Assembly (NCBI GenBank): GCA_964016885.1
Contig: OZ024741.1
Location: 214,458,001-214,522,000, forward strand
DNA: 64,000 nucleotides
Direction of reading: 5' to 3'
Origin: Eledone cirrhosa
Taxonomy: Eukaryota
Every line of letters begins with the position of its first letter. Within the stretch, counting starts at the first letter, position 1. Of the stretch, positions 1-64,000 are shown one piece after another. The notes under the pieces were generated by a model. The model was given only the letters and a program-made list of their open reading frames with translations. It was not told the origin of the DNA and made no database searches. A program made the position numbers and the translations under genes.

Positions 1-15530: not shown

Positions 15531-16018
15531 TGTATATGTATATATCATATTGATAAGTTCGATAGGAAGTTTAGTATTTTATTTTAACACAACTTCTGAA
15601 TGTGTAAAATTAACTTAAATAAATATTAATATATGTAAAGAACCCTCTCTTAAATGGGATCAAATTAAACTCGCTATATCTCTACCTCCTTCAATATTCT
15701 AGGACTTTTATTCATAAGTTAGAAATTGGTATTATAATTATAAAAACCATAATTACTTTGATGATACTTATGATTAGATATATTATCCTTGAGAAATTAT
15801 TGAATAAAGAAACTATTATTATTTTATTATTATTATAATTAATAACAACAATAATAATAATTACACTTTAAAAAAAGTGAACATTTGAAAGAAAAAATTG
15901 TTCTTGGTTTTTCTTTCATACAAACATACGTACATACAGAGACTCAAAACATTCGCACACACACATACACACACACACAAACACACACACACATACACAC
16001 ACACACTCGCACACACAC

Positions 16019-16049
<31 letters not shown>

Positions 16050-16583
16050 TATATATATATAAGTGTGCACATATGTATTTAAGAATGTATGATTGTATGT
16101 ATAATATGTATTGGTGTGCATCGAAATTTTGAAAAAAAAAAGAAGAAAAAAATTGTACATGAAATTTTCAAGAATTCATAGACTTTAAAGAGCACACTGA
16201 ACTTAAATCATCCAGTCCCATAATCCCATCGTCACCAATCTCTTATTCTTTCTCCCCCTGTCCAATCTTACCCCCATTTCTCCCTCTCTGTATCTCTCTG
16301 CAGCTTTTTTGTGTACAGTTTCTCAAATAAAATAGAAAAGACATTTCATGTTAATAATTTCCTTCTCCCAACCCAGCCCCACCCATTCTCACTTTCACTT
16401 TCACTTTTCAAAATGGTGGACCCTCATCATTTTTGTTTTAGTTGTCTCGTCACTTGAAGAATTGAAACCAAACCAAACAAAAATTTGTGTAAAAACCAAA
16501 ACAATATAACTGCTACTCAATGAATAAAGTCATTTCTTTTACATGAATACAATGGAAAGTCGTCTCATTTAATTCATCATTAC

Positions 16584-17260
<677 letters not shown>

Positions 17261-18451
17261 TATATATATGCTTGACAAATGCATTTGTGAAAAAAAAAAA
17301 ATTTTTTCGGACTTGTATAAACAGGCATTTACCAGGAGATCTTTATTTCATTGTTTTAACCCTCACCTGGCTCTTGTACATTTTTGCTTTCTTTCCATTT
17401 TTTTGTGGTGGGGTGTAATCTTCTCCATTTACATTCTGTTATCTCTGGGGTTTTTTTGTCCATATTTAGTTCGGAAATGTATTGTTTAGTTGTTCTATAC
17501 AATAAAGTATGAATATGTTCTTTGGAGATGATAAAAAATTTAACTGGAATCGAAAATGAATAACTGCTCTCCTATTATTTAGCTTCTCTGTTTTTCTTTC
17601 TCTTTTCGTTTTATTCCTTCGTTTGCTCTCTTTTTTGTATCTTTTTGTTCATTTGTATTTTTATTTATTTTTTGTTAGTTTTGTTATTTACTCTATGAAA
17701 TATGTTTTTGGAAATCAGGGTTTGAAACCCTAAATAACTGTACAGCGAAACATACAAAATATGAATAAGTATTTTTTTTTTTCGATAAAGAACTAACGAA
17801 AATTGATCAAGGAATGTGTTACATATTTTGTCAAAGAATTTGGCACTAACATCTTTTTTTTTTTACAATATTTCTTTCGAAACGTAAATATTCGTTACTC
17901 CTTCTTTATCAGAGAACATTTGCTAATTTAACTACAATGCTTGCCCAAGATGGCCGGCCATAACAATGAGAAATACGAATAAATAATGAACTAAAATCTA
18001 GTTAGAAGCATATCGTAAATTTGAACTTAATATTTTTTTTTTTTTTTTTTTTTTTGCAAATCAAATTTTAGGTAATTAAATGCAGAAATATTTTTACTAT
18101 ATTTGTAAAAAAATAAAAGACAGAAAAAATGTAACGTGGAAATATATTCTTGCATAGATGTTATTGCCATTGTTGCTGTTTTTTTTTTAATTTAATTTTT
18201 TTTATATAATACAGTTACAAGAAATATCTTCACATTTATTAAACAGATTAAGAAAAGATGAAATGGCGAATAATTATATACGTACATATAACATTAGAAT
18301 TAAAATAAAGTCGATGAAATACGTATGGAATATGTTATTTATTGTTATAATATTATTGTTGTTGTTGATATTTGTTGTTGATAGATGCAGAGATGAATTG
18401 AAAGAATCGACGAAGAAGAGAAAAATGAAGGGATTACGTTGAATTATGAGC

Positions 18452-18595
18452 GAAGGCACAAGGCCAGCAATTACCCCCAGTGCATTACTGGTCTTTTACC
18501 CGTAAGGATTAAAAGCAAAGTTAACCTCGGTGGAATTTGAACTCAGAACGTAAATGGCCATAACTCTATGCTGCAAAGAATGGCGTCCGACGCTT
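18452..18595 (-). mobile_element. Nin/Deu-domain SINE
   Basis: Reverse complement of the family consensus. Confidence 0.75.
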
Positions 18596-18924
18596 GTTTA
18601 AACTTGGCTTTGCATCCGTCTCAACTCAATATTATAAAGTACCAGTCATGAAATGGTGTCGATATACTTGACAATTATGTCTTCTTGGAATTTTTGGACG
18701 TGTTCCTAGGTAAGAAATTGGTGAATTCCTAGAATCGTTAAAGCGAGGACACAAAATATATGGCAACAATCAAATCAAATAGAAGGCGATTTCGAACACC
18801 ATCAATACAAGCTAAACAGAAAATATAGGTCACACTCGGAGGTCAAGATACGAGAGACTTATCTCTCCTTGGAATTTACAGCTTGGTGCCAATCAAGGAA
18901 TTTCTAGTATTTTAATAATGATTT

Positions 18925-19130
18925 CTAGTATAGGCACAAGGCCAGTAATTTTGGAGGAGAAAGTCGATTAAATCGACCCCAGTACGTTACAGGTGCTTTA
19001 TTTTATCGACCCCGTAAGGATGAAAGGCAAAGTTAACCTCGATGGGATTTGAACTCAGACCGTAAAGGGACGTAACTCTATGCTGGCAAACATGGCGTCC
19101 GACCCTTTACTGATACTGCCAATCCACCGC
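18925..19130 (-). mobile_element. Nin/Deu-domain SINE, near full length
   Basis: Reverse complement of the 6362-6548 family. Confidence 0.85.
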
Positions 19131-19748
19131 GCTCGTATTTTAATAACGAAAGTTAAAATAGTTTGAGGTGGTCAAACATCACCGAAATCATTTTTCTATT
19201 TAATCATCAAAAGATAAATAAAATAAAATACCAGAAACATCTTGAGGTGAACATAATCCAGACCAGGTGGCAGGTGAAGAAACGAGTGAATTGCTACAAA
19301 TGTTAAGGGCCCAGACTTATGAATATGAGGTAAATTTTGTATAGGTGTTTCTCTAATGATATATCCATATATTTTTTTAATTCCCATTATATATATATAA
19401 ACCACCAATCAAAACAACATAAATTGACCACCATATGAACGCGAAATATTACAAACTTTTCTATGCTTTATATGTTCATTCTGTCATTACAACAGCAGAG
19501 GTCCGACGAGCTTTTGATTCCGGATTCGGGCCTTATCAATATAGATCGAACCTTGAGCTAATCAATAAACGTAATGAAGGCTTAACAAATCGTCCTTGTA
19601 TTCTTATATTACACCCTGTTCAACTCTACACCTCGCTACTGGTGTGAACCTAAACATCGAGTGCTCACCTGAGTCATCCTACAGTAACTTCACGTTACAC
19701 TCACTAGATATATATATATATATACATACACATACACACACACACACA

Positions 19749-19883
<135 letters not shown>

Positions 19884-19995
19884 GTATATGTATGTATGTA
19901 TGCTTTAGATATGGTGTGGTAAAACCCAGCTAGACCATAACCCACCAGAGTACTCGATACTTGGGGTAGTAGTGTGGGTAATATGAAAATAATAT

Positions 19996-20096
<101 letters not shown>

Positions 20097-20163
20097 GTAC
20101 ATAGCAAGGATGACGGAATTATGACAGAGGTAGTGCAGTCGTTTTATTAAACAATATTATTAT

Positions 20164-20350
20164 TGGTGAATTGGCAGTATCGGTAGAGGGTCGGACACCA
20201 TGCTTTGACGCATAGAGTTACGGCCCTTGCCATTCTGAGTTCAAATCCCACCGAAGTTAACTTTGCCTTTCATCCTTACGGGGTCGATAAAATAAATTAC
20301 CAGTAATGTACTGGTTAATTGCTGGCCTTGTGCCAATAGTAGAAACAATC
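20164..20350 (+). mobile_element. Nin/Deu-domain SINE
   Basis: High similarity to 6362-6548. Confidence 0.85.
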
Positions 20351-21329
20351 ATTAATATATCCGCTACACGTCTTTCAATGTTATTCATAACGACCTGCAG
20401 CTGTCTAAAATGTACTCAGATAATCCAAATAACTACTGTGTACCCTGCGCAAAAATATGCAGTGCTCACTTCTCCTCGGAAAGTAATATGGATATATGTA
20501 TAAATGGTTCAGTAGATTTGTGGTTTACTGAGGAAAGTACCAAAATCAACATTCTATGCTAAGGCAGAGTCTACATATTGAAAACACACACACACACACA
20601 TATATATATTTATATTAAAATAACAGATTAAAGTTTAAGCAAAGAATCGTTGCTTTGACCCTTAACGGGATATTCTGAAACTAAAAAAAATCAATCTGTG
20701 AACGCAGAAGTAAACATTTCGAAAAACGTTGTAACCGAAAGAAGACGGAAGACGATACTTTGGTTCGTGGAAACGTTCCCGGGTGGTTTTATGCTAGGAT
20801 GTGTAGTGTGCATATTGATATTATACGCAAATATACATACATGTAGATATGATACGTCAAATGAAATCGTAATTGACAATATACACAGAAATTGAATGAA
20901 GTCTATGTTACACTCTCTTCTGTAATCAGTAAAGTAATCTATGATACATAAAAAAAAGACGATATTAAACATAAGCTGCATATATAATAAACTAAAACGT
21001 TATGAAAACGAAAAAAAGGAGAAAATTAGCCACGGAAATATAGACCTTATATAACGATGCAAATATATAAGCGATGTAATAAGTGTTATAATATAACGGA
21101 CGCTAACGGAAGTGTCGACATTTGAAAATTTTAAAGAAGTGAATCTTAAAATAAACAATACTTTATAAATAAGAATATTTATGTTTAATCAAGTGCTATG
21201 AAGTTTAGTAGATAAATTATATAATATTCATTCATTATTTATTCAAAGTAATCTAACTTATTTTACTAACGTGATAAAAAAATATGAAACGGATGCTGAC
21301 CCGCACTCCTCCCTTTATTATATATGCTA

Positions 21330-21515
21330 GTGGATTGGCAGTATCGGCAGAGGGTCGGACGCCATGCTTTGAAGCATAGAGTTACCTCCCTTGTCATTCT
21401 GAGTTCAAATCCCGCCGAGGTTAACTTTGCCGTTCCTCCTTACAGGGTCGATAAAATAAAGTACCAGTAATGCACTGGGTAATTTGCTGGCCTTGTGCAA
21501 CAAGTAGAAACAATT
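21330..21515 (+). mobile_element. Nin/Deu-domain SINE
   Basis: High similarity to 6362-6548. Confidence 0.85.
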
Positions 21516-21823
21516 ATATATGCTAGCAGTCCGAAATGAGCTGAACATCGACAGTCGATCGACTTACGTCAAATCGGACCGAGGAAACAATGTTTTCGTT
21601 GGTCTTTCCAATTACTGAACATGCGTATCAGAAATAGGTGAGGGTTTGACACTGAGATGGACTACCGTCTTATCCAGGGGGAGGTCTTGTACTCTCAGTC
21701 GTTTAACCAGGATAAGCATTGGCAAGATGAGCTTTCGGGTTCGAGATAGGCATGAGTGTTTTTTTTTTTTTTAGATAGTATATATACAAGAATTTTGTGG
21801 CGTATGTATATATATGTGTATAT

Positions 21824-22240
21824 ATATCAACTAGAAATAGATTGACATATACTGTATATATATAAAATAAATACATGGAACAATCGCAGGGAATAATTTG
21901 TAAAGAATGTAAGCACACATAGCTAGGTAGGTAACCAATTAAAGTTTAACTAGAACTTCAAATATAGATACCTTTTAAAATGATTAATTATTTTAAAAGG
22001 TATCTATATTTGAAGTTCTAGTTAAACTTTAATTGGTTACCTACCTAGCTATGTGTGCTTACATTCTTTACAAATTATTCCCTGTGATTGTTCCATGTAT
22101 TTATTTTATATATATATATGTCAATCTATTTCTAGTTGATATGAAATGCTCGGATCTATTCATTGGAATCTTTGAGCATATTCTACAGTGGATATGGCGT
22201 ATGTTTCTCAGACATGACAACCCTTAATTTAATTTTGGAT
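21824..22240 (+). mobile_element. Near-perfect ~320-bp palindrome (21824-22142) plus 3' extension; Penelope-type fold-back
   Basis: Centre ~21985; terminus and extension recur at 15340-15465 and ~28980. Confidence 0.7.
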
Positions 22241-22289
22241 ATATATGTATATATATAAAGAAAATGTTCGCTCTACATGGCTGAATACA

Positions 22290-22485
22290 ATAAATGTAAA
22301 CTGTGTTTTTCGAATATTAATAACATTCGATTCGTTTGCAATTATGCAATCAAGCCCCATTTTTATAGCCATGTCAGTAGAATGAAGTCTTTATTCTACT
22401 GACATGGCTATGAAAATGAGGCTTGTTTGCATAATTGCAAACGAATCGAATGTTATTAATATTCGAAAAACCCAGATTACATTTA
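22290..22485. mobile_element. Fold-back inverted repeat (~90-bp arms) next to (TA)n
   Basis: ttcgaatattaataacattcgattcgtttgcaattatgc and its reverse complement. Confidence 0.7.
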
Positions 22486-22531
22486 TGATATATATATATA
22501 TATATCCGTAGTGGTAGAGCACTCAGTCGAT

Positions 22532-22574
22532 TACGAGCTGAGGATCCGCTAAGGTGAAACGATTGTTCTCCGTA
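22532..22574 (+). ncRNA. Minimal type I hammerhead ribozyme motif
   Basis: Stem I GAG/CUC (extendable), CUGAGGA, short stem II CC/GG, GAAAC-GAUU-GUU. Confidence 0.55.
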
Positions 22575-22608
22575 TGGTGAACTAACTGTTGTGTTACAAC
22601 TTATCACT

Positions 22609-22648
<40 letters not shown>

Positions 22649-22866
22649 AATGGAAGTACAGCATATTCGAAGCCAGAGCCTCAGCTAAGCCGACGAATGC
22701 TTTCAGCAGTGCAGCCAAGCACTCGACAAGGTATAGGACCTGAGGGTAATAACATACAGCTTAAAGGGCTTTACAAAATGAAGACAGCGACCGGTAATTC
22801 AGCCGGGGTCCGTAGCAACGAAAGAACTGACTCGTGAGAAAATAATTCATACACATATACATATAT

Positions 22867-22941
<75 letters not shown>

Positions 22942-23021
22942 AAACTTGGAAGGGAACAAAAACAGAGAGGCAGTACAAATACAAGTTTATTAGGTTCACG
23001 TTCTTGAGAGTGGGGGGTGGG

Positions 23022-23063
<42 letters not shown>

Positions 23064-23070
<7 letters not shown>

Positions 23071-23456
23071 TAAAGTTAGTCCTTCATCACTGATCTTCCA
23101 ACCATCATTGGTATTTCATCGCTTTAAAGACCATATACCTCCGATTGGTGCGAGCAACGGCTAAAAGTCGTTGGGACACGTAAATAAAGGGGACACGAGA
23201 GTGTAAACAAACAAAGATGGTGAAGCAACGAAAAGTGAGGAAGAAGGAGTCAAGTCCCAAAATCCCATCTTTGTTTACATTCTCGTGTCCCCTTTATTTA
23301 CGTGTCCCAACGACTTTTTTTAGCCGTTGCTCGCACCAATCGGAGGTATATGGTCTTTATAGCGATGAAATACCAATGATGGTTGGAAGATCACTGATGA
23401 AGGACTAACTTTATTCATATGTAACCCATTAGCAACCACGCAGCACGTTTATTCTC
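23064..23456 (+). mobile_element. Fold-back Penelope-type insertion with a 36-nt 3' tail
   Basis: ~155-bp inverted arms 23064-23420; unpaired tail 23421-23456; (TA)n on both sides; related copy ~31990-32150. Confidence 0.8.
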
Positions 23457-24021
23457 ATATATATATATATATGAAAGACGTAAATAAGAAAGTTATGAAA
23501 ATTGACTAATTAGATTCTGTAAGGGGATAAATACAGTTATGTAATGCCTTACGTCATCAGGGAGTCTATTCTCAGCTAAGCCACCAAGCAATGCGGGGAC
23601 ACTGGAAGCTTATATAACAATAATTCAGTGGATGGAAAAAAGCGAAAAAATCGAGCGGGGCTAGATTCTAAGCCACTGAAAAATTCGCTGCCTTCTTGGT
23701 CAAGTGGCAAATTCAGAAGAATTAATCACGTGACACTGAGGTTAACCAGCTTGGAGTGGGGGTGCTATTAAGACAGAGCCTAGCCACTACTATCAGTCAC
23801 AGTAGTAATTTGGCAAATTTTGCTCAACAAATAATTTGGAGAAGAATATAAAGAATTAATATATCTACCGACATATGTATACAGAGAATAGACTCCCTGA
23901 TGACGTAAGGCTTCTCTACGGGTATTACATAACTGTAGAGAAGGGAAGAAAGCGAAAGAGTGAGTGAAGATGGGTGTGTGACTTCTCATATAATACGATT
24001 AACCCTTAATCCGTTTACTTA

Positions 24022-24200
24022 TAATTGTTTCTACTTTTGGCACAAGACCAGCAATTATCCCAGTGTATTACTGGTACATTATTTTATCGACCCTGTAAGG
24101 ATGAAAGGCAAAGTTAATCTCGGCGGGATTTGGACTCAGACCATAAAGGGTCGTAACTCTTTGCTGCAAAGCATGGTGTCCGACCCTCTACTGATACTGC
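24022..24200 (-). mobile_element. Nin/Deu-domain SINE
   Basis: Reverse complement of the family consensus. Confidence 0.8.
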
Positions 24201-24854
24201 TCGCAAATAAATAATATCAAAATCTCATAGATTCAATATTATGTGAGATAATTATGTGAGGTAAAGCCTTTACCATGAAAATACAATAGTAAATATAGAA
24301 TAATGTATACAATATATACAATAATAAATATAGTGTAATGTAAATGCTAAAGGGTTAAAGTTGTATAAAATGTTGATTAAGTGTCGATGAAAAGATATGC
24401 AAAGTTTTAAATAAGAAAAATAGTTAATATTTCAATAAGGTGTATATGTATGTAAATATGTGTTCTACATTAGTATCAATACATTAATAATTTATAATTT
24501 CCTATAACTCTGAAGAAATCTTAATGACTAAACAGTGATCAATAACTACCAATAAAAGTGATTATTAACTATCAATGATAAACCATCCATTAACATTTCT
24601 TATAATTATTAATTACTAGTTATTAATAAGGTGATGAAAATATTTCCTACGAACCCACGGAATAAACTTCAATAGGAATTTCGTAAACTCCAGAGAATAA
24701 GATGATGAGAGAAATTAGAAATATTTATATATTTACTTTACTAACGTTTAAATAATCATATAAACTTAAATATATTATATTATTGGGACATAAATAGACT
24801 AATACATTTTTGTATACATACAGATGAAATTCTGTCAAATCGAGAATAAGGACC

Positions 24855-25125
24855 ACATACTGCAATAGCCTGGGGTCCACGGAACACCATCTTTTTAATA
24901 AGCTGTCATGGGGTGCATGTAGATGTTTTCAAGAGACATCTCGACAATCTACTAACCAAGGTCCCGTATTAACCTACAATACGAAGTGAAGCACAAATAA
25001 GAGCAGCAACAAGCAAATCCTGTTTGCATCAATGGCCAACCAGGGAGGGCTGGCTATAGAAAGTGTAGCACTGGTGGTGGTGCCCCAGCATGTCCTCAGT
25101 CCCTCAGTTGGAACACAAATAAAAA
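24855..25125 (+). mobile_element. Degenerate CR1-like LINE 3' end
   Basis: Remnant translation VFKRHLDNLLTKVP..PT...RAATS resembles CR1-group C-termini; ends in aataaa/A-rich sequence. Confidence 0.55.
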
Positions 25126-25253
25126 AATAAATACAGATGAAATTTTAGACACGCTGACAAAATATATACATATGTACGTTGCATAGTTTCAATTGACGGA
25201 TGAATTCAGATATAGCCGGCTGTTTTTGTTTATTCACATTAAGCCACCAAACA

Positions 25254-25453
25254 TTAACTCTTTAGCATTTATATTACTCTATATTACTATTGCATTTTCA
25301 TAATTATCTCACATGATATTGAATACATGAAATTTTGATGTTTAGAGAACAATAACTTAACATCAGTATGAGTAGCCGGTTACAGTTGATTTTAACAGAA
25401 AGAAGTGAGAAAATTCTGGCCGGATAAGGCTGGTTTAAATGCTAAAGGGTCAC
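25254..25453. mobile_element. piggyBac-type MITE
   Basis: TTAA + ctctttagcattta ... taaatgctaaaggg TIRs; an inverted partial copy ends taaatgctaaagggTTAA at ~24340-24358. Confidence 0.7.
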
Positions 25454-25907
25454 ATTTGATCATATGTATATCTATATAAAATATCTAGGGCAAAAATACT
25501 ACATACATATATTATATTCGTCGCTCTAGGTAGAGGGGTTACTTTCCCGAATTGAGAGTTCACAGCTCCGCTACTATGATCAGGTGGTCAGAATGTCCAA
25601 GGAAAGAATCACTAGATAGATTTTACGGGCAAAACAAACTGGCAGTAGACACAGGGGTAGATACCGGGCAACATGGCTGGATAACATATATAAGCTTGGC
25701 AAGTCTCGCTTGGGGATCCAGCCGCATCAATTAGAGACAGCTGATTTTGACAGAACCAACTGGAAATCGTGCTTAAGGACGCTGCTCCTAAGAACCTCAC
25801 AGGAATAAGTGGGCGAAGAAGAGAATATATATATATATATATATCAATACATCAACCCTACGATTCCCTCAGGAATTATGGGACCAGCCCTCCATATATA
25901 TATATAT

Positions 25908-27350
25908 GGAGCTAGGAAAACTATAGTCAAATTTGAGAACAGTTATTGGGTACGTAAAGATAGACCCTCTAACTTTGACATAACAATGGGCTCTAACGAT
26001 TCGGCGGAAATAACTGATATTGTGGGGTTATTTATCGCCTTTAGACTCCAGGAAAAATTCAGCAATCTCCACGGCGGAATATACCGCGACGATGTTCTCC
26101 TCCTAGCTAAAAACCTTAATAACCAAAAACTAGAAAAACTACGCAAAGATATAAGAAAACTACTACTCGAAATAGGACTAACTATAACATATGAATACAA
26201 CCTTAAAGTAGTTAACTTCCTGGATGTCACACTCAATTTAAACTCTGGTTTGATTAAACCGTTTCATAAATTGAATGAAAATCTCAAATACGTAAATGTT
26301 GGGTCTAACCACCCCATCTCTATAATTAAATCTATCCCTAAAAATATTTCCCTTAGAATCTCGAGTCTATCTTCTAACATACAAGTATTTAAGGAACACG
26401 CCGAGTACTACGATAACGCCCTTAGTAAAGCAGGCTACCTCAACAAAATAGAGTACATAGATGGGAACAATCAAAACACCCAAAATAAATCCCACATAGG
26501 TAGATATAATAACACAACACCAAACCACACTTACTACCATAGTATGCACACCAGTAAACCAACAAACAAAACTAATAGAAAGCGATGCAAAGAGTACTTA
26601 TGGTATAACCCCGAATACAATAGCTCCATTAGTACAAATTTACCAGTACTCTTCTTTAAAATAATTAAAAGACATTTTCCCACATCACACAAATACCACA
26701 AAATCCTAAACCCTACCACTATAAGACTGACATACTCTACAGCGTTAAACCTTGAACAACACATAAAAAAGATCAATACTAGAAGGTTAAACGAAAACAC
26801 TAAGAACTTAAGTACAAAGAACACAAAAAAAACAGTAGACAATACACTACAGAACATAAATAAACCACACCTAAGTTCGTCCGCAATACTACTCCAGAGA
26901 AAACCCAACGTACACAACTGTAACTGCACCTATCCTGACAACTGCCCCCTCGGCAATAACTGCCTGGAAAAAAATATTATTTATAAGTGTACCATTAAAT
27001 CCGGAGGCAACGAGTGGTATTACGTGGGATCAACGGCAACATCGTTTAAATCTCGATTGTATAGGCATTCTTACTCAATAAAACACCAGAGCCAAAGAAA
27101 TGTAACAACTTTAGCAGAAAAAGCTTGGACGCTCAGGGATAGCGACCAAAAGTTTACCCTAAAATGGGAAAAATTAGCTAAAACCCAAAGCTTTTCCAGG
27201 AGCCAAAATTTCTGCAAATTGTGTAATCTTGAGATTTATTACATAATCACACACAAGAAGAAACTGCTGAATAACAGAATTGAACGAACATTATTCTGCC
27301 GTCACAGAACTAAGACCCTTTTTTCCCACTACAAGCCGAATATTACATAA
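25908..27350 (+). CDS. Penelope-like element ORF (5'-truncated RT + Cys-rich linker + GIY-YIG endonuclease), Naiad-like
   Basis: FDITMGSNDSAE, GIYRDD, NFLDVTLNL, SNHP motifs; CNC..CPL...C linker; IIY..YYVG..FKSR..H and CKLCNLE. The true sequence starts after the (TA)n at ~25908; no internal stops. Confidence 0.92.
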   Translation, partial: GARKTIVKFENSYWVRKDRPSNFDITMGSNDSAEITDIVGLFIAFRLQEKFSNLHGGIYRDDVLLLAKNLNNQKLEKLRKDIRKLLLEIGLTITYEYNLKVVNFLDVTLNLNSGLIKPFHKLNENLKYVNVGSNHPISIIKSIPKNISLRISSLSSNIQVFKEHAEYYDNALSKAGYLNKIEYIDGNNQNTQNKSHIGRYNNTTPNHTYYHSMHTSKPTNKTNRKRCKEYLWYNPEYNSSISTNLPVLFFKIIKRHFPTSHKYHKILNPTTIRLTYSTALNLEQHIKKINTRRLNENTKNLSTKNTKKTVDNTLQNINKPHLSSSAILLQRKPNVHNCNCTYPDNCPLGNNCLEKNIIYKCTIKSGGNEWYYVGSTATSFKSRLYRHSYSIKHQSQRNVTTLAEKAWTLRDSDQKFTLKWEKLAKTQSFSRSQNFCKLCNLEIYYIITHKKKLLNNRIERTLFCRHRTKTLFSHYKPNIT

Positions 27351-27671
27351 AAGAGGGACATCCCCCAACTATATAAACCTTAATCTAGTTAGAAAAATAT
27401 AAAAACAATCTCTTCTCAACATATATTAATAACCTTAAATTACCATACTAATAATGAAAAGATATGCTGATGAGAATAGGTACAAATATGCGATAATGAA
27501 TGTGTCTAAAAACGTCCATAAGTATGTATATATATGTGAACATGTATATAAATAAGTAAATATATATATATGTTTGATGTGTATAGTTAGATGTAAGTGT
27601 ATTCATGTATTAAAGTGCTTATATATATATATGTATGTATATGTGTGTATATGTATGTGTATGTATATGTG

Positions 27672-27716
<45 letters not shown>

Positions 27717-27782
27717 GTAAGTATGCATGTATACGTACATACATATATGTATACAGACGTACAGTAGCATGCACATATATAC

Positions 27783-27813
<31 letters not shown>

Positions 27814-27948
27814 TACATATGCATACAGGTACACATACATATATGCACGTATCAGTTTAGCGGCGCTAACGTCGCTTTGTTCGTTTGTACATTTAAGTAA
27901 GTGCCATACTAAGAGTGAGAAATGAAATTTCGTTTTCATTTTGTTTCA

Positions 27949-28026
<78 letters not shown>

Positions 28027-28594
28027 ATGTATGTATATATGTGTATATGGATGTGTAAGAGTATGTGTATGTGTGTACACATGGACTAGAGTATGTATGT
28101 ATATATGGGTGTGTCTATACGTGTGTATATAAAGATAAGTTGAGTATGAAAATGTATACACATGAGCGCGTATGTATGTATATGAATACATGTGTGTATA
28201 TATATGTGTATGCATGTGTATATATATGTAAGTATGAATATGTGAATTGTGAGTATATGTATTTTGTAGAGGTGTCCAAATATATTTGTGTGTGAATGCG
28301 TGGGTGAAAGGATACGTACACTTGAAAGAAAAATTTAAGTCTGAATGTTAATTAAGTGCAAACACAAAACCAACCACGCATATCTTTACTATCTCTAATC
28401 CTTCTATAGATTTAGAAAAATAACCAATAATATATTCTATAAAAAATGTCAAAACAACAGATGGGAATCTAATTACTCACTGCCACCAAGAATTCTCACT
28501 GCTATCGAAAAACCACTCCTTCAACTATTCTTCTAACAACTTCACCCCTCCCTCCTAATATTCTCTATAAAAACTAAATAGGTCCTCAGTAATA

Positions 28595-28711
28595 TTATTC
28601 TGATGAAATGACAGTAAATAATAACATTGAAATATTGAATGTCTGCATAACTAAAAGTTTGTAGATAGCTGTTTTAGGTTATGTAACTGTTATAGAAACA
28701 CGTGTCAATAA
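28595..28711 (+). ncRNA. Type I hammerhead ribozyme with long stem II, probable pLTR of the upstream PLE
   Basis: UUAUU/AAUAA stem I; CUGAUGA 28600-28606; AUGACAGU/ACUGUUAU stem II base; GAAAC-ACGU-GUC with palindromic stem III. Confidence 0.75.
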
Positions 28712-28745
28712 ATTCCTTTCAACTAAACTGTATCCATTCAAATCT

Positions 28746-28825
<80 letters not shown>

Positions 28826-28830
28826 ATATA

Positions 28831-28867
<37 letters not shown>

Positions 28868-28870
<3 letters not shown>

Positions 28871-28970
28871 TAAAATAACAGATTAAATTTTAAGCAAAGA
28901 ATCTTCAGAAGATCCCGTTAAGGGCGAAAGCAGCGATTCTTTGCTTAAACTTTAATCTGTTATTTTAATA
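28868..28970. mobile_element. Minimal fold-back insertion of a family also present at 20612-20780 and 60557-60725
   Basis: 36-bp inverted arms tattaaaataacagattaaa...gcaaagaatc in (TA)n. Confidence 0.7.
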
Positions 28971-29116
28971 TATATATATATATCAACTAGAAATAGATTG
29001 ACATATATACATATATAAAATAAAAATATGAAACAATCACTTAATATGAAACAATCCCTTAATTTAATTTAATTTAATTGTGGATATGAAACAATCCCTT
29101 AATTTAATTTAATTTA

Positions 29117-29165
<49 letters not shown>

Positions 29166-29627
29166 ATACCACCACTCACGAGAGAGTTGCACACTTTTTC
29201 TAGAGTATTTTCAAGTTTGGCGGAGTCCATTCATTTCCAGCAAAGGATAGAGTGAGAGAATTGAAGTGAGAAAGTGATAGAGGGAGAGTATTTGACTCGT
29301 ACTTATCTAACGACATCGAATGGATGAAATACGTTAACCTCGGCAGGATAAGGGCTCCTAGAGCAGAGAGGTGGAACGAATACTGCACACCATTCTGCCC
29401 GACGTCCCAATATCGCTACTAATTTGACTTATATAATATATAACATATATATATATATAACGAAGGAAATGTGGTAAGGAACCAGGTGGACCATAACGCA
29501 CCAAAGTACTCAATACTTAGGGTAGTAGAGTGGGTAATAGGAACGAGTAGGACCCCGACGGCTGAGCTCAAGCCGTTTCGACGGCTAATTCTGGACTCCT
29601 ATATATATGTATATATATATATGTATG

Positions 29628-29661
<34 letters not shown>

Positions 29662-29682
29662 TACACATATATATATATATAT

Positions 29683-30070
29683 TAGAAAATATATAGCTTT
29701 CACCGTATTTTTGACTAAAGGAATTAGAAACTACATTCTTTAGTAAAAAATACGGTGAAAGCTATATATTTTTTAATTTCAAACTCGCTCACTGTTTCAA
29801 AACATACTTAGTTGCCATTTAAACTCGCTAAGAATGTAGTTTCTAATTTGAATGGAAAGAGATGGGTGATGTGTTGGTGTAATGGTAGCACAGTGGTCGC
29901 GATAACCAAAGATGTGGGTTCGACTCCCATGTACGTCAATACTCATCTTTTTCCATTTATCTGAGGGTTCTAAACCCCGTTATCGGGCTAAAATTCCTTT
30001 AGTCAAAAATACGGTGAAGCTATATATTTTCTAATTTCAAACTCGCTCACTGTTTCAAAACATACTTACT
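29683..30070 (+). mobile_element. Penelope-type non-autonomous element (short inverted end + ~70-bp direct repeats) carrying a tRNA-like sequence
   Basis: Direct repeats ~29739-29809 and ~29998-30068; inverted copy 29683-29724; (TA)n flanks. Confidence 0.65.
29868..29938 (+). pseudogene. tRNA-like cloverleaf (71 nt), non-canonical anticodon loop, followed by T5
   Basis: Acceptor GATGTGT/GTACGTC with G-U pairs; D-arm GTGT-AATGGTA-GCAC; TGGT-CGCGATA-ACCA; GTGGG-TTCGACT-CCCAT. Confidence 0.55.
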
Positions 30071-30091
30071 TGATATATATATATTTATATA

Positions 30092-30290
30092 TATTGTTAT
30101 ACTTGGGGAGGGTCATATTTGCGTAATATTGCCAGAACTAATAACAGAAGACACTCACTGTTTGGTTGTTAATTCTGTTATTAATTCTGGCAATATTACG
30201 CAAATATGACCCCCCCAAGTATAACAATATCTGTTTCGACACACGATTTCATATAAAAAACCTCGCCAAACTAATTCATCGCCGCTATTT
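30092..30290 (+). mobile_element. Fold-back Penelope-type insertion with ~60-nt extension
   Basis: Arms 30092-30148/30172-30230; homologous to 16688-17190. Confidence 0.7.
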
Positions 30291-30359
30291 ATATATATAT
30301 ATATATAAATCAGGAAAGAAGGTTGACATGGTTTGCTATACAAAAAAGGTTTTTAATCT

Positions 30360-30472
30360 CATAGCTGACAATTGTTTCTCTGAACTGGTAGGTCTAGAGA
30401 TCGCTATTCGCTTATTTTCGCGTTACTCGATCGCCAATACAAAATTATAACCAGTCAGATCTTCGGAGTATG
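30360..30472 (-). ncRNA. Type I hammerhead motif, CCGAAGA core variant, long stem II
   Basis: Minus strand: CAUACU-CCGAAGA-UCUGACUGGU...ACCAGUUCAGA-GAAAC-AAUU-GUC-AGCUAUG. Confidence 0.6.
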
Positions 30473-30847
30473 CGAGAATGAAGAAAATACACAGGCAAGA
30501 AAAGAATATACAGGCTACTATATGAAGTAGTAATGGCATTCAATTAGAACAATAACAACAATTACAACAATGCTATTAATAAATTATTTAAGGAGACCCT
30601 GACATTACTTAGGTGGGGGGTATAATGTATCTAACGTTACGGCGTGTAAAACTAGCTGTCATGAGGCAAAATTAAGAGTTTGGCATGTACAGAGTATCGA
30701 AGTGTATATCAATTTTAAATTATAAAGATAAGCCAGTGTTTACAGTCTTTCTCTTCATCTTCAATAGTATACATGAGTGGGACAACACTGTCAAAGCTAG
30801 ATAGTTGTTACCTAAGTGGACTGCATTTAACTATTATTTGTTACCCC

Positions 30848-30887
<40 letters not shown>

Positions 30888-31060
30888 TTGGGCAAGACAC
30901 TTTATCACGCTGCTCCTTTTACCTGGAGTTGCGACCGATAGAAAGTATTAACAATTAGAAAGACCAACGGAAACATTGTTTCCTCGGTCCGATTTGATGA
31001 AAGTCGAATATAACATATATATATATATATAAGCGCATTTGTGTGCGGATGTGAGCTTTC

Positions 31061-31120
<60 letters not shown>

Positions 31121-31519
31121 AAATAAAATAGTATTACGTTTATTGCTTGGTGACGCGCTTTTCACTATTGATCATCAGCTCAAGGTTCGATCTGTATCGA
31201 TCTAGCCCGACTCTGTAATCAATGGCTTGTCGGACCTCTTTGGTGGTAATTACAGAATGAGGTACGAGCAAGTCTAATGTCCATATGCTGGTCAGTGGAA
31301 TTTGTTTTGATTGGTGGGTTAATTCTAAGGAATGTATTCACCTGTAGTGTAGATGGGGTGGGATGAGTGTAGTGATTAGTTGGTGGTGCGGGACATAGGT
31401 TGAAGTGGGTGGCATGGTATGGCATTTTGACTCTCACTAGACAATTTGGCGCGTATGTTGGCGTTGATTTTCTGTGTGGGATGTATATATATATATATGG
31501 TATATATATATATATATAT

Positions 31520-31588
<69 letters not shown>

Positions 31589-32146
31589 TATATATATATG
31601 GTATATATATATGGTATATATATATATATATATATATATTTACCTCGGCTGCGTTTGTCTGTTTCTCTCTTACTGCTTCCCCGTTCTCTCTGTTGCTCTC
31701 ACCTTCTTTCGCCCCCTCTGTCAGTTACACCTTCTCTCGACTGACCTCTTCCTCGCACTTCCACTCACTCACTCTCTGTTTCTCCCCTTCTCACTTCCTC
31801 CCGTTTGGCTAGTAGTGGGTTCTCTTCTTGCTCACATCTCACTCACGTCGGACGGTCTGTTTCCTCGATCGCTCATGAAATCCAACCAGCTTATGCTGAC
31901 CGGATAACCATGTTGCTTGTTTATTCCCATCTTTGCGTTGCTATCCTTCTATGTTGTTTACTTGTCTCACTCGCTTTACGCGATTTACTTGTCCCAATAG
32001 CTTTATTTAGCTATTGCTCGCATCAACCTGCGGTATATGATTTTTAATGCGATGAAATATCAATGATGGTTGGCAAATCACTGACGAAGGACTATTTTTA
32101 TCATATGTAACCCATGTGCAACCACGCAGTATTCTTCTTTCTTCTC

Positions 32147-32230
<84 letters not shown>

Positions 32231-32236
<6 letters not shown>

Positions 32237-32542
32237 TAAAAAGGAAAAGAAAATGCTGACAAATTTTTCCCAGTGAAAAATAGTTTAATTAGGAATAAGT
32301 ATAAATTAGTAATAAGTATTGGTTAGTATTCAGATTTAGTTTTAAGCTTTTACCGGTTGCGCATTTCTAATGCTTTTCAAAACCGGTAAAAACTTAAAAC
32401 TAAAACTGAATACTAACCAATACTTATTACTAATTTATACTTATTCCTAATTAAACTATTTTTCACTGGGAAAAATTTGTCAGCATTTTCTTTTCCTTTT
32501 TACTAATATATCACAACTCGTGTGTCACACCTCTATTTTCTT

Positions 32543-32545
<3 letters not shown>
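32231..32545 (+). mobile_element. Fold-back Penelope-type insertion with a ~34-nt 3' tail
   Basis: ~127-bp near-perfect inverted arms 32231-32510; tail 32512-32545; (TA)n on both sides. Confidence 0.8.
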
Positions 32546-32596
<51 letters not shown>

Positions 32597-33154
32597 CTCA
32601 TTCTTTCTTCTGATGAAAGACTAGCATCCAAAACGTTAAGACCTTCTTCCTGCTATTTCAAACGTTAACCGAATATATTCCTTCCATATACTGTACCGAT
32701 TGTGTTGTTATTTCTGTTTATGTTTTACACACCCACACACACACATTACTATATATATATATATATATATATACTAGCTATATAATCACTCGACATTGTG
32801 ACAATGAAGCAAGGAAGTGTCTATTTCTGTCCGATGGCCGTCTCAGGCTGATTATTTCACCAAAGCAGTCTATTCTGAATTATCTAATTCAATATTAAAA
32901 TATCCAATAGTCAATGTTTATTTTCAACTTGTTTGATGCCTCTGATCTTTCTTCGCAGACTTTCCTAGGCACACCCACACACACTCACACACACACACTT
33001 GCACACACACCCACACATGCACACACCTACACACACTCACACACTCACACACACACACTTGCACACACACACACACATGCTCACACATGCACATGCACAC
33101 AAACACACACTGAACCGACACTCCTCATATATATATATATTTATGTAATTACAT

Positions 33155-33185
<31 letters not shown>

Positions 33186-33277
33186 AATATATATACACAT
33201 ATATGCATATATATATATTCACGCATATATATATATACGTACATATATATATATGTATATATATGTATATATATATG

Positions 33278-33312
<35 letters not shown>

Positions 33313-33368
33313 GTACATATATATATATGTATATATATGTATATATATATGTATATATGTATATATAA

Positions 33369-33401
<33 letters not shown>

Positions 33402-33423
33402 CTTATATATATACATATATATG

Positions 33424-33530
<107 letters not shown>

Positions 33531-33702
33531 TCAGTATATATATTATGCATATCTCATATTTCAGTGTGTCTTACAATCACTACTCCAACCGCCACAAACA
33601 CACCTCAGATTCACAAACACACACACGTACACGCACACACATACATTCACACAAACACACACACACACATAGACACACACACATACACACAAACACACAC
33701 AT

Positions 33703-33753
<51 letters not shown>

Positions 33754-34104
33754 TAGTGAAACTTGCTTTTATCTCTAGCTTTGTCTCTCCTACTTTCGTT
33801 ACTAAACTGCGTCTATTTTCACAAATGTTTCATTCGCAAATTTCCTCGACTATTTCTGATACACTGAGAGGTGGCCGTTAATATTATTACTTAATTTCCG
33901 GTCGTTGAAAAGTCCGCCTCTTCATGAATTAATCAGGCGTTTAACAGCCAACAATGTTAACGAGAAAAACGTACGCTTAAATCCGTCCAGACGCCTTAGA
34001 TCAATTATGCAAAAGTAGCTTGAAGGCGCCTGGCCTTGTGGTTAGGGTGCTAGATTCAATAGGAGCAGACTGACACAGAGTAACAGAAAACTGACTGATC
34101 AGTG

Positions 34105-35155
34105 CTAGAGGTGTGTTAACCTCGATGCCCTAAAGTAACATAGTCTACGATAGCGCCGAGTGCTGACTGCGGTGAGATAGTGGCATGTTTTCGGTTCTCA
34201 AACAAGGAAACACTGACTAACAAACGGTTGAATGTTGAAAACTAGAGGTGTATTTTCACTACTCAGCTAAGATGACACTGACTAACAAACTACAGGCTAC
34301 TGAGGGCCAGAGATGTTTTCCACTACTCACCTAAGATGACACTAATAGACTACAGGCTACTGTTAGCCAGAGATGTGTTTTTAGTGTTCAGCTAAGATGA
34401 CACTTACAGACTACAGGCTACTGAGGACCAGAAATGTATTTTCACTACTCAACTAAGATGACACTGACTAACAATATAAACTACTGAGGGCCAGAGGTGT
34501 GTATTCATTGCCTAGGTACGGTTACACTGACTGCTGAGAGCAGAGGTTTATGTTCACTGCTCCGTTAATGCAACAAAGTCTAACAGATTGCTGGTTACTG
34601 AGAGCTTGAGACGTTCTTTCAGTTCTCACCTGACGCTGATTGATAGTGTTGACTGCTAAGGGTCGGAGGTGTGTTGTCAGTGCTCAGCCAATGCAACACA
34701 GTCGAACAGACTGCATAAAGCCACGATTTGTATTCACTGCTCAGCTAAGGCAACATTAGTTAATAGACTGCTGGTTACTGTGATCTAGAGGTGTACTTTC
34801 ACTGTTTAGTTACGATAACACTGTTGACTGTTGAGAAAAAGAGGTGTGTTTTCACTGATCAGCTAAGACAAAAGAGACTAAAATCTTCTGATTTCTGAAG
34901 GCCAGCCCTTTGTTTTCACCGCTCAGCGAAGGTAACACTGAATAACAGACTACGGACTACTGAGAGGTGTGTTTGCTCTGCTAAGCTGGCAGAGATTAAC
35001 AAATTGTTGACTGGTGACTGCCAGGTGTGTCGTTTCCGTACTTAGGTAAGACAACGCCGAATAACATACAGCTGAGTACCAGGGATTTGTTTCCACAGCT
35101 GACTGTTGACTGACGAGGACTAGAAGCGTGTTTTAACTGCTCAGCTAAGGCAACC
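34105..35155. repeat. Degenerate minisatellite, ~47-65 bp unit (agaggtgtgttttcactgctcagctaagatgacactgact...), roughly 17-18 copies
   Basis: agaggtgt and cagctaag motifs recur at about 60-bp spacing. Confidence 0.8.
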
Positions 35156-35268
35156 AAAATACATATACTACATATGTTTCTGCAATGTAAACTGATGTCA
35201 CACCATCAGTAAATGTTTGTTGTTATTGAAATACTTATACATCTACAACTTACCAATTTTCATAATAT

Positions 35269-35309
<41 letters not shown>

Positions 35310-37054
35310 GTCGGAGCCCTTCGCAATCACGCGTTCCATTCGACAGGGATGCCCTCTCTCCTCCATTCTGTACGTATTGACTCTAGAGCCACTACTGCGG
35401 AAGTTGGAGGTTTTGCAGGGCATCCCTTTAGAACCGGGACTGCGAAAAGCGGCGTCGGTTTATGCCGACGACGTGACAGTAAAGGTGTCGAAAACCTCGG
35501 AAATCGAGGTAATCGGCAACCTATTACAGGAATATGAAAGGTTCACAGGAGCAAAACTGAACCTGGACAAGTCTATCGGTTTGCAACTCGGAACCTGGAG
35601 AGGCAAAACCGATGTCGTCCGACAGTGTCGTCGGACGCTGGACGGAAGGACCGTTGAAATTGCTCGGGGTCTGGTTCGGCCCAGACCTCCAGGTGGAGAA
35701 AAACTGGAACGAGGTCATGGCCAAGGTATTTGCGCAAACTGTCTTTGAATGGTCGAGCGGAGGTGGCGAACACTTTCATAGCGTCCGTCATCTACTACCG
35801 CATGACTGTCGTGCCCTGTCCCCGTGAATACCCCACCAAGATGGAACGCATGCTCTTCCAGTTCCTGTGGAAGAAGCAGGCTCCAGTGGTGAGGAGATCT
35901 GTCTGCTGTCAACACACTTTCAACGGAGGGCTGGGCATGCCATGGCTAATGATGCGCAAACATGCATTGAGGCTACGGCATCTTCAGGTATTCCTCACCG
36001 ACCCCCAACCGGTGTGGGCACCGTTTGTGAGACAGGCCTTCCCACAACTTGTCTCGCTGATGGAGCTGCAGTCCTGGGTCAAGCGAAGACCGAAGAAGAT
36101 GGGCGCCTGGCACATTGAATGCGCCCAGGCGCTCACAGTCCTCTGTCAAGCGGGCACAGCAATCAGTGGAGACTCCACTTCGACATTCTAGAGAGGGTTA
36201 GTACTTTATAAGTGCGACGACGTGCTCGGAGAGACTCTAGGCGTCGAAGACGACGAGTTCACCAGTCTGTTCGGTAGGACTTTCCGCCCGGGACGTATGG
36301 GCAACTCCCAGAGGTCCCTTGCCTGGCAGTGCTACCGAGGAGCTCTACCCGTTCGAGATAAGATCTACAGGCACGGACGCCCCGGCAGGATCCTTCCAAG
36401 AGGACGTGTCCAAGATGCGACCAGGACATTGAAACCGTCTTGCACGCAATTGTACACTGCCCGGTCGTAAGCGACCCGTGGAACTATGCAGAACAACTGC
36501 TCTCGCGTATGGGACATATCCAGTTGACTGCCGGGTCCATAGTAAGGATCAAACCGCCAGCGTCTTTCAATAACGAAAGAAAGGTGGTTTTCCTCTGTAC
36601 ACTGACTATGGTGAAAGAGGTTATATGGTGGACGAGATTGAGAGGACTGAGGACAGATGCCTTTCTCTCCGGACAACAATTGATTCCCTTCTTTAAGTAT
36701 CACTTTAGAAGAAGAATCAGAGTGGAGAGAGAGGCACTGCACCCCAGTAAATTTACTGAAAGGTGGGTGAATGAAGCGAAAATGGCCCGAGTGATTGGGC
36801 CTTCTCTGTTTATAAGCCTGTAGGTTAAAGAGAGCAAAAGGAAGAAAGGGAGCACTTTCACAACATGCTCCTGAAATTGAGGGTTGTTCTATCGATGGGG
36901 TATTAAACAACCCATTTGTGGCGTCTCCCCCCTATTGGGGATTTCGATTGTTGAAATTGTTTGTTTTTATATTTTTTACACGACTCTATGTAAAATCCCC
37001 GGCATGTCTTTGTATTCTCCCCTTTTCTTGTGCACCCTTGTGACTAATAAAGAA
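35310..37054 (+). mobile_element. Tx1-like LINE copy A, 5'-truncated within RT, frameshifted
   Basis: Starts at SEPF..RQGCPLS, YADD, C-terminal Cys/His motif, AATAAA; (TATC)n on both sides. Confidence 0.92.
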
Positions 37055-37080
37055 ATCTATCTATCTATCTATCTATCTAC

Positions 37081-37118
<38 letters not shown>

Positions 37119-37119
<1 letters not shown>

Positions 37120-40100
37120 GGGCCTTGCAACACAGATAGTTCACTTGGACCCAGGGGGTCGACTGGTGGTGCTGGACCTTGGCAGTGGTGAAGGTAGAGC
37201 CTTTAGGCTGATAGCCGCATATGCCCCTTTTGGGACAGAGCGGCCCGACTTTTTCCAGCGTCTGGAGTCTTTTCTAGGGACGTCCCGTTCCCTGCTTTTA
37301 GTGGGGGATTGGAATGGTATCCTGGATGCACGTTGGGACTATGCAGGGGCATGTCCCGATAGAGAGGGGTGCAACAGCCTCAAGGGGTTACTCGGCCGAT
37401 TTGACCTGGCCGATAGATTTCGACTAGATTTTCCGACGGTGCCAACCTGGTCTTGGTCAAATCGCAGCGGATCATCTAGATCGTACCTAGATAGATTTTT
37501 AGTTAGAAATAAGGACAGGGACTTTTTAAGTTGTCCAGAAATGCTCATGGTTGGCTATTCAGACCACAAGTTGGTGACCTGCATGGTCAACCTTGATAGA
37601 ACGCATAGACAGGGCCCCGGTTACTGGAAGCTCAACTTGTCCTTGCCGGCAAGTAGAGCCTACAGGAATCGGATTAGTACGTTAGTTAAGGAACGGTTGA
37701 CTGGAGCGATCGTCAACAGCAGGTGGTGGGCATCTCTAAAGAGAGAGATTAGAGTAGTCTCGATTGAATTTAGTAAGGTTCTAGCTGCGGATAGGAATAG
37801 GAAGGAAAGGGAGCTAATAGATAGAGTAGAAGAGGCAATTAGAAGCGGCGACGTGGCCAGAGTGCTAGCGTCGAGAACGGCTTTGAGCCAGTTTTTCGAC
37901 GCGAAGCACGAAGGCTGCGTTGTCCGAAGTAAAATACGTGCTCTAGGGAACGAGGGGGCCAAAGCTGTTAGCTGGGCCCGCGTGACAGAGGCCAACAGTG
38001 GAACTAAATCCACCATCCGGTCTTTGCGAGACCTGGATGGACGGGCGATTCTTGAGCCTAAGCAGATGTGTGAGGCCTTTCAAAGGCACTTTGCCCGACT
38101 GTTCGGGAGGGGCGGGGAGCCGGTTGGAAACGTGGACTTCGGTCCATACCTCGACGGCCTGCCGCGCCTCTCGGACAGGGAGGCGAAGTCTTGCGAGGAG
38201 CCGATTTCGGCCGCTGAGATAGAGGACGTGCTGGGCCAATGCGGCAAACGCAAATCCCCGGGTCTCGATGGTCTTCCTTACGAATTATATCTAGCTATGC
38301 CGGACTTGTTCCCCGATCTCCTCGAGGCGGTCTACTGCAACTGGCAACAGAACGGGAGAATTCCCTGTACTGTGACCAAGGGCGTAGTCACGCTAGTGAG
38401 GAAGGACGAGAACAAGGGGGACGAAATAAGTAACTTCAGGCCCATAACTCTGCTAAATACAGAGTTACAGATTTTGGCCAAGGTGCTAGCAAAGAGGTTG
38501 GCGCTTGTCGTGGGCAACCTGGTGGGAGATGCGCAGACATGCGCTATCCCGTCCAGGTCCATCCATGACAACCTCCACCTCATGCGATACATCATAGAGA
38601 GGGTTGGGAACGAACCCGGCTTTGGTGGGGCTCTGATCAACTTGGATCAATCTAAGGCGTTCGATAGGGTCGACCATGGTTACCTGGATGCGGTGCTAGC
38701 GGCGGCAGGCTTCGGACCCGTTTTCAGGGGCTGGATCACTGCTATGCACAGCAGCCGCATCTGCTCTAGGGTCAAGGTGAACGGCTACCTCTCGGAGCCG
38801 TTCAAAATCGCGCGGTCCATCCGACAAGGGTGCCCTCTCTCCTCCCTTCTGTATGTGTTGACTCTCGAGCCACTACTGCGGAAGTTGGAGTTGTTGCAGG
38901 GCATCCCTTTGGAACCGGGATTGCGGAAAGCGGTGTCAGCCTACGCCGATGATGTGACAGTAATGGTGTCGACGGCCTCCGAAATCGAGGCGGTCGGCAC
39001 CTTACTGGAGGAGTACGAAAAGTTCACAGGGGCTAAGCTGAACCGGGACAAGTCGATCGGTTTGCAACTCGGCACGTGGAGGGGCAGACCGATGCCCTCC
39101 GATGGCGTCGTCGGACGCTGGACGGAGGGCCCGGTGAAGTTGCTCGGGGTCTGGTTCGGACCGGACCTCCAGGTGGAGAAAAACTGGGCGGAGGTTACGA
39201 ACAGGGTGTTTGCACTGACCCAGAAGTGGGCCAGTTGCAAACTATCCCTGAAAGGTCGGGCGGAGGTGGCGAACACTTATATAGCGTCCGTCATCTACTA
39301 CCGCCTGACCGTAGTGCCCTGCCCAAGGGAAACCCTCACCAAGATGGAGCGCGCGCTCTTCCAATTCCTTTGGAAGGGGCAGGCTCCTATGGTGAGGAGA
39401 TCCATCTGCTGTCAACACCCTTCGAAAGGAGGGCTGGGGATGCCGTGGCTAATGATGCGTAAACACGCATTAAGGCTACGGCACCTCTACGTATTCCTCA
39501 CCGGACAACCGGTGTGGGCCTCGTTTGTGAGACGAACCTTTCCCAGACTCGTCTCACTCACCGAGCTGCAATCCTGGGTCAAGCAAAGACCGAGAAAACT
39601 GGGCGCCTGGCACACTGAGTGTGCCCAGGCGCTCACCGCCCTCTGGCAGGCGGATCCGGTTATCAGTGGAGACTCCACCGCAACATTCTATAGAGGGCTG
39701 GTACGCAGCAGGTGCGACGACGCCCTCGGAGAAGCCCTAGACATGGAGGAGGACGAACTGGCCAGCCTGTTCGGTAGGACATTCAGCCCGGGACCTATGG
39801 ACAACTTCCAGAAGTCCCTGGCCTGGCAGTGCTACCGAGGGGCTTTACCCGTTCGAGAAAGGCTCTACAGACACGGGCGCCCGGGTAGGGACCCCGCCAA
39901 AAAGATCTGTCCCAGATGCGTGTGCGACGAGGAAACCGTTGCACACGCATTGGTACACTGCTCGGGCGTAGCCGATCTGTGGGGCTATGTCGAACAACTG
40001 CTGTCAAGGGTGGGACCGATCCGGTTGACCACCGAGTCTATTGTAATGATCAAGCCGCCTCCCCCATTCAAAGATGAAGCAGAGGCGGTGTTTCTGTGCG

Positions 40101-40587
40101 TAATAGCCATGGCGAAAGAGGTTGTATGGTGGACGCGTCTGAAAGGACTGAGGTCAGGCACCTTTCTCTCTGGCCAACAACTGGTCCGTTTCTTCCGATA
40201 TCATTTCGGAAGAAGGATCAGGATGGAGAGAGAGGTGCTGCACCCCAGTCGTTTTTATGAAAGGTGGGTGAAAGTGGCGAGAATGGCCCGTGTGAATGGG
40301 CCTTCTCTTTACATAAGCCTGTAGGTGGAAAAGAGGAAGGAACGAGGGAGCACCCCCTCTCTGTGCTCCTGAGGAAAAGGGTTGCACACTTTTTTCGGGG
40401 GTGTGTGCGACCCCCCAAGGCGCCTCCTCTCTATTGAGGATTTTGTTAAAAATTTTATTTTTGTTATATCTTATTTTATTTTTATATTTTGTTATTGCCT
40501 CCTCCTTATTGAGGACGCCTTTTTGTGTAAACTCCCCCCTTTGTACTTGTCCCACTTTTGATGCCCTAGTGGCAAATAAAAGAAACT
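37119..40587 (+). mobile_element. Tx1-like LINE copy B, 5'-truncated within the endonuclease
   Basis: Uninterrupted 1059-aa frame, 3' UTR, AATAAA, (TATC)n 40588-40647. Confidence 0.95.
37145..40324 (+). CDS. ORF2: APE endonuclease (N-terminus missing) + reverse transcriptase + CCHC-type C-terminus
   Basis: GDWN, YLDRF, SDHK, GPGYWKLN, KSPGLDG, RPITLLN, KAFDRV, QGCPLS, YADD, CPRC..ET..H...HC. Confidence 0.95.
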   Translation: MDPGGRLVVLDLGSGEGRAFRLIAAYAPFGTERPDFFQRLESFLGTSRSLLLVGDWNGILDARWDYAGACPDREGCNSLKGLLGRFDLADRFRLDFPTVPTWSWSNRSGSSRSYLDRFLVRNKDRDFLSCPEMLMVGYSDHKLVTCMVNLDRTHRQGPGYWKLNLSLPASRAYRNRISTLVKERLTGAIVNSRWWASLKREIRVVSIEFSKVLAADRNRKERELIDRVEEAIRSGDVARVLASRTALSQFFDAKHEGCVVRSKIRALGNEGAKAVSWARVTEANSGTKSTIRSLRDLDGRAILEPKQMCEAFQRHFARLFGRGGEPVGNVDFGPYLDGLPRLSDREAKSCEEPISAAEIEDVLGQCGKRKSPGLDGLPYELYLAMPDLFPDLLEAVYCNWQQNGRIPCTVTKGVVTLVRKDENKGDEISNFRPITLLNTELQILAKVLAKRLALVVGNLVGDAQTCAIPSRSIHDNLHLMRYIIERVGNEPGFGGALINLDQSKAFDRVDHGYLDAVLAAAGFGPVFRGWITAMHSSRICSRVKVNGYLSEPFKIARSIRQGCPLSSLLYVLTLEPLLRKLELLQGIPLEPGLRKAVSAYADDVTVMVSTASEIEAVGTLLEEYEKFTGAKLNRDKSIGLQLGTWRGRPMPSDGVVGRWTEGPVKLLGVWFGPDLQVEKNWAEVTNRVFALTQKWASCKLSLKGRAEVANTYIASVIYYRLTVVPCPRETLTKMERALFQFLWKGQAPMVRRSICCQHPSKGGLGMPWLMMRKHALRLRHLYVFLTGQPVWASFVRRTFPRLVSLTELQSWVKQRPRKLGAWHTECAQALTALWQADPVISGDSTATFYRGLVRSRCDDALGEALDMEEDELASLFGRTFSPGPMDNFQKSLAWQCYRGALPVRERLYRHGRPGRDPAKKICPRCVCDEETVAHALVHCSGVADLWGYVEQLLSRVGPIRLTTESIVMIKPPPPFKDEAEAVFLCVIAMAKEVVWWTRLKGLRSGTFLSGQQLVRFFRYHFGRRIRMEREVLHPSRFYERWVKVARMARVNGPSLYISL

Positions 40588-40647
40588 TATCTAGCTATCT
40601 ATCTATCTATCTATCTATCAATCTATCTATCTATCTATCTCTCTATC

Positions 40648-43600
40648 GGACGTGCAGTAGATCGCTGGTAAGTTTTTGTAAAATTTTCCATACAAAAACA
40701 GTATTCATTGTGTAGAATTTTATATTGTCAGCTGGGTGGTAATATCAGTTTTCGCCCCACAGGGACGGAAATTTAATTTTAAAAGAATTGACAAGTTTTA
40801 AAAATTTTCCTTACTTTCACAATGTGTGACTTACAACGAACGCTAGACTGAGAAGAGAAGGAAAGAGACAGATATAAACGTTATATCTCCCTCTATTTCC
40901 ATAGAAGTATCTATGGAGACGAACAACAACAAAACTTCGTTTCGTAAAGAAATGAATATTCACACAACAAAAGATGAAAATAACAGCCGACAACAGACAC
41001 CAAAAAACACAGAAAATGTTGAAATTGAAACAATTGACACAACTACACACGGAAAAACCAACAACAACACCAATAAGATGAAAAATGTGAACAACACCAA
41101 CCAGAACAACAGCAACAACAACAACAACAACAACAGCAACAACAACAATAATTACAACATGAACAACAACAACAACAGCAACGATGATAACAACGACACC
41201 ACCAACAACAACAGCAACACGAACAACTCCACAAACAAGGAAAATATTTCCTTTGCTCAAACCGTCCAAAAGACGGAACTGTTTACAAACCTTGACATTT
41301 TCAATGTTAGGGAGCTGTTAAGTGATGCAAAGCAGTATGTGACTTTTGGTGAGAGTGGTGCTTTCAGCATCACTTCTCCTCAACAGTTACGTAGAGAAAC
41401 TGTCCTAAAAACAGTAATTTTTAGGACAGTTTCAAATGTGTCGAAAAAACCAGTTCAATTATCCCAAAACGACATTGAACTGGTTCTGAAAAATTCAATG
41501 AAGGATATTGCCTTCATCCAAAAAGGTAACATTTTTGGAAGCATTTCGGTGCTGATGAAAGACCAATTGACGGCACAAAAATATTCTGTGTCGCCAATTG
41601 TGTCCCTCCTTTACACATTTTTCCCCACATATATGGGAAAAAGAACCCAAAAAATTAAAATTGCAAATATTACACCAAATGTAAACGTTTGGTGGATTTT
41701 GACTGGCTTCATCGATTTCGATGAAGACACAATTATTTCAGTGGGAAAGTCCTCCAGAGGCATGTTCAATGGTACAAGCCTGAAAGTTCTGGTCCAAATG
41801 CGGCCAGAACGGATAACTAAAATACCCCAACGTGTGCCTCTGGATGGAATTTCATACATAAACATTTCTGTTGAGAGTAGGCGGCCTTCATGTTACCACT
41901 GTTTAAGCAGTGGTCACCTGAAGACTTACTGTCCTCAGCTAGCTGCAAAAAAAAGAGGCACTACTGCCAACACCCAAAACAACAACACAACCACCACCAC
42001 CACCACCACCACAACAACAACAACAACAACAACACGCAAACATAACTAAACAAGAACAACGAACCAAACTGCAAGCACAGTCCCACCCAACCCCACTCCA
42101 CCTAAAACCACTGCAAAAACACCCACAAACAAAACAGCTCCCCAAAACATACCCCTTCCAAATAACACAGACGCCACAACGGACGAAGCCCCCTCATCAT
42201 CACCAAGTGACGATGAGGGAGAGCCTCTCCGTTCGAAAAGAAAGAAGAAAAGACACCACAAGAACAAAAAAGCAACAAACATCACTACAAACATACAACC
42301 ACCAACACAAATAACACAAACATTACAAACAAAAACCCTCTGTCCCGAAAAGAAAACCACGACATCACTCCATACGCAAACACCTGTAACAAAACGAAAG
42401 CTCGCACAAGAACAACAAACAAAAACCAACACAACAACAAGAACATTACACATACATAAACAGTGACAACAAAACTTTAATGGAGGTCATCTCCCACAAA
42501 TCTTCGGTTTTCACCGAAGGGGAAACTTTTTCGAACTGTGCAGACAGACCTAATTTAAAGATGATTAGGGTCCCTACGGACACGGATAAGTCTTTAAAGG
42601 AAAACTTTCCTAAGGACGTGGGTAATCTTTGTGTTAAACCCATTAAACGCGTCCTTTTAAAATGTTTCCCCACCCTCACTCCAGACACCCCGCCCCATCA
42701 GACACCCCCTCCCCACCAAACATCTCCTTCCCCACCCCACCGGATACCACCACCCACCCAGACAACCCCTCCAACACCCCCATGAAAATCGTGCAGCCTG
42801 GTCCCCAGGAGACGAAGAGGTGAGTGATTTATTTTCCTCTTCTTTTAACTTTTCAGCACCAACATGGCCAATACAAGAGTTGGATGTGTGAACGTACGCG
42901 GCCTGGGGATGCCCTGGAAACAGGGAAAACTCTTAAACGACCTCAGGTCGCACAGTATGGATGTAGTAGCCATTTGCGAGTCCAGGATCCACAGCGAGCG
43001 ACAGCTGGCCCCCATCTTTGACGACTTTGAGATCTACGCATCTCTCTGTCGGCCGGGAGGTGGGGGCGGGGTTGCCGTTTTGCTGCGGAAACACCTGGAC
43101 CTTGTAACACAGACGATACATCTGGACCCGGAGGGTCGACTGGTGGTCCTAGACGTTGACGGTAGTGAAGGTGGAGCCTTCGGGCTGGTGGCCGCATATG
43201 CCCCATCCGGGACACCACGGCCAGACTTCTTCAAACGTCTAGAGACTTTTCGGGGAACGCCCCACTCGTTGCTTTTAGTGGGGGACTGGAATGGAATCCT
43301 AGATGCACGTTGGGACTATGTGGGAGCATGTCCCGATAAAGGGGGATGTAACAGCCTCAAACAGTTAATCGGCCGATTTGACCTGGCCGATAGATATCGA
43401 CTAGATTTTCCGACTGTGCCACTGTGGGCGTGGACTAATCTTAGCGGAACATCTAGATCGTACCTAGATAGGGTTCTAATTAGAAACAAAGATAGGGACA
43501 TGTTAAGCTGTCCACACATGTTCATGGTTGCCTATTCACATCACAAACTAGTGTCCTGCATGGTCAACCTTGATAGAACCCACAGACAAGGACCAGGCTA

Positions 43601-45422
43601 CTGGAAGCTGAACTTGTCGTTACCGACATGCAAAGCCTACAGTAGACGGATTAGCACTTTAGTTAAACAGCACTTGACAGGGGCCATTGTCAACAACAGA
43701 TGGTGTTTCTCTCTTAAGAGGGCAGTTAGATTAGACTCGTTAGTTTTTAGTAAAAATTAGCTTTAAATAGAAATAGGGCCGAGAAGGAACTGAGCTATTG
43801 CAGGGCATCTCTCTAGAACCGGGACTGCGAAAAGCGGCGTCGGCCTACGCCGACGAGATGATAGTAATGGTGTCGAGCACCTCGCAAATCGAAGAAGTCG
43901 GCACCTTACTGAAGGAATACGAAAGGTTCACAGGAGCGAAGCTAAACCGGGACAAGTCCGTCGGTTTGCAACTCGGATCGTGTTGAGGCAAACCGATGCC
44001 TTCCGATGGCATCATCGGACGCTGGACGGAAGGACCGGTAAAGCTGCTCGGGGTCTGGTTTGGTCCGGACCTCCAGGTGGAGAAAAACTGGAACGAGGTG
44101 ACGGCCAAGTTGTTTGCACTCACCCAGAAGTGGGCCGAGTGCAAACTATCCTTGAAAGGTCGAGCGGAGGTGGAGAACACTTTTATAGCGTCCGTCATCT
44201 ATTACCGCTTGACCGTCGTGCCTTGTCCAGCCAAAACGCTCACCAAAAAGGAGCGCGCTCTCTTCCAATTCCTTTGGAAGAAGTGGGCTCCTTTGGTGAG
44301 AAGATCCATCTGCTGCCAACACCCTTCCAACGGAGGGCTGGGGATGCCGTGGCTGACGATGCGCAAACACGCCCTCAGGCTGCGGCAACTCTACGTATTC
44401 CTCACCGGACAACCGGTGTGGGCCCTGTTCGTGAGGCGAGCCTTCCCACGACTCATCTCGCTGACCGAGCTGCAGTCCTGAGTCAAGCAAAGACCGAGGA
44501 AAATGGGCGACTGGCACATCGAATGTGCTCAGGCGCTCACAACCCTCTGGCAGGCGGACTCGGCGATCAGTGGAGACTCCACTTCATCATTCTATAGGGG
44601 TTTGATCCGCAGCAAGTGCGACGACGCGCTCGGAGAAACTCTAGGCGTAGAGGAAGACGAACTGGCCAGTCTGTTCGGTAGGACCTTCCGCTCGGGACCG
44701 ATGGACAACTTCCAAAAGTCCCTGGCCTGGCAGTGCTACCGAGGAGCTCTACCAGTTCGAGACAAGCTCTATAGACATGGGCGCCCGGGCAGGGACCCTT
44801 CGAAAAAGATCTGTCCGAGATACGTGCGAGACGAAGAAACCGTCGCGCACGCATTCATACACTGCCCGGGCGTTACCGACCTGTGGAGATATGTAGAACG
44901 ACTATTGTCGCGGGTGGGACCAATCCGGTTGACCACTGAGTCCATTGTCATGATCAAACCGCCACCCTCCTTCAGAGGCGGTTTTCCTTTGTGTGATAGC
45001 TATGGCGAAAGAGGTTGTATGGTGGACAACAACTGATTCTTTTTTCAAATACCACTTTGGAAGAAGAATCAGGATGGAGAGAGAGGTGCTGTACCCCAAC
45101 AAGTTTTATGAAAGTTGAGTGAAAGTGGCGAGAATGGCCCGAGTGAATGGGCCTTCTCTCTATATCAGCCTGTAGGTTGAGGATAAGGAGGAAGAGGGGA
45201 AAGGGGTACAAACTCTTCGTACTCCTGGAGATGAGGGTTGCACATTTTTTCGGGGGTATGTGTTACCCATATGAAATGTCTCCCCCCCCCCCCCATTGGG
45301 GAAAATCGATTAACTTTTCAATTGCATTTGTGATAATATTTTACACGTTTTTATTGTATGTAAACTTCCCCCTTTGTATTTGTCCTCTTCTTTTGTGCCC
45401 CTGTGGATAATAAAGAAACAAT
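40648..45422 (+). mobile_element. Tx1-like LINE copy C with 5' UTR and ORF1; ORF2 has a ~1.1-kb deletion and stops
   Basis: ORF1 40913-42049 (frameshifted remainder to ~42823); ORF2 from ATG 42864; jumps at ~43795 from the EN-RT linker to just before YADE. Confidence 0.92.
40913..42049 (+). CDS. ORF1 (gag-like, CCHC zinc knuckle), frameshifted in the Thr/Asn repeat
   Basis: SFAQ motif, CYHCLSSGHLKTYC; homologous to 47084-48019 and 52401-53500. Confidence 0.85.
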   Translation: METNNNKTSFRKEMNIHTTKDENNSRQQTPKNTENVEIETIDTTTHGKTNNNTNKMKNVNNTNQNNSNNNNNNNSNNNNNYNMNNNNNSNDDNNDTTNNNSNTNNSTNKENISFAQTVQKTELFTNLDIFNVRELLSDAKQYVTFGESGAFSITSPQQLRRETVLKTVIFRTVSNVSKKPVQLSQNDIELVLKNSMKDIAFIQKGNIFGSISVLMKDQLTAQKYSVSPIVSLLYTFFPTYMGKRTQKIKIANITPNVNVWWILTGFIDFDEDTIISVGKSSRGMFNGTSLKVLVQMRPERITKIPQRVPLDGISYINISVESRRPSCYHCLSSGHLKTYCPQLAAKKRGTTANTQNNNTTTTTTTTTTTTTTTTRKHN

Positions 45423-45449
45423 TCTATCTATCTATATATATCTATCTAT

Positions 45450-46413
45450 GGCATCTCGAGTGTCTTCAGGCGCTCACAGCCCTCTACCAAACGGAAACAG
45501 CAATCAGCGGAGACTCCACTTTGACATTCTATAGGGAATTAGTGGAGGATAAGTGCGACGACGTTCTCGTGGAAACTCTAGGCATCGAGGAAGACGAACT
45601 GACCAGTCTGTTCGGGAGGATTTTCCTTCCCGGGCCTATGGATAATTTCCAGAGGCCTCTGACCTGGCAGTGCTACCGAGGAGCTCTACTAGTTCGAGAA
45701 AAAATCTACAGGCACGGACGCCCTGGCAGAGATTCTGCCAAAAAGACCTGTCCAAGATGCGAGCAGGACATCGAAACCGTTCTGCACGCAATTGTTCAGT
45801 GCCATGGGGTGACCGACCTGTGGAATTATGTCGAACAGCTACTGTCACGTGTAGGACGCATCCAGTTGTCAGCCGAGTCCATCGTGAGGATCACCCCGCC
45901 GCCTTCATTTAAGATTGAGAGGCGGTTTTCCTCTGTCTGGTGGCTATGGCGAAAGAGGTAATATGGTGGATGAGGTTAAAAGGACTGAGGGCAAGCACCT
46001 TTATCTCCGGACAACAACTCATCCCCTTCTTTAAGTACCACTTCAGAAGGAAGGTGAGAGTGGAGAGAGAGGTGCTACACCCCAGTAAATTCGCTGAAAG
46101 GTGGGTGAATGTGGCGAAAATGGCCCGGGTGAATAGGCCTTCTCTGTATATAAACCTGTAGGTTGAGGAAGATAAGCAGAGGGAAGACGGGAGCACCTAC
46201 ACAACGTGTTCCTGGTCTTGAGGGTTGTTGTATCCACGGGGTGTAAAACAACCCCGCAGTAGCGTTAGCCCCCCCCCCCCTAATGGGGATTTCGATTCTT
46301 TTATTTTATATATAGTTTATTGTTTTTTATCATTGTTAAAGATTTTATGTAAAACCCCCGCTGTCACGTCATGTAATGTCCCAATTTTGTACGCCCATGT
46401 GGAAAATAAAGAA
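45450..46413 (+). mobile_element. Tx1-like LINE copy D, short 3' fragment
   Basis: WHLECLQAL...CPRC...SLYINL*, AATAAA, (TATC)n flanks. Confidence 0.9.
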
Positions 46414-46460
46414 ATCTATCTATCTATCTGTCTATCTATCTATCTATCTATCTCTATCTC

Positions 46461-49400
46461 TTTACGATGGACACATGTGCTGAGCTCGCTCGGTAAGTTT
46501 TGTTTAAATTCATCCGGAAATTGTAAACTGTAAGCTTTCATTTTTGTACCATTTTGTAGAGGGACTGCCAGGTCAAACTTTGATCTGGTCAGTCTCTCAA
46601 AATATTCTACGCCTTTAGGCGAAATAGTTAAACAAAAAAAAAAGTTTTTTCTTGTTGAAAAGTTAATATTTTTTTTAAATGGCTGAAGCTTCTTCACCAA
46701 AATTCGAAGGAGGAAAGGGGAAGATAAACTTACAGCTTCCCCCTGCCACTGTCACAGTAGCAAGCAGAGGTCAAGAAGAAAGGTCAGCCAGAGGAAGGAT
46801 TTTGTCCACCTGTTAACCGACAACTTGACGTTGCCATGGCAACAACCCAAAGAATCAGCGGCACCAGCAACAACAACAACAACAACGACGGACGAAAACA
46901 ACTCCAATAACAATAACAACAACAACAAGACCAATAATTGTGACAACAACAACAATGATAACAACAACACCACCAACGACAACAACAACACAAACAAAAA
47001 AAATTTCTCCTTCGCCGAGACGGCAAGGAAAACCCTCGACTATCTGCCAGTAGATATAACCAAAGCGAAGGAGTTACTGGCAGATGCCAAAAAAATATAG
47101 TGTACGGGGAAAATGGTTCATTCACAATCCATTCCCCCCGGAACTAAAAAGCCAGAGACTCCTAAACACTGTCATGTTTAGGACAATCTCGAACAAAAGT
47201 AAAAAACCAGCTCAACCATCACAGAGTGAGATAGAGCTGGTTTTAAAAGATGTCATGAAGGACATCACCTTCATTCAGAAGGATAGACTCTACGGGAGTC
47301 TATCCATTCTCATGAAGGACAGGGACACAGCAGTGAAACTGTCCATCAAACCAATCACATCCACCGCATACACCTTCTACCCTACGTACAAGGGTAGAAG
47401 AACACAAAAAATAAAAATCCACACCATCCTGCCGATTATGGACATATGGTGGGTTTTGACAGGTTTCCTGGACCTGGAGGATGACATGCTGGTGTCCATG
47501 GGAAAGGCATCGGGTGACGCGTTCAGTGGAACGAGCCTCGAACTTGTAGTTCAAATGAGGCCCGAAAGGATCGCCCAGATCCCTGAACGCGTCATACTGG
47601 ATGATCTAACCTTCATCAACATTACCGTTGAGGGTAGGCGGCCCTCGTGTTACCTCTGCAGAACCAGAGGTCACCTGAGGGCTGTCTGTCCCCAACTTAA
47701 TAAGAAAACCCCAATCCTGCCTACACCACCAACAACTGCACAACCAACACAATCACCACAACTACCACTACAAAAACAACCACCACAGCTCAAACAAAAA
47801 CAAAACAATGTCCAACCCATCCCCTCCACTCAAAAAACAAAAACAATTTCCAAAACACCCGCACCGCAAACACAACCCGAAAATATACCCCTCCCCTCCA
47901 ACGCGGAAGATGACCCTAGTTCGTCGTCAGACGAGGAGGAGCACTTCCACACAATCAAAAGAAAAAAAAGAAAACACACCTCAGACACACAAATGAAAAC
48001 AACCCTCCCCAAAACATAACACTGACACCAACACAAAAGAGCTCACAATAACAGCAAACAAAAAACACCACACAAAAACAAAAACATGCATACACATACA
48101 TAAACACAAGAAACAAAAAACTGTTAAACATTGTGTACAACAACAATCTAATAAAAACACAAGGGCCTAACTTCACCCAGGCAGGGGATTTTCCCCACCT
48201 CAAAATGATTAAGGCCCCACGGGACACCTATAAAACTTTAAAAAACAATTTTAAAGAGGACGTGGGTCCCCCCCTGCGTCGGGCCCATTAACCGCGTCCT
48301 CCTAAAAAACTACCCCACCCCCTCCCCAAACACCCACACAACTCCAAACTCCCCAACCACACAACACACTGATGCCCCTACACTTCCGCAAACCACCACC
48401 CCACCCAACAACCCATTCCCCACCCTAATGGAAATTGTGCAGCCCGATACCCGGGACGCAGAGAGGTAAGTGCCTTTTCTCTTCACCACCAACATGGCTA
48501 TGCTAAGAGTAGGCTGTTTAAATGCGCATGGCCTGGGCTCAACTTGGAAGCAAGCAATGCTTCTAAATGACCTCTGGTCACAACGTATAGATGTGATGGT
48601 TATTTGCGAGGCCCGGATCAGCAACGTGCGACAGCTGGCCCCCACCTTTGATGACTTTGAGATGCACGCATCTCTCTGTCAGCCCGGAGGTGGGGGTGGA
48701 GATGTCGTTCTGCTGCAAAAACATCTGGGTCTCGCAACACAGATGGTACATTTGGACCCGGAGGGTCGACTAGTGGTTCTGGACATTGGCAGTGGTAAAG
48801 GCGGAGCGTTTAGGTTGGTAGCCGCCTACGGCCCTTTCGGGTCAATGCGGCCGGACTTCTTCCATCGTCTGGAGACTTTTCTAGGGACGTCCCGCTCCTT
48901 GCTATTAGTGGGGGACTGGAATGGTATCCTAGATGCACGCTGGGACTACGTAGGGGCCTGTCCCGATAGAGAGGGGTGTAATAGCCTCAAAGGGTTAATC
49001 GGTCGATTTGACCTGGCCGATAGATATCGACTAGATTTTCCGACTGCGCCAACCTGGACTTGGGCAAATCGTAGCGGATCATCTAGGTCGTACCTAGATA
49101 GGTTCTTAGTTAGAATTAAGAATAAGGACTTTTTAAGTTGTCCAAAAATGCGCATGATTGGCTATTCAGACCACAAATTAGTGACCTGCATAATCAACCT
49201 TGACAGAACTCATAGACAGGGACCCGGTTACTGGAAGCTCAACTTGTCCTTACCGGCAAGTAAGGCTTACAGGGACCGGATTAGCACTTTAGTTAAGGAG
49301 CGGTTGACGGGCGCCATCGTCAACAGCAGGTGGTGGGGATCTCTCAAAAGAGAGATTAGAGTAGTCTCTATAGAATTTAGTAAGGAGTTAGCCTCAAATA

Positions 49401-52188
49401 GAAATAGGAAGGAAAGGGATTTGGTAGATAGTGTAGAAGAGGCAATTAGAAGCGGCGACGTGGCCAGAGTGCTAGCGTCGAGAACGGCCCTGGGCCAGTT
49501 CTTCGACGCAAAACACGAAGGCTGCATCGTCCGAAGCAAAATACGTGCTCTGGGAAACGAGGGGACCAAAGCTGTTAGCTGGGCCCCCGTGACAAAAGCC
49601 AAAAGAGGGAGCAGATCCACTATCCGGTCTTTGCGAGACTAGGATGGACGGGTGATCCTTGAACCTAAGCAGATGTGCGAGGCTTTTCAAAAGCACTTTG
49701 CCGGATTGTTCGGAAGGGGCGGGGGGCCGGTTGGGGATGTGGACTTCGGTCCATACCTCGACGGCCTGCCGCGTCTCTCGGACAGGGAGGCGAAGTCCTG
49801 CGAGGAGCCGATTTCAGCCGCTGAGATAGAGGACGTGCTGAGCCAATGCGGCAAACGCAAATCCCCGGGTCTCGATGGTCTTCCATACGAACTATATCTA
49901 GCTATGCTGGACTTGTTCCCCGATCTCCTCGAGGCGGTCTACTGCAACTGGCAACAGAACAGAATTCCCTGTGCTGTGACCAAGGGCGTAGTCACGCTAG
50001 TGAGGAAGGACGAGAAAAAGGGGGACGATATAAATAATGTCAGGCCCATAACTCTGCTAAATACAGAGTTACAGATTTTGGCCAAGGTGCTAGCAAAAAG
50101 GTTGGCGCTTGTCGTGGGCAACCTGGTGGGAGATGCGCAGACATGCGCTATCCCGTCCAGGTCCATCCACGACAACCTCCACCTCATGCGATACATCATA
50201 GAGAGGGTTGGGAACGAACCCGGCTTTGGTGGGGCCCTGATCAACTTGGATCAATCTAAGGCATTCGATAGGGTCGACCATGGTTACCTGGATGCGGTGC
50301 TAGCGGCGGCAGGCTTCGGACCCGTGTTCAGGGGCTGGATTAATGCCATGCACAGCAGCCGCATCTGCTCTAGGGTCAAGGTGAACGGCTACCTCTCGGA
50401 GCCGTTCGAAATCGCGCGGTCCATCCGACAGGGGTGCCCTCTCTCCTCCCTTCTGTATGTAATGACTCTAGAGCCACTGCTGCGGAAGTTGGAGTTGTTG
50501 CAGGGCATCCCGTTGGAACCGGGATTGCGGAAAGCGGTGTCAGCCTACGCCGATGACGTAACAGTAATGGTGTAGACGGCCTCGGAAATCGGGTCGATCG
50601 GCCCCTTACTGGAGGAGTACGAAAGGTTTACAGAGGCTAAGCTGAACCGGGACAAGTCGATCGGTCTGCAACTCGGCACGTGGAGGGGAAGATCGATGCC
50701 CTCCGATGGCGTCGTCGGGCGCTGGACGGAGGGCTCGGTGAAGTTGCTCGGGGTCTGGTTCGGACCAGACCTCCAGGTGGAGAAGAACTGGGGTGAGGTA
50801 ACGAACAGGGTGTTTGCACTGACCCAGAAGTGGGCCGAGTGCAAACTGTCCCTGAAAGGTCGGGCCGAGGTGGCGAACACTTATATAGCGTCCGTCATCT
50901 ACTACCGCCTGACCGTTGTGCCTTGCCCAAGGGAAACGCTCGCCAAAATGGAGCGCGCACTCTTCCAATTCCTTTGGAAGAAGCTGGCTCTTATGGTGAG
51001 GAGCTCCATCTGCTGTCAACACCCTTCGAAAGGAGGGCTGGGTATGCCGTGGCTAATGATACGTAAACGCGCATTAAGGCTACGGCACCTTCAGGTATTC
51101 CTCTCCGGTCAACCGGTGTGGGCCCCGTTTGTGAGGCGAGCCTTTCCCAGACTCGTCTCACTCACCGAGCTGCAATCCTGGGTCAAGCAAAGACCGAGAA
51201 AACTGGGCGCCTGGCACACCGAGTGTGCCCAGGCGCTCACGGCTCTCTGGCAGGCGGACCCGGCTGTCAGTGGAGAATCCACCTCGTCATTCTATAGAGG
51301 GCTGGTGGTTAGCAGGTGCGACGACGCCCTCGGAGAAGCCCTAGGCATGGAGGAAGACGAACTGGCCAACCTGTTCGGTAGGACATTCAGCCCGGGACCC
51401 ATGGATAACTTCCAGAGGTCCCTGGCCTGGCAATGCTACAGAAGGGCTCTGCTCGTTGGAGAAAGGCTCTACAGACACGGGCGCCCGGGTAGGAACCCAT
51501 CGAAAAAGATCTGTCCCAGATGCGTGTGCGACGAGGAAACCGTTGCACACGCATTGGTACACTGCTCGGGCATTGCCGATCTGTGGGGCTATGTCGAACA
51601 ACTGCTGTCAAGGGTGGGACCGATCCGGTTGACCACCGAGTCTATTGTAACGATCAAGCCGCCCCCCCTCTTCAAAAACGAAGGAGAGGCGGTGTTTCTG
51701 TGCGTAATAGCCATGGCGAAAGAGGTTGTATGGTGGACGCGTCTGAAAGGACGGAGGTCAGACACCTTTCTCTCTGGCCAACAACTGGTCCGTTTTTCCG
51801 ATATCATTTCGGAAGAAGGATCAGGATGGAGAGAGAGGTGCTGCACCCCAGCCGTTTTTATGAAAGATGGGTGAAAGTGGCGAGAATGGCCCGTGTAAAT
51901 GGGCCTTCACTCTACATCAGACTATAGGTGAGGAAGATGAAAGACCAAGGGAGCACCCCTTCTCTGTGCTCCTGAGGAGAAGGGTTGCACACTTTTTTCG
52001 GGGGTCTGTGCGACCCCCAAGGCGCCTCCTCTCTATTGAGGACTTTGTTATAAATTTTATTTTTGTTATATTTTATTTTATTTTTATATATTGTTATTGC
52101 CTCCTCCTTATTGAGGACGCCTTGTTTTGTAAACTCCCCCCATTGTACTTGTCCCACTTTTGATGCCCTGGTGGCAAATAAAAGAAAC
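46461..52188 (+). mobile_element. Tx1-like LINE copy E, full length, inactivated
   Basis: ORF1 pieces 46825-48019 with CYLCRTRGHLRAVC; ORF2 from ATG 48494 to 51927 with stops at ~49640 and ~50573 and a late frameshift; 3' UTR nearly identical to copy B. Confidence 0.93.
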
Positions 52189-52198
52189 ATATCTATCT

Positions 52199-55100
52199 TG
52201 ATAGAGTAAGACACGCTTCACATCGGCTCCGCTATTCCATCGGGATTTACCCTTACAATAGTAAGTACCGGATCAATTTTTCAGTGCAACACATTTGGAA
52301 CACTAATCCCTGTTATTTAGGGAAACATTTTTCCATTTACCCCCTTTTTAGGGGGTAAAATAAATATCTAATTTTGCCGAAAAATTTCGTTCTTGGCAGC
52401 ATGGCGGAAAAGATGGCAGACATGTCTGCCATTAGCTCTGCCACGCCCCCCAAGTTTGAAGAACAAAAAATAATTACAACAAAATTAGACAACGAAACAA
52501 ACAAAGAAAATGAAAAAACAAATGTTAAGGAAAATGAGCAAACGGAAAACAAACAAACAGAAAATAATACAAATAACAACAGGGCAACTTTCGCCCAGAA
52601 AACAAAACAATCCATTACATACACACCAATTGACCTAACGGCCGCCAGAGAAAAACTGGCCGAAGCAAAGAAACACATTGTTTTATGGGAGAATGGAATG
52701 TTTTCCATTAACCCCCCCCCCCCCCCCCCAGAATTCAAGAAAGCGAGAACAGAGAACACAGTTCTCTTCAGAACAATCCTAAACCAAACAAGAAAGCCAG
52801 CACAACCCAGCCAAATGGAGATAGAGTTGGTCCTAAAAGACTATATGAAGAATATTCTCTTCATACGAAAGGACCGACTCTATGGCAGCATTTCGGTCCT
52901 AACAAAAGACAAGGAAACGGCGGAGAAGCTTTCCACTCTCATCGACAACATACAGCTTCTATCCCTCCTACATGGGTAGAAGAACACAGAGAGTAAAAAT
53001 ACAAACAATGCTGCCCACAATGGACTTCTGGTGGGCTATTGCTGGCTTCATAGACATGGGCGAGGACACAGTGCTGTCAATGGGGAAGGCAAATGAGGCC
53101 CGAAAGAATAGCACAAATCCCGGATCGCATCTGGCTGGATGAGCTCACCCCAATAGATATAATTGTAGAGGGGAGAAGACCAGCATGCTATTTATGCATG
53201 GAAAGGGGACACATTAAGGCTAACTTCCCGAAACGTATCCCCCAAAAAGGACTATTGCCCACACCCACCACAAACAGTACACCAACACCACCCACCTCCA
53301 AAAATACACTAATACCACACACAGCAAACAAAATACAAACACCACCAAGCACATCACCACCACCAGCACCAAACACAAGCTCGACACAAAAATCACCACC
53401 ACCATCACCAACACAAACACCATCACCACCATTACCAACCACAAGCACGACACAAACAGCACCACCACCACCACAAAACGCATTCCAAACAAATAATTAA
53501 AAAAACAGCAACAAATCTCCCCCTCCCGCAAAAAAACAACAACCAGACACGACGTCCCTCCCACCTAGCGCTGAAGAGTTTCCCCCAACTTCTGAAGAAG
53601 AAGGAGGAGAAGCCTTCAGACAAGTTTAAAGAAAAAAAAGAAAGCACACACCCAGCACACCACAAATAACCCACACACAAACACCAACTCCAATAAAAAA
53701 CACCCCACCCTCAACAAACAAAAATAAATCTGCGCCTCCCCTCTCCGAAACATTGACAGCATCACTAAAAAAGACATTGCAATACACATATATAAATAAA
53801 GAAAACAAAAAACTGTTTAAATTAATAAACAATAGCCCTTTGGTGCAGACCGAAGGGCCAAACTTTATCTCAACAGAGAACTTCACCCATTTAAAAATGA
53901 TAAAGGTCCCTCTGGACCTTTATCGTTCCTTAAAAGAACAATTTAGACAGGACGTGAGCCCCCCCCCCCTGTTTAAAACCGTTAAATCGCGTCCTCTTGA
54001 AAGATTTCCCCATAACCTCCCCTCTCCCTGACACAACTCCAAACACCCCAACCCAACCACACTCGGGCACCCCCACACCACCACAAAACATCCCTCCACC
54101 CAACACACCTGACGCCATGGAAATTACACAACCCGGAGAGGTAAGTGCTTTTCTTTCTTCACTTTCAACACCAAAATAGATCAATTGAGAGTTGGCTGTT
54201 TGAACGCGCGTGGCCTGGGCTCAGCTTGGAAGCAAGCAAAGCTACTAAGTGACCTCAGGTCACGAAGTATAGATGTGATGGTTGTTTGCGAGAGTCGGAT
54301 CAGCAGCGTGCGACAGCTGGCTCCCGCCTTCGATGACTTTGAGATGCACGCATCTCTCTGTCAACCCGGAGGCGGGGGGGGGGGGGAGTTGCCGTACTGC
54401 TGGATAAACGTCTGGCTCTCGACGTACAGATTGTTCACTCGGACCCGGGGGGTCGAATACTGGTGCTGGACGTCGGAGGCGGTGAAGGCGGGGCTTTCAG
54501 ACTGGTCGGTCTTTATGCCCCCTTCGGGGCTGAAAGAGCCGACTTCTTCCAGCGTCTGGAGACTTTTCTAGGAACGTCGCGTTCCCTGCTTTTAGTGGGG
54601 GACTGGAATGGAATCCTAGATGCGCGTTGGGACTATGCAGGGGCATGTCCCGATAGAGGGGGGTGTAGCAGCCTCAAGGGGTTACTCGATCGATTCGACC
54701 TGGTCGATAGATTTCGACTAGATTGTCCAACTGCGCCAACCTGGACCTGGGCAAACCGCAGTGGACAATCTAGATCGTACCTAGATAGGTTTTTGGTTAG
54801 GAGTAAGGATAGGGACGTATTTAGTTGTCCAGAATTGATCATGGTTGGCTATTCAGATCACAAATTAGTGACCTGCGTGGTCAACCTTGATAGAACGCAT
54901 AGACAGGGTCCCGGTTACTGGAAGATGAACTTGTCCTTGCCGGCAAAGAAAGATTACAGGAACCGGATTAGTAGCTTAGTTAAGATGCGGTTGACGGGAG
55001 CGATTGTCAACAGTAGGTGGTGGGTATCTCTAAAGAGAGAGATTAGAGTAAGTTCGATAGGTTACAGTAAGGAACTAGCGGCGAATAGAAATAGGAAGGA

Positions 55101-57848
55101 AAGGGAGTTAACAGATAAACTAGAAGAGGCGATTAGGAGCGGAGACGTAGCCAGAGTGTTAGCGGCAAGAACGGCGTTGAGCCAGTTCTTTGACGCGAAG
55201 CACGAAGGCTGCGTTGCCCGAAGTAAAATACGTGCTTTAGGAAACGAGGGGACCAAAGCTGTTAGCTGGGCCCGCGTGACAGAAGCCAAGAGTGGGATTA
55301 AATCCACCATTCGGTCTTTGCGAGACCAGGATGGACGGATGATCCTTGAACCTGAGCGGATGTGCGAGGCCTTTCAAAGGCACTTTGCTCGACTGTTCGG
55401 AGGGGGCGGGGGGCCGGACGGGGATGTGGACTTCGGTCCATACCTCGACGGTCTACCGCGTCTTTCGAGCGGCGAAGCGGAGTGCTGCGAAAGGCCAATC
55501 ACAGCCACTGAAATCGGGGAAGCGCTCAGCCAATGCAGCAGACGCAAATCTCCGGGTCTCGATGGTCTACCATACGAACTTTATTTAGCTATGCCGGTCT
55601 TGTTCTCCGAACTCCTCGAGGCTGTCTATTGCAACTGGCAACAGAACGGGAGAATTCCCTGTTCTGTGACCAAGGGCGTGGTCACGCTAGTGAGGAAGGA
55701 CGAGAGCAAGGGGGACGACTTAAGTAACTTTAGGCCCATAACTCTGCTGAATGCAGAGTTACAGATTTTGGCCAAGGTGTTGGCGAAGAGGTTGGCGCTT
55801 GTGGTGGGTGGTTTGGTGGGAGACGCGCAGACATGCGCTATCCCGTCCAGGTCCATTCACGACAACCTCCACCTCATGCGATACATCATAGAGAGGGTTG
55901 GCAACGAACCCGGCTTTGGTGGGGCCCTGATCAACTTGGTTCAATCTAAGGCGTTCGATAGGGTCGACCATGGTTACCTGGATGCGGTGCTAGCGGCGGC
56001 GGGCTTCGGACCCGTTTTCAGGGGCTGGATTTCTGCCATGCACAGTGGCAACATCTACTCTAGGATTAAAGTAAACGGCTACCTCTCGGAGCCGTTTCAA
56101 ATCACCCGGTCCATCAGACAGGGGTGCCCCCTCTCCTCCCTTCTGTACGTATTGACTCTCGATCCACTGCTGCGGAAGTTGGAGTTGCTGCGGGGCATAC
56201 CCCTGGAACCGGGATTGCACAAAGCGGTCTCGGCCTATGCTGACGACGTAACAGTAATGGTGGCGGACGCCTCGGAAATCGGGGCGATCGCCACCCTAAT
56301 GGAGGAATACGAAAGGCTGACGGGGGCTAGGCTGAACCGGGACAAGTCAGTCGGTTTGCAACTCGGAACGTGGAGGGGCAAACCGATGCCGTTAGACGGT
56401 GTCGTCGGGCGGTGGACGGAGGGCCCGGTGAAGCTGCTCGGGGTCTGGTTCGGACCGGACCTCCAGGTGAAGAAGAATTGGGGCGAGGTGACGAGCAGGG
56501 TGTTTGCGCTGACCCAGAAGTGGGCCAAGTGCAAACTATCACTGAAAGGTCGGGCGGAGGTGACGAACGCTTACATAGCGTCCGTCATCTGCTACCGCCT
56601 GACCGTCGTGCCTTGCCCCAAGGAAAAGATCACCATCATGGAACGCATGCTCTTCCAGTTCCTCTGGAAGAAGCGGCCTCCCATGGTGAGGAGATCCATC
56701 TGCTGCCAGCACCCTTCGAAAGGAGGGCTGGGTATGCCGTGGCTGTTGATGTGTAGGCACGCATTGAGGCTACGGCATCTACAGGTACTCCTCACCGGTC
56801 AGCCGGTGTGGGCCCCGTTTGTGAGGCGAGCCTTCCCACAGCTCGTCTCGCTCACCGAGCTGCAATCCTGGGTGAAGCAAAGACCGAGAAAACTGGGCAA
56901 CTGGCACACCGAGTGTGCCCAGGCGCTCACGGCTATCTGGCAAGCGGACCCGACTGTCAGTGGAGAATCCACCTCGACATTCTATAGAGGGCTGGTGGCT
57001 AGCAGGGGCGACGACACCCTTGGAGAGTCGCTAGGCATGGAGGAGGACGAACTGGCCAGCCTGTTCGGTAGAACTTTCGGCCCGGGACCCATGGACAACT
57101 TCCAGAGGTCCCTAGCCTGGCAGTGTTACCGGGGGGCTCTGCCCGTTCGAGAAAAGCTCTACAGACACGGGCGCCCGGGCAGGGATCCAGCGAAAAAGAT
57201 CTGTCCCAGATGCGTGCGCGACGAGGAAACCGTTGCGCATGCACTGGTACACTGCCCGGGCGTTGCCGATCTGTGGGGCTACGTCGAACGACTGCTGTCG
57301 CGTGTGGCGCCGATTCGATTAACCGCCGAGTCTGTGGTGAACATCAAGCCGCCGCCTCCCTTCAGAAACGAAGCAGAGGCGGTCTTTCTGTGCGTAATAG
57401 CCATGATGAAAGAGGTTGTGTGGTGGACGCGCCTGAAAGGTCTGAGGTCGGGTGACTTTCTCTCTGGCCATCACCTGGTTTACTTCTTCCGATACCACTT
57501 CGGAAGAAGGATCAGGATGGAGAGAGAAGTGCTTGGTCCCAGACAGTTTTATGAAAGGTGGGTGAAAGAAGCGAGAATGGCTCGTGTAAATGGGCCTTCT
57601 CTCTACATTGTTCTGTAGGTGAAGAAGTGAAGAGGAAAGGGGGAGCGCCTCCTCTCTGGGCTTCCCCCGCGAAAAGGGTTGCACACTTTTCGGGGGTATG
57701 TGCAATCCCGAACACGCTCCCTCCCTTTTGAGGACTTTTTATTATTATATTATTATTGTTATTCCTTTTTCTTTACTCGATTTATGTAAACTCCCCCACT
57801 GTGTATTTGACCCCTTCTTTTGTGCCCTCGTGGCAAATAAATAGAAAT
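52199..57848 (+). mobile_element. Tx1-like LINE copy F, full length; ORF1 disrupted, ORF2 with one poly-G frameshift
   Basis: ORF1 52401-~54140; ORF2 54185-54390 + 54463-57618; tail (TCTG/TCTA)n 57851-57888. Confidence 0.93.
54463..57618 (+). CDS. ORF2: APE endonuclease + RT + C-terminal zinc motif
   Basis: Same motifs as 37145-40324; the N-terminus lies in another frame upstream of the G-run at 54374-54387. Confidence 0.93.
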   Translation: MLDVGGGEGGAFRLVGLYAPFGAERADFFQRLETFLGTSRSLLLVGDWNGILDARWDYAGACPDRGGCSSLKGLLDRFDLVDRFRLDCPTAPTWTWANRSGQSRSYLDRFLVRSKDRDVFSCPELIMVGYSDHKLVTCVVNLDRTHRQGPGYWKMNLSLPAKKDYRNRISSLVKMRLTGAIVNSRWWVSLKREIRVSSIGYSKELAANRNRKERELTDKLEEAIRSGDVARVLAARTALSQFFDAKHEGCVARSKIRALGNEGTKAVSWARVTEAKSGIKSTIRSLRDQDGRMILEPERMCEAFQRHFARLFGGGGGPDGDVDFGPYLDGLPRLSSGEAECCERPITATEIGEALSQCSRRKSPGLDGLPYELYLAMPVLFSELLEAVYCNWQQNGRIPCSVTKGVVTLVRKDESKGDDLSNFRPITLLNAELQILAKVLAKRLALVVGGLVGDAQTCAIPSRSIHDNLHLMRYIIERVGNEPGFGGALINLVQSKAFDRVDHGYLDAVLAAAGFGPVFRGWISAMHSGNIYSRIKVNGYLSEPFQITRSIRQGCPLSSLLYVLTLDPLLRKLELLRGIPLEPGLHKAVSAYADDVTVMVADASEIGAIATLMEEYERLTGARLNRDKSVGLQLGTWRGKPMPLDGVVGRWTEGPVKLLGVWFGPDLQVKKNWGEVTSRVFALTQKWAKCKLSLKGRAEVTNAYIASVICYRLTVVPCPKEKITIMERMLFQFLWKKRPPMVRRSICCQHPSKGGLGMPWLLMCRHALRLRHLQVLLTGQPVWAPFVRRAFPQLVSLTELQSWVKQRPRKLGNWHTECAQALTAIWQADPTVSGESTSTFYRGLVASRGDDTLGESLGMEEDELASLFGRTFGPGPMDNFQRSLAWQCYRGALPVREKLYRHGRPGRDPAKKICPRCVRDEETVAHALVHCPGVADLWGYVERLLSRVAPIRLTAESVVNIKPPPPFRNEAEAVFLCVIAMMKEVVWWTRLKGLRSGDFLSGHHLVYFFRYHFGRRIRMEREVLGPRQFYERWVKEARMARVNGPSLYIVL

Positions 57849-57888
57849 TTATCTGTCTGTCTGTCTCTCTGTCTGTCTATCTCTCTCT

Positions 57889-58110
57889 GGGATGGGCACA
57901 TGTGTTAAACTTGCTCGGAAAGTTTTGTTCAAATTTCTTTAGAAATTCGTCATTGTGAACTTTTATTTTTATACCAATTTGTAGAGGGACTGACAAGTCA
58001 ATTTTTGATCTGGTCAGTCTCCCAAAATATCGTGCCCCTCAGGGCAAAAACATCCAACATATTTTCGAAAAATATTTGCAAAGCACTTCAATTTTTAAAA
58101 ATGGCCGAGC
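57889..58110 (+). mobile_element. Tx1-like LINE copy G, 5' UTR only
   Basis: Aligns by eye with the 5' UTR of copy E (46466-46681) up to the aaaATGGC start. Confidence 0.75.
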
Positions 58111-58678
58111 AAATGCACCTGCTTCTTTGTCAATACAAGACGATGGGAAGGGAAAGCCCTGCCTACTTGACCAGCAGGTAGTAGCAGACATGGACAAAGG
58201 AATCCCAGCATTATTGCCTCAACATTTAGAAGAGGAACAAGCTTCAGTTGCTTGTAAGCAACTGAACACGCCTGACGTCACAAACGTCACATGTATCCAC
58301 ACACAGAAGGAAGAATGTGTAGCAAATACTAACACCACCATAAGCAACCAAGTTTACTTGACATTTAAATTAGCTCGACAAATTAACGGAGCCGAATATA
58401 CCAAAGGTATATATTGAGTTAGAAACTCAAAATAGTCTCTTACAATAAAATAGCTCAAGGAAAGAGATTTTTCCGAGCCGTATATCATAATTGAATATAT
58501 ATATATACCTTTGATATATTCGGCTCCGTTAATTTGTCGAGCTAATTTAAATGTCGAGTAAACCTGGCTGCTATTGTTAGTGGTGTGAGTTTGTGAGACA
58601 TGCTAAGTTCTGATACCATGTGCGTTATTATATATACGCACAGTCTTATATTCTTAGAAGTGAGGAGCTTACTAATTT

Positions 58679-58758
58679 TCACTCACTGATGAGCAAAAAT
58701 TGGCAATCCTCTTCACAAATAATTTGCGAAACAGCATAGCCAAACGCTGTATGGGTGA
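58679..58758 (+). ncRNA. Complete type I hammerhead ribozyme
   Basis: Stem I UCACUCA/UGGGUGA; CUGAUGA 58686-58692; stem II GCAAA/UUUGC; GAAAC; stem III ACAGC/GCUGU; GUA cleavage triplet 58749-58751. Confidence 0.88.
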
Positions 58759-58929
58759 TCGCTAGTTACCACAATTCCGGTTTGTATTTATTTTCTTGAT
58801 TTATTCTTAAATTATCTGGCAAACTCTATTGTCCATAGTCAGTATTTTTTTCACCTTAGCGAACCTCGTCCTTACGATTTCAAGACATATATGAATATAT
58901 CTGTTTATCTCTCTCTCTCTCTCTCCCCC

Positions 58930-58991
<62 letters not shown>

Positions 58992-59610
58992 TGGGAGAGA
59001 GAGAGAGAAAGAAAGAGGGAAGCATTGATAGATAGATGTGTGTATGTGTGGTGAGTGGGGTGGTCTCTTTAGATTCTGTGAATGAACACGTGACACGAGA
59101 CCGGAACAACATATGTGGTGATATTTCATTGTTACTGAAACACGTGATCAACTCCACAATGAAACTTCCCCTTATATACATATATTTCTAGAAGAAGAAG
59201 AAGAAGAAGAAGAAGAAATAGACGAAGACGAAGAAGAAGACGAAGAAGAAGAATCGTCATATGTCTCGAGAGAGCAAGATCTTATCAGTTAAGAAAGTGC
59301 TGTAGGAGTTACTTTCGTAGCAGCAAATGGGGCGTAACCCCTCCAGTCTTGTCCCTGGGGTGAGGTGTTTCGGGAGAGATAATGAAATAGCTGTTATGGC
59401 TGCCATCATTGATAAATTATTGTCTTCCTGTGTGTATCTTTGTGTGAGCATGTGTGTGATTGTATAAACACGAATTCACTCAAATAAACATACACACATT
59501 TGTATCTGTGGACGTATATATAGAAATGAATATGTATGCATATATATATATATATTTCGTTTCTGAATTTGTTTAGTAAGATTCTTTATCTGAAATCGTT
59601 CCCAAAGTAT

Positions 59611-59690
<80 letters not shown>

Positions 59691-59729
59691 ATAAATTATA
59701 CAATTATCAAGGTTGTGTTCAAATCATTT

Positions 59730-59781
59730 AATAGCTGACAATCGTTTCTTCCAAACTCTCGTTTGGATTCATCGGAGTATT
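59730..59781 (-). ncRNA. Type I hammerhead motif, CCGAUGA core variant
   Basis: Minus strand: AAUACU-CCGAUGA-A-UCCAAAC-GAGA-GUUUGGA-A-GAAAC-GAUU-GUC-AGCUAUU. Confidence 0.65.
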
Positions 59782-59997
59782 ATCAATGTTTGCACATATA
59801 ATTCACCTCCTATTCAACTGAACAATAATATAGATACATATAAATTGATGTTGTGAGCAACAGTTTCGTATTTTCAGGGTGGAATGGATGCGACATATAT
59901 TTTACGAGAATTGTACAATAATTGTACAAGCATTCAAGTTCAAAATAAAATTAAAATCGAAATTAAATTAAAATCAAAATCAAAATCAAAAGTACGG

Positions 59998-60447
59998 AGT
60001 GGAATACATGCAACAGCTTAAACAAGGGAACAGTCCAAATATTAAAGAGGCATTGAGGAAGCAGTTTTGAGAAAGGAAGAGTGCGATAACAATTCATATG
60101 CAGGTGTGCGGATATTGTGACTGCGTATGTTTATTTCAACATATGTCATGGAAAAGTCTGCAAAAGCTGTTTCTCAGCACACATTAATTCGAACACCATA
60201 AACATCCAACACCCACCATAGACTCTAATACATTAACACAATTGCTTTAACTGCAGTATTTATTCATCTATATATGCATAATAGCTTTGCTTGTCTCCTT
60301 CTCATGTATATGACTTACGCAGTCACAATATCCACACGCCTGCATATGAATTGTTATCGCACTCTTCCTTTTTCAAAACTGCTTCCTCAATGCCTCTTTA
60401 ATATTTGGACTGTTCCCTTTTTTTAACTGTTGCATGTATTCCACTCT
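59998..60447. mobile_element. Inverted repeat (~130-bp arms), probable Penelope-type fold-back
   Basis: Arms ~59998-60127 and ~60316-60447. Confidence 0.65.
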
Positions 60448-61335
60448 ACCGATTCTGCCAATTCACATAATAATAATGAATTTGAAAACTAAACTCCAAA
60501 GAGGGCTCGATAAGGATAAATGTATATCAGATATATAAGAACCGTAGAGCAAATATTTATTAAAATAACAGATTAAAGTTTAAGCAAAGAATCGCTGCTT
60601 TCACCCGTAACGGGATCTTCTGAAACTAAAAAAGTCAATCTGTGAACGCAGAAGTAAATATTTCAAAAAACGTTGCAACCGGAGGAAGACAGGAAGACGA
60701 TACTTTGGTTCGTGGAAACGTTCCCTGGCAAAGAACAGAAAAAAACGAAGATAATACTTCATTATTTGGTGCGGTGAAAACAAAAACAGGTTTATGGTAT
60801 AACTGAAGTCGTAGAGTTAAGAATACGCAAAACTCACGTATACACATAACCAAATGCACATGTACCAGTATATATAATACATACGCAATAACATATACAA
60901 GCAAATATGCGTACGAGAAAGTATACGTACCTTCACAAAACATACAGGTAATATATACTTACCTATACAAATAAGTAATGGTATAAACATAACATATACT
61001 TAGCTACCACATCAAGACGTAAATTATCCGCGTATAGTTCGTACTACCCGTTGGTGAATAATGTGGGGCTGTAATACAGGAAAGTTTTGTGCAATTTATG
61101 TTTACAAGCCGAAATTGCCTCAGATTTTTTGTTTAAGATGTGGTCATTGGCGTAGAGTATTTATATATATATATATATTGGAATAAATGCTCTGAAATAG
61201 CGATATATATGTGAATATAGACATAGAATATTCGAAAATATTCTGTATGTTTATAATAAACATTTTGAAGACCTAATCGCTATAGAATAGAATACGTCAC
61301 GTATTACAATTAGATTCTCGATAAAAGCAAGGGAA

Positions 61336-61378
61336 GTAATCTACGCGTTTCATTCTCGTTAGAAATCATCAGGACTAC
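61336..61378 (-). ncRNA. Type I hammerhead of the 310-bp unit (also 61646-61688, 61956-61998, 62266-62308)
   Basis: GUAGUC-CUGAUGA-UUUCU-AACG-AGAAU-GAAAC-GC-GUA-GAUUAC. Confidence 0.88.
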
Positions 61379-62881
61379 ATATCCAGTGCTTTTATCGAGA
61401 ATGACACAGCTAGAGACTTATAGAATACTTAGCTGTGTACAGGAACTGGTTTGAAAGAGCGGTTGCCGGTCCGGCAGGAATTAGAAATTGGAATAAATGC
61501 TCTGAAATAGCGATATATATGTGAATATAGACATAGAATATTCGAAAATATTCTGTATGTTTATAATAAACATTTTGAAGACCTAATCGCTATAGAATAG
61601 AATACGTCACGTATTACAATTAGATTCTCGATAAAAGCAAGGGAAGTAATCTACGCGTTTCATTCTCGTTAGAAATCATCAGGACTACATATCCAGTGCT
61701 TTTATCGAGAATGACACAGCTAGAGACTTATAGAATACTTAGCTGTGTACAGGAACTGGTTTGAAAGAGCGGTTGCCGGTCCGGCAGAAATTAGAAATTG
61801 GAATAAATGCTCTGAAATAGCGATATATATGTGAATATAGACATAGAATATTCGAAAATATTCTGTATGTTTATAATAAACATTTTGAAGACCTAATCGC
61901 TATAGAATAGAATACGTCACGTATTACAATTAGATTCTCGATAAAAGCAAGGGAAGTAATCTACGCGTTTCATTCTCGTTAGAAATCATCAGGACTACAT
62001 ATCCAGTGCTTTTATCGAGAATGACACAGCTAGAGACTTATAGAATACTTAGCTGTGTACAGGAACTGGTTTGAAAGAGCGGTTGCCGGTCCGGCAGAAA
62101 TTAGAAATTGGAATAAATGCTCTGAAATAGCGATATATATGTGAATATAGACATAGAATATTCGAAAATATTCTGTATGTTTATAATAAACATTTTGAAG
62201 ACCTAATCGCTATAGAATAGAATACGTCACGTATTACAATTAGATTCTCGATAAAAGCAAGGGAAGTAATCTACGCGTTTCATTCTCGTTAGAAATCATC
62301 AGGACTACATATCCAGTGCTTTTATCGAGAATGACACAGCTAGAGACTTATAGAATACTTAGCTGTGTACAGGAACTGGTTTGAAAGAGCGGTTGCCGGT
62401 CCGGCAGAAATTAGAAATTGGAATAAATGCTCTGAAATAGCGATATATATGTGAATATAGACATAGAATATTCGAAAATATTCTGTATGTTTATAATAAA
62501 CATTTTGAAGACCTAATCGCTATAGAATAGAATACGTCACGTATTACAATTAGATTCTCGATAAAAGCAAGGGAAGTAATCTACGCGAGAATGAAACGCG
62601 TAGATTACTTCCCTTGCTTTTATCGAGAATCTAATTGTAATACGTGACGTATTCTATTCTATAGCGATTAGGTCTTCAAAATGTTTATTATAAACATACA
62701 GAATATTTTCGAATATTCTATGTCTATATTCACATATATATCGCTATTTCAGAGCATTTATTCCAATTTCTAATTTCTGCCGGACCGGCAACCGCTCTTT
62801 CAAACCAGTTCCTGTACACAGCTAAGTATTCTATAAGTCTCTAGCTGTGTCATTCTCGATAAAAGTAAAAGCACTGGATAT

Positions 62882-62924
62882 GTAGTCCTGATGATTTCTA
62901 ACGAGAATGAAACGCGTAGATTAC
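62882..62924 (+). ncRNA. Type I hammerhead in the inverted copies (also 63192-63234)
   Basis: Same sequence on the + strand; predicted cleavage after 62918 and 63228, 310 nt apart. Confidence 0.88.
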
Positions 62925-63354
62925 TTCCCTTGCTTTTATCGAGAATCTAATTGTAATACGTGACGTATTCTATTCTATAGCGATTAGGTCTTCAAAATGT
63001 TTATTATAAACATACAGAATATTTTCGAATATTCTATGTCTATATTCACATATATATCGCTATTTCAGAGCATTTATTCCAATTTCTAATTTCTGCCGGA
63101 CCGGCAACCGCTCTTTCAAACCAGTTCCTGTACACAGCTAAGTATTCTATAAGTCTCTAGCTGTGTCATTCTCGATAAAAGCACTGGATATGTAGTCCTG
63201 ATGATTTCTAACGAGAATGAAACGCGTAGATTACTTCCCTTGCTTTTATCGAGAATCTAATTGTAATACGTGACGTATTCTATTCTATAGCGATTAGGTC
63301 TTCAAAATGTTTATTATAAACATACAGAATATTTTCGAATATTCTATGTCTATA

Positions 63355-63403
<49 letters not shown>

Positions 63404-63463
63404 TTATTGAGTAAAATGACAGGAGGCTGGACTGGTGAAATTCCTTCAAAGATTTATTATAGC

Positions 63464-63525
63464 AAACACTATCTACATTTCAGTGACCAAGTTCAGTAGG
63501 ATCCTGGTGACATCATCAGGTGTTT
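63464..63525 (-). ncRNA. Type I hammerhead with GAAAU...AUA variant
   Basis: Minus strand: AAACAC-CUGAUGA-U-GUCACCAGG..CUUGGUCAC-U-GAAAU-GUAG-AUA-GUGUUU. Confidence 0.7.
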
Positions 63526-64000
63526 ATTGCATAAAAGTTATATAATAAAGGAATAATGGTAAACACAATCCAAGAGGCTAAAAAGCAGAGAGAAATCTTT
63601 AAGACTCGAAGGCGGTCAGGGCCAGTTGTTGTCAGTTTGGTTTACCACCTTCAAGTGAGGAATCTACTTAATTTCGTCTTGCTGGTTTGGTCAGGGGATG
63701 TATGCTTATTGTACATAGTACCCTGCCGGTAGGGTTAGGGGGCCTGTAGATGTAGTACGTCTACTACTACCACGCATCCGCTCACTGCTATATGGACACA
63801 TGCTAGTGGTAAACGAGATCAAGTTACACAGAAAAAAAAAGTATATATATTGTTATATATGTATATATATATGGGTAGCTGGTTGAATTCTTCGTTTGGC
63901 GCGAATTCCTTTGTTTGAACTTACCCACGAAACGATGTGTTTTAGTGTACGATGGGATTCTTCCTCTTTTTCATTAGAGGCAGATTGTGAGAATGACAAG

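Follow-up and report, generated by a model that had tools for sequence, protein, structure and literature searches.

The stretch of 64,000 nucleotides of the Eledone cirrhosa genome analysed here (contig OZ024741.1, positions 214,458,001 to 214,522,000; hereafter the window) carries a single insertion of a very young repeat family. Our preferred explanation, which we consider probable, is that this is a young 310-nt non-LTR retrozyme in a (TA)n repeat, for which a Penelope-like reverse transcriptase (RT)/endonuclease copied a predicted monomeric RNA circle repeatedly from both nicked strands. By the features tested in the sequence, the family is a non-LTR retrozyme that behaves like a non-autonomous passenger of Penelope-like elements (PLEs), with cleavage and circle formation predicted. 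A preliminary description of this DNA had proposed a very recent single insertion, copied from RNA, of an active retrozyme family; a young, dispersed family of this kind is supported by the genome-wide units, their ends and the variant pattern. The inversion together with two end positions is a family-wide Penelope-type signature that goes beyond that account.

At this locus, Tandem Repeats Finder delimits two blocks (61177-62587, period 310, 4.6 copies, 99%; 62586-63367, 2.5 copies) that are 99-100% complementary to each other, in agreement with the approximately 4.5 direct and 2.5 inverted copies of a 310-bp unit originally described. The left arm (61177..62587, minus strand) measures 1,411 bp or 4.55 units and the right arm (62586..63358, plus strand) approximately 2.5 units. 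They meet head-to-head at 62586..62587 with a 2-nt microhomology (CG), a junction whose nearness to the hammerhead is atypical of the family. The ribozyme (sense) strand is the minus strand in the left block and the plus strand in the right, and therefore runs outward from the centre in both, with the RNA 3' ends directed into the flanks. Unit position 1 is the base that follows the predicted cut (62919); the reference unit, 62919..63228 on the plus strand, is 310 nt long with 34.5% GC and extends from one predicted cleavage site to the next. On this scale the outer end of the left arm lies at position 165 (the tail end) and that of the right arm at position 130 (the short end), so that a 35-bp 'tail' (61177..61211, minus strand; unit positions 131-165) is present on the left outer end only. 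The arms are bordered by (TA)n target repeats at 61161..61176 and 63359..63407, and the bases at 63359-63367, on the edge of the right arm, are compatible with both the unit and the TA repeat. As first reported, one substitution (61478, T174C on the sense strand of the unit, left arm only) and one 6-nt duplication (62860..62871, plus strand, right arm only, inside the outer stem I of the core at 62888..62918) are the sole internal differences between units. The absence of a long ORF is likewise borne out: the longest stop-free frame in the unit is 59 aa, and the RT plus GIY-YIG ORF of an autonomous PLE is absent.

Six intact hammerhead cores were identified, four on the minus strand of the left block (61342..62302; starts 62302, 61992, 61682 and 61372) and two on the plus strand of the right block, the first of these at 62888..62918. 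Each unit thus includes the type I hammerhead initially recognised, with its 6-bp stem I and its palindromic ACGCGU stem III. In the last unit (63168..63256, plus strand, predicted cut after 63228) the motif consists of an inner stem I of 6 bp (63192-63197/63229-63234), extended by 3 bp more and then by an outer stem I of 16 perfect bp (63168-63183/63241-63256), the CUGAUGA box (63198-63204), stem II (63205-63218; UUCU/AGAA with a U.U at its base, positions 10.1/11.1) and GAAAC-GC-GUA (63219-63228). Stem III is a single C-G pair round GC within the palindrome, and stem II is predicted to be weak (pair probability 0.13). The exact 38-nt core has 4,054 matches in the 3.0-Gb genome against none for the reversed control, and the unit folds with z = -3.9 (1/100 shuffles equally good); the motif is therefore beyond chance. 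The Rfam search suggested at the outset gave a mixed answer: no hammerhead at E<=1 between 58 and 64 kb, where only hairpin-type matches appeared, and a weak Hammerhead_HH9 match (15.8 bits, E 0.15, below the gathering score of 52) when 151 nt were searched. By analogy with the one-pair palindromic stems III treated as a basis for dimer cleavage in the available portions of PMC4209133 and PMC7229834, cleavage of this hammerhead as a dimer is plausible.

The family has the features of a non-LTR retrozyme: a tandem 310-bp unit of low GC content, no ORF, and a hammerhead core with three stems in each unit. It is dispersed and multicopy, without LTR-type structure as judged from arrays that pass straight into (TA)n. 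Hammerhead viroids and viroid-like satellite RNAs resemble the unit in size, self-paired fold and hammerhead. Hammerhead viroids, however, carry hammerheads in both polarities and have no DNA stage, whereas the present unit is genome-encoded, has its hammerhead on one polarity and spreads through DNA copies, with no sign of RNA-to-RNA replication or infectivity; the earlier term 'viroid-like' is thus apt for size and fold, and not for polarity or mode of propagation. The metazoan non-LTR retrozymes of coral, mussel and axolotl, as presented in the accessible parts of PMC7229834, similarly comprise tandem units of 150-450 bp with GC under 50%, one type I hammerhead per unit, no ORF and thousands of copies, and the basal U.U of stem II recurs in axolotl HHR_Amex2. 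For these metazoan retrozymes both cleavage and circles were demonstrated; for the Eledone unit they are predicted. The metazoan elements are described there as plain tandems, with no inverted arms, tail or (TA)n targeting reported in those parts. The same source (2020) treated circular RNAs as hypothetical templates and PLEs as a strong candidate mobiliser.

A genome-wide search for dispersed multimers, recommended in the preliminary description, revealed at least 16,334 units (31-nt mid-unit probe, 3.0-Gb genome; reversed control 0), and end probes found 1,226 exact tail ends and 1,234 exact short ends, some 1,230 of each kind. Since the tail probe recovers 7/10 two-arm loci found by another route, the insertions probably number closer to 1,700. 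The size of the genome, 3.0 Gb, and its TA-richness are in keeping with the cephalopod host first suspected.

The anatomy of individual insertions was examined in 71 regions. Besides the window, these comprise 10 loci drawn from the initial 100 matches to the core and 60 drawn from the initial 100 matches to the tail end, all on a single contig (C1). These regions contain 73 elements, of which 64 are two-armed, every one in the order minus then plus. Of the nine listed as one-armed, one meets an N gap, three leave the fetched stretch, with a correctly oriented short end beyond each, and five are apparently truly one-armed. In every one of the 60 complete two-arm elements the outer ends fall into two ranges of unit position, one end at 125-141 and its counterpart at 160-172, leaving a 30-40 bp tail at one end only. 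Fifty of them were selected via the tail end, so that only their opposite end is a free test; the 10 selected otherwise also show both end positions (10/10). The flanks are TA-rich at 117 of 120 ends. Seven elements have duplicated imperfect TA repeats, and no target duplication other than TA was seen among the examined elements. The median element length is 2.4 kb, with one arm exceeding 6.6 kb. Of the 60 inner junctions, 32 have an overlap of 1-5 nt between the arms and one an overlap of 16 nt; 7 are blunt and 20 contain extra bases. A ribozyme cut as the origin of the centre junction is rejected on the even distribution of inner ends round the unit (5/120 lie no more than 10 nt from the cut site, where 8 would be expected). 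Nor do the data support one arm being regularly a fold-back copy of its partner: the tail arm is the longer in only 38/60, and stray changes are not shared. The inversion is a rule of the family and no accident.

This arrangement, with inverted arm (64/73), one-end tail (60/60) and (TA)n flanks (117/120), is that of EN+ PLEs. The accessible text of PMC8557442 gives two features of PLEs, an inverted copy truncated at its 5' end and a one-sided tail of 30-40 bp, and names (TA)n as the target of Hydra-clade PLEs. The portions of PMC11167929 available, on the anole element Poseidon PAc, describe a PLE protein that cuts and extends both strands, the tail lying between two RT start sites, and report that the PLE's own hammerhead is dispensable for insertion in vitro. 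The inverted 5'-truncated arm, one-end tail, AT-rich or (TA)n target and hammerhead of these elements (PMC8557442, PMC11167929, in the same portions) are all found here, and two start sites are predicted. The retrozyme differs in its lack of an ORF, its unit of 310 nt against approximately 3.6 kb, its arms of up to 20 or more units and its long canonical-type stem I. The non-autonomous PLEs of the Chlamys group, such as MRC1, are likewise non-coding PLE passengers with multicopy head-to-tail insertions; they belong, however, to a green-algal clade with N-terminal EN, their 3' end resembles that of autonomous partners, and no hammerhead circle is mentioned in the parts of PMC8557442 to hand.

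The distribution of substitutions bears on the role of the ribozyme. Changes were classed against the window unit, each distinct variant being counted once. Among 24 distinct inherited substitutions, seven fall in hammerhead stems, all seven keep pairing and none is in the core; the remainder include free position 7 and loop II. The 93 singletons include 23 in core or stems, of which only 3/23 keep pairing (Fisher p 6e-5 against the inherited changes). Mutants of G12 (8 units genome-wide, with a probe that covers only some haplotypes) and of G8 (24 units) form no run of adjacent units with the change and never fill an array. Among the 100 matches listed out of 104, T287G, a change that pairs 10.1 with 11.1, occupies 92 units spread over 11 arrays, and T287C, which does not pair, only three units. 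This pattern shows purifying selection on the predicted hammerhead core and stems. Broken-core copies are not passed on, so that the predicted cleavage would be part of the cycle. A>G changes account for 8/24 inherited variants and 6/93 singletons (29 to 73 elements); this excess could reflect RNA editing, and wobble-pair tolerance explains it equally well.

The nature of the template can be approached through variants within arrays, called against the window unit in 59 complete elements (L042, with an internal rearrangement, was left out). An array-wide variant is present in both arms of 38/59 elements, and some variants found in only one of 51 elements occupy 12-19 units (L126, L131, L098 and L052). 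Minority substitutions number 130 in 200,461 aligned bases; of the 55 in the span common to both arms, 49 are arm-specific and the six shared ones all come from one locus, L120. A new variant in both arms implies a bottleneck of one unit, and arms of 20 units copied from a one-unit template would in turn imply a circle. The variant pattern and the position of inner ends away from the cut site are as expected from repeated copying of a monomeric, likely circular, predicted RNA. Of the 'circular or multimeric' source left open at first, it is the monomeric circle that the variants favour. Some arrays depart from this scheme. In L120 both arms change haplotype in register after unit 2 (the six shared changes), L061 has a haplotype switch in one arm, and in L051, L053 and L106 a variant recurs in non-adjacent units of one arm. 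Because of the L061 switch and these recurrences, one molecule per insertion is not universal. The switches and repeats could result from circle-to-circle template switching, from some linear multimers, from later unit-to-unit copying or from assembly error. The same rare change was also seen 5 or 10 units apart in several arrays (G000:C1:125785593, C3:268465986, C5:55928993, L051 and L106), and recurrences elsewhere have other spacings.

An uncut linear multimer transcribed from a genomic array might instead have been the template for the same PLE machinery, the hammerhead being slow or incidental. We regard this as unlikely but deserving of attention. It accounts as easily for the in-register switch in both arms of L120; the U.U in stem II and the one-pair stem III predict slow cleavage, similar axolotl motifs being weak as monomers (PMC7229834, accessible parts); and uncut RNA is the main substrate of the anole PLE in vitro in the available account (PMC11167929). 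Mutations of a source array would, however, be expected in register, and 49/55 are not, with the other six from one locus. Moreover, rare variants that fill whole arrays need a one-unit bottleneck, and core mutants are never array-wide.

Another possibility, distinctly improbable in our estimation, is that insertions begin as short copies and lengthen afterwards on the spot as satellite DNA, through unequal exchange, conversion or DNA circles. Local tandem expansion of this kind is proposed for vertebrate retrozymes in the accessible text of bioRxiv 10.64898/2026.07.22.740005, whereas the present anatomy points to arrays made at insertion. Recurrence of variants in non-adjacent units of one arm (L051, L053 and L106), some core-mutant pairs 5 or 10 units apart and the mostly short arms of older sister families would suit such growth. 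Yet the oppositely oriented arms are both long and have variants in common, minority substitutions are few for their 200,461 aligned bases, and local DNA amplification would not remove catalytic-G mutants. It may nevertheless alter arrays after insertion.

Among the PLEs of the genome is a young family of Hydra type, whose intact frame encodes 785 aa. It has the Hydra motifs RWK, DKT and CxCx5C, and 150/150 scored matches are 100% identical over the C-terminal 147 aa. In the three copies with both outer ends visible, of 10 examined, its ends lie at 152 and 270, one each, which gives a tail of 118 bp against 35 bp in the retrozyme. Despite the same rule, this difference in tail length means that the young family is not established as the partner. 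A 5'-truncated copy of it lies in the window at 25809-28751 (plus strand), with a decayed-looking hammerhead core at 28600, and the family is possibly the most active PLE in the genome. Several further Hydra-like PLE families exist. A partner was not found among the PLE copies sampled, which represent some of the PLE families of the genome: the pLTRs of three families gave z <= 1.8 against the unit, and the regions up- and downstream of other PLE copies had no match to it. One family compared with an older sister unit gave z 2.8-2.9 on both strands, too weak to claim. Pfam had no informative match for three PLE ORFs. The tail motif precedes a PLE N-terminal motif in 13 places that look like fortuitous neighbours on either side of TA repeats (three adjoin PLE fragments), and a relaxed motif gave two matches in another PLE family, antisense in the one inspected.

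A LINE enzyme could in principle move the RNA, with the inversion arising by twin priming. Twin priming also yields head-to-head arms with microhomology, and the window has long LINE-type ORFs at 37121-40324 and 54343-57618, within a cluster of LINE-type elements at 35266-57618 (plus strand) with ORF1 and ORF2 frames, of which two exceed 1,060 aa. In twin priming, however, the second primer is internal and variable, whereas both outer ends of the retrozyme are fixed 35 nt apart. The element has no 3' tail of its own, whether poly(A) or simple repeat, and a PLE in the same genome follows the same end rule, all of which makes a LINE origin highly unlikely. The chance of an assembly or library artefact (fold-back chimera or collapsed repeat) is close to nil: near-perfect palindromic arrays are hard to assemble and per-arm unit counts may be off, but flanks differ from locus to locus, haplotypes are locus-specific, the ends are biologically patterned, and four public sequencing runs cover the unit, one with a loose end into TA at unit position 170. 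Six public runs, none on record as RNA, contain 80-89% of the sampled words; in two of them, X1 and X2, the unit forms one 340-nt contig (310+30) without differences, with which a circle or tandem DNA is equally compatible, the run type being unrecorded.

It is proposed, then, that an array is transcribed and that its hammerheads would cut after GUA, probably as dimers via ACGCGU, a host ligase closing the 310-nt monomer. A PLE protein, probably from the Hydra clade that targets (TA)n, would nick both strands of a TA repeat and prime two cDNAs, one at unit position ~165 and one at ~130. Each cDNA would roll round the circle for under one to more than 20 turns before its 3' end is joined to that of its counterpart, often through 1-5 nt of microhomology. 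With rolling at the time of insertion, the array would be made at insertion and not by later satellite growth. The weak predicted stem II, the five apparently one-armed elements (5/73), the haplotype switches and recurrent variants, the failure to find a partner among the sampled PLEs, the 118-bp tail of the young family and the in vitro dispensability of the anole PLE's hammerhead count against this proposal.

Several related elements were noted. Older sister families with units of ~310-320 nt (L033:4370-4720, L108, L121, L129 and L171-L200; 4,568 matches for their tail motif) have the region round both ends in common with the unit and the same two stop places; their hammerheads are different or decayed and their arms mostly short. 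One aligns to the unit at about 66-67% overall. Retention of the end region across sister families suggests a conserved signal, probably for RT initiation. In L184, L185 and L200, sister-family arms are joined to an unrelated segment of ~55 nt at the outer end or upstream, perhaps a template jump from another element. Two more type I hammerhead families with an ACGCGU stem III were seen (L062:1501 and L081:1501), the latter with a tail-like motif at its end, next to TA. Just right of the array (63519, minus strand), in a flank that is itself a repeat, lies another hammerhead-like core, whose stem II is long.

The class of element is known; the family is apparently undescribed. Our literature search, with subscription papers, Repbase and supplements largely outside its scope, found no description of an octopus or cephalopod retrozyme. 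Nor did the literature, in the portions accessible, yield two-arm and tail anatomy in retrozymes; supplements may list the family. The vertebrate study (bioRxiv 10.64898/2026.07.22.740005) reaches, in its available text, the same conclusion that retrozymes depend on PLEs. Its evidence there is co-occurrence, pLTR phylogeny and the finding of pLTR homology, in contrast to the insertion anatomy used here. That text names the mechanism as future work and contains no occurrence of 'mollusc' or of 'tail'.

A more far-reaching interpretation, which we offer tentatively and with some doubt, is that every insertion preserves in DNA a single RNA circle, taken from a pool selected for catalysis and read by a Penelope enzyme with two heads. 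Two RT sites 35 nt apart would roll round one circle into opposite strands of the TA repeat, and both may change circle together, as in L120; the pool may acquire changes at the RNA level, to which the A>G excess (8/24 inherited against 6/93 singletons) could belong. If so, the genome would contain more than a thousand read-outs, each of a single molecule, from a ribozyme population, and the formation of PLE inverted arms and tails would be explained.

The ~5 Mb of near-identical palindromic arrays in this genome are relevant to assembly and repeat annotation. The family provides insertion-level evidence, in one genome, for both PLE mobilisation and a circular template, and makes exact predictions for a purified PLE protein: RT starts at ~130 and ~165, a TA target, and activity on both strands. 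The two-armed insertions of this retrozyme also bear on the unexplained origin of the inverted arms and tails of PLEs themselves.

Follow-up and report, generated by a model that had tools for sequence, protein, structure and literature searches.

A non-coding hammerhead repeat of Eledone cirrhosa carries the insertion signature of Penelope-like elements

Metazoan non-LTR retrozymes are non-coding units of about 300 nt and low GC content, with one type I hammerhead ribozyme per unit, that occur as dispersed tandem arrays in genomes with co-resident Penelope-like elements (PLEs) (PMC7229834; 10.64898/2026.07.22.740005). Circular templates and mobilisation by PLEs have already been proposed for them (PMC7229834), and PLE mobilisation is supported by homology in frogs (10.64898/2026.07.22.740005). 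In the available text of these accounts the case is built on co-occurrence, on a ribozyme type in common and on homology of pLTRs; that text describes neither a fixed pair of ends nor a tail nor arms placed head-to-head, the word 'inverted' occurs 0 times in that of PMC7229834, and the same source calls the route of animal retrozymes into genomes open.

EN+ PLEs leave a signature that consists of a tail, an inverted 5'-truncated copy and a bias towards TA (PMC8557442, PMC3846280), and the origin of their combined tandem and inverted structures is likewise called open (PMC8557442). For a lizard PLE studied in vitro, the accessible part of PMC11167929 reports that two adjacent internal reverse-transcription start sites define the tail, that both target strands are extended, that a dimer is predicted and that ribozyme cleavage is dispensable. 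[quoted passage not shown] In the openly accessible papers and preprints searched, we found no prior account of a PLE insertion scar in retrozymes.

The window analysed here is a stretch of 64,000 nt from Eledone cirrhosa (contig OZ024741.1, positions 214,458,001 to 214,522,000), and coordinates given without a label refer to it. At 61177–63358 a 310-nt hammerhead unit is arrayed in two arms placed head to head, with a period identity of 99%. Unit position 1 is the first base 3' of the predicted cut, and the features are as follows.

61163..61177, no strand: left (TA)n target tract, which doubles as the terminus of a different TA-inserted repeat (60468–61162)
61177..62587, minus strand: tailed arm of 4.55 head-to-tail 310-nt units; outer end at unit 165, inner end at unit 305
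61177..61211, minus strand: tail of 34–35 nt (unit 131–165), the interval that separates two putative reverse-transcription start sites
61197..61283, minus strand: outermost copy of a conserved three-helix module (unit 59–145)
61336..61378, minus strand: one of the left arm's four complete predicted hammerhead motifs of type I
62586..62587, no strand: head-to-head junction with 2-nt microhomology (CG), joining unit 305 to unit 294
62586..63358, plus strand: tail-less inverted arm of about 2.5 units; outer end at unit 130, inner end at unit 294
62860..62871, plus strand: private 6-nt tandem duplication, confined to a single right-arm unit
62919..63228, plus strand: reference 310-nt monomer, cut site to cut site
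63359..63396, no strand: right (TA)n target tract

An earlier note on this DNA had described a 34-nt stretch with no inverted partner, (TA)n at both ends and a junction sharing CG at 62586–62587 close to the predicted cut. All of this was borne out: the unpartnered stretch is 61177/8–61211 (34–35 nt, as the left arm ends at unit 165 and the right at unit 130), (TA)n abuts both outer ends, and the nearest predicted cut, at 62582/62581, is 5–6 nt from the junction. The inverted arm indeed has no tail, but it ends at 63358 and not at 63359. The tailed arm starts at 61177 or 61178, its outer end is unit 163–165 when AT ambiguity is allowed for, and the tail shrinks to about 26 nt if the AT run inside the unit (132–139) is credited to the target. 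RNA sense is the minus strand in the tailed arm, which has one substitution (at 61478), and the plus strand in the tail-less arm. Predicted cuts in the left arm lie after 61342, 61652, 61962 and 62272, with a partial hammerhead at 62582; the right arm has a partial hammerhead (62602) besides two complete ones, which are predicted to cut after 62918 and 63228. The genome contains the junction sequence only once.

The element has no ORF of ≥40 aa, and thus nothing of the ORF with reverse transcriptase (RT) and GIY-YIG domains that marks an autonomous PLE; with no ORF of its own, it must move in trans. Target-site duplication is indiscernible within (TA)n. An empty-site paralogue was absent among 14 copies of the flank, a search without result because the left flank is the end of another repeat. 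That repeat (60468–61162) belongs to a different family, has copies about 95% identical and a two-part inverted layout, and ends in the shared TA tract; the retrozyme is inserted at its end. Two more inverted-repeat pairs are found at 58333–58582 and 59997–60446 (82 nt at 90% and 134 nt at 95%), and 29868–29938 gives one tRNA match at the Rfam gathering score.

From sequence and a motif scan, each unit holds a type I hammerhead with 6 pairs in helix I, 4 in helix II and a palindromic helix III of 1–2 pairs; cleavage activity is predicted from this motif. In the predicted monomer fold (z −3.9), a 16-bp stem (unit 13–28 with 250–265) closes the hammerhead domain, and cofolding of two cores predicts dimer pairing via the helix III palindrome. 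A search of the window element against Rfam gave no hammerhead match, and the Rfam microRNA matches at the junction were discarded as they only reflect the palindrome. A short palindromic helix III is normal in metazoan type I hammerheads and permits dimeric folding, according to the available text of PMC4209133, and the palindrome at the junction is this ordinary short helix III/loop 3.

To place the element within its family, we searched the genome (3.0 Gb, 1,796 contigs) and found 14,896 exact matches to the hammerhead core. Exact tail ends followed by TA number 1,026, and the position-130 end pattern has 1,208 matches, some of them internal in variant units; the reversed-pattern control gave 0 in either case, and the tail and its polarity far exceed chance. 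On one contig (C1), which has 94 tail ends, an inverted exact 130 end lies ≤15 kb from 40 of them, and on the assumption that the two end types are independent we estimate about 2,000 insertions in total (1,026/(40/77)). Young insertions of this small non-coding repeat number more than a thousand, and the window element is one of them.

We parsed 100 loci: 14 picked by BLAST, all 40 pairs on the same contig, and others from unpaired ends (26 of 54 tail ends that were unpaired or already in the sample, including one duplicate, and 20 of the 37 ends at 130 that lacked a partner). Loci were dropped as a duplicate (1), for a gap (1), for a junction outside the stretch (3), as decayed (1), for a very short second arm (1) or as single-armed (5). 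A head-to-head junction is present in 88 of the 99 distinct loci; 5 others are single-armed and 6 are incomplete, decayed or have a very short arm. All 84 insertions with both ends visible combine a tailed arm with a tail-less inverted arm, and all 84 have a TA run ≤15 nt from both ends, TA at one or both ends having been pre-selected by the search patterns in 75 of them (the other 9 were BLAST-picked). Pairing of a tailed with a short end, with TA at both, also holds in all 45 of the insertions that had not been selected on both ends. The commonest end pair is 165 versus 130; tail ends that had not themselves been selected for fall at 165–172, and short ends at 128–139, or lower where a variant breaks the match, with 13 in the 131–139 class. 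In an independent public sequencing run (X4), ends into TA occur at unit 139 (10 contigs) and unit 170 (1 contig). The Penelope insertion signature that the earlier note had claimed for this single locus (constant tail, tail-less inverted arm, (TA)n) is thus family-wide, and tabulating 3' ends and tail length across copies, as it had suggested, gives a constant tail and fixed end classes and not random ends.

These data allow the family to be compared with both groups of described elements. Like non-LTR retrozymes, it consists of tandem, low-GC, non-coding units within the 150–450-nt range (310-nt period, no ORF), with a type I hammerhead core per unit and many dispersed copies without LTRs. 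Like EN+ PLEs, it has a 30–40-nt tail on one end only, an inverted, variably truncated head-to-head copy (PMC8557442, PMC3846280) and an AT-rich or (TA)n target, the (TA)n bias recalling Neptune and Naiad (PMC8557442, PMC3846280). It would also share with them, on the model given below, two internal start sites and an insertion step that needs no ribozyme. It differs from EN+ PLEs in that it has no ORF and each of its arms consists of several copies of a single small unit. Its putative upstream start site adjoins an AT run that resembles the target; the lizard PLE is described as starting at a site unlike its target (PMC11167929). The family shares with Chlamys MRC1 the character of a non-autonomous PLE passenger with multicopy head-to-tail insertions, but it differs in having a hammerhead in each unit and in that, among 70 GIY-YIG loci, we found no autonomous partner resembling it at the 3' end (compare PMC8557442). 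Judged by these features, the retrozyme appears to work like a non-autonomous PLE passenger while having the sequence characters of a non-LTR retrozyme.

Taken together, the lack of an ORF, the hammerhead in each unit, the two fixed end classes, the fixed polarity and the TA targets form the basis of the model that we regard as probable, in which a PLE-type RT/GIY-YIG enzyme acts in trans and primes one cDNA from each side of the DNA break, at two fixed sites separated by ~35 nt on a single RNA that is probably a circular monomer. Transcripts would self-cleave as dimers via the palindromic helix III and ligate into circles. The enzyme would bind the conserved three-helix module and nick both (TA)n strands; one cDNA would begin at unit 163–172 and the other at 129–139, and both would run through many units. 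The arms end at largely random positions, with 1–8-nt microhomology or a short filler where they meet; this pattern is seen directly, and the model would explain it by the joining of two cDNAs that had stopped there. The ribozyme would then act upstream, in making the template, and not at the junction.

Variants within insertions bear on the nature of this template. Across the 88 loci, 152 insertion-wide variants are fixed over all units, of which 137 occur in both arms, 0 are arm-specific and 12 are partial, and 27 haplotypes are represented among 77 well-covered loci. Single-unit changes number 105, or 96 after removal of a selection artefact (9 events). Where these can be compared in register between arms (81 loci, 69,364 bases), 62 sites are discordant versus 8 shared. 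Copying of genomic arrays as multimers would predict about 27 shared in-register sites, as against 2 cases of single-base sharing, a prediction that would be weakened if some single-unit changes are later mutations or assembly errors. The insertion-wide variants support the derivation of both arms from one RNA, and the mostly unmirrored single-unit changes indicate that the arms were copied separately from a template usually of a single unit sequence. An apparent error hotspot at unit 174, which had been considered a candidate end of the first round on the circle, proved to be an artefact of a BLAST query that carried the variant, and its events were spread over rounds 0–5.

There are exceptions. 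In 3 of 81 loci (L124, L157 and L179), both arms have in-register differences in common (far above the 0.01 expected by chance), and those templates therefore held several non-identical units. In L124 (C1:136719250-136726157), the outer two units of both arms are of one haplotype and the inner units of another; L157 and L179 have one shared in-register variant each. Roughly one insertion in ten may come from a multimer. In a further locus, L115, an A to G switch at unit 276 occurs partway along one arm only.

The best-surviving alternative retains the dual priming by a PLE but supposes that the template is usually an uncleaved linear multimer, either transcribed from a genomic array or already a multimeric RNA, so that the ribozyme would play little part. 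The mirrored haplotype split in L124 and the in-register variants of L157 and L179 are what it predicts, unprocessed RNA serves as the main substrate of the lizard PLE in vitro in the accessible part of PMC11167929, and a cluster of stops at unit 16–23, described below, fits refolding of the stem in every unit. However, in-register sharing is limited to those 3 of 81 loci and, for single bases, falls far below the multimer expectation; a bottleneck of one unit is required to explain 27 haplotypes that are each uniform throughout an insertion; and arms cross up to 21 cut sites. We consider a linear multimer unlikely as the usual template, and a circle of one unit remains our preferred reading.

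Variant spectra show modest signs of an RNA stage. Insertion-wide A>G changes (20 events at 8 sites) outnumber T>C changes (6 events at 4 sites), a difference that is not significant by site (p 0.11), and fixed A>G recurs at unit 20, 259 and 276 on different haplotypes, which would presumably fit adenosine editing. Among single-unit changes, C>T exceeds G>A (24 versus 7, p 0.015), and T>C compares with A>G as 14 to 7 (p 0.20, selection artefact removed). Two of the 4 insertion-wide indel types are located 2 nt from the cut.

We next considered where and how the two arms meet. Among 68 filler-free junctions, 41 have microhomology of ≥2 nt versus 18% expected, and fillers are present at 20 of 88 junctions; in one locus (L167:1348-1619), 272 nt of unrelated sequence has been captured at the head-to-head junction. 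Inner ends lie ≤11 nt apart in 8 of 88 insertions (6.5 expected), which shows no mirror symmetry. These junctions fit microhomology joining and not the self-priming at junction palindromes proposed for rotifer PLEs (PMC3846280). That proposal is one form of a fold-back origin of the inversion, the others being DNA-level palindrome formation and assembly chimera, and the window junction by itself does resemble a hairpin, with 9 nt between the arms. Against fold-back in any form stand not only the spacing of inner ends but also the mostly unmirrored single-unit variants (62 versus 8), the two outer ends and flanks, which always differ, and the TA ends that appear in an independent run; we regard it as highly improbable.

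The earlier note had further proposed strand switching near the ribozyme-generated end, such that RT switches at or near the ribozyme-made 5' end and the inversion sits at the ribozyme. The position of the window junction, 5–6 nt from a cut, invites this reading, and the 14 of 88 short arms that stop 16–23 nt before the cut could reflect run-off followed by trimming. Tabulated against the cleavage site, however, junctions are scattered round the unit with none at the cut: using locus-specific alleles, 6 of 88 insertions have an inner end ≤6 nt from a cut (6.7 expected), 7 have one ≤10 nt away (11.0 expected), and 0 of 176 inner ends are compatible with run-off at position 1 (1.6 expected). Tail-arm inner ends are uniform round the unit (Rayleigh p about 0.78), 168 of 176 arms run across one or more cut sites (831 crossings in total, up to 21 per arm), and both arms of the window element extend beyond the cut. 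As a general rule, ribozyme-end switching is refuted, and we give it almost no credence as the origin of these inversions. The closeness of the window junction to the cut has a probability of about 8% by chance; inversion at the ribozyme in the window is a coincidence, and the position of this junction is atypical of the family.

The cluster of short-arm ends at unit 16–23 (14/88; scan p 3e-4, one of 9 scans) falls within the 3' strand of the 16-bp stem, and the window junction lies outside it. It may reflect stalling, hairpin trimming or run-off with trimming. A second apparent cluster of inner ends, at unit 296, was due to a common allele and disappeared once the alleles of each locus were used.

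In classic LINE-type twin priming, the second primer anneals internally and the first cDNA halts where the second began. Here the second primer would anneal at the internal AT run (unit 132–139), which adjoins the short end and could pair with the target and beside which the 13 short ends of the 131–139 class are found, but tail-arm inner ends are unenriched at unit 125–145 (7/88, 6.0 expected), there is no poly(A), and the hammerhead, tail and TA targeting match this genome's PLEs, so that we dismiss this explanation as scarcely credible.

The insertions therefore reject ribozyme-end switching and fold-back as the rule and support two independently primed cDNAs. With about two thousand near-identical young insertions, the family is a natural dataset that separates published models, and it supplies what a test in the existing in vitro assay for PLEs would require: a minimal RNA, two putative start sites and a target.

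Related non-coding repeats contain the module that the model has the enzyme bind. At least six older sibling hammerhead families have the unit 59–175 module and the end sites in common with the retrozyme and differ in their ribozyme heads (loci L076:2440-2864, L220, L221:1968-2560, L228, L237-L295, L307:245-430 and L311:2309-2858); two contain what we take to be an octamer-like motif. Siblings with other hammerhead heads are alike over unit 59–200 at about 75%, and the copies examined end at two sites homologous to those of the retrozyme. When 13 copies from five families are aligned, three helices are supported, with 94.4% of cells paired and double changes in 4 of 18 pairs; the covariation score is above that of 500/500 shuffles, though the structure was derived from these same related sequences. 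The closing stem of this module has its 3' strand between the two putative start sites. We tentatively suggest a more specific form of the model, to which we give slightly less than even weight: two RT active sites, each priming from its own side of a single (TA)n break at one of a pair of fixed sites that flank a conserved RNA junction, would both run round the same RNA circle and so make the Penelope arrangement of head-to-head arms plus tail. The arrays would then record the reaction at single-template resolution, and the module, common to at least five sibling families, would recruit the enzyme.

Finally, we looked for the enzyme. The genome has many elements with RT and GIY-YIG domains, as Pfam matches confirm: of 10,595 first-look candidates 150 were scored, and 70 GIY-YIG loci (about seven families) were sampled from these scored matches. 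BLAST and profile scans of the 70 loci found no ORF-bearing element that shares the tail or module, so the autonomous PLE with the 34-nt tail that the earlier note had proposed seeking did not emerge from this sample; nor, in distinction to the published retrozyme case, did pLTR homology to an autonomous PLE. A tblastn search of 60 loci of two older sibling families likewise found no such element, and both searches gave separate insertions only. The ends of the autonomous RT+GIY-YIG families also fall at two sites and run into TA, in some cases as inverted pairs, and hammerhead-like motifs lie upstream of them. Their end pairs lie 76/141–143, 124/164 and 116/155 nt past the motif, and the second of these is close to the 130/165 of the retrozyme. 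One family, which has a CxxC linker before GIY-YIG like Neptune and Nematis, is very young (86/86 scored matches at 98–100% amino-acid identity).

Hammerhead-like motifs with a palindromic helix III were seen at the 3' ends of several RT+GIY-YIG loci (L185, L186, L190, L194, L202, L203 and L204), and we take them to be a variant with U3 and A8 replacing C3 and G8. Tails of these elements are about 40 to 66 nt and have a common short motif that is absent from the retrozyme. Three of the loci also contain a very abundant short TA-inserted element (L190:1679-1812, L194:8505-8705 and L203:3130-3325), with a helix II nearly identical to that of the retrozyme unit, a longer helix III, a tail near 67 nt and, in two copies, an inversion just before the core.

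Most words of the retrozyme unit also turn up in 20 public runs, which come from 17 studies and bear 18 organism labels. The likeliest cause is trace carry-over between samples, and spread of retrozyme RNA between hosts is a less likely alternative. No contig of runs X1 and X2 extends across the head-to-head junction of the window element, and two raw-read runs (X23 and X24) with the organism label of run X2 had no reads on the stretch. Six contig runs were examined: X4 has a depth near 4e5 and 565 contigs, and X1, X2, X9, X16 and X19 have one contig each at depth 5–365, with three contigs that close on themselves.
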